This document shows positions 1-38,997 of a stretch of 38,997 nucleotides of DNA, in pieces. How positions within the stretch are numbered: position 1 is the first letter of the stretch; each line of letters opens with the position of its first letter. This stretch comes from a virus. The DNA is taken from the IMG/VR virus record IMGVR_UViG_3300012933_000306, positions 1 to 38,997 of that record; one strand, written 5' to 3'. The notes below the pieces were generated by a model. It was not told the origin of the DNA. It did no database searches and was given only the letters and a program-made list of their open reading frames with translations. Position numbers and translations under genes: made by a program.

Positions 1-55
1 AAAAAAATAGCTACAAGCCCATCTTTATTTAACATAGATTTATTTTTTTACACTT
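1..55. repeat. Terminal direct repeat, identical to 38943..38997 (circular-assembly overlap or terminal redundancy)
   Basis: Read directly: aaaaaaatagctacaagcccatctttatttaacatagatttatttttttacactt occurs at both window ends. The reading frame is continuous across the join. Confidence 0.95.
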
Positions 56-2424
56 CAACAGGTAGACGTTTTGATTTATTAGTTAATCGTTTAGTGGATA
101 TAAATGATCCAGATATTATACAGATTGGGGGTACTCCTACGCCTCCTATACCTATTGGGGGTAGACCTCCTCGAAATTATACTTACATTGCTGAAATGCA
201 AATTGATTTATTAGCTGAAGAACGTATTTTTTTAGTAATGAAAAGATATCAAACAGCTAGCGCAGATTATACAATGGTTATTCAAGGGGGTACTCAAGCT
301 AGTTTAATTGATCCTAAAGGACTTTATAATACGAAATTAAATTTTCGTACAAATACAAAAAAAACAGCTACAACGGCTTTAGGCTTTTCGCCTTTAACTA
401 TTTGGAAAACCTTAATTGATAAAATTACTGAAGGTCAATTTACTGCTGAAAGTGTTTATTTTACGGAAAATAAAAATATTAAATTATTTTCAGGAGAATC
501 TTTAAGGAATATACCTGCTGCTAAGTTTAAGACAAGCCTAGAAGATTTTTTCAATTTTTACGATGCTATTTTGCCAATGGGCATAAGAATAGACGGAAAT
601 GTGGTTTATATGGAGCCGTTAACAGATCTTTATGGCGATGGCGCAGACATTTTAGACTTTGGAGAGTTAAGCAAAGTAGAAATAAATTATGCTTTTAATG
701 CTTTAGCTAATTTATCTAAATTTGGGCATACTACTTTAACATCTGAAGAAATTGCAGGCATTAGCGATTTTAATGGCATAAATCAATTCCTGTTACCTAT
801 AACAGCTTTGAAAAAAGAACTTAATAAAACAGGTAAGTACATTGCTTCTGTTTATGACATAGAGGTTACTAGACAAGCAACAAGCGTTTTAAACAATGAT
901 AGTCAAAAAGCTGATAACAATATTTTTGTTGCTAATGTTTCAGAAGATACAGACGAAAATGGCAATAAACTTCTTTATAGAAAAGTTTATAGTGAAATAA
1001 GTGGGGTAGTTAATCCTGATGATATTTACAATATAGAACAATTGACTCCAGCACGTATGCTTAGAGCAAATGGCCCAATACTTCGTCCGATTGTAGAACA
1101 ACAAGGTAACAATGCAATTCAATTCATATCTAGCAATAAGAACGGGCAATTAATTACAAATGAAGGTGGGGTTATTATAGATGAAAGGGCAAATGTGCCT
1201 TATACTGATTTAGGGCCTGGCTTATGGCATGCCTTAGATTTAAACTTTGTGGTTCCTACTCCTATGGCTTTTGCAAGCCAATTAGTTGCAGTAAATAAAG
1301 GCATTTGTAAAGGGCGATATATGGGCAATGAGATTAAGTTTTTGCCAATTGGCGAAATGAAATCTAAGCCTGCAACCGAGGAAACGCAGGAAATGCGAAT
1401 GAGGCTATCCACATTAACGCCTTTAGCTGTAATTAATTCTTTATCTTTGGCTGGTACATTTTCAATTGACAGTATGAATAACACTATTTTTATATCCGAC
1501 TTAAATAGCTTTCATTTTAGTAAGGTTAATAACGGCCTTCCTGCAAGTGTTACCTATAAAGGCATTTATGATGCTCCTTTTGAAAATAGACAAAATTTAA
1601 ACGAGTACCCTCGTAAATACTTACAAAAATGGGCTAAAACAGAGGAATTAGTGCAATTGCAATTTGTAACTAGCGGCTATGATCTTTTATCAGTAGTTCT
1701 AGTTGACTATTATGGTAATCTAGTTGAAGGACATACCTGCTCTATTGCAACTAACCCAGGAGTACTTTTACCTTATGTTTTACAAGAAGTTGAAATAGAT
1801 ATTAGCGGTTTAGATGACGGCATTTATAAATGGGTTATTATGGATGGACAAAATAAACTATTCCGTTCAGAGTGGTTTAATTTAGCAGAGGAGTGGTACG
1901 ATACTTTCCTATTTGAGTATTCAGATACTACAAATAAGTACAATACATATTTTAGCCCTACTTTTACACCAAAAATTCGTGTAGAAGCTAACTTTTTACC
2001 TTTGCAACCCCAATCAGAAAGCACAGAATATGTTGATGATATACATGATGTTGAAATGCTAGATGGCACAACTTGGGATCAATTAACATTGGTTTTAGGT
2101 GGTAAAAGCATTATTCCTGGGGAGAGTCAAGGCATTCCTGATTGGATGGCTAGAAAGCTTAATTATATTTTGCTTTTAAACCAATGCGTTATTGAGAATG
2201 TAAAATATAGCAAAGCAAAAGCAGAAAACATTGAACCTGTACTTACTAGCTTTATGCCGCTTAATGTTTACACAATTGATGTTGTACCTGCTACTGCTGG
2301 AACAGGATTAGTTTACGAAGGCGTACCTACTCCTATGACAACAAGCTTTGTGGCGACTATGGATGCAAGTAGCTTTGGTATTGCAGGGGATGAAATTATT
2401 GATATTGAAGTAATAAATGATTAA
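1..2424 (+). CDS. Tail tip/baseplate structural protein, 3' part of the wrap-around gene
   Basis: Frame 1 is open from nt 1, and the track ORF 94..2424 only begins at an internal GTG. The gene lies directly downstream of the tape measure gene on the circular map, the usual position for distal tail/tail-associated proteins. Confidence 0.8.
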   Translation, partial: KKIATSPSLFNIDLFFYTSTGRRFDLLVNRLVDINDPDIIQIGGTPTPPIPIGGRPPRNYTYIAEMQIDLLAEERIFLVMKRYQTASADYTMVIQGGTQASLIDPKGLYNTKLNFRTNTKKTATTALGFSPLTIWKTLIDKITEGQFTAESVYFTENKNIKLFSGESLRNIPAAKFKTSLEDFFNFYDAILPMGIRIDGNVVYMEPLTDLYGDGADILDFGELSKVEINYAFNALANLSKFGHTTLTSEEIAGISDFNGINQFLLPITALKKELNKTGKYIASVYDIEVTRQATSVLNNDSQKADNNIFVANVSEDTDENGNKLLYRKVYSEISGVVNPDDIYNIEQLTPARMLRANGPILRPIVEQQGNNAIQFISSNKNGQLITNEGGVIIDERANVPYTDLGPGLWHALDLNFVVPTPMAFASQLVAVNKGICKGRYMGNEIKFLPIGEMKSKPATEETQEMRMRLSTLTPLAVINSLSLAGTFSIDSMNNTIFISDLNSFHFSKVNNGLPASVTYKGIYDAPFENRQNLNEYPRKYLQKWAKTEELVQLQFVTSGYDLLSVVLVDYYGNLVEGHTCSIATNPGVLLPYVLQEVEIDISGLDDGIYKWVIMDGQNKLFRSEWFNLAEEWYDTFLFEYSDTTNKYNTYFSPTFTPKIRVEANFLPLQPQSESTEYVDDIHDVEMLDGTTWDQLTLVLGGKSIIPGESQGIPDWMARKLNYILLLNQCVIENVKYSKAKAENIEPVLTSFMPLNVYTIDVVPATAGTGLVYEGVPTPMTTSFVATMDASSFGIAGDEIIDIEVIND

Positions 2425-2429
2425 AAAAT

Positions 2430-3809
2430 ATGGCTACTGTAACACCTAGAATTTACACGGGGGCTTTTCCTACGATAAGCAATCCAATAAAATACGCGCT
2501 ATTTGCTGCATCTGATCCATTGGCAGAAGTAGAAAGCCAAACCTTTGCTGCGCCTCATCCTGTGAGAGCAGTTAGTTTTCCAGGATTGGAAAGGATTAAT
2601 TACATTTTGCGCATTTACGAAATGGTAGGTGGCATACCTGTTAGAACTTTAGTTGATGACTTTAATTTTAACCCTGATAATAACGAAATAGCCTATAAAG
2701 CCCCTGAAATTATTGTATGTGGATTGACTCCTGGTTTTAATCCAGGGGCAGGAAGTTTTGTATTTGATGGTACTGATGGAAAACCTGATTGGCGCAATTG
2801 GACTCCTATTATGCAGCCTCCAGGATTTTCGCCTTGGTTAGAAGGTTACAATTATACATGGGATGTACTTACAGGTACTTTAACTATGGTTGACGGCCAA
2901 ACATTTGAATCTGAATTTAGAGTATTAGCTGAATTTGAAACAATAGTAGATGCAGGTGCAACAGGTGGAGTTCCTAGCGGTAGAATGTTTAATGAGGTAT
3001 TAGAAGTTACAGCAAGCATTACTTTAACCCCTGATGATTTTGGTAAAAAAATATTAATTAACCCTGCTAGTACTTATTTAAAAATAACTATGCCTGCTAT
3101 TAGCACAGTAGTTCAGAATAAGACTATCTTTTTTGAAACAGGCGTTGATACGGGAACTGATTTTTGCGTTGAAATACAAGCAGAAGGATCGACACAATGG
3201 GCATTTGGAAAAGCAGGTCGCGGTTCTATGTTTATGGTAGCAAATGAAACGTTTACTTCTTATAGATATGGCGCAAGTTGGCATGTTCAAGATGCAGTAG
3301 GTAACTATAAAAATGTTGGAGAACAAACAGCAAGTGATGACGATGTGCTTTTTGGGGCTTTACAAATGATAGGGCAATCGATTAATTCTACTCAATACAA
3401 GCGTTTATACAATGATTTTGTATTACAGCTTCCTGCATCACAAGTTGTTCCTTATGCAAGTTGGGCAGCTAATCCGACTAAATGGTCTTATGTAGATGGT
3501 TCAGGAAACTTTAGAGTACCTGATAGACGCAATATGCATGAAAGAAATTCAAATGCTACAAATATTGCAGGAAACTATTTAGCACCTATGGTTGGCCCAC
3601 ATAAGCATTTAATATTTGGTAATAACTTGGCAGGAAATCCTGATGTTAGTTCAACAAGTGGCGCATCAAGAGGATATGCGGATGGCGGTAATTTAGGGTA
3701 TAGAGTATCAAAGTCTGATGGAGAAGCTTTATATGGCCTTACTGGAAACGGCACTGGAACAGAAAACTTTGTTAAGTCTTATTTTATTAATAGATTTGTA
3801 AAAATATAG
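2430..3809 (+). CDS. Tail fibre/receptor-binding protein with a C-terminal phage tail-collar-like region
   Basis: 459-aa ORF. The C-terminal segment GNFRVPDRRNMHERN...GNYLAPMVGPHKH resembles the tail-collar (Collar domain) pattern (F-x-PD-x-RG/N ... H-x-H). It sits between two tail genes. Confidence 0.7.
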   Translation: MATVTPRIYTGAFPTISNPIKYALFAASDPLAEVESQTFAAPHPVRAVSFPGLERINYILRIYEMVGGIPVRTLVDDFNFNPDNNEIAYKAPEIIVCGLTPGFNPGAGSFVFDGTDGKPDWRNWTPIMQPPGFSPWLEGYNYTWDVLTGTLTMVDGQTFESEFRVLAEFETIVDAGATGGVPSGRMFNEVLEVTASITLTPDDFGKKILINPASTYLKITMPAISTVVQNKTIFFETGVDTGTDFCVEIQAEGSTQWAFGKAGRGSMFMVANETFTSYRYGASWHVQDAVGNYKNVGEQTASDDDVLFGALQMIGQSINSTQYKRLYNDFVLQLPASQVVPYASWAANPTKWSYVDGSGNFRVPDRRNMHERNSNATNIAGNYLAPMVGPHKHLIFGNNLAGNPDVSSTSGASRGYADGGNLGYRVSKSDGEALYGLTGNGTGTENFVKSYFINRFVKI

Positions 3810-3811
3810 AT

Positions 3812-6800
3812 ATGAAAAAATATTTGTTGATTATAGGATTTTTACTGACTTCTTTTGTATCTTTTTCACAAGTAATCCCAAAACCTAACCCAACTGCGGT
3901 TGGTATTGGATATAAAAGACTTTTAGCTGATAGTACAATATTTATCCCAACGGGAGGAGCAATCCCTAGATTGGGTTCTAATAACATTAATAGACGTAGC
4001 GCTATTTATGCAGATACAATAAATAAAAGATTATGGGTATTTTATCCTAATGACAGTACATGGAAAGTAGCAGGATTGACTAAGATAACTTGGGATAGCG
4101 TTACAAATAAGCCTACCTATTTTCTTACTAAATACGATAGTTCAACTGATATTAAAGATAGCATACAAGCTCGTTTAGCATTAAGAGATACTGCTAATAT
4201 GCTTAGTCCTTACATTAAAATAGTGGACGTACATGGTTTGCCTGTGGGTGGAACTACGGGGCAAATACTTGCTAAAATTGATGAAACTGATTATAATACC
4301 CAATGGATAGATAATTATACTGGCGATATAAGACAATATGTAAAAGCGGGAGAAGCGATTAATAAAGGTCAAGCCGTATATGTAAGTAGCGCTGATGGTA
4401 CAAATATTATTGTTAGTAAAGCATCAAACGCCTCTGAATCTACTTCAAGTAAAACGTTAGGATTATTATACCAAACATTAGCTTTAAATGGTCAAGGTTT
4501 TGTTATTACAGAAGGTAGGTTAGAAGGACTTAATACTTTAGGCGCTACGGCAGGCGATCCTGTTTGGTTAGGAACCAACGGTAATTTAATTTTTGGTTTA
4601 GCTAATAAACCTTATGCCCCTGCACATTTAGTGTATATTGGGGTAGTAAGTAGAGTAAACGCAAATAATGGCGAAATTTTAGTTAAAATACAAAATGGGT
4701 TTGAACTTAAAGAATTACATGACGTTTCAGCTCAATCGCCTTCAAATAACGATGGTATATTTTATAATAGCAGTAATTCACTTTGGGAAACTAAATCTAT
4801 TGCAACTGCTTTAGGTTATACCCCTGCTAATGCTGCTACATACGTGCCTTATACAGGGGCAACGACTGATGTGGATTTAGGAAATCATAATTTAAGCGCA
4901 AATTATAACATAACTTCTAAAAATAACATAAGTGGAAGATCTGTTTATGTTGATGGTAGCGTTACAAATAACGAAGGCAGTATATTAGGATTTAAGCAAT
5001 ATCCTTCTACTTTTGGGGGGGATTTTAAAGTAACTGCTTTATCAGCGCTTAATAATAACAGCTTAGGCCTAACATATTGGCACGACTCATTACCAACAGG
5101 GCAATTAAGATACAAATCAATTTCTTTAAGGACAGACAGTTTAACTATTAATGTTGGTCGTACTTATTATTGGCCTAATGTATCGGGTACTTTAGCACTT
5201 TTAGAAGGAACGCAAACATTTAGTGGGCTAAAAACATTCTCTAATAGTACAACTAATTTTAATAATCCCGCTGCTAATGGCATAAATACTCTAACTTTTA
5301 AAAGCGCTTCTGTTACTGATGCTATAATAAGCATTGATACAAACTTTACCCAATTTCAAAGTTTTGGAAATTATGGGTATTTATTTAAAATGAGAGATGG
5401 ATCAAATGGACTTGCTATTAGAAATGACGGGTCAGGATTTCAATTAAATTTACCATTTTCGGGATCATTGGGGCTATTTTCAAGTTTTGTTAGGGCGTCT
5501 GCATACAAATTATCGGGAATGGAAGCTGGATCAGGCGCATTATATTGGACATCTGATAGAGTTACATTAGCTAATTATAATGCAACTGGAGTAGTACATA
5601 TTGAAGCAAATGGCGGTACTGGAGTGGCTACTTTTGGGGGAGCTACTTATAATAATGACTTTGTAGGTACAGGAAGATTTACGGGGGCATTAACTGGTAC
5701 AAGTGCTACTTTATCTAGTGATTTAACAGTCAATGGGGAAATAATATCAAACAACTATTTAAGACTTGCTGCTGGATTTGCTATTGCAAACAATATGGGC
5801 GTAAATTCTAGGGCTGATCATAGTAATATTTCTGTTCTATTATCCCCTGGTCAGCATTCATTAATGTTTTGGACAAATACTGACTGGTCTAGTAAATTAG
5901 TTTTTACACCTAGTGCAAATAGAACTTTTACTTTTCCTAATGCTTCAGGTACAATAGCATTGACAAGCGATTTAGGTTCTTATTTACCTTTAGTTGGCGG
6001 TATATTGACTGGAAAACTTGCAGGGGTTAATTTAGAGTTTTCAAATCCATCGGCACCGTTTGTTTCAGGCGGGGTAATTAATAGCAGTTCAACGCAAACT
6101 ATTGCAGTACCTAACGGTAGCACATGGTCAAACGGTTCAGTATTTTCTGCTAGCAATAACACACAGATTTTAAACTTTGCAGGCAGCCAATCAATACAAA
6201 ATGGATCGGTTGTGGCGGGTACGGTTAATGTGAATAGAATTTCATTCACTGCTGGCAGTTCTACTATATCAATGGCACAGTCTACTGGTATTAGAGCAAT
6301 GGCAGGGATGCAGATGCTACAACAAACAGGCGGCACAATCAATGGTACTGTATCACATGGCGCTTCTATGTTTGTTCAAGGCGTATATCCTTCAAATACT
6401 GCAAACGTAACTTTCTCAAACTATTATGGCCTATTGATGAACCCTTTGGATGAGTGGGGAGGCGTAACGTTCACTAATCGTTGGGGTATTTACCAATCAG
6501 GTGCTAGTGATAAGAATTATTTTAACGGTAACCTTTTAGTAAAAAGCACTACTGATAATGGGTCAGCTTTGCAAGTTACTGGTGCTGCTACATTCTCAAG
6601 TAGTGTAACGGCAGGGCAATTAATTGCTGGCGGTGGTGGCTCAACGGGAGGTGCTTATGCGTATTTAAGCACATCAGTAAATGGCTTGCCTGCTACAAGT
6701 GGCACAACACAAACTGCTGGTGCTTTAAGATTAAGAGGTGGAGATAATGCTGTTTTAGATTTTGGACTTAATAGTGTTGACACTTGGTTACAAGCAACAG

Positions 6801-7552
6801 ATTTGTCAAGCTTAGGAACATACTACAAAATTTTATTAAATCCTAGAGGCGGTAACGTAGGAGTAGGAATGAGCAACCCTGATCAAAAATTTACAATTAA
6901 TCAAGGCGCAACAGGAACAGGGCAAGGGATACCCGCAACAAGTGGCACAACACAAAATGGCATACTAAGATTAAGACCTGCTGTTGGGGTTTATGGCGAA
7001 ACATTTGATTTTGGGATGAATGTAGCTTCTACTTATGCATGGATGCAAGCTACAAATGCAAGCGGATTAGGTACAAATTATGCTATTGCGATAAACCCTA
7101 ATGGGGGTAACGTATTAATAGGTACTTCAACAGATAATGGCGTAGATAAATTACAAGTAAATGGCACGATAGCTGCAACTTCTCTAAAATTAGGTGGAGA
7201 TTACGCAAATACAATTACAACTACTACTGGATTCAGTAGTTTCCAAACATTAATACCTACGGGAGTTTTAGCTCCAAATGCTTTATATGTAATTTATGTT
7301 AATTACTCAGTTAATGGTGGGCCTTATAATGTTACAACCTCATTTACCTATATACCTTGTAATACAAATGGAGGAGGAGTAGATAATACATTTACGCCAA
7401 TGACTACTACACACCAAGGCGGAACTGCTACTATGGATGTAAGATCATTTGCAGGTTCAGGTCAACCTGCGGCAGGTTTACAATTAAGAATTAATGGCGT
7501 GAATGTATCTACTAATGGAAGCGTAGTAGTAAGAGCTATAAGATTACAATAA
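3812..7552 (+). CDS. Large tail fibre-like protein (1,246 aa) with an N-terminal Sec-type signal-peptide-like segment and internal repeats
   Basis: Fibre-type motifs are present: YYWPNVSGTLALLEG, FTFPNASGTIALTSDL and repeated GGNVGVG/GGNVLIGT...KLQVNG. There is a tandem ~80-aa duplication near the C-terminus. The N-terminus is MKKYLLIIGFLLTSFVSFSQ. Confidence 0.8.
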   Translation: MKKYLLIIGFLLTSFVSFSQVIPKPNPTAVGIGYKRLLADSTIFIPTGGAIPRLGSNNINRRSAIYADTINKRLWVFYPNDSTWKVAGLTKITWDSVTNKPTYFLTKYDSSTDIKDSIQARLALRDTANMLSPYIKIVDVHGLPVGGTTGQILAKIDETDYNTQWIDNYTGDIRQYVKAGEAINKGQAVYVSSADGTNIIVSKASNASESTSSKTLGLLYQTLALNGQGFVITEGRLEGLNTLGATAGDPVWLGTNGNLIFGLANKPYAPAHLVYIGVVSRVNANNGEILVKIQNGFELKELHDVSAQSPSNNDGIFYNSSNSLWETKSIATALGYTPANAATYVPYTGATTDVDLGNHNLSANYNITSKNNISGRSVYVDGSVTNNEGSILGFKQYPSTFGGDFKVTALSALNNNSLGLTYWHDSLPTGQLRYKSISLRTDSLTINVGRTYYWPNVSGTLALLEGTQTFSGLKTFSNSTTNFNNPAANGINTLTFKSASVTDAIISIDTNFTQFQSFGNYGYLFKMRDGSNGLAIRNDGSGFQLNLPFSGSLGLFSSFVRASAYKLSGMEAGSGALYWTSDRVTLANYNATGVVHIEANGGTGVATFGGATYNNDFVGTGRFTGALTGTSATLSSDLTVNGEIISNNYLRLAAGFAIANNMGVNSRADHSNISVLLSPGQHSLMFWTNTDWSSKLVFTPSANRTFTFPNASGTIALTSDLGSYLPLVGGILTGKLAGVNLEFSNPSAPFVSGGVINSSSTQTIAVPNGSTWSNGSVFSASNNTQILNFAGSQSIQNGSVVAGTVNVNRISFTAGSSTISMAQSTGIRAMAGMQMLQQTGGTINGTVSHGASMFVQGVYPSNTANVTFSNYYGLLMNPLDEWGGVTFTNRWGIYQSGASDKNYFNGNLLVKSTTDNGSALQVTGAATFSSSVTAGQLIAGGGGSTGGAYAYLSTSVNGLPATSGTTQTAGALRLRGGDNAVLDFGLNSVDTWLQATDLSSLGTYYKILLNPRGGNVGVGMSNPDQKFTINQGATGTGQGIPATSGTTQNGILRLRPAVGVYGETFDFGMNVASTYAWMQATNASGLGTNYAIAINPNGGNVLIGTSTDNGVDKLQVNGTIAATSLKLGGDYANTITTTTGFSSFQTLIPTGVLAPNALYVIYVNYSVNGGPYNVTTSFTYIPCNTNGGGVDNTFTPMTTTHQGGTATMDVRSFAGSGQPAAGLQLRINGVNVSTNGSVVVRAIRLQ

Positions 7553-7580
7553 AATTTAAAAAACAAATAAACAAACAATA

Positions 7581-7949
7581 ATGAAAAAACTATTCATTCT
7601 CGCATTCGTCCTAATAGGACTTAGTTCACAAGCTCAAACAAAAGTAGCAATTGGTAAAGATTCAATCTTTGTACCATTAGGTGCAATTGTAATTAACCCT
7701 GTTATTGCAAACGCACAAGGCGATACTGCATGGACTTTAAACTTTTATGCTTTCGATGTAAAAGCTGATACGGTAAGCGGTTGTCAAACCCTTGTTACAT
7801 TGGCTAACAAAAACGGAGCTGCAATTGGGCAATTTAACCAACCGTTGCCTTCTGATATTGTGAATGCATGGAGAACTTCGCCTGATCCTGTTTATGACTA
7901 CATTTTGTTCATGAACCCAAGATTTATTCGTTATATTCCTAAAAAATAA
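7581..7949 (+). CDS. Small secreted protein (hypothetical)
   Basis: 122-aa ORF. The N-terminus MKKLFILAFVLIGLSSQAQ is a typical Sec signal with an AQ cleavage context. Confidence 0.7.
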   Translation: MKKLFILAFVLIGLSSQAQTKVAIGKDSIFVPLGAIVINPVIANAQGDTAWTLNFYAFDVKADTVSGCQTLVTLANKNGAAIGQFNQPLPSDIVNAWRTSPDPVYDYILFMNPRFIRYIPKK

Positions 7950-7957
7950 AAATCAAA

Positions 7958-8218
7958 ATGAAAAAAACAACAACAATCATTGCAGCACTTTTGTTAGCAA
8001 CAGCGTCTTTTGCACAAGAAAAGCCAAAAGACAGTTTAGTATTACAAATCACAATTGACACGACTACGTTTAAAAACATTATTCGTTTAATTGATGAAAA
8101 CATCGACTCACGTACTTTAACAGGTAAAATGGTTAAAGAGAGCATTTTAGCACCTTTAATGTCAAACTACCAATTAGTAGCTGATAAGCCTAAAGCATTA
8201 AAACCTACAAAAAACTAA
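7958..8218 (+). CDS. Small secreted protein (hypothetical)
   Basis: 86-aa ORF with the signal-like N-terminus MKKTTTIIAALLLATASFAQ. Confidence 0.7.
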   Translation: MKKTTTIIAALLLATASFAQEKPKDSLVLQITIDTTTFKNIIRLIDENIDSRTLTGKMVKESILAPLMSNYQLVADKPKALKPTKN

Positions 8219-8220
8219 GG

Positions 8221-8703
8221 ATGAAGTCTTTACTAACCATAAGCATACTTGCTGTACTTAATTTTAATTTTAATTTTTTACCAACAGGTACGCTTATGGT
8301 AGGTATTGGGCTTGCAATGGCCTTAGATCTATGTACGGGCATAATTAAGGCCATATTTAAAGATGAACAAAGAACTTCACAAGGTTATCGTAAGACAATT
8401 AAAAAGTTCACACAATACTTCGGGGCCATATCAATAGGCATTTTAGTTAGATACGCATTTAGGACTGAATTAGGCGCACCTGAATACCTTGTGTATGCTG
8501 ACTTTTTTAATAATAGTCTACTAATCTTTATCATCTTTATTGAGATAGTAAGCATACTTGAAAACATGCTTGAAATAGACAACAAAAGCCCTTTTGCAAA
8601 ATATTTTATTCGCCCAATGCTAAATATCTTAACTTTAGCACTTAAAAACAACTTTGTAGCTAAACAAGCGGATAAGTTGGAGGCAAATTCACAATCAAAA
8701 TAA
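8221..8703 (+). CDS. Holin (Phage_holin_4_1-like, multi-TM)
   Basis: 160 aa with several hydrophobic helices. Motifs ALDLCTGIIKA and IVSILENMLE are typical of this holin family. It is adjacent to the endolysin. Confidence 0.8.
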   Translation: MKSLLTISILAVLNFNFNFLPTGTLMVGIGLAMALDLCTGIIKAIFKDEQRTSQGYRKTIKKFTQYFGAISIGILVRYAFRTELGAPEYLVYADFFNNSLLIFIIFIEIVSILENMLEIDNKSPFAKYFIRPMLNILTLALKNNFVAKQADKLEANSQSK

Positions 8704-8710
8704 ACACAAT

Positions 8711-8863
8711 ATGAAGAACTGGAAAACAACTTTAGCAGGAGTTATTATTGCAGCTATTGCAGGTGCAACTTATTTACATTATTTGACTGCTGAACAAGCA
8801 GTAGCAATCACTGGAACTTTAACCGCTTTAGGTTTAATTTCAGCAGAAGATGCTAAAAAGTAA
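8711..8863 (+). CDS. Small membrane protein (50 aa; possible second holin or antiholin)
   Basis: Not in the ORF track (under 60 aa). Hand translation gives MKNWKTTLAGVIIAAIAGATYLHYLTAEQAVAITGTLTALGLISAEDAKK. It fills the gap between the holin and lipoprotein genes. Confidence 0.55.
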   Translation: MKNWKTTLAGVIIAAIAGATYLHYLTAEQAVAITGTLTALGLISAEDAKK

Positions 8864-8868
8864 GTAAG

Positions 8869-9441
8869 ATGCGACACATATTAATTTTATGCTTTATAGC
8901 TGTAATTGCTTCGTGCAGTACAGCTAGTAAAATACAGAAAGCTGAACAGCTTGTAATTACTAACCCGCAATCATTTGAGAAACTAGGCTTAAAATGGGCG
9001 GAGTTGAACCCTTGTGCCAATGACACAATCATTTCATTGGTGGAAGCAGCCATTGATTCCATCACATTTGCTGATTATCTTAAATACCTTAATACTAAAA
9101 ATGGGCCAACTAAAGCTGACTCAATTCCGTTAATGCTTAGACAAGCCTACTATTTTGGGTTTGATGAAGCTAAAAAGCAATATGGGTCGGTTAAGATACC
9201 TAAAGTAGAAAGAAAAACCGTTATTAAGACCGTTTTAGATACTCGCGGACTTAATAAGGCCAAAGACTCAATCAATAAATTAAACGCTGAAAAAGGAGCT
9301 TATTTAGGGCAAATAGGACAGCTCAATATTGAGCTTTCTAAATCGGATAAGAAATCTACTAAGTGGGTATTTTTATTCATAGGCGCTTTAGTATTATTTA
9401 TGGCATCTTTATACGTAAATATTCGCAAATATCTGATATGA
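8869..9441 (+). CDS. Lipoprotein with a C-terminal TM helix; unimolecular-spanin candidate
   Basis: N-terminal lipobox MRHILILCFIAVIASC, central coiled-coil-like stretch (NKLNAEKGAYLGQIGQLNIELSK) and C-terminal TM WVFLFIGALVLFMASLYV. ATGA overlap with the endolysin start. Confidence 0.65.
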   Translation: MRHILILCFIAVIASCSTASKIQKAEQLVITNPQSFEKLGLKWAELNPCANDTIISLVEAAIDSITFADYLKYLNTKNGPTKADSIPLMLRQAYYFGFDEAKKQYGSVKIPKVERKTVIKTVLDTRGLNKAKDSINKLNAEKGAYLGQIGQLNIELSKSDKKSTKWVFLFIGALVLFMASLYVNIRKYLI

Positions 9442-9959
9442 GATATGATTGGCTTAAATATGAAGATGCACCTAAACATTTGGTTCAAGCAGTCAGGCTT
9501 ATGGGTACTAAAGAAGTGCCTGGACTTAAGTCAAATCCTACGATTTTAGCTTGGGCCAAAGAGTTAAGATTGCATGAAATTTACCGAAATGACGATACGG
9601 CTTGGTGCGGATTATTTATTGCAATTACGTTACACAGGGCAGGAAGGGATATACTTCATGCCTACGGTAATTTAAGGGCAAGAGAATGGGCCAATTATGG
9701 TTTAAAAGTAGACAAAGCAGAATTAGCGGACATACTTGTATTTGTAAGAGAGGGAGGCGGTCATGTGGGATATTATGTAGCGGAAGATGCTGACTGTTAT
9801 CACGTATTAGGAGGAAATCAATCAAATATGGTAAATGTAACTAGGATTTTAAAAACTAGATGCACAGCCATTAGACGCATACCATATGACAATAAACCTA
9901 AAAATATAAGGTCAATTGTAATCAATTCATCCGCTGAAATAAGCACAAACGAAGCATAA
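9438..9959 (+). CDS. Endolysin, TIGR02594/NlpC-P60(CHAP)-like peptidoglycan hydrolase
   Basis: MRYDWLKYEDAPKHL...GLKSNPTILAWAKEL...DDTAWCGLFI...ADILVFVREGGGHVGYYV fits the TIGR02594 pattern. I prefer the ATG at 9438 (ATGA coupling) over the track start at 9363, whose extension is hydrophobic junk overlapping the previous gene. Confidence 0.8.
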   Translation: MRYDWLKYEDAPKHLVQAVRLMGTKEVPGLKSNPTILAWAKELRLHEIYRNDDTAWCGLFIAITLHRAGRDILHAYGNLRAREWANYGLKVDKAELADILVFVREGGGHVGYYVAEDADCYHVLGGNQSNMVNVTRILKTRCTAIRRIPYDNKPKNIRSIVINSSAEISTNEA

Positions 9960-9963
9960 CATT

Positions 9964-10950
9964 ATGGCGAATATAAAACTAACGCAAAAACAAAAATTAG
10001 CTATTGAGTATCTTAATAAGTTTCCTAGCATAAGTAAAAATTCTATTGCAGCTAAACTATACAATGCTCACGAAACTTTATTTCATAGCGTAGAAAACGC
10101 TAGAACGCAATTAAGACAAGTAAGCGGCACACTAGGCAAAAGCTCATCTAGACAAGTTAAAATAACACATACTCCTGATTTGCCGCCTAGTAAAATGCAA
10201 AATAGAGAATTTGTAGATTTGCCTGTTAGTTCAAATAACATTTTATGGCTTTCAGATATTCACATACCGAATCAAGATAATGCCGCTTTAAAATTGGCAA
10301 TTGACTACGGGGTTAAAAATAAGATTAATTGTATTGTGTTAGGTGGGGATATATTGGATAATACGCCTTTTACAAATCACGATGCGCCGCCTCCAGGAAA
10401 AGACGATGTAGTTGAATGGTTTGAGTATTGCGAAATATTTTTAAGCCATTTACGCACTAAATTTCCTAAAGCACATATTATTTGGATTGAAGGCAATCAT
10501 GATAACTGGTATATGCGCTATTTAATGAAGAAAGCGCCAATGCTTTTTAATGATGAATATTATAGATTGCCTCAAAGATTAAATCTAAAAAAATACAATG
10601 TAGACTTCTACGAACAGCATATAGTTGTAAGAGCAGGAAAGCTGCACATGCTGCATGGCCATACAATCGTTAGAGGCTTTATGGCACCTGTAAACGCTGC
10701 AAGAGGGGTATTTATGAGAGCCAAAAGTTCAATGATAATCGGCCACGTACATAGCAGTAGTAACCATTCTGAAACAAATATTAAAGAGGAGCCTATTAGC
10801 TGTTGGAGTGTTGGATGCCTTTGCACTTTAGCGCCTGATTATGATCCGCACAATACTAAACACAATGTAGGTTTTGCACATATTATAGTTGAAAAGAATG
10901 GAGATTTTGAGGTACTTAATAAAAGAATAATTAACGATAGAATACACTAA
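9964..10950 (+). CDS. Calcineurin-like metallophosphoesterase with a ~90-aa N-terminal extra (HTH-like) domain
   Basis: Motifs LSDIHIPNQD, GGDILD, GNHD, GHTI and GHVH match the DxH / GDxxD / GNH[DE] / H / GH metallophosphatase signature. Confidence 0.85.
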   Translation: MANIKLTQKQKLAIEYLNKFPSISKNSIAAKLYNAHETLFHSVENARTQLRQVSGTLGKSSSRQVKITHTPDLPPSKMQNREFVDLPVSSNNILWLSDIHIPNQDNAALKLAIDYGVKNKINCIVLGGDILDNTPFTNHDAPPPGKDDVVEWFEYCEIFLSHLRTKFPKAHIIWIEGNHDNWYMRYLMKKAPMLFNDEYYRLPQRLNLKKYNVDFYEQHIVVRAGKLHMLHGHTIVRGFMAPVNAARGVFMRAKSSMIIGHVHSSSNHSETNIKEEPISCWSVGCLCTLAPDYDPHNTKHNVGFAHIIVEKNGDFEVLNKRIINDRIH

Positions 10951-10953
10951 AAA

Positions 10954-11388
10954 ATGCGCTTCGAGAAAGTATATAGCATGGGTAAAATCTTAAGTAATGA
11001 TACTTATGAGGCTTTAATGTTTCAAGATAGAAACGGCCCTGCTTTTAGAGAATGCGAGAATGAGTTTAAAGACAATCGGGATTGGTGGATAATGCGCAAT
11101 AAAAGGAATGAGATAGTGGCTTATTGTGGTAGTGCTTATTCAGAAGGTATTGCTATTTTCCTACGTGCCTGGGTAATTAAGTCAAAAAGAGGCAAAGGAT
11201 TGCAAAAACACATGATTAAATTGCGTTTAAATGCCGCTAAACAGCGTAAATGCAGAGTAGCTATAACTTATACAATGAAATGGAATTACCCAAGTATGAA
11301 CAATTTAATAGGTTCTGGGTTTAAGATTTATGGCCCTTCATGGGAATACGGGGGTAAGGAAATGGTTTATTTTAAAAAAACTTTGTAA
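10954..11388 (+). CDS. GNAT-family N-acetyltransferase
   Basis: 144 aa. The motif-A-like segment VIKSKRGKGLQKHMI (R/Q-x-x-G-x-G/A) and overall size fit the GNAT fold. Confidence 0.7.
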   Translation: MRFEKVYSMGKILSNDTYEALMFQDRNGPAFRECENEFKDNRDWWIMRNKRNEIVAYCGSAYSEGIAIFLRAWVIKSKRGKGLQKHMIKLRLNAAKQRKCRVAITYTMKWNYPSMNNLIGSGFKIYGPSWEYGGKEMVYFKKTL

Positions 11389-11450
11389 TTAATAAAAAAC
11401 TTTATTATCTTTGGGCTTCATAGGTAATATTTGAGTTAATAAGCGAACAA

Positions 11451-11480
11451 GGCCCTTTATTTCTATAAGGGGCCTTTTTT
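11451..11480 (+). terminator. Rho-independent terminator closing the tail/lysis/accessory operon
   Basis: GGCCCTTTAT-ttct-ATAAGGGGCC (10-bp stem with one G-U pair) followed by TTTTTT. Confidence 0.8.
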
Positions 11481-11493
11481 AAAACGTAAAACA

Positions 11494-11658
11494 ATGGCAG
11501 GAGAATACATTACACAAACGCAATTAGCAGATAAGCTAGGAATTAGCTTACAGCATCTAAATTATTACATTAAGATTAAAGCCGTAAAGACTCAAAAGCA
11601 GTACGGCAAATTGCTTGTTTTAGCAGATACTAAACTAGACATTAGGAAAAATAAGTAA
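11494..11658 (+). CDS. Mini HTH DNA-binding protein (54 aa), paralogue of the 24144..24320 product
   Basis: Not in the ORF track. Hand translation gives MAGEYITQTQLADKLGISLQHLNYYIKIKAVKTQKQYGKLLVLADTKLDIRKNK. It shares the pattern ITQ-x-(E/Q)LA-xx-LGI-x-L-x-H-xx-YYIK...YG-x-LLV with the minus-strand 58-aa protein. Confidence 0.7.
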   Translation: MAGEYITQTQLADKLGISLQHLNYYIKIKAVKTQKQYGKLLVLADTKLDIRKNK

Positions 11659-11669
11659 CTATTTACCGC

Positions 11670-11696
11670 TTATCACGGTATTTTGCCATTTATCAC
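11670..11696. promoter_or_regulatory. Two phased TTATCAC boxes (possible operator)
   Basis: TTATCAC occurs at 11670..11676 and 11690..11696, with 20-bp phasing. Each is followed by (T)ATTTTG. They lie between the HTH gene and the promoter-like box. Confidence 0.35.
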
Positions 11697-11701
11697 AATT
11701 T

Positions 11702-11732
11702 ATTTTGAAGTTAGTAAAAAACTTATTTATCT
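11702..11732 (+). promoter_or_regulatory. Promoter-like box, copy A (TTTG -33-like and TATTTAT -7-like)
   Basis: attttgaagttagtaaaaaacttatttatct is near-identical to 13166..13196. The TTTG to TATTTAT start-to-start offset is 20 nt. It is upstream of the early ORF cluster. Confidence 0.45.
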
Positions 11733-11756
11733 TAGCAGTACAATAAAAAAATAACT

Positions 11757-11960
11757 ATGCTAAAAGTATTTACAATTATAGAAAGAGAAACAAATACAAT
11801 ACATCAAGTAGTAGCTAAATCTTTTATAAAAGCTGTTGATATAGCCAGTTCACATCATGATATATTTCCTTCAGAAAAGAATTATGAAATTTATGATGTC
11901 CATATACATGGCGATATGTATGGCAAACATTTATGTTGCACTAGTATTTATCATAAATGA
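11757..11960 (+). CDS. Hypothetical early protein (67 aa)
   Basis: ORF directly downstream of promoter box A. No recognisable motifs. Confidence 0.6.
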   Translation: MLKVFTIIERETNTIHQVVAKSFIKAVDIASSHHDIFPSEKNYEIYDVHIHGDMYGKHLCCTSIYHK

Positions 11961-12051
11961 ATGGATAATTAGAAACATAATTCTAATTAACTTAAAAACA
12001 AACAACAAAAAGTCTTTATTAACCGAAATTGGAAATATAAATCTAAAAACA

Positions 12052-12246
12052 ATGACACCAACAAAAGAACAATTACTTGAATTTGGTATTCAGCTTGACC
12101 GCGAGTCAATTGATGTATTTGAAATGAATTACTTATATCGCTTTGACGATGTTAACTATGTAATTCTTACAGACGGAACAGTTATTACACAAGAGGAGGA
12201 TAATGCTTGTGGCCCAGACTTCGCAATATTTCCAATAAAACATTAA
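12052..12246 (+). CDS. Hypothetical early protein (64 aa; shortened from track ORF 11857..12246)
   Basis: The internal ATG at 12052 (MTPTKEQLLEFG...) follows an A-rich leader. The upstream part of the track ORF overlaps the previous gene by about 100 nt and is low-complexity hydrophobic sequence. Confidence 0.55.
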   Translation: MTPTKEQLLEFGIQLDRESIDVFEMNYLYRFDDVNYVILTDGTVITQEEDNACGPDFAIFPIKH

Positions 12247-12249
12247 ATT

Positions 12250-12414
12250 ATGAAACTAGAAACTGTTTATCTATTAAATGAGGCATATAAATATTGCAGC
12301 GAAAATCAAAAATCTAGTGAGTTTATGCTAGAATTTATGCAAGAGTTTGCTAATGTAGATTTGGATTGTGTACTAAATTTTTTGATAAAAAATGGAAAAA
12401 TAATTAAGCTATGA
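12250..12414 (+). CDS. Hypothetical early protein (54 aa)
   Basis: Not in the track. Translation is MKLETVYLLNEAYKYCSENQKSSEFMLEFMQEFANVDLDCVLNFLIKNGKIIKL. ATGA overlap with the next gene. Confidence 0.5.
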   Translation: MKLETVYLLNEAYKYCSENQKSSEFMLEFMQEFANVDLDCVLNFLIKNGKIIKL

Positions 12415-12665
12415 GTATAAGATATAGATTGGCATTTAATCCTAAAAACCCATCACATTTATTTGATCGAGCCAATAAGTATTGGGAAGAAGAAAAAGCT
12501 GAAAAGGTTGAAACACATCTTAAAGAAATAATGCTAGAATATAACCTAGACAAGGATTCGCCAATAACCTTATGTTTTAGAGGTAATTTATTTTGGGTAT
12601 CAATGTATGGGGAAAGAATAGGTAAATTATTAATATTTCAAAATCTTGATAAAAATGGCAAATAG
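12411..12665 (+). CDS. Hypothetical early protein (84 aa)
   Basis: ORF in the track, translationally coupled on both sides. Confidence 0.65.
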   Translation: MSIRYRLAFNPKNPSHLFDRANKYWEEEKAEKVETHLKEIMLEYNLDKDSPITLCFRGNLFWVSMYGERIGKLLIFQNLDKNGK

Positions 12666-12801
12666 CATATATTATTTAGGTCATAACATATTTAAAATGG
12701 GCGATGTTTATATTACTACAATAGATAGTCAATCGCATCCTTTAATAACTTCAGCAAAAGTACATATCGATTTTATAACAAGTCAAAAACAAAAATCATG
12801 A
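12655..12801 (+). CDS. Hypothetical early protein (48 aa)
   Basis: Not in the track. Translation is MANSIYYLGHNIFKMGDVYITTIDSQSHPLITSAKVHIDFITSQKQKS. It fills the gap and has an ATGA overlap with 12798. Confidence 0.45.
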   Translation: MANSIYYLGHNIFKMGDVYITTIDSQSHPLITSAKVHIDFITSQKQKS

Positions 12802-13166
12802 GCCAATACTTTGATCAGATTATTATAGCTAAAAAGAATATCGAAATTGCGATATTTATGGGTGCAGACACGTCTAAAAGTACAAGACATGTCATTACAG
12901 ACGAATTGTGGGATTTACACATTAAAGGCGTATTTTATACCCGCAATGAGCTTTGTTATCACATGAGTTGGAATTGGCTATTTCCTGTATTCGACAAAAT
13001 ATCTGCATGTAAAGAATTAGAAACAGACGGCATTTTACAAAAGTGCAAAACAGACCTTTTAGCCGATTTTAATGATGGCGCACACATAGAGGATATTTGG
13101 TATGGCTGCTGGAAGTTTATCGGAAGATTAGACTATTTGAAAACAAAAGAACCATTGGAAAAATAA
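12798..13166 (+). CDS. Hypothetical early protein (122 aa)
   Basis: ORF in the track with no motifs recognised. Confidence 0.7.
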   Translation: MSQYFDQIIIAKKNIEIAIFMGADTSKSTRHVITDELWDLHIKGVFYTRNELCYHMSWNWLFPVFDKISACKELETDGILQKCKTDLLADFNDGAHIEDIWYGCWKFIGRLDYLKTKEPLEK

Positions 13167-13196
13167 ATTTTGTAGTTACTAAAAAAGTATTTATTT
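13166..13196 (+). promoter_or_regulatory. Promoter-like box, copy B
   Basis: attttgtagttactaaaaaagtatttatttt aligns with 11702..11732, differing at a few positions plus a 1-nt gap. Confidence 0.45.
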
Positions 13197-13218
13197 TCAC
13201 ATTATTAAATCAAAAACT

Positions 13219-13500
13219 ATGACAAAAGAACAAGAAACACAAGTGGCGCTTATTACTGCGCACATGCATTTCACTGAAATTGCAATCAAAGATGATGAGT
13301 TTTTAATTGACCATCTTAATTACTATGAAAAGGTAAAATCTTACGCTGAAAGAAACAATATTCAATTATCTACAATTAACCCAAATGAAATTATCAATTC
13401 TATCCTTAAACGCGCTAGAGGTAACGATTACCGTGCTGATATTTTTAATGATAGTGTTTCTGTTCATAACAACGATAGTGGCATTATATCTGATTTGTAA
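13219..13500 (+). CDS. Hypothetical protein (93 aa)
   Basis: ORF downstream of promoter box B. Confidence 0.7.
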   Translation: MTKEQETQVALITAHMHFTEIAIKDDEFLIDHLNYYEKVKSYAERNNIQLSTINPNEIINSILKRARGNDYRADIFNDSVSVHNNDSGIISDL

Positions 13501-13615
13501 GAACTGGAGATGGTTCCTTACAGGAAAATAGGACATACAAGGTATATCGGGCCGATGTTTCTACATTAGCTCCTTTTTAACAAACAATTTTAAAACACAA
13601 CATAAAACAAGTAAC

Positions 13616-13966
13616 ATGGAAATCAAGTTAAAAATCGAAGCGAGCGAAGATTTGTTAAACGCAATTAACGGATTAGCTAACGCACTAAGTAAAACTACTC
13701 CGACTGAAAAAGTTAAAACCGCAGTAAAAAAAGCATCCCCCGCTGAAGTAAAAGAAGAAACACAAGAGGAATCAGAGCCAACTGAAACACAAGAGGTTGA
13801 AGCAAATTACACGGCAGCTCAAATAAAAGAAATGGGTCAAAGCGTTGCAGCTAAGGGAAAAAAAGATGAAGTAAAAGCCTTAATTAGCAAATATGGCGCA
13901 TCTAAATTATCAGATTTAGCCGAAGCAGATTACCACGCATTTGTAAAAGATTTAAACGCTTTATAA
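13616..13966 (+). CDS. Hypothetical acidic protein (116 aa)
   Basis: ORF with an E/K-rich centre. ATGA-type coupling to the nuclease gene. Confidence 0.7.
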   Translation: MEIKLKIEASEDLLNAINGLANALSKTTPTEKVKTAVKKASPAEVKEETQEESEPTETQEVEANYTAAQIKEMGQSVAAKGKKDEVKALISKYGASKLSDLAEADYHAFVKDLNAL

Positions 13967-15120
13967 TGGCACACGCATTACTATCCCCCTCTAGCGCTTC
14001 AAGATGGATTGCTTGCACTCCGTCAGCGAGGTTCGAACAGCAATTTCCTGATAGCTCCTCTGTATTTGCACAAGAGGGTACATTGGCCCATAGCTTAGGG
14101 GAATTGCTTATTAACTTTAAGCTAGGTTGGATAAAAAAACCTGCTTATAAAAAAGCCTTAGAACTAATCAAGAAAAACGAGCATTATGAGGAGGCGATGT
14201 TTGATCATTGCGAAGATTATGCAGTGTTTGTAATGGAACGCTATGCAGAAGCTCAAACAAGGTCAAAATACGCACAAATTCATTTAGAAGTTAAGCTTGA
14301 TATGACTAAGTGGGTTCCAGATGGTTTTGGAACAAGTGATGTCGTTATCGTAGCGGATGACTTTATGGAAACGATTGACTTAAAGTATGGTAAAGGCGTA
14401 CCTGTATCAGTTGAGGAAAATAAACAACAAATGCTTTATGCATTAGGAGCTTTAGACGGCTACGAGTTTTTATTTGATATTCATACTGTACGCATGACCG
14501 TATATCAGCCAAGACTTGACAATATCGCATCATGGGAAACAACTGTAATGGCTTTAAAGTTATGGGCTGAAGATGATTTAACTACTAAAGCAAATATGGC
14601 CCACAACGGCGAGGGCGATTTTATACCTGGGCCACATTGCGGTTTTTGCAGAGGTAAAGCAGTATGTAAAGCATTAGCTGAATACAATTTACAATTAGCT
14701 AAACATGAGTTTGCGCATCCTAACATTTTAAAAGATGAGGATATTGCAGCCATTATGGAAAAGACTAAAATGTTTGTTAATTGGATTGAATCAGTAAATA
14801 GCTATGCTTTAGATCAGGCAATTAATCACAATAAAAAATGGCCAGGTTACAAAGTTGTAGAAGGCAGAAGCAATAGAAAATATGCTGATGCTGAAAAAGT
14901 AGCTGAAATTTTAAGCAAAAAAGGTTATCCTGAAGAAACTATTTACAACAAAAAGTTGATTGGTATAAGTGATATGGAAAGCGAATTGGGGAAAAAATTA
15001 TTTGCAGATTTATTGGGCGAATACATAATTAAACCACAAGGAAAGCCTACTTTAGCACCCGCAACAGATAAAAGACCTGAAATTAATAGTTTAGAAAAGG
15101 CACAAAAAGAGTTTTCATAG
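13966..15120 (+). CDS. PD-(D/E)XK (Cas4-like) nuclease, DUF2800 family
   Basis: The N-terminus MAHALLSPSSASRWIACTPS is typical of DUF2800. Also present are D...DLKYGKG (D-x(n)-(D/E)-x-K) and a C-terminal Cys cluster CGFCRGKAVC. It precedes a DUF2815 gene and polA, as in the known module. Confidence 0.85.
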   Translation: MAHALLSPSSASRWIACTPSARFEQQFPDSSSVFAQEGTLAHSLGELLINFKLGWIKKPAYKKALELIKKNEHYEEAMFDHCEDYAVFVMERYAEAQTRSKYAQIHLEVKLDMTKWVPDGFGTSDVVIVADDFMETIDLKYGKGVPVSVEENKQQMLYALGALDGYEFLFDIHTVRMTVYQPRLDNIASWETTVMALKLWAEDDLTTKANMAHNGEGDFIPGPHCGFCRGKAVCKALAEYNLQLAKHEFAHPNILKDEDIAAIMEKTKMFVNWIESVNSYALDQAINHNKKWPGYKVVEGRSNRKYADAEKVAEILSKKGYPEETIYNKKLIGISDMESELGKKLFADLLGEYIIKPQGKPTLAPATDKRPEINSLEKAQKEFS

Positions 15121-15154
15121 CAACACAATTATAAACAAACAAAAACCAAAAACG

Positions 15155-15715
15155 ATGAGTACGAACACTCCAAAAAAAGACCCTTGTCTAGTAGTAACAG
15201 CAAAAGTGCGCTTAAGTTATGCGCATATCTGGACTCCACAAGCGGCACAAGAAGGCGGCGAACCTAAGTATTCGCTGTCAATCATTATCCCAAAATCGGA
15301 TAAGGCAACGATTAAAGCAATTGAGGAAGCCACTAAAGCAGCAGCCGAATTAGGCAAAGCTAAATTAGGCGGTAAAATCCCAGCTACTTTAAAGGTTCCT
15401 TTACGTGATGGGGATGCAGAAAGAGAAGATGATGAGGCTTACCTTAATTCATTATTCTTAAATGCATCAAGTAAAAGCAAACCGCAAATCGTGGATGCTG
15501 ATGTTAACCCAATCTTAGACCAAGAGCAAGTGTATAGCGGATGTTATGCACGTGTATCTTTACGCTTCTATGCTTACAACAGCAATGGAAGTAAAGGAGT
15601 TGCAGCTGGTTTAGGAAATATCCAAAAGTTAGCTGATGGCGAACCTTTAGGTGGTAAGCGTTCAGCTGAAGCAGACTTCGGAGCTTTTAAGTCTGAACAA
15701 GATGACGATCTTTAA
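15155..15715 (+). CDS. ssDNA-binding-like protein, DUF2815 family
   Basis: VVTAKVRLSYAHIWTPQA N-terminal pattern, acidic C-terminal tail (SEQDDDL) and conserved position between DUF2800 and the polymerase. Confidence 0.8.
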   Translation: MSTNTPKKDPCLVVTAKVRLSYAHIWTPQAAQEGGEPKYSLSIIIPKSDKATIKAIEEATKAAAELGKAKLGGKIPATLKVPLRDGDAEREDDEAYLNSLFLNASSKSKPQIVDADVNPILDQEQVYSGCYARVSLRFYAYNSNGSKGVAAGLGNIQKLADGEPLGGKRSAEADFGAFKSEQDDDL

Positions 15716-15724
15716 ATTGTAACT

Positions 15725-15751
15725 GCTAGGGGCTTCGGCTCCTAGCTTTTT
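15725..15751 (+). terminator. Rho-independent terminator (probably partial)
   Basis: GCTAGGGGC-ttcg-GCTCCTAGC (9-bp stem with one G-U pair) followed by TTTTT. Confidence 0.7.
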
Positions 15752-15763
15752 AATTTTTTACTT

Positions 15764-15943
15764 ATGGACGATAATTCAATTATGCCATTCGGCAAATACC
15801 AAGGAAAAAAGTTGATACAAGTACCTGCTCCATACTTATTATGGCTTTACAATAAAGGATGTTGGGATTTAGGAGTTAAAAAATACATACAAGACAATTT
15901 GAACTTTTTACTTAATGAAATGAGTAAAATTAAAAGAAGATAA
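15764..15943 (+). CDS. DUF3820-like small protein (59 aa)
   Basis: Not in the track. Translation is MDDNSIMPFGKYQGKKLIQVPAPYLLWLYNKGCWDLGVKKYIQDNLNFLLNEMSKIKRR. The MPFGKYQGK...P..YL.WL pattern is characteristic. Its stop overlaps the polymerase ATG. Confidence 0.7.
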   Translation: MDDNSIMPFGKYQGKKLIQVPAPYLLWLYNKGCWDLGVKKYIQDNLNFLLNEMSKIKRR

Positions 15944-17889
15944 TGCACACATTAAATATCGATATTGAAACGTTTAGTTCTAATGATTTGCTAAAAGGTG
16001 GCGTATATAAATATGTAGAAGCATCAGACTTTCAAATATTATTGATGGCCTATTCATTGAATAATGGCTCTGTGGAGATAATAGACCTTGCTAATGGCGA
16101 GAAAGTTCCTAAAACGTTTATTGATGCGTTAAAAGATAAAAACGTCTTAAAAAAGGCTTATAATGCGAATTTTGAACGCACTTGTTTAGCAAGGGCATTT
16201 GGCGAAGATATGCCCCCTGAACAATGGGAATGTACTATGATGAAAGCATCCATGTTAGGATTGCCTTTAAGCCTTGATGCATGTAGCAAAGCGCTTAATT
16301 TAACAGAGAAAAAAGATAACGGTGGTAAATCGTTGATAAGATATTTTAGCTTACCCTGTAAGCCCACAAAGGTAAATGGAGAAAGAGAAAGAAACCTGCC
16401 TGAACACAGCCCTGAAAAATGGGAATATTTTAAGGCATATTGTGTTCAAGACGTTAAAACTGAAATGGCAATCGGGGATAAAATTGCTTTCTTTAACATC
16501 CCTAAACATGAAAAGGAATTATGGAATTTAGATCAAAAGATGAATGATTGGGGCGTTTTAGTAGACAAGCAATTTGTCTTGAACGCTATTGAAATTGATG
16601 AAATAAACAAAAAACGTCTAGTTTCTGAAGCAATAAACTTGACAGGCTTAAATAATCCTAATAGTGTTTCACAACTTAAAGCGTGGATACAAGCAGAGGT
16701 TGAAGGCCCTATTGAGAAGTTAAGTAAAGACATTATTCCAGAATTGATGAAAGCGACTGACTCTGAAATAGTAAAAAGAGTACTCACGATTAGACAAGAA
16801 ATGTCAAAAACATCTGTTAAAAAATATGAAGCCATGAAGTCTGCTATCTGTTTTGACAATAGAGTTAGAGGCTTATTACAATTTTACGGTGCCAACCGTA
16901 CAGGACGATGGGCGGGTAGACTTGTCCAGGTACAGAATTTACCCCAAAATCATATTAAGGAATTAGAATTTGCAAAACAATTAGTAAAAGACAATGATTT
17001 AGAAGGACTTGAAATGTTTTTTGACAATGTTCCTGACACACTTTCGCAATTAATCAGGACAAGTTTTATTGCTCCAGAGGGCAGCCGTTATATCGTTGCT
17101 GACTTTTCTGCTATTGAGGCTAGAGTTATTGCATGGTTAGCAGATGAGTCATGGAGAATTGACGTATTTAAAACCCATGGCAAAATCTATGAGGCCTCTG
17201 CATCACAAATGTTTAAAATACCGATTGAGAATATTACAAAAGACCTAAGACAAAAAGGTAAAATTGCCGAATTGGCTTTAGGTTATCAAGGCGGCCCGAA
17301 TGCATTACTTAAAATGGGGGCGCTTAAAATGGGATTAGAGGAATTGGAATTACCTGAAATAGTTAGTAAATGGAGGGCGGCAAATAAAGGTATCACGGAA
17401 TATTGGTATTCGATAGATGCTGCCGCCACTAACTGTGTTTATGATTGTCAACCTATATCAACTAAACATGGCATTAACTTTAGATTGCATAAAGGTATTT
17501 TATTTATTGACTTACCTTCTGGAAGATCGCTTTCATATTTAAGACCCAGAGTTGAAAAAACTGGATTTGTCGGACATTCAACATTGACTTATGAAGGCAT
17601 GGATCAAACTACTAAGCAATGGCGCAGACAAGATACGTATGGCGGTAAGCTAGTCGAGAACATAGTACAAGCTGTTGCAAGGGATTGTTTAGCTTATACA
17701 ATGCTTAAAGTGGCAAAAGCTGGGTACAATATTGTATTACACGTACACGATGAAATTGTAATAGAATGTCCTGATAATGAAGGTTCACTTGAAAAAATAC
17801 TAAATATAATGCGCGAACCAATACCTTGGGCTAAGGGTTTACCGCTTGATGGCGCTGGATTTGAAACTAAATACTATAAAAAAGATTAA
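15943..17889 (+). CDS. Family A DNA polymerase with 3'-5' exonuclease domain
   Basis: Exo motifs DIETFS, NANFERTCL and YCVQDVKTE. Pol motifs are DFSAIEARVIAWL (A), RQKGKIAELALGYQGG (B) and HVHDEIVIE (C). Confidence 0.95.
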   Translation: MHTLNIDIETFSSNDLLKGGVYKYVEASDFQILLMAYSLNNGSVEIIDLANGEKVPKTFIDALKDKNVLKKAYNANFERTCLARAFGEDMPPEQWECTMMKASMLGLPLSLDACSKALNLTEKKDNGGKSLIRYFSLPCKPTKVNGERERNLPEHSPEKWEYFKAYCVQDVKTEMAIGDKIAFFNIPKHEKELWNLDQKMNDWGVLVDKQFVLNAIEIDEINKKRLVSEAINLTGLNNPNSVSQLKAWIQAEVEGPIEKLSKDIIPELMKATDSEIVKRVLTIRQEMSKTSVKKYEAMKSAICFDNRVRGLLQFYGANRTGRWAGRLVQVQNLPQNHIKELEFAKQLVKDNDLEGLEMFFDNVPDTLSQLIRTSFIAPEGSRYIVADFSAIEARVIAWLADESWRIDVFKTHGKIYEASASQMFKIPIENITKDLRQKGKIAELALGYQGGPNALLKMGALKMGLEELELPEIVSKWRAANKGITEYWYSIDAAATNCVYDCQPISTKHGINFRLHKGILFIDLPSGRSLSYLRPRVEKTGFVGHSTLTYEGMDQTTKQWRRQDTYGGKLVENIVQAVARDCLAYTMLKVAKAGYNIVLHVHDEIVIECPDNEGSLEKILNIMREPIPWAKGLPLDGAGFETKYYKKD

Positions 17890-17891
17890 CA

Positions 17892-18200
17892 ATGGGAAAG
17901 AAAAAACGTAACAAACAAATTAGGGAAATTGCAGCTCAATTGCCTAAAATGAAGTATGAAACAACGCATAAAGAGTTATTTAATGGCTCCGATGTATTAC
18001 CTGAAGGGGTTTTAGTCGCAACAGTTGCAGGCCGTGAAATGCTAGCGGGTAAAACTTATGTAAACAGCCAAAAAGTTAAAATGGATGTAAACCATTACAG
18101 ACGTATGAAGTCAATGGCTAATAAGTCAGGAGTAAATGGTTTAGCAGAGTATATATTTTCAGTAAATAGAATGGTCAATAAACAACAAAATCAAAAATAA
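17892..18200 (+). CDS. Hypothetical protein (102 aa)
   Basis: ORF tightly packed after the polymerase gene. Confidence 0.7.
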   Translation: MGKKKRNKQIREIAAQLPKMKYETTHKELFNGSDVLPEGVLVATVAGREMLAGKTYVNSQKVKMDVNHYRRMKSMANKSGVNGLAEYIFSVNRMVNKQQNQK

Positions 18201-18205
18201 ATACT

Positions 18206-18619
18206 ATGGAAAAAGGTAAATTTTACAAATCAAAAACAACAAATTTAATTGTTAAATGTTCTGAACCTAAAAATGAAAATGGTTATTTTAGCGGTTATGT
18301 TGTAAGTGGGGAGTCTACATTTCAGCCACTAAACCATTTTAGCGAATGGTGGAACGCTTTTAATTTTGAGGAGGTATATCCTGATCAAATTCCTGGATAC
18401 CATACTTCAGTTAGAAATACGCATCCTACACTTGAAGATTTTAATAAAAAACAAGTTACAGGGCCACAAGGCCAAATTGCTGAAACTAAAAGAAGGGATT
18501 TTTGGTGCAGAACAGTTATAGCTTATACGGGTGCATCAAATTCAATTTCTTCAAATAAATGCATAGAATGGGCTGATAATTGCCTTAAAGAATTTGACAA
18601 ACGCTTTAATAACAAATAA
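18206..18619 (+). CDS. Hypothetical protein (137 aa)
   Basis: ORF in the track with no motif recognised. Confidence 0.7.
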   Translation: MEKGKFYKSKTTNLIVKCSEPKNENGYFSGYVVSGESTFQPLNHFSEWWNAFNFEEVYPDQIPGYHTSVRNTHPTLEDFNKKQVTGPQGQIAETKRRDFWCRTVIAYTGASNSISSNKCIEWADNCLKEFDKRFNNK

Positions 18620-18630
18620 AATAAAAACTT

Positions 18631-19176
18631 ATGGCAATTATTGGAATCAATGGCTACGCTGGGGTTGGAAAAGATGAAGTTGCTAAAATTATTCAAGAGT
18701 TACAGCCTGATAAGAATTGGCAGATTAAAAAGTTTAGCGGTAAGCTAAAGCAAATGGCTTCATTGCTTACAGGGGTATCAGTTGAAAAGTTTGAACAACA
18801 AGACTTTAAACAGAAAAAATATTTGCCAATAGGCGATAAAATGTATCAAGTAAGAGAGTTTTTACAATTTTTAGGCACTGAATGTGTAAGGGATTTGTTA
18901 GGTAAAGATATTTGGGTAGACGCTTTACTAAATGATTATACCCCTAATCAAAATTGGATTATTACCGATATGCGTTTTCCAAATGAATTAAAAGGAGTGG
19001 TGCATGCCTTAGGAGTTACTTTAAGAATTGAAAGAGTAGGTATTGCTCCTATTAATGCGCATCCGTCTGAAACAGCCCTTGACAATCATTTATTTGATTC
19101 AGTAATAGAAAATAGAAGTAGTTTAGATTTCCTTAAAAATGAGGTAGCAAATTTCCTTTTATTTCACGATTTATAA
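18631..19176 (+). CDS. dNMP kinase-like P-loop protein
   Basis: The N-terminal IGINGYAGVGKDEVAK resembles the G-x-x-G-x-GKD P-loop of phage deoxynucleoside monophosphate kinases. Size is 181 aa. Confidence 0.65.
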   Translation: MAIIGINGYAGVGKDEVAKIIQELQPDKNWQIKKFSGKLKQMASLLTGVSVEKFEQQDFKQKKYLPIGDKMYQVREFLQFLGTECVRDLLGKDIWVDALLNDYTPNQNWIITDMRFPNELKGVVHALGVTLRIERVGIAPINAHPSETALDNHLFDSVIENRSSLDFLKNEVANFLLFHDL

Positions 19177-19326
19177 ACTTATACCGCCTCGAGAAATTAA
19201 ATATTTAAAAAAAACTAAATAGTAATTACGGGAACTTGGGGCGGTTATTTTTCCACTTATAAAGGACAAACATGTACCAAAAAGTGCGTTTTATGACACT
19301 TTATCGTATGAACATGTGTTAAAAAT

Positions 19327-19618
19327 GGCATTTTATGATACATATTTACATAAAAACGTAACAAAAATTAAACCTATGAATGACAAATTAGAAAGAATTA
19401 TTAGTGATTTTAACACTGCATTAAGTGATTTAGATGCTTTAACTGATGAGCTTGAAAATGTGGAGCTTGAATTTGATGATGAAAATGTTCGTAAGCATTT
19501 AGGAGAGGATTATATTATAGTAAAAGTTGCTAAATTGAATGATAAGGAAAAGCTGCTTGATTACATAAAATCTGAAATTTATCCTTATTACGCTGATCAA
19601 GAAGCCAATATTTTATAG
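19327..19618 (+). CDS. Hypothetical acidic protein (96 aa; the track ORF starts at GTG 19316)
   Basis: The ATG at 19327 gives MAFYDTYLHK... The start choice is uncertain. Confidence 0.6.
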
Positions 19619-19650
19619 TACTTTTAACCTCCTAAAAATCACACAGATAT

Positions 19651-22101
19651 ATGCAATTACCCTTTACACATGACGGCACCCTTGACATTGCTACTGGACG
19701 AAGCCGTAAAGAACTAAACTGGAAGAACAAAGAGATAACATGGTCGGAGTTAGTTGCAAAACTTAGTACAACCCATAGAACCGCTGAAACATACAAAGAA
19801 TACCTTAGTAGTAAAAAGCCTAGACAAGATGAAATTAAAGACATAGGCGGCTTTGTAGGAGGCTATTTAACCAATGGTAGACGTAAGCCTGAACATGTGG
19901 CGCATAGACAACTTGTATCGCTTGACATTGACTTTGCTAATATGGACTTATGGGATGACTTCTGTACGTTCTACGATAATGCTGCAATACTTTATTCTAC
20001 ACATAAACACAGCATAGCTACCCCTCGTTTTAGACTACTTGTGCCATTAGATAGACCTGTTTTTAGGGATGAATACGTGGCTATTGCTAGGCGCATAGCA
20101 GGAATGATAGGCATTGAATACTTTGATGACACAACCTATCAACCTGAAAGGCTTATGTATTGGCCATCGACTGCTAAAGATGGCGATTATGTGTTCCAGG
20201 CGCAAGATGGCGAATGGATGAATGCTGATAAGATATTGGCATCTTACCGCGATTGGAATGATGCTAGTGAATGGCCGATAAGTAGCAGAGTTGATAAGGC
20301 TTTAGTACGTAATATGCAAAAGCAAGGCGATCCGCTTGAAAAGCCAGGACTTGTTGGCGCTTTCTGCCGTAGTTATAACATACATGAAGCTATTGAAGCG
20401 TTTTTGTTGGATGTGTATGATACATGTGATGTAGATAACCGTTATAGTTATAAGCATGGCTCAACAGCAGGTGGATTAGTTGTTTATGAAGATAAATACG
20501 CTTATTCGCATCATGGCACCGACCCGACAAGCGGAAAGCTATGTAACGCGTTCGACCTTGTACGTTTGCACCTTTACGGCCTTAAAGATGAAGATGCAAA
20601 AGAAGATACTCCAATTAATAAGCTACCTAGCTATACGGCTATGTGCGATATGGTTACAAAAGATAAAAAAACTAAACAGCAGATAGGATCGGAAAAGATG
20701 GAATTAGCGCGCTTAGACTTCGGCGCCGAATATGTGGATGCAGAGGAAATACATAGTACTGAATGGTTAACTGAAATGGATGTAGACGGAAAAGGTAATT
20801 ACCTTTGCACCATCAATAACGTGGTATTGATACTAAATAATGACCCAATGCTTAAAGGTCGTTTGGCCCTTAATACTTTCGAACAAAGAGAAGTTGCACT
20901 AAAAGACTTGCCATGGCGTAAAGTTATTTCAGGTAATAGGAACTTAACCGATACAGATGATGCAGCAATAAGACATTATATAGAGAATACTTACAATATA
21001 AGCGGAACGCAAAAGGTACAAGATGCCGTTAAGGTAGTAATGATGCGTAATGGCTTTCATCCTGTACGCGATTACCTGGACTCGCTTGAATGGGATGGCG
21101 AAGAACGCATTGAGTCTTTGCTTATCGACTACTTAGGCGCTGAAGATAACGAATATGTAAAGGCAGTTACCCGAAAAGCCTTAATGGCGGCAGTAGCTCG
21201 TATTTACCGTCCAGGGGTTAAATTCGACAACGTATTAGTATTAGTTGGCCAGGAAGGAGTTGGTAAAAGTGAAATACTATTCAGATTAGGCGGCGATTGG
21301 TTCAACGATAGCTTAACCACCGTACACGGAAAAGATGCCTACGAACAACTACAAGGCGCTTGGCTTATTGAAATGGCCGAACTTGCAGGGCTTAAAAAAG
21401 CTGAAGTTGAAACGGTAAAGCACTTTATATCTAAACGCGTGGACAGGTATAGAGTGGCCTATGGCAGGCGCACAGAGGACTTTCCTCGTCAATGTGTGTT
21501 CTTTGGCACAACCAACAAAATGGACTTCTTAAAAGGGCAGAATGGCGATCGTAGGTTCTGGCCTGTTGTAGTAAGGGCTGAAAAACCTAGCAGAGATTTA
21601 TTTAAGGAGCTTAATCAAGATGAAGTGGCTAAAATATGGGCCGAAGCTAAGTATTACTATGAAACGGGCGAAAAGTTGGTTTTAGATAGCAATATAGAGG
21701 TATTGGCCAAGCAGACACAAGCCGAACACGTGGAATTTGATGACCGAACTGGCTTAATACGTGATTACTTAAATAAGCCAATTACTGAAAATTGGGAGGA
21801 CTTAGATGTGTTTCAAAGAAGGGAGTTTTTACAGGGGGATGACATATTGGCCGTAAAAGGTAAGGTCAAAAGAACCCGTGTTTGTGTGGCTGAAATATGG
21901 CAAGAAGTGTTTGGAGGAAGCCTAAAAGATATGTCAAGATTTAACGTTTTAGACCTTCATAATATCATGCAAAATATACCTGAATGGGAGAAGCATAAAG
22001 GCAAGCTAAGATTCGGGAATTATGGGGTGCAAAGAGGGTATATTTTAAAAGGTTATTTTACTCCAAATTCGGATGATTTTAGTGTAGCCGACAGCAATTA
22101 G
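19651..22101 (+). CDS. Primase-helicase (VirE / virulence-associated protein E family P-loop NTPase with N-terminal primase-like domain)
   Basis: 816 aa. Walker A is VLVGQEGVGKSE and a Walker B-like segment is WLIEMAELAG. The RVAYGR...FPRQCVFFGTTN and GDRRFWPV patterns are typical of the VirE C-terminal domain. Confidence 0.85.
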   Translation: MQLPFTHDGTLDIATGRSRKELNWKNKEITWSELVAKLSTTHRTAETYKEYLSSKKPRQDEIKDIGGFVGGYLTNGRRKPEHVAHRQLVSLDIDFANMDLWDDFCTFYDNAAILYSTHKHSIATPRFRLLVPLDRPVFRDEYVAIARRIAGMIGIEYFDDTTYQPERLMYWPSTAKDGDYVFQAQDGEWMNADKILASYRDWNDASEWPISSRVDKALVRNMQKQGDPLEKPGLVGAFCRSYNIHEAIEAFLLDVYDTCDVDNRYSYKHGSTAGGLVVYEDKYAYSHHGTDPTSGKLCNAFDLVRLHLYGLKDEDAKEDTPINKLPSYTAMCDMVTKDKKTKQQIGSEKMELARLDFGAEYVDAEEIHSTEWLTEMDVDGKGNYLCTINNVVLILNNDPMLKGRLALNTFEQREVALKDLPWRKVISGNRNLTDTDDAAIRHYIENTYNISGTQKVQDAVKVVMMRNGFHPVRDYLDSLEWDGEERIESLLIDYLGAEDNEYVKAVTRKALMAAVARIYRPGVKFDNVLVLVGQEGVGKSEILFRLGGDWFNDSLTTVHGKDAYEQLQGAWLIEMAELAGLKKAEVETVKHFISKRVDRYRVAYGRRTEDFPRQCVFFGTTNKMDFLKGQNGDRRFWPVVVRAEKPSRDLFKELNQDEVAKIWAEAKYYYETGEKLVLDSNIEVLAKQTQAEHVEFDDRTGLIRDYLNKPITENWEDLDVFQRREFLQGDDILAVKGKVKRTRVCVAEIWQEVFGGSLKDMSRFNVLDLHNIMQNIPEWEKHKGKLRFGNYGVQRGYILKGYFTPNSDDFSVADSN

Positions 22102-22104
22102 GCA

Positions 22105-22354
22105 AAAATGACGGCTACACATAGATGTTTCCGTTGTTGCCGACAATTGTTGCCGTAAAAATGGGGGTCGGCAACAGCTAAAAAGTAAAAGTGTAAAAGG
22201 TTTTAACTGTTTTGTTTCCGATGTTGCCGATAAATTTATAAATAGTACAAATAGTTAAATAGGGGAATATATAGTATATATATTATATATGATACTGCCT
22301 AATAGGAATATATAGAGTTTTTGGAAAATGACGGCACAGGGCAACATGGCAACT
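22105..22354. other. Putative origin of replication: iterons plus an AT-rich unwinding element
   Basis: GTTTCCGnTGTTGCCGA at 22127..22143 and 22214..22230. TTGTTGCCGT at 22147..22156, with inverted copies TCGGCAACAG at 22168..22177 and GGCAACAT/GGCAACT at 22340..22354. AAAATGACGGC at 22105..22115 and 22325..22335. GGAATATATAG at 22264..22274 and 22305..22315, flanking a (TA)n-rich core. It is a non-coding gap next to the primase-helicase gene. Confidence 0.5.
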
Positions 22355-22399
22355 TTGGATGGTAATTTGATTGGATTGTAACAACAAAAAATAGGGCAA

Positions 22400-22681
22400 A
22401 TGATAAGCGAAAAATTGATAGAAAAAAAGCTGAAAAACGAGGTTGAAAAGATGGGCGGTTTAGCTGTTAAATTTGCGTCATCTTTTTATACAGGAATGCC
22501 TGATAGAATTGTGTTGATGCCAGGGGGAAAAATCAGTTTTGTAGAAACTAAATCTGAAGGCAAAAAAACCACAGCAAGACAGAATGTCGTAATTGGGATT
22601 CTTAGGTCTTTAGGTTTTAGAGTCGATATAATTGACAATTTAGAAACATTAGAAAAATACGTTAAAAGCTTAAAAGACTAA
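22400..22681 (+). CDS. VRR-NUC domain nuclease
   Basis: 93 aa. GMPDRIVLMPGGKISFVETKSEGKK matches the PD...(D/E)-x-K VRR-NUC core. It precedes the SNF2 helicase as in the known module. Confidence 0.85.
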   Translation: MISEKLIEKKLKNEVEKMGGLAVKFASSFYTGMPDRIVLMPGGKISFVETKSEGKKTTARQNVVIGILRSLGFRVDIIDNLETLEKYVKSLKD

Positions 22682-22682
22682 A

Positions 22683-24071
22683 ATGATATACGAACCACAC
22701 GTTTACCAAGATCATGCGACAAAACATATTATTGAAAATCCTTATTCTGCTTTATTCCTTGAAATGGGGTTAGGTAAAACAATTTCAACCTTAACCGCTA
22801 TTGATGAATTAATGTATAACCTTTATGAGGTGCAAAAGGTTTTAGTAATAGCACCTAAATTAGTAGCAGAGGAAACATGGACAACAGAAGCCTTAAAATG
22901 GGAACATACTAAGCATTTGACAATGTCCTTAGTGTTAGGTACAGAAAGGCAAAGGAAAGAGGCTTTAAATAAGAATGTGGACATTTATGTAATTAATAGG
23001 GAAAACGTACAATGGTTAATTGGCTATTACGGTACTGCTTTTCCATTTGACATGCTTGTAATTGATGAATTATCTAGTTTTAAGTCTGCAAAAGCGATTA
23101 GGTTTAAATCCTTAAAGCAAATTCGACCTAAGATAAAAAGAGTTGTAGGTTTAACAGGCACTCCAGCACCTAATGGATTAATTGACTTATGGCCACAAAT
23201 ATATTTATTGGATCAAGGGGAAAGATTAGGAAAAACCATATCAGGATATAGGGAAAGATACTTTAATCCAGGAAGAAGAAACGGAGCAATTGTATATGAC
23301 TTTAAACTTAAAAGCGATTCAGAACAGCAGATTTATGATAAAATAGGCGATATCTGTATTTCCATGAAGGCAAAGGATTGGTTGGAGCTACCTGAAAGAT
23401 TAGATCAAAATAGGATTATAAAACTAGATCAAAAAACCCTAGAGGGGTATTTAGACTTTGAGAAAGAACAAATATTAACTTTATCAAACGGAGAGGAAAT
23501 AAACGCTATTAATGCAGCAGCTTTAACCAATAAGCTTTTACAATATGCTAATGGGGCTTTATACCATTCCGACAAAAGCGGAAACTATACAGAAGTACAT
23601 AAAAGAAAATTAGAAGCTTTAGAGGAAGATATTGAAGCAGCGAACGGAAATCCTTTTTTAATCTTTTATTCATACAAAAGCGATGCTGAAAGAATCATGA
23701 AGCATCTAAAAAGCTACGGCCCGAAAATCCTAGATGGGGGTAAAGACATAGTTGCTTGGAATAAAAAGCAAATCCCAATTTTACTAGCCCATCCAGCAAG
23801 CGCAGGTCATGGGTTAAATATGCAATCAGGCGGAAACCTCATAGGATGGTTTGGCCTTCCTTGGTCTTTGGAACTATACCAACAAGCCGTAGCACGTTTA
23901 GATCGACAGGGCCAGCAAATTAGTGTTATCAATAAAAGATATGTGGTTGATGGCACCATGGATCAGGACGTTTTAAGAGCCTTAGAGAATAAAACAGATA
24001 GTCAAGAGGCTTTAATGCAAGCCGTAAAGGCCCGAATTAATAAATATCTAAAAAACCTCGGAGGAGGGTAA
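22683..24071 (+). CDS. SNF2-family (DEAD/DEAH-like) helicase
   Basis: Motifs LEMGLGKT (I), VIDELSSF (II), LTGTPAPNGLIDLW (III) and QAVARLDRQGQ (VI). Confidence 0.9.
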   Translation: MIYEPHVYQDHATKHIIENPYSALFLEMGLGKTISTLTAIDELMYNLYEVQKVLVIAPKLVAEETWTTEALKWEHTKHLTMSLVLGTERQRKEALNKNVDIYVINRENVQWLIGYYGTAFPFDMLVIDELSSFKSAKAIRFKSLKQIRPKIKRVVGLTGTPAPNGLIDLWPQIYLLDQGERLGKTISGYRERYFNPGRRNGAIVYDFKLKSDSEQQIYDKIGDICISMKAKDWLELPERLDQNRIIKLDQKTLEGYLDFEKEQILTLSNGEEINAINAAALTNKLLQYANGALYHSDKSGNYTEVHKRKLEALEEDIEAANGNPFLIFYSYKSDAERIMKHLKSYGPKILDGGKDIVAWNKKQIPILLAHPASAGHGLNMQSGGNLIGWFGLPWSLELYQQAVARLDRQGQQISVINKRYVVDGTMDQDVLRALENKTDSQEALMQAVKARINKYLKNLGGG

Positions 24072-24143
24072 AACAGTTTCTTTTAAAAAACCTCCGAGGG
24101 GGTAACAAAGTAAGGGTATAACTTGACAAAATTTGTCAAATAG

Positions 24144-24320
24144 TTAAGGCAAAGCTTTACTTTTATTCTTTCGTGGGTTTATGGCATCAGTAGGAAATAC
24201 GAGCAAGCGCCCGTACTTCTCAACTGTTTTAATTTTACCCGACTTAATGTAGTACTTTATATGATTTAAAGTAATTCCGAGCCTCTGGGCTAGTTCTTTT
24301 TGGGTTATTGGTTCGGGCAT
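24144..24320 (-). CDS. Mini HTH DNA-binding protein (58 aa), paralogue of the 11494..11658 product; Aca-like position
   Basis: Not in the track. Reverse-complement translation is MPEPITQKELAQRLGITLNHIKYYIKSGKIKTVEKYGRLLVFPTDAINPRKNKSKALP. Confidence 0.7.
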   Translation of the reverse strand: MPEPITQKELAQRLGITLNHIKYYIKSGKIKTVEKYGRLLVFPTDAINPRKNKSKALP

Positions 24321-24347
24321 TGTGTTAATGTTTTAATAGCTTTTTCT

Positions 24348-24371
24348 ATTGCCTTGATAATAGCGGGCAAT
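24348..24371. promoter_or_regulatory. Inverted repeat ATTGCC-N12-GGCAAT upstream of the minus-strand HTH gene (possible operator)
   Basis: ATTGCC at 24348..24353 and GGCAAT at 24366..24371, within the 78-nt gap between the 72-aa ORF and the HTH ORF. Confidence 0.3.
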
Positions 24372-24398
24372 TTTTCTTTAGTTGTTATTATCATAAAA

Positions 24399-24617
24399 TT
24401 ATTTTTTCACTATTGAATAGTCCAATATTTCAAAAAAATTAGCCATTCTTTCGGCTTCTTCTTTCCTAAAAAATAAAAGGGCTTTAGATTTATCTTTTGT
24501 GATATGTTGGCAATAAGTGTTACATACTCCTTTTTTAGGGTTGTTAATACTTAGGTTTTCATGGTAATAAACTTTCGTTTCTCCATTTACACGCGTTTTG
24601 AATTTAATAAGATACAT
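24399..24617 (-). CDS. Hypothetical protein (72 aa)
   Basis: ORF in the track, on the same strand as and upstream of the mini HTH gene. Confidence 0.6.
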   Translation of the reverse strand: MYLIKFKTRVNGETKVYYHENLSINNPKKGVCNTYCQHITKDKSKALLFFRKEEAERMANFFEILDYSIVKK

Positions 24618-24641
24618 AAAATAAAGTTTTTGTTAATGCCC

Positions 24642-24663
24642 AAAAAGCCCGAACAAGTCGGGC
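24642..24663 (-). terminator. Rho-independent terminator on the minus strand
   Basis: The minus strand reads GCCCGA-cttgt-TCGGGC followed by TTTTT. It lies between the 130-aa and 72-aa genes. Confidence 0.6.
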
Positions 24664-24687
24664 CAAATGGTGGGGAAAGGATAAATT

Positions 24688-25080
24688 TTAATTTTTTGTC
24701 ATTTGTTGTAAAAGTTCATCGATTGAGTAGTAAACGTATTTTCTTTTAACTTCGGCGCATTGTGCATCGCTAAAATAACTTATTACTAATTTCATTGCCT
24801 CGGTATCATCTCCAATATAGCCGCATTCATGATTACTAAATTCATAATCATAAACGGCTTGTGGGTCGCATTCTTTACCTATTCTAGCGTTTAAAGATTC
24901 ATAATAAGAAAAAAGCGATTTAATACCTTCTTTGGTTCCATATAGCCCAGCGCCACCGCTTAAAATATCCTTTTTGTCTAGATTAAATTTTTTTAATCCT
25001 TCAGCCAATTGAGAATTTGAAAAAGCAAAAAAGCAATTTTCTAGTACTGGTTGTTGATTTTTAATTTCTTGGTAAGTCAT
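24688..25080 (-). CDS. Hypothetical protein (130 aa), co-oriented with radC
   Basis: ORF in the track. I cannot name a family from memory. It lies 25 nt downstream of the RadC gene. Confidence 0.7.
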   Translation of the reverse strand: MTYQEIKNQQPVLENCFFAFSNSQLAEGLKKFNLDKKDILSGGAGLYGTKEGIKSLFSYYESLNARIGKECDPQAVYDYEFSNHECGYIGDDTEAMKLVISYFSDAQCAEVKRKYVYYSIDELLQQMTKN

Positions 25081-25105
25081 AATAGTAAATTTTTAAATTT
25101 TAAGT

Positions 25106-25552
25106 TTATAATAGTCCAGATTCTTGAAATGAAAAATGTGATTCATCTGTTATTATAATATGGTCTAATAGACGCATATCTAACAATTTAGCCGCATTAG
25201 CTATTTTTTCAGTGATTGCCTTATCAGCGTTTGAGGGTTGTAAATTACCGCTAGGATGATTATGAGCTACTAAAATAGAACTAGCATTTGAAAGCAAAGC
25301 AAATTGAAAAATTACTTTTGGGTCAGCTATTGTAGCCGTTACCCCGCCACTAGAAACCTTATAAAAACCCAATACTTTATTTGCATTATTTAAGGCTATT
25401 ACTATAAAAGATTCAGTCCAATCCATTGTATCTGCATCAAAACACATACGAGCAATATCCGCGGCATCGTTTGAACTTGAAATAGTTTTTAATTCTGACT
25501 TTTTGCCCTTGTATTTTAAGGAAATGTTAAATTCTGGTAGATTATTTTTCAT
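25106..25552 (-). CDS. radC: RadC-like JAB/MPN domain protein
   Basis: VAHNHPSGNLQPSNADKAITEKI matches the JAMM/RadC signature H-x-H-P-S-G-x(7)-S-x-x-D. LLDHIII is also typical of the RadC C-terminus. Confidence 0.85.
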   Translation of the reverse strand: MKNNLPEFNISLKYKGKKSELKTISSSNDAADIARMCFDADTMDWTESFIVIALNNANKVLGFYKVSSGGVTATIADPKVIFQFALLSNASSILVAHNHPSGNLQPSNADKAITEKIANAAKLLDMRLLDHIIITDESHFSFQESGLL

Positions 25553-25554
25553 GT

Positions 25555-25650
25555 TTATTTGCTTGTGATTTCTTGAATAATAGTTTTTACTAATGTGATT
25601 AATAAGATGCCAACAATTAAAAAGATGGCAAAATCAATGATATTTATCAT
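25555..25650 (-). CDS. Micro membrane peptide (31 aa)
   Basis: Not in the track. Translation is MINIIDFAIFLIVGILLITLVKTIIQEITSK. Its stop is 2 nt from the radC start. Coding status is unproven. Confidence 0.4.
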   Translation of the reverse strand: MINIIDFAIFLIVGILLITLVKTIIQEITSK

Positions 25651-25651
25651 G

Positions 25652-25753
25652 CTATTTTATTTTTTCAGTTATTAAATTGAATACTAAATAAATAGCGTTA
25701 AAGATAAAAGCAGCGAATAAAGATAATTGTACGTACTGGATAACTTGGGACAT
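25652..25753 (-). CDS. Micro membrane peptide (33 aa)
   Basis: Not in the track. Translation is MSQVIQYVQLSLFAAFIFNAIYLVFNLITEKIK. It is packed head to tail between two other tiny hydrophobic ORFs. Confidence 0.4.
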   Translation of the reverse strand: MSQVIQYVQLSLFAAFIFNAIYLVFNLITEKIK

Positions 25754-25757
25754 GGTT

Positions 25758-25970
25758 TTAAAATTTATTGATTAATAATGAAATGATAAAAGAAGCGGTC
25801 AAACAAAATAGCATTGTTGAAAAATATCCAAACATTGCAAAAAATAAACCTAAGCAGGCAACGGATACGCAGGTAATAGTTAATAAAGCATTTAATTTTT
25901 TCATAAGTGAGTTTTTAAGCGTTTTTTGATAGATCAAAGATACATTAATTTTGTAGTTAGTACAAAACAT
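25758..25970 (-). CDS. Small membrane protein (70-aa ORF; a more likely start at 25904 gives 48 aa)
   Basis: From the internal Met the product is MKKLNALLTITCVSVACLGLFFAMFGYFSTMLFCLTASFIISLLINKF, with two hydrophobic helices. It is the first gene of the minus-strand block. Confidence 0.55.
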   Translation of the reverse strand: MFCTNYKINVSLIYQKTLKNSLMKKLNALLTITCVSVACLGLFFAMFGYFSTMLFCLTASFIISLLINKF

Positions 25971-25995
25971 TTTGTCAATTATTTTTAAAGTTTGT

Positions 25996-26027
25996 GATGA
26001 ATGGTAAATATTAAGGATGAACGGTAA
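25996..26027. promoter_or_regulatory. Phased direct repeats GATGAAyGGTAA in the divergent intergenic region upstream of terS
   Basis: GATGAATGGTAA at 25996..26007 and GATGAACGGTAA at 26016..26027 (11/12 identical, 20-bp phasing). Confidence 0.35.
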
Positions 26028-26064
26028 GTTATTTTATTATTTGCTTTTATTATATCTTTGAGGT

Positions 26065-26445
26065 ATGGAAAAGAAGGATAAAAAAACTACTAAAAAACTA
26101 CCTGTAAGATTTACAGGTAAAGAGGGAAACAGCTTTTCCGCTACAAATCAACCTAGCCCACAGGCTAAGAGTGAAGGCTGGAAAGAGTTTCGCAAAAAAA
26201 GAATGTTAACACAGGAGCTTATAAAGTTGATGATCGGAAAGGACGGAAAACCAAACGACACTTTTAAAGGTTACCTTAAAAGCTTAGTGGTAAATGCTAA
26301 ATTAGGCAACGCAAAAGCCATTGAGGCGGTTAACAAATGTTTGGAGGACGACATTACAAAAATCGAGCTATCGGGCGAAGTGGCACAAAGGCAATTGATG
26401 ACCATTGACCCGCTTAAATTAGATGATGCAGATACAACCGACTAA
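26065..26445 (+). CDS. terS: Terminase small subunit (putative)
   Basis: 126-aa basic protein immediately upstream of and overlapping terL. The N-terminal NQPSP-containing basic segment is seen in small terminases. The call is mainly positional. Confidence 0.55.
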   Translation: MEKKDKKTTKKLPVRFTGKEGNSFSATNQPSPQAKSEGWKEFRKKRMLTQELIKLMIGKDGKPNDTFKGYLKSLVVNAKLGNAKAIEAVNKCLEDDITKIELSGEVAQRQLMTIDPLKLDDADTTD

Positions 26446-27667
26446 AGCACTCCGCAAAATAGCGGCTTTGCGCAAAAGGATTAAAGGCATACAAGGAGGA
26501 CAGGGGGCGGGTAAAACCTTTTCAATTCTTATGTTATTGGTTAATCATGCCTATTCAAATCCCAATAAAGAAATCTTTATCGCTAGTGAGGAACTTAGTA
26601 AAATGAGGATAACAGTAATAAAGGACTTTATTAATATTATGCGCTTATTTGACATATTCAACCCTACTTTATGGGTTGATGGCACTTTGTACCGCTTCGA
26701 CAATGGAAGCTTTATAAAGTTTATCGGATTAGATAAGGCCGACATTGGAAAGGGTTTAAGATCCGATATAATGTTTGTAAATGAGGCAAATAAAATCAAG
26801 TTCGACACTTACAGAGAATTAACCTCCAGAGCCAAACAGATATTTATTGACTTTAACCCAAACGCCAAATTTTGGTTTCATACTGAAGTAGAACCCCGTA
26901 ATGATTGCGACTTTATTAAATTAACCTTTGAGGATAACGAGTTTTTAAGCAAAGAGGAACGCGGGGAAATAATGCGCTATAAGGAAAAAGGCTTTAATAC
27001 TGACGGCACCATAAAATCCCAATATTGGGCGAATATGTGGCGCGTCTATGGATTGGGGGAAGTTGGACAGGTTGAAGGGCGAATTTATAATTGGAAGCCT
27101 ATACCGTTAGAAACCTATCAAGCAATTGAGAAAAGAGTTTATATAGGTTGCGATTGGGGAAAGGTTGACCCCTTTGCAATCGTTGAGTGCAAATATCATG
27201 ACGGCAATTTGTACGTGCATGAATTAAACTATGAAAGCGAAAACGAAATCGAAAGGCGATTAAGTCCTACCGAATTGCACCAAATCAAAGCAGGATCAAC
27301 AGAGGAAAACGAGGGTTTGATCGGATGGGTATTTAATCGGGTAAACGTTAAAAAGAACACAATTATAGTATGTGATAACAACAGGCCCAATAAAATTATA
27401 AGTTTGAGGAGGTCAGGCTGGGAGTATGCCGTAGCAGTTGGGGGTAAATCTAAACTACTTGACAGAATTGGGATGCTTAACGGCTTAAATGTATTTTACA
27501 CAGATGCGAGTAAAAATATAGAGTTTGAACAAGAGAATTACTGCTACTCCAAAGATAAATTTGGGGCCATACAAGAGGAGCCAACCGACCAAAACAACCA
27601 CACAATAGATGCAATCGCCTACGCAGTTCAACAGATGTTCGGCGATGGTATTATAAAAAATGTATAA
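26423..27667 (+). CDS. terL: Terminase large subunit (PBSX-like)
   Basis: Walker A is GGQGAGKT, with a Walker B-like segment DIMFVNEA. A C-terminal nuclease region carries acidic motifs (IGCDWG, HTIDAIAY). Confidence 0.9.
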   Translation: MMQIQPTKALRKIAALRKRIKGIQGGQGAGKTFSILMLLVNHAYSNPNKEIFIASEELSKMRITVIKDFINIMRLFDIFNPTLWVDGTLYRFDNGSFIKFIGLDKADIGKGLRSDIMFVNEANKIKFDTYRELTSRAKQIFIDFNPNAKFWFHTEVEPRNDCDFIKLTFEDNEFLSKEERGEIMRYKEKGFNTDGTIKSQYWANMWRVYGLGEVGQVEGRIYNWKPIPLETYQAIEKRVYIGCDWGKVDPFAIVECKYHDGNLYVHELNYESENEIERRLSPTELHQIKAGSTEENEGLIGWVFNRVNVKKNTIIVCDNNRPNKIISLRRSGWEYAVAVGGKSKLLDRIGMLNGLNVFYTDASKNIEFEQENYCYSKDKFGAIQEEPTDQNNHTIDAIAYAVQQMFGDGIIKNV

Positions 27668-27696
27668 CTTTATCAAAATATATTTAATTTTACTTT

Positions 27697-28992
27697 ATGG
27701 GACTACTTCAAAATATCTTTAATAGGTTTGTGGATTTACCGCAAGTGATTAGACAGAATGACGGCTACGTACCTGTACCGTTTACAACTATTTTGGATGC
27801 CTCCCCGCGATTTAATGACTATTTAACCGATGTGGCGTTAATGAATGCCGTATTGAAATCGCCAGCAGTGATGAAAGTTTTTGCGCTTCAATGCGACCTT
27901 TTCAGCCTTGCAAAAGTTTACGTTTATAACGATAAAGGCGAAGAAGTTCTAAATGATCCAGCAATTGACAGACTAAAAAAACCAAATAAGCTACAAAGCC
28001 AATCACAATTTTTTTGGGATTATATGTTTTGGAACATGTTAGGCACTGTTTATTTTTACCATGATAGCGAAATTGTAACCAATGATCAAGCCAATTTATT
28101 TTTTCTTGACCCCCGAAAGCTTACCTTTCCTGTTGAACTTGAAAGACAACAAGATAAATTTATTTTCTCCGATAAAACAATGGAGGAAATCGGCAAATTG
28201 CAAGCCACGTACAAATACGATGACGGCACCGAAATCAAAATACCGTTAAGCAATATCAGTACTATTACCGACCTTTCAAATGGTATGGGTAATTGGTGGA
28301 AAGGTCGCAGCCGCTTAGAATCTTTGTATAAAGTAATATCAAACAGCGAAAGCGCACTAGATTCTAAAAATATCAATGTAAGATACGCGGGTAAATTTAT
28401 GGTATCGGGCCAATCAGATGCGGACAATATCAGCCAATTGCCTATGAATGAGGAGGAAAAGCAAGATATTGAAAGCAAAATGAATGGCCGTAAACAAGTT
28501 TATGCCACTAAGTCAATGATTGATATTAGACGCTTCGTTACTAATATGGCCCAATTGGAACTAGGCAAAGCGTATTTAGAAGATTATTTTTTAATCGGCT
28601 CAATGTACGGCATACCTCGTGAAGTTTTAGAAGCCTATCAAAGCAGCACATATGAGAATCAGGAGAAGGCAAGAGGCGCCCACGTTTCTTATTGCTTACA
28701 ACCGAAAGGCGATCAATTTATGGATAGCATTTCAGACTTGTATGGATATAGAGAGGAGGACAAAAAATTGGTAATTGGTTGGGATCACTTACCATTCATG
28801 CAGGTATTTGAAAAAGATAGAGCCGAGGTTGAACGTAAGAAAATCGAAACTTTGACAAGTATGTTGAAAATTAATATACCTTTGGATGAATGTAACGCAT
28901 TCCTAGACACAAATTTTAAAACGGCTCAATATGTCGCAACAAATAAAAACGCAACTAACACTGGAACAAATCAAGGCAATCAAGGAAACTAA
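27697..28992 (+). CDS. Portal protein
   Basis: 431 aa, located between terL and the prohead protease. Its size and position are typical of HK97-type portals. Confidence 0.8.
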   Translation: MGLLQNIFNRFVDLPQVIRQNDGYVPVPFTTILDASPRFNDYLTDVALMNAVLKSPAVMKVFALQCDLFSLAKVYVYNDKGEEVLNDPAIDRLKKPNKLQSQSQFFWDYMFWNMLGTVYFYHDSEIVTNDQANLFFLDPRKLTFPVELERQQDKFIFSDKTMEEIGKLQATYKYDDGTEIKIPLSNISTITDLSNGMGNWWKGRSRLESLYKVISNSESALDSKNINVRYAGKFMVSGQSDADNISQLPMNEEEKQDIESKMNGRKQVYATKSMIDIRRFVTNMAQLELGKAYLEDYFLIGSMYGIPREVLEAYQSSTYENQEKARGAHVSYCLQPKGDQFMDSISDLYGYREEDKKLVIGWDHLPFMQVFEKDRAEVERKKIETLTSMLKINIPLDECNAFLDTNFKTAQYVATNKNATNTGTNQGNQGN

Positions 28993-29030
28993 GATAGCTA
29001 AAATTGCAAATCAGGAAATTATTAATAAAC

Positions 29031-29918
29031 ATGGTAAACAAAATTCAAATCCCTCAATTCGCTAGTAAAGCCGAGCTTCACGCATGGCTATACGAAAACA
29101 AATCTTTGCTTTTAGAGCAGAAAAAGGCTATTACCAAAGAGGCGGACACAGTTCCGTTTGTTGTGGATGAACAACCTTTAAGCGACAAAACCCAATCAGC
29201 TGATAAAGCCGCGCCAATGACGACTAACAGCGATAATGGCGAAGATTCAGAGATGGAGGGCGTGATTAAAGCAAAATTAGTGATCAACACTACTAATGTG
29301 ATTGATAGCCATATGGATTGCCATATGAAAGGCATTTGGAAAAAGTCCTTGAATGAGAAAAAGCAATTTTATCTATGTCAAGAACATAGCCTAACATTTA
29401 AGGGTATCATTACCGATAAGGTAAAAGCCTATACAAAAAGCATTGCTTGGAACAAATTAGGCGCACCATATGAAGGCAATACAGAGGCTTTAATGTTTGA
29501 CGCTGAAATAGATTCAGACAGAAACGAATACATGTTTGAGCAATACGCAAAAGGCCGTGTGATGAATCACAGCGTAGGAATGCGATATGTAAAGGTGTTT
29601 ATGTGCGTGAATAGCGACCAAAAATATTATGCTGAAGAAAAAGCTAATTGGGATAAATACTATCCTGAAGTAGTAAACAAAGAAGTAGCAGATCAAGCAG
29701 GTTATTTTTGGGCTGTTACTGAAGCAAAAGTAGTTGAAGGGTCAGCTGTTGTGATGGGTTCTAATACTTGGACTCCAACAATGGACATGACTGAAAAAAA
29801 TATTGACGAGCCGACTGATGACGATCAGAACACTCCGAAAGCCGAGCCGCTGAATAATAGCACTCAAACCCAAACAGAAACGCCGAAAGGCACATTTTTA
29901 AACCCAAATCTTTATTAA
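29031..29918 (+). CDS. Prohead (head maturation) protease, HK97/S78-like (the track ORF begins at TTG 29004)
   Basis: The NVIDSHMDCHMKG motif resembles the D-x-H-x-D pattern of prohead proteases. It lies between the portal and major capsid genes. Confidence 0.7.
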   Translation: MVNKIQIPQFASKAELHAWLYENKSLLLEQKKAITKEADTVPFVVDEQPLSDKTQSADKAAPMTTNSDNGEDSEMEGVIKAKLVINTTNVIDSHMDCHMKGIWKKSLNEKKQFYLCQEHSLTFKGIITDKVKAYTKSIAWNKLGAPYEGNTEALMFDAEIDSDRNEYMFEQYAKGRVMNHSVGMRYVKVFMCVNSDQKYYAEEKANWDKYYPEVVNKEVADQAGYFWAVTEAKVVEGSAVVMGSNTWTPTMDMTEKNIDEPTDDDQNTPKAEPLNNSTQTQTETPKGTFLNPNLY

Positions 29919-29919
29919 G

Positions 29920-31149
29920 ATGGTATTTACTTACAAAAATGAAGCTGAATTGAGTGCTATGACTCCAGAGCAAAGAGATGCTTATGGAACTGAAAAGCGT
30001 CAATTCGAAGCTGAAACAAGACAAAAAGAAACTGAAGCTGCTATTGAAAAAGCATTAGCAGGCGCAGTATCTTCTAAAGAAGTAGCGGAAATCCGTGAAT
30101 CTTTAAACCAAATCAAAGAAACTTCTACTTTAGGAGCTTCTAAAGAAGTATCTGTATCAAAGCAAATCGCTGCGAAAAAAGATATTTTAAAGGCATTAGC
30201 TAGTCGCACCAACATTTCTGAAAAGGAAGTTGAAATCACTACTAAGGCTTTATCTAATCGCGCTTCTATCGGCGACAACGAACAAGCGTTCGACTTGCCA
30301 GATATCGGAAAGTTAGCGACTAGAAAATTAGTTATGTACGATATTTTCCCTAAGTTGACTATTGCTTCAAGCAATAACAACGGAACTATCCGTTACTATG
30401 ACTGGGATCAGGCAACAACTGTACGTGCAGCTGCAATGGTAGCTGAAGGTACTGCTTTCCCTGAATCAACTGCTAAGTTTCAAAAGTATTCTATTCCTTT
30501 ACAGAAAGTAGGCGATACTTTACCTGTAACTGAAGAATTTTTTGAAGATGAGCAAATGTTTGCAGCTGAATTAGGTCTTTTCTTAGAAACTAACGTTGCT
30601 TTGAAAATTGACGACCAATTAGCTAATGGAGATGGTACTGGCAATAACCTTAAAGGTGTATTCGCTTCTGTACCTGCATTCACTGCTCCACAAGCTGGAA
30701 TCCAAGATGCAAGCATCTACGACTTAATCGTTAAGGTTAAAGAATCAATCACTGCAACTGGTGGTGCTAAATACACTCCTGATGTAGCGTTTATGAACAT
30801 CGTTGACATTAACAAGATGAAGTTGAAAAAAGATACTTACAATAACTACATTATCCCTCCATTTGCAACAGTAGGCGGACAAGTAGTTGACAGTATTTTA
30901 GTAATTGAGTCAAACAATGTAACTGCTAATACTTTTGTATTAGGCGACAGAAGATTTGCTAGAATCTACGAAAAAGGTGGATTTGAGCTTTCTCAAGGCA
31001 TGGTTGGTACTCAATTTACTGAAGATGAAATGACTTTGAAAGTGCGTAAGCGTTTAGCTTTCTTAATCCGTAACGTAGACGCTACTGGTTGGAAGAAAGT
31101 AACAAGCATTTCAGCTGCTTTAGTAACTTTGGCTTCTACTCCTTCATAG
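29920..31149 (+). CDS. Major capsid protein, HK97 fold, with an N-terminal delta (scaffold-like) domain
   Basis: 409 aa. The N-terminal coiled-coil segment (EQRDAYGTEKRQFEAETRQKETEAAIEKAL) is followed by a capsid body. It directly follows the protease gene. Confidence 0.85.
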   Translation: MVFTYKNEAELSAMTPEQRDAYGTEKRQFEAETRQKETEAAIEKALAGAVSSKEVAEIRESLNQIKETSTLGASKEVSVSKQIAAKKDILKALASRTNISEKEVEITTKALSNRASIGDNEQAFDLPDIGKLATRKLVMYDIFPKLTIASSNNNGTIRYYDWDQATTVRAAAMVAEGTAFPESTAKFQKYSIPLQKVGDTLPVTEEFFEDEQMFAAELGLFLETNVALKIDDQLANGDGTGNNLKGVFASVPAFTAPQAGIQDASIYDLIVKVKESITATGGAKYTPDVAFMNIVDINKMKLKKDTYNNYIIPPFATVGGQVVDSILVIESNNVTANTFVLGDRRFARIYEKGGFELSQGMVGTQFTEDEMTLKVRKRLAFLIRNVDATGWKKVTSISAALVTLASTPS

Positions 31150-31182
31150 TTTTAATAGCTTAATAGTATAATACAAACAAAC

Positions 31183-31386
31183 ATGAAAACAATAGTATTT
31201 ACACAGGATTACGCAAGTAAAAAAGTCGGCGATGAAATGCAAGTTGACAGCATGTTAGCGGTAACGTTAATAGAGGAAAAAGTTGCAAAAATCAAGACTG
31301 AAAAAGTTGCTGTATCTAAATTAGAAAAACCTGTTGAAATAGTAGAGGAAGAAGTTAAATCGGTATCAAAGCCAAAGAAAAAATAA
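31183..31386 (+). CDS. Small K/E-rich protein (67 aa), hypothetical head-associated
   Basis: ORF in the track. The call is from position only. Confidence 0.55.
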   Translation: MKTIVFTQDYASKKVGDEMQVDSMLAVTLIEEKVAKIKTEKVAVSKLEKPVEIVEEEVKSVSKPKKK

Positions 31387-31399
31387 AGGCTCACACAGT

Positions 31400-31954
31400 A
31401 TGAATAATATTATCAATAATACTGCTTTTGTAGGACGCTATCAGGTAGCTAATTTTGACGACCCAACGGTTAGTTTGGAATTAGACTACTTGATAGCAAC
31501 CTATCAAGAGGAATATTTAAGAACCTTGCTAGGCCCAGACATTTATAGTCTTTTTGCTGCTTGGTACGACAGTACAGAACCTAGACCTGAAAACGTTGAA
31601 TTTGAATTCCTTTTATCGGGAGGAAATTTCGTTTCAAGGGAAGGGGTGCCATTATACGCACCGCCAATAAGCCAAGCAATTACTGCTTACGTTTATTGCA
31701 AGTGGCAGGAATGGAACTATACGCAAACCGTATCAATGGGAGAAGTTAAAACAGAATCACAAAATGCTTTAATTTCATCCGCTAGACTTAAAGTCGTAGA
31801 TGCTTGGAATTACCTTGTTAATGCCTCAATGTCTTATTGGTTGTATTTAAACAAACAATATGCTAATAATTCAACTTGGGCAACTTGGGAAAGAATAGCG
31901 AGAGAACATTATGTTCAAGACATTTATGTAAAACGTAATAGACTAGATATATAA
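31400..31954 (+). CDS. Hypothetical neck/head-tail connector protein
   Basis: 184-aa ORF between the capsid and tail genes. The function is positional inference. Confidence 0.55.
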   Translation: MNNIINNTAFVGRYQVANFDDPTVSLELDYLIATYQEEYLRTLLGPDIYSLFAAWYDSTEPRPENVEFEFLLSGGNFVSREGVPLYAPPISQAITAYVYCKWQEWNYTQTVSMGEVKTESQNALISSARLKVVDAWNYLVNASMSYWLYLNKQYANNSTWATWERIAREHYVQDIYVKRNRLDI

Positions 31955-32478
31955 TGAAAAGCAATACTATTATTGTTGATATATTTGAAAGTGTAGTTGA
32001 AAAGGTAACAGCTGCTTACGGATCTAATGTGCGTTATATGTACGGCCCCGTTGAGGAAATTGAAGCTAATTTAGTTAACTTGACAAGGGCGAAAGGTTTA
32101 CCCAATTCGAATGTAGAGGATAAATATCCATTAATTGCATTGTTTCAAGACTTTCCTGAAAAAAGGGGGGATGCGAATGGCTATTATGCAGATGTTACTA
32201 TCCCAATCATTTTAATTGCGACTTTAACCGACAATAAGTATAAAGCGCCAGAAAGATACGAACACAGCTTTAAACCAATCCTTTATCCAATTTATAAGCT
32301 ATTCTTGCAAGAGATGGCGAAAAGCGGAAAAATTATTGGCAATGATCCAGATAGCTTTGACCATACAAAGTTTGACCGTTTATACTATGGTAGAAAAACA
32401 GTAGGAACAGCGTTAAACGATTATGTTGACGCAATTGAAATAAACAATCTTAGAATAACCGTTGCACAGTCTTGTTAG
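31954..32478 (+). CDS. Hypothetical neck/tail completion protein
   Basis: 174-aa ORF, start-stop coupled to the previous gene. The function is positional inference. Confidence 0.55.
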   Translation: MKSNTIIVDIFESVVEKVTAAYGSNVRYMYGPVEEIEANLVNLTRAKGLPNSNVEDKYPLIALFQDFPEKRGDANGYYADVTIPIILIATLTDNKYKAPERYEHSFKPILYPIYKLFLQEMAKSGKIIGNDPDSFDHTKFDRLYYGRKTVGTALNDYVDAIEINNLRITVAQSC

Positions 32479-32503
32479 GCTGTCAACACAATAATTTAAA
32501 AAT

Positions 32504-33433
32504 ATGGCATTCGATAATCCATGTCAGTTAGATGAAAACATCGTAAATACTGGCACAGAATGTAACGAGGCAATGGGGCCAACCGCATTGATCTTGTTAG
32601 GCGATACCAACATCGAGTACACTCCTGAACAAGTTGAAGGCAGTATGTTAGATGTTTTAGAAACTGCTATCCATGCAGCTGGTAAAGCTCGTGTTTACCC
32701 ATTATTTGGGAATAACGCACCAATCCGCGACATCCAAAACACAAACGGCGATAACGTTTTAGAAGAAATGCCTGATGGTTCTACTGCATTCGTAAGAAGC
32801 GGTAAATTCACTCGTTTGTTCTTAACTAAAGAGGGTGGCGATTGTTTAGGTAAAATCCTTTACCAAATGAACGGATCAACTTTAGGCTTTATTGAGGTGG
32901 ACGCAAACAATAAAGTTAAGATGCGTAAATTAGCAAACGGCAATTACAGCTTCATCCCTGTAAACATGATCGATGCTCCTTTACCTTCTTTGGCTTCATT
33001 TACAGAAGTGTATAAAAATGCTTTCAGAATGAACTTTGATCCTAAGTACTACATTAAAGAAGCGGTTACATTCGTGTCAACTGAAGATTTAACAGGCCTT
33101 AGCGGATTAGTAAGTGCTGGAGTATTTGCAGGTACACAAGCTGCATCAAGCACTTTTGTTTTTGTAAAAGTGCAATCACTTTGCGCTAATACTAACTTAG
33201 TGGCTGAATTCCCTACTCAAATTGTTGAAGTAGACAATTTTGTAGTGAAAGAAGGTAGCACTGTAATCACTCCTTCAGCTGTTGCAGTTGTAGGCGGAGA
33301 AGTTAAAATCACTTTTGCAGCTCAAACAAGTGGCGACGTTATCACTGTAACAGGTGCAGCGGCTTCTGTTTTAAATGCAAATGGTATCACTGGCTTTGAC
33401 ATTGTATCAGGCGTGTCTATCACTCTACCATAA
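32504..33433 (+). CDS. Major tail protein (putative) with a C-terminal Ig-like segment
   Basis: 309 aa, followed by a strong terminator and then small ORFs and the tape measure gene. The C-terminal beta-rich segment VVKEGSTVITPSAVAVVGGEVKITFAAQTSGDVITVTG looks Big/Ig-like. Confidence 0.65.
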   Translation: MAFDNPCQLDENIVNTGTECNEAMGPTALILLGDTNIEYTPEQVEGSMLDVLETAIHAAGKARVYPLFGNNAPIRDIQNTNGDNVLEEMPDGSTAFVRSGKFTRLFLTKEGGDCLGKILYQMNGSTLGFIEVDANNKVKMRKLANGNYSFIPVNMIDAPLPSLASFTEVYKNAFRMNFDPKYYIKEAVTFVSTEDLTGLSGLVSAGVFAGTQAASSTFVFVKVQSLCANTNLVAEFPTQIVEVDNFVVKEGSTVITPSAVAVVGGEVKITFAAQTSGDVITVTGAAASVLNANGITGFDIVSGVSITLP

Positions 33434-33457
33434 GGTAAAGCATTAATAGGAAAAAGG

Positions 33458-33487
33458 CCCCGATTGCAATATATCGGGGTTTTTTAT
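33458..33487 (+). terminator. Rho-independent terminator after the major tail gene
   Basis: CCCCGAT-tgcaatat-ATCGGGG (7-bp perfect stem), preceded by AAAAAGG and followed by TTTTTTTA. Confidence 0.8.
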
Positions 33488-33517
33488 TTACTTTTGATTA
33501 GATAAAAATAAAAAATT

Positions 33518-33748
33518 ATGGCAAAAATTAAATTACATGGCGTTTCTATCAACACAGAAGCGTTTAAAACGGCTAAATCTGTAAGTGAGGCTAACTTGTT
33601 TGCACATTTAGGAGAAGGCGCAGAAGCGGCTGAAAACGACCTTTTAGCAGTATTAAACATTGTGGATAAGAAAGCTAAAAAGGAAAAAGTTGAAGTAACT
33701 GTTGAAAACTTATCTGAAGTAGAAGAAAATGGCAATACAGGGGCTTAA
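33518..33748 (+). CDS. Hypothetical small protein (76 aa)
   Basis: ORF in the track. It overlaps the next ORF by 20 nt. Confidence 0.6.
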   Translation: MAKIKLHGVSINTEAFKTAKSVSEANLFAHLGEGAEAAENDLLAVLNIVDKKAKKEKVEVTVENLSEVEENGNTGA

Positions 33749-34184
33749 AAACCTAGCGGTTGGATTGGCTTCTATCGACATGGAGGAGGAGCAATACCGA
33801 ATCGTAGAAGATAATCGGGATGAAATTGTTTTGGCACAAGCCGAAGTATTATCAGAGGGTAAAGACAAAACAGGCCAACCTAGACAAGATCAATACCGAC
33901 CTTTTACTATTCAGTACAAACAGGAATTTGGTAAAGGCTTAGGACGTGTAGTTGACCGAGTTACGTTTTTTATGACGGGCAATTTGTATTATAGCTTATT
34001 TGCAAGGGTTACAAAACGCACTTATAGCGTTGAATCGCCTTTGCCAACCTATGGTAAAATGCTTGAAAGAATTGGTAAAAACAATTTCGGCCTTGACCCA
34101 CAGAGGCAAATAGCGTTTAGGGATGGAATTACAATTCCCAGACTTAGACAGGTATTTTTCGAAAAAACAGGGTTACGCTTGTAA
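33729..34184 (+). CDS. Hypothetical protein (151 aa), in the tail-assembly region
   Basis: ORF in the track with its own ATG. No motif recognised. Confidence 0.65.
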   Translation: MAIQGLKNLAVGLASIDMEEEQYRIVEDNRDEIVLAQAEVLSEGKDKTGQPRQDQYRPFTIQYKQEFGKGLGRVVDRVTFFMTGNLYYSLFARVTKRTYSVESPLPTYGKMLERIGKNNFGLDPQRQIAFRDGITIPRLRQVFFEKTGLRL

Positions 34185-34198
34185 TGAGGTAACCGCAA

Positions 34199-34324
34199 AC
34201 AGACGTGGCAGATTGGAAATGCTTATAACCGCCATCGCTAAAAAACCATAAGGCGGTTATTGACTACATTGGCGACAGGTAGCACCTGAATAAGTGGTTG
34301 TAGGTTCGAATCCTACCGTCTGTT
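34199..34324 (+). ncRNA. 126-nt tRNA-like element (canonical acceptor, D and T arms; aberrant 76-nt core; no recognisable anticodon arm)
   Basis: 7-bp closing helix ACAGACG (34199-34205) / CGTCTGT (34317-34323). U8 at 34206. D stem GCA (34208-10) / TGC (34220-22) with A14, G18G19 (34215-16) and A21. T arm GTAGG-TTCGAAT-CCTAC (34300-34316). Between the D and T arms lie 76 nt, including a 9-bp hairpin ATAACCGCC (34225-33) / GGCGGTTAT (34252-60) with an 18-nt loop. No CCA is encoded. Confidence 0.6.
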
Positions 34325-34338
34325 CAAACAACAACAAA

Positions 34339-34914
34339 ATGCAAGAACTAAGTTTCTCAACTTGTACTATAAACGAGATGATAGGCTTTATGTTTGACGG
34401 TAAGACGCACCCGAATTGGGATGAAATTTACTTAGAATATATTGACACATCTGGAATAGCCATAACGCAAGAATATGAATTGCTATTAGGCATTCACAAT
34501 TTACAAACTAGGTTAAATGCCGTACCTGAATACGTAAAAGTACAGACTGTTTGTTGGTACAATTTTAGACGTTTACATCCCGTAGCTACTGAACGATTAG
34601 CTAGATACGGTTATAAAATGCCTAAGACTGGCAACCCAATACCTGTATTAGCAAGAATTGAAAGCAAAGAAAAAAGGTTTCATCACGACATTAAGGTAAA
34701 AGAAGCCCAACTTGAAAAGCTAAGAGCATCACAAAAAACGGGCAAAGAAGGCAAAGAATCAAGACGTGAATTTATACGTTTACTAAATCATTTAGGCACA
34801 AAATACAGAGTTGATCGTGATAAAACTACGTGTGAAGAATTAGCTTTAATGGTAAAAGATATGAATGATGAAGCTTTAGCACAACAAATGGAGAGTATGT
34901 CAAGAGGAAAATAG
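34339..34914 (+). CDS. Hypothetical protein (191 aa), possible tail assembly chaperone (the track ORF starts at GTG 34294)
   Basis: ATG at 34339 (MQELSFSTCTINEM...) follows an A-rich leader. The GTG-extended N-terminus would be encoded by the T arm of the tRNA-like element. It lies directly upstream of the tape measure gene. Confidence 0.65.
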   Translation: MQELSFSTCTINEMIGFMFDGKTHPNWDEIYLEYIDTSGIAITQEYELLLGIHNLQTRLNAVPEYVKVQTVCWYNFRRLHPVATERLARYGYKMPKTGNPIPVLARIESKEKRFHHDIKVKEAQLEKLRASQKTGKEGKESRREFIRLLNHLGTKYRVDRDKTTCEELALMVKDMNDEALAQQMESMSRGK

Positions 34915-34940
34915 TTATCTTTATGATATAAATTTGATTT

Positions 34941-37900
34941 ATGGAGCAAAATATTATTGAGTTAGGGTTTGATATGGCCAAATTTACGCCTCAACAGAAA
35001 GAGGTGCTAGATGGCTTAAATCAAGTAATTGCATCAGCTGAAAAGATTGAGTCGCTTAAAATAGGCCCGTCTGTTTCTCCTTCCTGGAAAGCCTTAAAGG
35101 ATTCAATTAGCGCGCAAGCCCTTGAACTTAAGAAATTGCAAGATGCAAATGTGCAATATGTTAAAAGCCAAGAAGCTTTGACAAAAGCTGAAACGGCTCA
35201 AATTGTGCAAATGCAACAAAAAGAACGTTTAGCCCAACAAGAAATTAAAACTAAAAAAGCATTAGCGGCTGAATCAAATGCTAGCGCAAATGCAACAGCT
35301 AAAGAGGCTAAATTAATTGATCAGCTTACAAATGAGTATTTACAGCTTAATAAAGCCTATAACGATGCAGTTTTAAAGTATCGTAATCTATTTTTAGTAA
35401 AAGGAGAAGATGCAGCAGTAACTAAGCAACAATTGCAAACCGTTACTGAATATCGTACCATTTTAGATAAGATGGATAAAAATTTGAATATACACACTAG
35501 AAACGTGGGTAACTATTCAAGTGCTTTTAACGGATTAGGAATGTCAATCCAACAAGTAGGCCGAGAATTGCCAACACTTGCAATTAACTTCCAAATGTTT
35601 GCATTGGCTATTTCAAATAACTTACCAATACTTGCGGACGAATTAGGAAGGGCTAAAAAGGAAATTGCAGCGCTTCAAGCAGAAGGTAAAACCGCGCCTA
35701 GCCTATTTTCACAAATAGGAAAAGCGATATTTAGTTGGCAATCTGCCCTTACTATTGGCATTACTTTGTTTACTGTTTATGCAAAAGAGATAGGGGATTT
35801 TGTAGGGTCGTTAGTTTCAGCAGAATATGCCTTGAAAAAGGAAGCTGAAGCACAAGCTAGAAGGAATGTTTTAATGTTAGAATACCTTAAGATAATGAGG
35901 GATATTAACCAAACAAATGATTTCACAAATAACCAATATGATCAAACAATTAGGTCAATGGAGGCCGAAATAGGATCAGCAAGGTCATTAGGTAAATCTA
36001 AGCTTGACTTATTAACTTTAGAGGAAAAATTAGCTGTTCAAAGAGAATTAACAGCCAATAAAGCATTTTTAGAAAGCGGCGGTTTTACAGAATTAGGCGA
36101 AAGAGAGAAAAAAGTTACTTCCTTACGTATTGCTTTGCTTGAAAACAATAGAGCCTTAGAAAAAGATATAAATAATAAAAGACTAATTGATCAAAAGAAA
36201 ACTTTAGAGGAAGAACTTAAAAATGCAACGGATAGCTACGATATGCAATTTAAGATAGTCGATGAATTTTCTAGGACTTTTAATCAAGTAAATGAAAAGC
36301 GTAATGAATTAGCTACTTTTCTTGAATCAGAAAAGACTAAAAATATAATGGATAACATTACTAATGAGGCTAACATGCAGATAGCTAAAAATGAAGTTGT
36401 GTTAAATAGCGAAGCTTCTACTGAAAAGCAAAGATTAGCAGCTCTACAAAGTAATTTTAGTGAACGTAAAAAAATTATACAAGCGGAACTTGATTATGCT
36501 AAAAAACAGCCTGGAGCTTATAATGCAGATGGAAGCGCAACTTCTGAAACTAAAAAAGCAATATTAAAGGCAAATGCTGAAACATTAGACGCTACAATTC
36601 AATTACAGGATAAAACTTTCCAAGTAAAAGAGGATTATCGTAAAAGAAATTTAGCCGCTGACTCATCTATACTAAAAAGCCAATTAGCTATTCAGGATGA
36701 ATTTGCTAAAAACTTATTAGCTAGAGAAACAGCATCTATTGAAGATCGTTTGTCTGCCCAAAAACAATTAATAGCTGATCAGGAAACTGCTGAAACGGAT
36801 AGGTATAAAATGGCTATTGATAAGAAGGGATTGACGGATAAAGAAGTTGAGGCCCTTGAAAAAGAGCATCAAACCAATTTAGCTTTAATCAAAATTAGAG
36901 GCACGGTTTCAACTATTGAGCTTGTTAGAAAATTAACCTTAGAAGCTATCCAAAGAGATGGAAATACAGTTGAAACCGCTAGTTTAGAGGCTTTAACTAA
37001 AGACTATAACGCTTTAGCTGATAACTTAGAGAAAAAGTTAATCACACTTAAAGAGTTCAATCAGCAAAAAAGAATTATAGATCAAAATTATACTGACCAA
37101 AGCTTAAATACGCAATTAGATGCAATTGATAAGGTTATTGAGGCTGAAAAGAAAGCTGATAAGGATATTACGGCATTGCTTAAGCAAAGAGAAGCAATTG
37201 TAAACAATATTGCTAAAAATAGATTAAGTAAGGCTGAAGATGATGCTAAAATTCAGAAAGATATCGATAAGGCTATTTGGGATGCTGCTAAACAATTGGC
37301 CTTTGAAACGCTTGATGCGATACAGGTAATGGTTACAGCTACTTATGATAATGAAATAGCTAGGTTGCAGGAATTACAAAAAGCTAAAGATGAATATTAT
37401 AGCACTGAAATAGATAATATTAAAAATAGTTCATTATCAGAAGAAGAAAAAATAAGGAGAACTAAAGTGCTTGAAGCTGAAGCAGCTCAACAACGTAAAA
37501 AAATAGATGCTGAAATAAAACAAGAAAATATTAAAAAGGCGCAAGCTGAACGTGAATTTCAGATATTTAAAATTATAGGTAATACTGCAATAGGTATAAC
37601 AAGTGCTTTATCTTCTACACCTCCGAATCCCGTTTTAGCTGCTATTATTGGGGCTATTGGCGCAGTGCAATTAGCTAAAACAATTGCTACTCCTATTCCT
37701 AAATATGCAGATGGTACATCAAACCACCCTGGAGGTTTAGCAATATACGGAGAAGCTGGGCCAGAGGTAGTAAAAGAGCCAGGAAAGGACGCTTATTTAG
37801 TTAATCAAGCCACATTAAGCGCTTTACCTAAAGGAACTAAGGTTACTCCAATGGATCAAATTAACCAAGTGATGATGGAAACAATGCTTAAATCACAAGG

Positions 37901-38060
37901 AAGGTTTATGAATAGTGATTCTTACGATAGCAGTTGGGATGTAGCTAGATGGCAAACAAATAGATTAGAAAAGGCTTTAGCTAAAAATGCTAAACGTTCA
38001 AATAGGGTTAATGTGGTACTAAAAAGTTCGCTAGATGTAAACAAGAGTTTTGGTAGATAA
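34941..38060 (+). CDS. Tail tape measure protein
   Basis: 1,039 aa, long coiled-coil, with internal hydrophobic segments. The C-terminal ADGTSNHPGGLAIYGEAGPEVV motif is typical of tape measure proteins. The 0.15 nm per residue rule implies a tail of about 150 nm (inference). Confidence 0.9.
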   Translation: MEQNIIELGFDMAKFTPQQKEVLDGLNQVIASAEKIESLKIGPSVSPSWKALKDSISAQALELKKLQDANVQYVKSQEALTKAETAQIVQMQQKERLAQQEIKTKKALAAESNASANATAKEAKLIDQLTNEYLQLNKAYNDAVLKYRNLFLVKGEDAAVTKQQLQTVTEYRTILDKMDKNLNIHTRNVGNYSSAFNGLGMSIQQVGRELPTLAINFQMFALAISNNLPILADELGRAKKEIAALQAEGKTAPSLFSQIGKAIFSWQSALTIGITLFTVYAKEIGDFVGSLVSAEYALKKEAEAQARRNVLMLEYLKIMRDINQTNDFTNNQYDQTIRSMEAEIGSARSLGKSKLDLLTLEEKLAVQRELTANKAFLESGGFTELGEREKKVTSLRIALLENNRALEKDINNKRLIDQKKTLEEELKNATDSYDMQFKIVDEFSRTFNQVNEKRNELATFLESEKTKNIMDNITNEANMQIAKNEVVLNSEASTEKQRLAALQSNFSERKKIIQAELDYAKKQPGAYNADGSATSETKKAILKANAETLDATIQLQDKTFQVKEDYRKRNLAADSSILKSQLAIQDEFAKNLLARETASIEDRLSAQKQLIADQETAETDRYKMAIDKKGLTDKEVEALEKEHQTNLALIKIRGTVSTIELVRKLTLEAIQRDGNTVETASLEALTKDYNALADNLEKKLITLKEFNQQKRIIDQNYTDQSLNTQLDAIDKVIEAEKKADKDITALLKQREAIVNNIAKNRLSKAEDDAKIQKDIDKAIWDAAKQLAFETLDAIQVMVTATYDNEIARLQELQKAKDEYYSTEIDNIKNSSLSEEEKIRRTKVLEAEAAQQRKKIDAEIKQENIKKAQAEREFQIFKIIGNTAIGITSALSSTPPNPVLAAIIGAIGAVQLAKTIATPIPKYADGTSNHPGGLAIYGEAGPEVVKEPGKDAYLVNQATLSALPKGTKVTPMDQINQVMMETMLKSQGRFMNSDSYDSSWDVARWQTNRLEKALAKNAKRSNRVNVVLKSSLDVNKSFGR

Positions 38061-38114
38061 TCGCATATCTTTGAATGTACTTGCATTGGTTCTTTGTTAT
38101 GATTTTGTTGTGCG

Positions 38115-38141
38115 GCCCTCGTTTTTACGGGGGCTTTTTTT
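38115..38141 (+). terminator. Rho-independent terminator after the tape measure gene
   Basis: GCCCTCG-ttttta-CGGGGGC (7-bp stem with one G-U pair) followed by TTTTTTT. Confidence 0.7.
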
Positions 38142-38171
38142 ATTTGCTTTAAATAATCTTATATTTGCTTT

Positions 38172-38997
38172 ATGGGAATACCTACTAAAAATTGGCTATA
38201 CTTTATTGGGGATAATAAGGGTAAAACTGCACGTATTAGCAACGGAGTTGTTAGTATGCTTGGCGGCCCTCCTGTACCTTTGGCACAAAATCCACAAGGT
38301 TGGCAAGACATAGAAGTAGGGTTTGCAACAGATTTTAAGTATAATAGCCTTAACAGAATGGCTACTATTCCAATGACTTTTATAGGCGATGGCGCTGAAA
38401 TATTACGCTATTTTATGTATAGTGGTAAAGGGTTTAATGAGGATTTATACGTTATAGCCCTTAAAAAATCCTATGCAAATGGCAAATACGAGCTTCAATA
38501 CAGCGGAAAGCTAGATATGTCAAAAGCAAAAGATAATCCTTTAATAGGGGTAGAAGTACCTGCAAAAGAAGGAGGAATCATGTCTTATATTGCTGCAAAT
38601 GAAAGTGTGATATATGAAATAGACTCAACTAGCGCAAATACTGATACTGAAAGCGTTTTATTTGATGGAGCAAGTTTTAGCAATGTATTTGATTTTATCT
38701 TTGGGTCAACTCCTTCAGGAGAGTCATTTGGTTCGGATTTTAGTTTAAAAAATGGTATTTATGGTACTTTTCCGTTCGTATATGACACAGAACAGGGGCT
38801 TTCTTTTAATTTAGTTAAAGGAAGTACTATTGAGCCAGATAATTTTTCAGATTTATCCGCATATGTTTCAAGTTCTGCAAACTATCTTTTTTATTCGGCA
38901 GACCCAATTACTATCGACATAAATGGTTTTTTAGTATTTACCAAAAAAATAGCTACAAGCCCATCTTTATTTAACATAGATTTATTTTTTTACACTT
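38172..38997 (+). CDS. Tail tip/baseplate structural protein, 5' part of a wrap-around gene (continues at nt 56 of the window; 1,064 aa in total)
   Basis: ATG at 38172 follows the terminator after the tape measure gene. I translated it by hand to the window end with no stop (MGIPTKNWLYFIGDNKGKTARISNG...FTKKIATSPSLFNIDLFFYT). The frame matches frame 1 at the window start. It is absent from the ORF track because it has no stop in the window. Confidence 0.85.
   Translation, partial: MGIPTKNWLYFIGDNKGKTARISNGVVSMLGGPPVPLAQNPQGWQDIEVGFATDFKYNSLNRMATIPMTFIGDGAEILRYFMYSGKGFNEDLYVIALKKSYANGKYELQYSGKLDMSKAKDNPLIGVEVPAKEGGIMSYIAANESVIYEIDSTSANTDTESVLFDGASFSNVFDFIFGSTPSGESFGSDFSLKNGIYGTFPFVYDTEQGLSFNLVKGSTIEPDNFSDLSAYVSSSANYLFYSADPITIDINGFLVFTKKIATSPSLFNIDLFFYT
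38943..38997. repeat. Second copy of the 55-bp terminal repeat
   Basis: Identical to 1..55. Confidence 0.95.

Follow-up and report, generated by a model that had tools for sequence, protein, structure and literature searches.

Why a phage genome whose genes otherwise all lie on one strand should carry a single small block on the other is the question raised by positions 24144–25970 of the window, i.e., of the whole 38,997-nt stretch of viral DNA analyzed here, which represents a complete, circular phage genome of ~38.9 kb. This is the sole minus-strand coding block in the genome. When shadows of longer plus-strand ORFs are excluded, every ORF of at least 70 aa outside the block lies on the plus strand, so that the ORF map agrees with the initial annotation, in which all genes except a ~1.8-kb block had been assigned to that strand. 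The genes it had listed in the block (for three hydrophobic peptides, a RadC protein, a 130-aa protein, the 72-aa protein orf72, and a helix–turn–helix (HTH) protein) were all found, with two amendments: a 29-aa ORF at 24305–24394 had been missed, and the “130-aa unknown” belongs to the Pfam family DUF7659. The block lies where the replication module gives way to the packaging module and adjoins the genes for VRR-NUC, SNF2 helicase, and primase. Its GC content, 30.2%, is below that of the genome (35.6%), the adjacent helicase gene (35.9%), and the primase gene (41.0%), and falls at the 3.4th percentile among windows of the same size; the AT-richness noticed previously is, therefore, real, but the quoted contrast of 25% with 43% was exaggerated, and the stretch at 11371–13200 is lower still (29.1%). 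The phage looks virulent, since no integrase family is among the PHROG families listed (25 of 43 families in one listing) for the other ORFs of the complete circular genome. Nor does the block have the composition of a temperate-phage immunity region, for which an integrase and an oppositely oriented gene for a CI-like repressor would be expected; the HTH protein here consists of 58 aa, and its gene is the last of the operon. The host is probably a member of Bacteroidota, judging from the promoter type and the taxonomy of homologs, and a DNA search of the INPHARED phage collection gave only distant helicase matches and no close cultured relative.

Comparison with related phages indicates that the block occupies a slot with exchangeable contents. 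In the closest relative, L002, whose flanking proteins are 83 to 93% identical, a minus-strand block fills the same slot, but 210-aa and 54-aa proteins and a 27-aa membrane peptide replace RadC, DUF7659, and orf72 there; a match to LPD25 in this alternative cargo was below the threshold. The RadC–DUF7659 cargo is thus absent from L002 although the whole replication module is shared. Another relative, L056, retains DUF7659 and has a 102-aa protein at the position of RadC, and parts of the block are shuffled in L056, L082–L085, and L086, while L170 has plus-strand methylase and HNH genes past the helicase. Searches based on the helicase in IMG/VR and a metagenome collection found mostly phages with 50 to 55% identity that lack the slot. 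Comparative genomics, therefore, bears out the suspicion that the block is variable and swappable, and its classification as a noncore accessory cassette of the moron, antidefense, or exclusion type is supported because the cargo is not conserved in all relatives. No empty site was present among the relatives found, and the flanking genes were not seen to be adjacent in relatives lacking the insert, as they should be for a typical moron; the slot is filled in both L002 and L056, and a replaceable cassette consequently describes the block better than an insertion. In phages, it is common for accessory slots located between modules to vary in content. The block resembles morons, hypervariable hotspots, and the antidefense islands of plasmid leading regions (PMC11541004) in having its own predicted promoter and terminator, and also in its GC content below that of the backbone, its location at a module junction, and its cargo varying between close relatives. 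It differs from them in that the slot was never empty in the relatives found, that a frame of membrane peptides and the HTH protein is conserved, and that none of its cargo genes encodes a recognized antidefense protein. The dN/dS values of the block genes, apart from the 29-aa ORF, range from 0.06 to 0.17, which shows that they are real genes under purifying selection.

The side of the frame next to the promoter consists of three hydrophobic peptides of 31, 33, and 70 aa, which span 25555–25970 on the minus strand and matched no family. The longest ORF for the first gene of the block extends to 25970 and encodes 70 aa, but translation most likely starts at M23, with the ATG at 25904, to give a peptide of probably 48 aa (25758–25904). 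In L002, the first cargo gene has its start codon at the aligned position, and the first 22 codons of the longer ORF overlap the promoter and a palindrome, DNA that is conserved and noncoding in the relatives. The 33-aa peptide (tm33; 25652–25753) is 82% identical in L056 and 70 to 79% identical in L082, L084, and L085, with a dN/dS of 0.06. The 31-aa peptide (25555–25650; GRAVY 1.7), with one predicted transmembrane helix, is 68% identical in L056 and, by eye, shows a weak resemblance to the L002 peptide of 27 aa, copies of which were detected by tblastn in L082–L085. The conservation of such peptides as part of the frame might suggest that the block serves mainly to exclude superinfecting phages or to manipulate the host membrane and that the soluble cargo is secondary. 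The lysis cassette of the phage is located apart from the block, at 8221–9959, so the peptides are not the main holin, which leaves room for such a role. It is, however, improbable in our view because it leaves RadC and DUF7659, both strongly selected, without an explanation, because the peptides lack any family match, and because the benefit of exclusion would be limited to the infection period in a phage with a virulent-looking genome.

The opposite end of the frame is formed by the 58-aa protein, the product of the last gene of the block (24144–24320, minus strand), which is a DNA-binding protein of the HTH_17 (MerR/excisionase) type (PF12728, E 1.1e-6). It is the sole block protein that has a homolog in every examined relative covering the HTH end of the slot, with identities of 47% in L002, 64% in L056, and 95% in L080 and a dN/dS of 0.15. 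Its match to a mad1-like PADLOC model (E 9e-8) is a generic HTH match and was discarded. The start of its gene is overlapped by 16 nt by the minus-strand 29-aa ORF, which is 83% identical in L080 and L081 and 71% identical in L083; its dN/dS of 0.40 is based on very few sites. The neighboring orphan orf72 (24399–24617, minus strand; dN/dS 0.17) matched no Pfam family and has a single homolog cluster among 5.8 billion proteins.

The divergent region between the block and the packaging operon is preserved across phages with different cargos. On the minus strand, a full Bacteroidetes-type consensus, TTTG-N20-TATCTTTG (TTTG-N20-TAnnTTTG), at 25935–25966 is the predicted promoter of the block. The consensus occurs 6 times in the genome against 1.8 expected, a number reached in none of 100 shuffled sequences, and its boxes and spacing in front of the block are kept in L002, so that a promoter function can be inferred; a scan for sigma-70-type promoters was uninformative (15 found versus 11.4 expected). 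The −33 element overlaps the palindrome TTTTGTA-N5-TACAAAA (25949–25967), which has a chance expectation of 0.09 and is kept in both L002 and L056. Upstream of the packaging operon on the plus strand are two direct repeats of GATGAAYGGTAA, 20 nt apart (25996–26027); the exact copies at 25996 and 26016 are the only ones in the genome and are also kept in L002 and L056. They are followed by a −7 box, TATCTTTG, at 26053–26060, 4 nt upstream of the ATG of orf126, which is likely the small terminase gene. The box is kept as TAnnTTTG in all three phages, i.e., the window, L002, and L056, but it lacks a properly spaced TTTG −33 element. A promoter with a −7 box and no −33 element, having repeats at the place where an activator would bind, could mean that the block is chiefly regulatory: the HTH_17 protein, conserved together with the control region in the three phages, would bind the repeats and palindrome to switch on the packaging/structural operon, and the other genes would be passengers. 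We give this idea a small chance of being correct, given that the identity of the HTH protein is only 47 to 64% while the repeats are nearly invariant, that the repeats could equally be a binding site for the small terminase, and that dN/dS values near 0.1 are not expected of passenger genes.

At its other end, the block is closed by a predicted minus-strand terminator (24050–24099), which consists of the inverted repeat CCTCGGAGG/CCTCCGAGG and, in the minus-strand transcript, a U6 tract downstream of it. The 9-bp, G+C-rich arms are placed at 24056–24064 and 24091–24099, and none of 200 shuffled sequences folded as stably (z = −4.0). The motif AAAAAACCTCSGAGG, duplicated to form the terminator, overlaps the stop codon of the helicase gene and was found twice against 0.02 expected; one copy is kept in L002 and two in L056. 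Immediately downstream of the HTH gene, the perfect palindrome TTGACAAAATTTGTCAA (TTGACAAA-A-TTTGTCAA; 24123–24139) folds into a 9-bp hairpin, but its role is doubtful because it is not conserved in L002 or L056. Together with the GATGAAYGGTAA repeats, these elements confirm the terminator/palindrome and divergent repeat regions described in the initial annotation as bounding the block. The internal terminator reported there is also recognizable, as a predicted minus-strand hairpin, GCCCGA-N5-TCGGGC followed by U5, between the DUF7659 gene and orf72 (24642–24664; −16.2 kcal/mol, z = −2.05).

What the cargo does is the more difficult part of the question. RadC (25106–25552, minus strand; dN/dS 0.09) is a short protein of 148 aa that consists of a JAB domain only, without HhH. 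It matches PF04002 over profile positions 2 to 121 of 121 with 132 bits (cutoff 22.1; E 1.3e-38) and PHROG 10276 with E 8e-39, whereas it stays below the cutoffs of both full-length RadC models of NCBIfam, PRK00024 (123.4 versus 180 bits) and TIGR00608 (116.6 versus 133.85 bits), and covers only positions 82 to 211 of the full-length model. In the alignment with PDB 2QLC (E 4e-22), E47 and H97-N-H-P-S-G-NLQP-S-N-A-D match residue for residue, so that the metal site (E47 + HNHPSG-x5-S-x2-D) is intact, as had been noticed from the letters alone. Short JAB-only RadC proteins are known from mobile elements, for example, YeeS, YkfG, and YfjY of Escherichia coli cryptic prophages. By its sequence, the phage protein is of this type: it shares with the JAB protein of pOXA-48 and with PHROG 10276 (“DNA repair protein”) the length of ~148 aa, the PF04002 domain, the intact E/HxH/SxxD residues, and the lack of HhH, and like the RadC genes of mobile elements, its gene lies among small unknown genes and next to a small HTH gene. 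On pOXA-48, the order is DUF3085–RadC–HTH, near DUF4942, while the neighbor in the phage is instead DUF7659. Another difference lies in the element itself, a virulent-looking phage: RadC homologs were found in 2380 of 72,556 plasmids (1645 of them conjugative) but in only 44 of 50,697 phage records, which makes them ~38 times more common in plasmids. In Tenacibaculum phage Gundel_1, RadC is encoded by the second gene past the terminal repeat.

Because JAB isopeptidases reverse ubiquitin-like conjugation in CBASS and Bil systems, the initial annotation had speculated that RadC could antagonize these systems, in which case it would be a deubiquitinase-like isopeptidase stripping the conjugates of CBASS type II (Cap2/Cap3) or Bil. 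The protein does share with the Cap3 and Bil deubiquitinases the JAB/JAMM fold and an intact Zn-binding motif, and a published structure comparison found the folds closest to a RadC-like domain to be those of JAMM isopeptidases rather than of nucleases (PMC11981726). Nevertheless, its sequence belongs to another JAB clade: its matches to the PADLOC JAB models (E 0.0069, 14.5 bits; E 0.041, 11.4 bits) cover residues 95 to 134, which is the metal motif alone, against 132 bits for RadC. RadC-type JAB domains were also reported to lack the groove for the ubiquitin tail (PMC5512222), and published analyses argue that their targets are nucleic acids or nucleotides (PMC3239186, PMC5512222). In addition, no E1, E2, or ubiquitin-like partner is encoded in the genome, and the contextual partners found are all DNA-linked (MutS-I, LPD11) or genes of conjugative elements. 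The proposal is, therefore, unsupported, and we consider it very improbable.

The second cargo protein, the 130-aa DUF7659, is encoded at 24688–25080 on the minus strand (PF24692, E 1.4e-10, 41.8 bits against a cutoff of 27). It has 187 homologs with E ≤ 0.001, which bear the same Pfam tag among the matches listed, and the family comprises 718 clusters at 50% identity; a direct peptide-pattern search in IMG/VR gave no matches, and a literature search found no paper mentioning DUF7659 under that name. The invariant residues include CFFAF, Q24, G45, G48, T49, C71, Q74, Y77, E80, NHEC (83–86), D92, and R113, and dN/dS is 0.07 to 0.12. The fold comparisons suggested for the soluble proteins had mixed outcomes: RadC could be aligned to 2QLC as described above, the AlphaFold2 model of orf72 was unusable (pLDDT 54), and that of DUF7659 was confident (pLDDT 95) but had no structural match in Foldseek searches of PDB and BFVD (best E 1.4 and 0.11, respectively; TM-score ≤0.44). 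A profile search against PDB sequences likewise assigned no fold (E ≥ 0.55), and homology with DUF3085, the RadC neighbor on pOXA-48, was rejected at an hhalign probability of 0.1%. DUF7659 is fused to LPD11 in two proteins (P0270 and P0306) and to MutS_I in two others (P0286 and P0340), and in L075, RadC, a stand-alone MutS_I, and DUF7659 are encoded in a row. Its other neighbors include DUF4942, DUF4314, LPD28, DUF1281_C, orphan methylases, and phage structural genes. An obligate pairing of RadC with DUF7659 was also rejected, because, of ~20 loci outside the phage lineage, only 1 had RadC at a distance of 8 kb or less from DUF7659.

These associations connect the cargo with polyvalent proteins, the repertoire of which includes RadC, MutS-I, LPD11, LPD25, and LPD28 (Iyer et al. 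2017, PMC5512222). Their domains are predicted to aid the early phase of invasion, and solo versions occur beside phage structural genes, where they are likely to ease early invasion (PMC5512222). RadC is in the published list, and DUF7659 is associated with it by the LPD11 and MutS_I fusions, the row in L075, and the presence of LPD28 among its neighbors. The phage differs in encoding no polyvalent protein, only separate small genes, and the link of DUF7659 is through fusion and neighborhood only. The same DNA-linked context could also mean that RadC and DUF7659 are auxiliary factors for DNA repair, recombination, or replication, extending the adjacent replication module with its VRR-NUC, SNF2 helicase, and primase genes rather than countering defense. 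Bacterial RadC occurs fused to HhH, primase, and DinG helicase domains (PMC3239186), the MutS-I domain fused to DUF7659 is mismatch-binding, and in L086 and L087, RadC is encoded 2 to 4 kb upstream of a RecT gene. Such an extension of the replication module is, however, rather unlikely because the block runs opposite to the replication module and has a predicted promoter and terminator of its own, because the closest relative has the whole replication module in common yet lacks the RadC–DUF7659 block, and because constraint is far weaker than on the helicase (dN/dS 0.07–0.17 versus 0.006). Moreover, E. coli radC mutants are cited in PMC11981726 as having normal sensitivity to DNA damage.

On balance, we lean toward the explanation that the block is an accessory cassette, transcribed independently and exchangeable by recombination, whose RadC and DUF7659 would act on DNA or DNA-bound host factors. 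Its conserved frame comprises a predicted host-type promoter, one to three tiny membrane peptides, variable cargo, the HTH_17 protein, and a predicted terminator, and the cargo in this phage is a short RadC-type JAB metalloenzyme and DUF7659 as stand-alone domains of the polyvalent-protein repertoire. Given the match to the consensus, host RNA polymerase would transcribe the cassette early, and RadC and DUF7659, directed at DNA or DNA-bound host factors and presumably not at ubiquitin-like conjugates, might help the incoming or replicating genome to pass host barriers, while the HTH protein probably acts as a regulator at the control region that both operons share. Matches of the block genes to PADLOC models were all weak and none was convincing, and literature searches found neither a report of RadC or DUF7659 in antidefense nor an experimental antidefense role for RadC. 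Since RadC and DUF7659 are otherwise typical of conjugative plasmids, the block is best regarded as a fairly ordinary accessory, possibly counterdefense, island and not as an antiubiquitin weapon. A bolder and rather doubtful extension is that RadC and DUF7659, with MutS-I where present, constitute a loosely linked, DNA-directed toolkit for counterdefense or genome establishment common to conjugative elements and phages, in which RadC would be the Zn-dependent catalytic part and DUF7659 a partner that associates with DNA, bears Cys and His residues, and has a fold not seen before.

Nothing in the block demonstrates a new mechanism. The present study does give DUF7659 a first context, in which its conserved Cys, His, and acidic residues and its fusions assign it to the network of invasion factors formed by polyvalent proteins. 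The old “DNA repair” label of RadC is disputed, and to our knowledge, RadC is among the most widespread families of bacteria and mobile elements still without an assigned biochemical function. Within the phage lineage, RadC and DUF7659 are naturally present in some members and missing from others on an otherwise similar genome, which would permit a clean comparison if the phages can be cultured, and if the toolkit interpretation is true, this small virulent phage would be a simple genetic model in which to determine what the RadC family does.

The minus-strand island at 24144-25970, between the replication and packaging modules, encodes, in order from its promoter, a hydrophobic peptide (longest ORF, 25758-25970), tm33 and tm31 (hydrophobic peptides of 33 and 31 aa; 25652-25753 and 25555-25650), a short RadC of 148 aa (RadC148; 25106-25552), a 130-aa DUF7659 protein (24688-25080), a hairpin followed by U5 (24642-24664), a 72-aa orphan, orf72 (24399-24617), a 29-aa ORF (24305-24394), and a 58-aa HTH_17 protein, HTH58 (24144-24320), all on the minus strand. 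These limits and genes agree with the initial annotation except for the 29-aa ORF, which it had missed, and its view of the island as the sole minus-strand block holds because all minus-strand ORFs of at least 70 aa outside the island lie inside longer plus-strand ORFs. A palindrome, TTGACAAAATTTGTCAA, follows at 24123-24139. Beyond it, a 9-bp G+C-rich inverted repeat runs into U6 on the minus-strand RNA (24050-24099; z = -4.0). The stem of this terminator is formed by a duplicated motif, AAAAAACCTCSGAGG (24050-24064 and 24085-24099), whose first copy codes for NLGGG, the additional residues at the C-terminus of the window's helicase; at the helicase 3′ ends of the related phages L002 and L056, one and two copies are kept, respectively. 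The AT-richness first noticed by eye was overstated. The G+C content of the island is 30.2%, which places it at the 3.4th percentile among windows of equal size; the genome as a whole has 35.6%, the primase gene 41.0%, and the adjacent helicase gene 35.9%. The stretch 11371-13200 is even lower at 29.1%.

The content of the slot varies among relatives, as expected of the swappable accessory cassette originally proposed. In L002, whose flanking proteins are 83-93% identical to those of the window, the minus-strand block at the same site encodes a 210-aa protein, tm27, a 54-aa protein, and an HTH protein (47% identical), while RadC, DUF7659, and orf72 are all absent. In L056 (helicase 76% and portal 64% identical), the slot holds tm33, tm31, a 102-aa protein, DUF7659 (78%), a 55-aa protein, and an HTH protein (64%), and the 102-aa protein shares 79% identity with the N-terminal half of the 210-aa protein of L002. 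A homologue of this 102-aa protein lies directly upstream of RadC (67% identical) in an unrelated phage, L086. The near-identical fragments L080 and L081 carry the island as in the window; RadC precedes DUF7659 in L083 (RadC 88% identical) and, behind three small peptides, in L084 and L085 (78%). In L170 (helicase 59% identical), the minus-strand block is absent and the helicase is followed by plus-strand methylase-like and HNH genes. The slot is a fixed frame with shuffled cargo, and since no empty slot was found among the relatives found, it is better described as a replaceable cassette than as a moron insertion in the strict sense. Orphan DNA methyltransferase-like and HNH endonuclease genes, recognized by eye from their motifs, surround the SNF2 helicase in the more distant relatives L026 (1900-6760) and L170 (7374-8443), which suggests that this neighbourhood is a general accessory hotspot. 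The large terminase gene also appears to have been exchanged, because the large terminases of L056, L082, and L084, which are of the Terminase_3 type, are only 33-35% identical to that of the window despite identities of 64-66% for the portal and 64-69% for the orf126-like small subunit.

The ends of the window share an exact 55-nt overlap (1-55 and 38943-38997), which indicates that a complete genome of ~38.9 kb was assembled as a circle. According to PHROG scans, its plus-strand ORFs comprise tail and virion genes, a lysis cassette at 8221-9959, an AT-rich region of small ORFs at 11.4-13.5 kb, T7-like replication genes (DNA polymerase A, primase-helicase, exonuclease, Gp2.5-like SSB, dNMP kinase, VRR-NUC, and SNF2 helicase), and terminase, portal, and major head genes, with no integrase among the 25 of 43 matching PHROG families listed. 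An Rfam tRNA match on the plus strand at 34199-34324 (36.2 bits, over the gathering score), between ORFs 33729-34184 and 34294-34914, fits well in its acceptor, D, and T arms, with 71 nt replacing the 17-nt anticodon arm; ARAGORN made no tRNA call there, and the locus may represent either a tRNA with an interruption or some tRNA-like element. The promoter consensus of Bacteroidetes is TTTG-N19-21-TAnnTTTG. Its enrichment in the genome (6 matches versus 1.8 expected, a number reached in 0 of 100 shuffles), together with homologues of island genes in Paludibacter, Lutibacter, Alistipes, Odoribacter, Prolixibacteraceae, and Cytophaga genome bins, points to a host that is probably a member of Bacteroidota.

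Control of the slot seems to reside in 160 nt (25905-26064) that are kept in L002 and L056 despite their different cargo. A full host-type promoter, TTTG-N20-TATCTTTG, is predicted on the minus strand at 25966-25935, and its -33 element is enclosed by a conserved palindrome, TTTTGTA-N5-TACAAAA (25949-25967), of which a copy with one mismatch occurs at 13168-13186. The first cargo gene in L002 has its start codon aligned with the ATG at 25904, so the first peptide of the window is probably 48 aa rather than 70 aa. On the plus strand, a -7 box, TATCTTTG, stands 4 nt upstream of the orf126 start codon (ATG), and no -33 element was found at the proper spacing. The "phased repeats" noticed initially consist of GATGAAYGGTAA, present in two exact copies spaced 20 nt apart and in no other exact copy in the genome. 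Unmodified host polymerase probably transcribes the cassette early, and the packaging operon may require an activator bound at the GATGAAYGGTAA repeats. The repeats, which lie just upstream of orf126, could instead be a candidate binding site for the orf126 product: this plus-strand gene (26065-26445) matches no Pfam family, overlaps the beginning of the gene for the large terminase, is conserved in relatives, and presumably encodes the small terminase. The only comparably placed full-consensus promoter on the plus strand, TTTG-N20-TATCTTTG at 11382-11413, heads the stretch with the lowest G+C content in the genome (11371-13500; 29.1%), whose small plus-strand ORFs have no family matches and which, given this promoter, is probably an early region.

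Comparison with the L080 fragment (~90% identical DNA) gave dN/dS values of 0.07 for DUF7659, 0.09 for the C-terminal part of RadC, 0.15 for HTH58, 0.17 for orf72, and 0.40, from very few sites, for the 29-aa ORF; tm33, compared with L056, gave 0.06. With 0.006 for the helicase, these values indicate that the cassette is under selection, which is far looser than that on the replication core. Purifying selection on the helicase (22683-24071) is unusually strong: ~7% of its nucleotides differ from those of L080, nearly all synonymously.

The RadC-like JAB protein recognized initially is unambiguously RadC, matching PF04002 (E 1.3e-38), and its metal site is intact, as E47 and HNHPSG-x5-SNAD align with PDB 2QLC. 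It is of a short type, aligning to the full-length RadC model at positions 82-211 only, with a score under that model's cut-off. The idea that such a JAB protein might reverse ubiquitin-like conjugation in defence systems such as CBASS or Bil fared poorly. RadC148 scores at most 14.5 bits against defence-type JAB models, RadC has been argued to be without the ubiquitin-tail groove (PMC5512222), and the genome has no gene for a ubiquitin-like, E1, or E2 protein, which together make this route unlikely. The protein may nevertheless have protease activity on some other target, because the nearest folds of a RadC-like domain by structure comparison are JAMM proteases, not nucleases (PMC11981726). 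Homologues of RadC were found in 2380 of 72,556 plasmids, 1645 of these being conjugative, and in only 44 of 50,697 phage records; Tenacibaculum phage Gundel_1 carries RadC as the second gene past the terminal repeat. On pOXA-48, the gene order is DUF3085, RadC, and HTH, with DUF4942 nearby, and the DUF3085-RadC adjacency on plasmids was noted, with a predicted complex, in a 2026 paper (PMC12826799).

The 130-aa protein, first listed as unknown, is a member of Pfam DUF7659, a small family (718 clusters at 50% identity) that is nearly absent from cultured phages (1 record). AlphaFold2 modelled it with confidence (pLDDT 95), but the model matched nothing in PDB or BFVD, and no relation to DUF3085 was seen. 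Residues invariant in the alignment, including C16, C71, H84, C86, E80, E85, and D92, suggest a metal or catalytic site. Four members are fusions, two with LPD11 and two with MutS domain I. In a Prolixibacteraceae genome bin (L075, 6417-8367), one strand carries, consecutively, RadC, a stand-alone 91-aa MutS_I, a 130-aa protein, and DUF7659; the match to DUF7659 there consists of two overlapping pieces, which may reflect a frameshift. Neighbours elsewhere include DUF4314, DUF932, DUF4942, LPD28, DUF1281_C, orphan methylases, and phage capsid and portal genes, and the alternative cargo of L002 has a below-threshold LPD25 match.

RadC, MutS-I, and LPD domains belong to the polyvalent proteins found in conjugative elements, MutS-I occurring outside MutS only in such proteins, and solo versions adjoining phage structural genes were proposed to aid the early phase of invasion (Iyer et al., PMC5512222), a description that the cassette fits. 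Its products would act on DNA or on DNA-bound host factors, and the HTH protein might have a regulatory role. Accessory slots with variable content and RadC genes in phages are already on record; this analysis adds a defined frame-and-cargo architecture and, for the first time, gives DUF7659 a context, beside RadC and MutS-I.

Follow-up and report, generated by a model that had tools for sequence, protein, structure and literature searches.

We found a tRNA-like element of 126 nt (34199-34324, plus strand) in the window, the 38,997-nt stretch of viral DNA analysed here. We interpret it, with a probability of about one half, as the descendant of a tRNA gene that is now kept as a structured, non-decoding RNA and that would probably be excised by RNase P and RNase Z. 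The element lies in a 154-nt intergenic gap (34185-34338) between an upstream stop codon ending at 34184 and an ATG at 34339, 14 nt from each of the two flanking genes, both on the same strand. The Rfam tRNA model (RF00005) matched 34199-34324 over model positions 1-71 of 71 with 36.2 bits against a gathering score of 29 (E = 3.7e-4, computed for the whole window, both strands and 4227 families), and this was the sole match in the Rfam scan of the window. In this alignment, 71 nt replace the 17-nt anticodon arm. As the preliminary description had claimed, the only T-loop of the genome is inside the element: the pattern GGTTCGAATCC, with one mismatch allowed, occurred once in 39 kb. The folding z-score of the element was -3.45 relative to shuffled sequences.

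The acceptor stem is formed by ACAGACG (34199-34205, element positions 1-7), which makes seven perfect pairs with CGTCTGT (34317-34323) in the Rfam tRNA alignment. U8, G9 and the D arm, GCAG-AUUGGAA-AUGC (34206..34222, the arm itself at 34208-34222), were aligned with posterior probabilities near 1; A14, G18, G19 and A21 are present, pair 13-22 is a G.A mismatch, and the only D-arm variation among variants is a U15 to C change in the loop. At the other end, the T arm, GUAGG-UUCGAAU-CCUAC (34300..34316), carries G53, U54, U55, C56, G57, A58 and C61, is invariant in all six variants, and is followed by the acceptor 3' strand CGUCUGU and a discriminator U at 34324 (together 34317..34324). CCA is not encoded at this 3' end, where the bases after the discriminator are CAA, and the Bacteroidota tRNA-Arg genes that we retrieved likewise have no encoded CCA. 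The sequence and the Rfam alignment thus bear out the intergenic gap, the closing helix, U8 and the two arms as first described, except that the spacing between D arm and T arm is 77 nt (element positions 25-101) and not 76 nt.

Within these 77 nt, the sequence and a constrained fold delineate a first core hairpin (34225..34260), with a 9-bp stem pairing AUAACCGCC (34225-34233) with GGCGGUUAU (34252-34260) and an 18-nt loop, AUCGCUAAAAAACCAUAA (34234-34251). A second core part of 39 nt (34261..34299, element positions 63-101), described from sequence, fold and variant comparison, holds a CAG/CUG helix (34276-34278 with 34286-34288) as well as the polymorphic positions 68 (34266; A, C or U), 71, 82 and 85. 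A long-arm model for positions 64-101 was contradicted by three polymorphisms, and a possible pseudoknot of 37-41 with 73-77 is invariant among the variants. The fold energy with the tRNA arms enforced was -39.0 kcal/mol, versus -41.3 kcal/mol for the unconstrained optimum, a rod-like fold in which the T arm is destroyed. An internal duplication was also considered for positions 49-64 and 91-106, which match at ~11/16 positions by eye, but this is not beyond chance by a rough estimate.

A usable anticodon arm is missing from the element. No contiguous 5-bp/7-nt arm with U33, an anticodon and a purine at 37 directly follows position 26, no tRNA identity set is recognisable (A1-U72, U73, no G3.U70), and 126 nt is outside the tRNA length range of about 70-95 nt. 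ARAGORN called no tRNA or tmRNA in the element at default settings, with or without introns; its intron, tmRNA and mitochondrial modes returned nothing credible, the 80% threshold giving a poor tRNA-Ala with a 50-nt intron. No other Rfam family matched in or around the core at E <= 10 except for spurious sub-threshold matches. Judging from its sequence, the element is very probably incapable of decoding, and the original view that it is tRNA-shaped at the acceptor end and elbow, has no anticodon arm and probably does not decode is supported by the Rfam alignment, ARAGORN and a deletion scan.

The same deletion scan supplied the best case for a working tRNA whose anticodon stem is split by a 51-nt insertion (positions 27-77) that is spliced out or tolerated. 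The best of 1353 internal deletions scored by ARAGORN, removal of 27-77, gave a tRNA-Ala(agc) with a score of 112.5, in which a perfect 5-bp stem (UUCAG/CUGAA) closes a GUAGCAC loop with U33, A37 and the anticodon AGC, and in which the polymorphic core positions 68, 71, 82 and 85 all fall unpaired. However, one good stem is unsurprising with 1353 trials, the would-be U33 (position 82) is C in variants L005 and L007, and five of the six variants have U at position 85, which would be anticodon base 36, so that near-identical phages would differ in having an Ala or a Thr tRNA. This tRNA would have a variable loop of 9 nt and, to our knowledge, A34 is unused for the AGC-type (Ala/Thr) anticodons in bacteria. 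Known bacterial tRNA introns are group I introns, far longer and located in the anticodon loop, and none was detected; specifically, we rejected a group I intron-split tRNA given that the insert measures about 51-54 nt versus more than about 200 nt, that no intron family matched at E <= 10, and that the ARAGORN intron option was negative at default settings. Decoding via removal of 27-77 is largely refuted by positions 82 and 85, and an interrupted but working tRNA seems very improbable to us.

Even less probable is a mini tmRNA-like molecule, a reading that comes from the 18-nt loop of the first core hairpin. This loop can be read as AUC GCU AAA AAA CCA UAA, with a GCN 'resume' codon, three codons and a stop, and as GUC GCU AGU AAA CCA UAA in L146. 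With its (A/G)UC-GCN context and an in-frame stop right at the loop end, this frame recalls those of tmRNA tags, yet the reading was made post hoc on 18 nt. In addition, the ARAGORN tmRNA search was negative, the best Rfam match was the tRNA model, and the G3.U70 alanine identity pair is absent, this pair being A-U or G-C. The element also has a normal D arm, no tmRNA-type pseudoknots and another topology.

Comparison among variants points to purifying selection over all 126 nt, core included. The element differs from L146 at 10/126 positions while third codon positions of the flanking genes differ by 36% (binomial P = 2.5e-13), and from L145 at 3/126 positions against 21% (binomial P = 1.4e-9). 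Across all three lineage pairs, element divergence was 4.5-8.6x below that at third codon positions of both flanking genes. The core alone had 7/77 differences relative to L146 and 3/77 relative to L145, and the arms had 3/49 relative to L146. The genomes are mosaic, with other stretches 95-100% identical, and recent recombination could explain part of this low divergence. Acceptor pair 3-123 shows a compensatory change, from A-U in the window to G-C in L146, and the two L146 changes in the stem of the first core hairpin, A27G and C34U, both lead to G.U wobbles, its other changes being in the loop. Under a five-helix model, every substitution in the six variants is unpaired, a G.U wobble (27, 34) or compensatory (3-123). 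Given the low divergence across 126 nt and an acceptor pair changed on both sides, the element is not a decaying pseudogene. Covariation itself amounts to one compensatory pair in six variants from three lineages, a signal equalled in 76 of 500 shuffles and thus underpowered for both core models. The preliminary description had looked to related phages for conserved helices: these are kept, with the one compensatory pair, but the closest relatives outside the clade have no element.

Using the upstream 151-aa tail protein as query for relatives, we observed a present/absent distribution. The element is limited to a small clade that comprises the window, near-identical contigs, and relatives with upstream proteins 96% and 82% identical. 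Relatives at 65-72% upstream-protein identity have a gap of 3-13 nt and no element. Given that these close relatives do without it, the element is accessory and dispensable for the operon. In two relatives at 63% and 59% upstream-protein identity, the slot is occupied by a tRNA of ordinary size but odd features. In L156/L157, this is a 73-nt tRNA with 45 bits that ARAGORN called as tRNA-Asn(att), with G at position 33, and in L150 it is a 71-nt tRNA-like element with 25.9 bits, below threshold, a CAU loop and a bulged acceptor. Aligned with the window element, both showed general tRNA similarity. Such occupants make the slot a tRNA-gene site with a tendency towards non-canonical content, and because two related phages hold ordinary-sized tRNA or tRNA-like genes there, it is plausible that the element descends from a tRNA gene. 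The earlier suggestion of an interrupted or degenerate tRNA is retained to this extent; the element is not decaying, the whole 126 nt being conserved, and we found no credible removable intron.

The loss of slot content altogether in related phages and the degenerate look of the L150 and L156 occupants could also suit a non-functional remnant, that is, a tRNA gene broken by insertion or duplication and now drifting. This is improbable in view of the low divergence in the three lineage pairs and of changes that are compensatory or preserve wobble pairs. In GenBank phages, only the T arm of ordinary tRNAs was matched and nothing beyond it, and neither the 5' part nor the 3' core nor the first core hairpin had a copy in IMG/VR; one IMG/VR match (L171) was due to chance and is a terminator-like hairpin. 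A metagenome scan returned only a viral family that we call L010-type and a tRNA-Trp. The element family is thus tiny, with three lineages, all from uncultured phages.

Many phages integrate into tRNA genes, and the acceptor stem of the element resembles that of Cytophagales tRNA-Arg(TCG), GCAGACG. We nevertheless reject the proposal that the element is an attachment-site remnant or an attP-like mimic of a host tRNA gene, which appears extremely unlikely given that Pfam and PHROGs scans of the 37 ORFs detected no integrase or recombinase, and that a 21-mer spanning the T arm and the acceptor 3' strand was found in the representative genomes of 0 of 185,579 bacterial and archaeal species. A relaxed version of the 21-mer retrieved only tRNA-His genes (mostly from Roseibium, Pseudovibrio, Pannonibacter and relatives) and tRNA-Arg(TCG) genes (Cytophagales and other Bacteroidota), which share the acceptor stem and have a different T stem. 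Identity to a host tRNA confined to the 3' half, named in the preliminary description as the mark of an attachment site, is not what we observed: the element has both halves of a tRNA, paired to one another, and selection appears to act on the whole element.

The source phage is uncultured and of Flavobacteria type; samples that contain it include ERZ27249480, ERR3489826 and SRR28926337. All genes surrounding the element are on the same (plus) strand. Upstream lies the gene for the 151-aa tail protein (33729..34184; PHROG 6195 'tail protein', E = 6.8e-14). Downstream, a gene for a 191-aa protein (34339..34914) occupies the tail-assembly-chaperone position just before the tape measure gene, as seen from the ORFs; this protein had no family match and no PHROG match. 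It is followed by a tape-measure-like protein of 1039 aa (34941..38060; PHROG 167 'tail length tape measure protein', E = 9.4e-5, plus virion structural PHROGs). A pattern scan revealed no promoter-like or terminator-like sites in or adjoining the element; a terminator-like G+C-rich hairpin followed by a T run is found after a 309-aa gene (33452..33485, plus strand), in a stretch with 100% identity between the window and L146. We also found no support for the concern that annotation pipelines would bury the element in a coding sequence: in the gene calls of seven related contigs, the downstream gene begins at the counterpart of the ATG at 34339 or further downstream, never at the GTG at 34294, so that the element is not inside a called CDS on these contigs.

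In the mechanism that we propose, the element would be transcribed within the late tail-gene transcript, where the acceptor/T-arm minihelix (7 + 5 bp) and the D-loop/T-loop elbow would fold as the top half of a tRNA and offer a substrate to the enzymes that process tRNA ends in the host. The RNase P cut would fall between 34198 and 34199 and, because no CCA is encoded, the RNase Z cut would fall after U34324, followed by CCA addition. The released RNA, of about 126 nt and presumably stable, would display the conserved 77-nt core in the place of the anticodon arm: the 9-bp hairpin, its 18-nt loop, and a further 39 nt. The same cuts would sever the mRNA of the upstream tail protein from that of the 191-aa protein and the tape measure, and the downstream mRNA would keep a 14-nt A-rich leader, CAAACAACAACAAA (34325..34338, plus strand), which precedes the ATG and has a similar counterpart in relatives that do not have the element. 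Such an RNA would be the natural counterpart of the engineered 'tRNA scaffold' RNAs of Ponchon and Dardel (2007), in which the anticodon arm was reportedly swapped for a foreign structured RNA and the chimera processed and stabilised by cellular tRNA enzymes. Both have a tRNA body with the anticodon arm replaced, the scaffold being a laboratory construct and the element being known from sequence only. We know of no natural phage example of a tRNA scaffold.

The closest precedent for the processing step comes from plant mitochondria, where cleavage of t-elements, non-canonical tRNA-like structures, by RNase P and RNase Z yields mRNA ends and stable small RNAs that are sometimes extended by C or CCA (PMC1920247). 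T-elements and the phage element both have a GGTTCRANYCC T arm and an acceptor-like stem and are located between or beside protein genes in long transcripts (PMC1920247), co-transcription being likely for the phage element from its position. One defining feature of t-elements, a tRNA-like fold with an intact acceptor/T minihelix between same-strand genes in a presumably shared transcript, is found here. T-elements are, however, about tRNA-sized, degenerate and organellar and have no large conserved extra domain, whereas the phage element has a 77-nt core apparently under selection, and its cleavage is predicted from the fold.

This precedent (PMC1920247), the intact minihelix and elbow, the location of the element exactly between two same-strand genes at 14 nt from each, and the other non-canonical tRNA-like occupants of the slot in related phages would all fit a purely cis-acting signal. 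RNase P and RNase Z would then cut the late polycistronic mRNA, making the tail-protein message independent of the chaperone and tape-measure message in its stability or translation, and the excised RNA would be a by-product. We consider this somewhat unlikely. Many relatives have the same two genes nearly abutting without an element, so that the operon would not need punctuation here, and a bare signal would not need 77 extra nt, yet the core is about as conserved as the arms (7/77 versus 3/49 differences from L146), which argues that a processing signal is probably not the whole story.

The core shows the same degree of conservation as the arms, which makes it probable that the released RNA serves a function in its own right, for instance by binding a protein or RNA partner or acting as a decoy for one. 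One version of this idea, which we put forward tentatively, is a natural 'tRNA-scaffolded' effector RNA, in which the end-processing and quality-control machinery for host tRNAs would cut a functional 77-nt domain out of a structural-gene transcript, tag it with CCA and stabilise it. The domain would then work in trans, one example being an aptamer or decoy aimed at a tRNA-directed defence of the host or at an enzyme that binds tRNA.

A more specific version of a role in trans is a decoy or sponge for tRNA-directed host factors, including acceptor-end modifiers (toxSAS, GNAT toxins), tRNases and tRNA-modifying enzymes. Counter-defence genes typically show the kind of patchy, accessory distribution that the element has among close relatives, and the whole RNA appears to be under purifying selection. 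Phage tRNAs are documented as countering tRNA-targeting defences (PMC10264068, PMC11555353), and the acceptor stem is read by some defence effectors (PMC11559606). On the other hand, we found no link of the element to any defence system and no anti-defence gene adjoining it, and the feature recognised by most known tRNA-targeting nucleases, the anticodon loop, is absent from the element. We therefore regard a specific decoy role as unlikely. A possible link to the GNAT gene of the phage was dropped, its resemblance to the GNAT beside an L010-type element being at fold level at most. Inside the phage, we found no significant repeat copies or antisense targets of the element, the best complementarity to the core being a 12-mer (E = 0.27).

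Ordinary phage tRNA genes (RF00005) are like the element in acceptor stem, U8, D arm, T arm and discriminator as well as in their patchy accessory distribution; the element differs in its length (126 nt versus about 73-90 nt), in having no 5-bp/7-nt anticodon arm, and in receiving no ARAGORN call. Other tRNA-like processing handles are known from viruses and animals. The TMERs of murid gammaherpesvirus 68 are tRNA-like/miRNA units with RNase P and RNase Z handles in longer transcripts. The mascRNA of MALAT1 is described as a tRNA-like fold within a longer transcript that serves as an RNase P/RNase Z handle, yields a non-aminoacylated small RNA and sets the end of the neighbouring RNA (PMC8457004). 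Both are eukaryotic nuclear or RNA polymerase III systems, and mascRNA, which has no enlarged core, is below tRNA size. Phage T4 encodes RNAC and RNAD, RNAs with tRNA-like ends, in its tRNA gene region. These two RNAs (species 1 and 2) are stable small RNAs made late in infection, with a function that is still unknown (PMC9697503). They have no sequence relationship to the element, which no GenBank phage matches beyond the T arm. The ends of YrlA RNA are in the Ro-binding stem and not in an acceptor stem. YrlA is a non-coding RNA with T-arm and D-arm mimicry, some copies of which are phage-encoded (PMC4201824). We rejected YrlA or another bacterial Y RNA for the element, which had no Rfam Y RNA match at E <= 10 and has its ends in the acceptor stem, in a phage with no Ro60/TROVE protein.

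The L010-type viral family has two stretches in common with the element, the 24 nt of T arm plus acceptor 3' strand and the 5' end, (A/G)CAGACGUG. Its members are also viral, have no anticodon loop and are located 20-25 nt upstream of a protein gene. In contrast to the element, they are 100-118 nt long and have a class II (Leu-like) D loop, GGAAUUGGUAGAC, an encoded ACCA and their own sigma-70-type promoter, and their core, with a G+C-rich hairpin A and a bulged, variable-arm-like hairpin B, is unlike that of the element. They also have A73, and the conserved genes downstream of them are p109, p183, p73 and p221. Given that only the acceptor and T arm are in common, that D arm and core differ, and that the element has neither CCA nor a promoter, we do not assign it to this family. 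The hosts of L010-type viruses probably differ from the host of the element's phage, and the common 21-mer could reflect chance or common descent.

tRNA genes are common in phages, and their roles are debated between codon supply and escape from tRNA-targeting immunity. Here, the parts of a tRNA used for processing and recognition, the acceptor end and elbow, are kept, and the decoding arm is replaced by a larger domain that appears to be selected. This suggests that other RNA functions can make use of phage tRNA genes as carriers or handles. ARAGORN, a standard tRNA finder, misses the element, and only a covariance-model search tolerating large insertions detects it. If it acts as an effector RNA, it would represent a class of phage non-coding RNA not yet described and invisible to tRNA finders, of which the unrelated-looking L010-type family would be a second example. 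If the RNA is excised and stable, the element would provide a simple model for how a lytic phage can make a small RNA without a promoter or terminator of its own and split a late operon transcript, and possibly for how it can decoy tRNA-binding host factors.

The 126-nt stretch at 34199-34324 (+) is a real RNA element. An Rfam search of the whole window returned a single above-threshold match, tRNA (RF00005), at exactly these coordinates (36.2 bits, gathering score 29; E = 3.7e-4; model positions 1-71), with the 17-nt anticodon arm replaced by 71 nt in the alignment. From 34199 on, the sequence reads as an acceptor 5' strand (ACAGACG), U8 and G9, a D arm (GCAG-AUUGGAA-AUGC) followed by UU, a hairpin formed by AUAACCGCC and GGCGGUUAU around an 18-nt loop at 34234-34251 (hairpin 1), 39 nt more, a T arm (GUAGG-UUCGAAU-CCUAC), and an acceptor 3' strand (CGUCUGU) with discriminator U, ending at 34324. 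This anatomy is as given in the preliminary description, which rested on the sequence only; the oversized separation of D and T arms noted there also stands, although we count this core as 77 nt (element positions 25-101, numbered from 34199) rather than 76. The T-loop motif GGTTCGAATCC is unique in the window, as had been claimed, even with one mismatch permitted. While the suggested Rfam search thus scored above threshold, ARAGORN, also suggested, was blank when run on the whole window (0 tRNA, 0 tmRNA), and its intron, tmRNA and mitochondrial modes returned nothing for the element region at default stringency. The element lies in a 154-nt gap between an upstream stop ending at 34184 and the next ATG at 34339, leaving 14 nt on each side.

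The element differs far less among related contigs than the third codon positions of both flanking genes, the reference for our binomial tests. Window and L146 differ at 10 of 126 element positions (7 of 77 in the core) against 36% of flanking third codon positions (P = 2.5e-13), L145 and L146 likewise at 10/126 (core 7/77) against 36% (P = 1.6e-13), and window and L145 at 3/126, all in the core (3/77), against 21% (P = 1.4e-9). Four-fold degenerate sites of both flanking genes differ at 50% between window and L146. The genomes of these relatives are mosaic, with other stretches 95-100% identical, so recombination may add to the low divergence; given that the same pattern was found in three of three pairs, purifying selection on the element, core included, is the better reading of these comparisons. 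The substitutions fit a structured RNA: acceptor pair 3-123 changes from A-U to G-C (compensatory), the hairpin 1 changes A27G and C34U each yield a G.U wobble, and the other variable positions (15, 36, 43, 44, 68, 71, 82, and 85) are all unpaired in our five-helix model. The covariation statistics, which cover six variants from three lineages, are weak: 76 of 500 shuffles score equally well. Position 68 (window 34266) is A in the window, C in L005, L006 and L146, and U in L145, with the core around it conserved.

Folding under the constraint that all three tRNA arms form gives -39.0 kcal/mol, with hairpin 1 and a further long arm. Left unconstrained, the element is predicted to adopt a rod (-41.3 kcal/mol) in which the T arm is lost and positions 23-34 (34221-34232) form a 12-bp helix with 96-107 (34294-34305), GCUUAUAACCGC with GUGGUUGUAGGU, a pairing incompatible with hairpin 1 as well as with the T arm. 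In energy the two folds are nearly equal. Real tRNAs depend also on tertiary contacts and modifications, which such calculations ignore. The predicted 12-bp helix may mark a conformational switch, or be no more than an artefact of the folding. A long-arm model of positions 64-101 is contradicted by the polymorphisms at 68, 71 and 82, while a CAG/CUG helix only (78-80 with 88-90), plus U25/U26 pairing with A91/A92, agrees with all polymorphisms. A candidate pseudoknot between the hairpin 1 loop (UCGCU, 37-41) and GGCGA (73-77) has a sequence invariant among the variants.

The element is almost certainly non-decoding, which the preliminary description had given as probable. We removed each internal segment in turn and ran ARAGORN on the 1353 variants; the top deletion, positions 27-77, gave a tRNA-Ala(agc) with a score of 112.5 (stem UUCAG/CUGAA, loop GUAGCAC). 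We rejected this form: position 82, which would serve as U33, is C in L005 and L007, and position 85, the last base of the supposed anticodon, is U in five of six variants, so that the "anticodon" would flip between Ala and Thr among near-identical phages. To our knowledge, bacteria do not use A34 in such anticodons, which also counts against this form, and we know of no bacterial mechanism that excises a 51-nt insert from an anticodon stem. The tRNA introns known from bacteria belong to group I and sit in the anticodon loop; Rfam detected no such intron in the element. With ARAGORN blank and the sole hidden anticodon arm undercut by polymorphic positions 82 and 85, the earlier failure to find a 5-bp/7-nt anticodon arm is borne out. 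The 18-nt hairpin 1 loop spans exactly six codons, the last of them a stop (AUC GCU AAA AAA CCA UAA); in L146 it reads GUC GCU AGU AAA CCA UAA, the two adjacent substitutions sharing one codon. We give little weight to a tmRNA-like tag frame here: the (A/G)UC-GCN start recalls the tmRNA resume site, but the element has no G3.U70 pair, its D arm is normal, and the tmRNA mode of ARAGORN was negative.

Relatives were fetched by the upstream tail protein, and each stretch from its stop to the next ATG was read. This slot holds the 126-nt element in L003-L008 (upstream protein 100% identical to that of the window), L145 (96%) and L146-L148 (82%). It is empty, with a gap of 3-13 nt, in L149 (72%), L001 and L169 (70%), L167 and L168 (67%), and L152 (65%). 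In L156 and L157 (63%) it carries a 73-nt tRNA (L156:763-836(+), the same in L157) that scored 45 bits in Rfam and was called tRNA-Asn(att) by ARAGORN, with loop CGAUUAA and G in place of U33, a base universal in tRNAs. In L150 (59%) it carries a 71-nt tRNA-like element (L150:1960-2030(+); 25.9 bits in Rfam, sub-threshold) whose loop is CUCAUAA (CAU) and whose acceptor stem is bulged. The 88-nt gap of L151 (51%) contains hairpins, none of them tRNA-like, and L002/L164, L153, L158, L160-L163, L165 and L166 (≤50%) have no tRNA-like element in the slot. Given that some lineages are filled and others empty, the slot is a variably occupied tRNA-gene site whose occupants tend to be non-canonical, and the simplest account of the 126-nt element is that it descends from a tRNA gene. 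Alignment of the three slot types revealed nothing beyond general tRNA likeness. No copies were found in GenBank phages, where matches were to the T arm of ordinary tRNAs only, or elsewhere in IMG/VR; the element is so far confined to one small clade of uncultured Flavobacteria-type phages.

Exact copies of the 21-mer spanning T arm and acceptor 3' strand are also present within a different RNA, on contigs from IMG/VR and from metagenomes. This L010-type family is viral, 100-118 nt long and without an anticodon loop, and has nine distinct versions: L010:3026-3125(-), L011:1673-1783(-), L014:6796-6913(-), L016:2044-2153(-), L017:139-254(-), L138:4752-4860(+), L139:6949-7057(+), L142:11298-11406(+), and L144:2018-2128(+). 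A near-consensus TTGACA/TATAAT promoter ends just upstream of the RNA, which has an (A/G)CAGACG acceptor stem, a class II-type D loop GGAAUUGGUAGAC (like that of E. coli tRNA-Leu), a G+C-rich hairpin in place of the anticodon arm (often UUCG-capped, in some with an AGUA...GAA motif), a bulged, variable-arm-like hairpin, the same T arm as the window element, and discriminator A with encoded CCA (ending ACCA). Compensatory changes occur at nine base pairs. Neither Rfam at threshold nor ARAGORN called these RNAs, and the best Rfam match was a sub-threshold tRNA-Sec (27 bits against 47). They always lie at the 5' end of conserved genes p109-p183-p73-p221, whose function is unassigned, and on some contigs follow a block with radical SAM and GNAT genes. 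The window element shares the 21-mer with this family but differs in D arm, core, CCA and promoter type; the shared 21-mer might reflect common descent or chance. Two tRNA-Trp(CCA) genes, at L143:about 1764-1861(+) and L012:2509-2583(-), also carry the element's T arm and acceptor 3' strand. That of L143 stands in tandem behind another tRNA and has a long extra arm (GAGAGAAAUCUCC), unusual for tRNA-Trp.

The proposal that the element is an attP-like mimic of a host tRNA was rejected: the phage has no integrase, representative genomes of 185,579 species contain no copy of the 21-mer, and the fold has both of its halves, paired with one another. A relaxed pattern matched only tRNA-His genes, mostly of Roseibium, Pseudovibrio, Pannonibacter and relatives, and tRNA-Arg(TCG) genes of Cytophagales and other Bacteroidota; these genes share the GCAGACG acceptor stem, but their T stem is not that of the element. 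The tRNA-Arg(TCG) genes in L024, L026, L038, L040, L055, L064, L065 and others have GCAGACG/CGUCUGU, A73 and no encoded CCA. Of the cellular tRNAs found, these come closest to the acceptor end of the element.

At ~39 kb, the window appears to be a complete siphovirus genome, whose major capsid protein shares 55% identity with its counterpart in Tenacibaculum phage JQ and 49% with the counterparts in freshwater Flavobacterium phages. It encodes a family A DNA polymerase, DUF2800 nuclease, Enc34-type ssDNA-binding protein, VapE-like primase/helicase, SNF2 helicase and RadC, as well as terminase, portal, capsid proteins and holin; no integrase, reverse transcriptase, RNA ligase or tRNA-related enzyme was found among its proteins. 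A calcineurin-like phosphoesterase gene (9964-10950) adjoins a small GNAT acetyltransferase gene (10954-11388); no link between this pair and the element was found, and the similarity of this GNAT to the one near an L010-type RNA is at fold level only. On the plus strand, the element follows the gene for a 151-aa tail protein (PHROG 6195) and precedes those for a 191-aa protein without family match and a 1039-aa tape-measure-like protein. No promoter-like or terminator-like sites were found in or beside the 154-nt gap, the closest terminator-like hairpin being at 33452-33485. That hairpin and the start of a 76-aa ORF fall within 33288-33680, which is 95-100% identical to L146 while neighbouring genes are 72-88% identical, reflecting mosaic recombination or a strongly constrained regulatory region. 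The concern that annotation would bury the element inside a CDS was not borne out: on related contigs, gene callers place the downstream start at the ATG or later, never at the GTG at 34294.

Bacterial RNase P, RNase Z and CCA-adding enzyme recognise an acceptor/T-arm minihelix, the elbow, U8, the discriminator and the 3' trailer. In the element, the minihelix (7 + 5 bp), the G18 G19/T-loop elbow, U8, the discriminator and a CCA-less 3' trailer are all intact and invariant, which points to excision from the late operon. The Bacteroidota tRNA genes retrieved also lack encoded CCA, which fits an RNase Z route. Judged from these features, the element would be transcribed inside the late operon and cleaved between 34198 and 34199 and again after 34324, releasing an RNA of ~126 nt and splitting the tail-protein message from that of the 191-aa protein and tape measure, the downstream message retaining a 14-nt A-rich leader. 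Plant mitochondrial t-elements, non-canonical tRNA-like folds, are excised and divide transcripts likewise (PMC1920247), and the mascRNA of MALAT1 supplies another precedent (PMC8457004).

A bare processing signal needs no conserved 77-nt core; we therefore think that the excised RNA probably has a role of its own, for which a tRNA body would be a natural scaffold. The patchy distribution would suit a decoy for tRNA-directed host factors, as would current work on phage tRNAs and tRNA-targeting immunity (PMC10264068, PMC11555353, PMC11559606). Nothing was found linking the element to any defence system. The element is an oversized, probably tRNA-derived RNA that belongs with the tRNA-like elements and t-elements.
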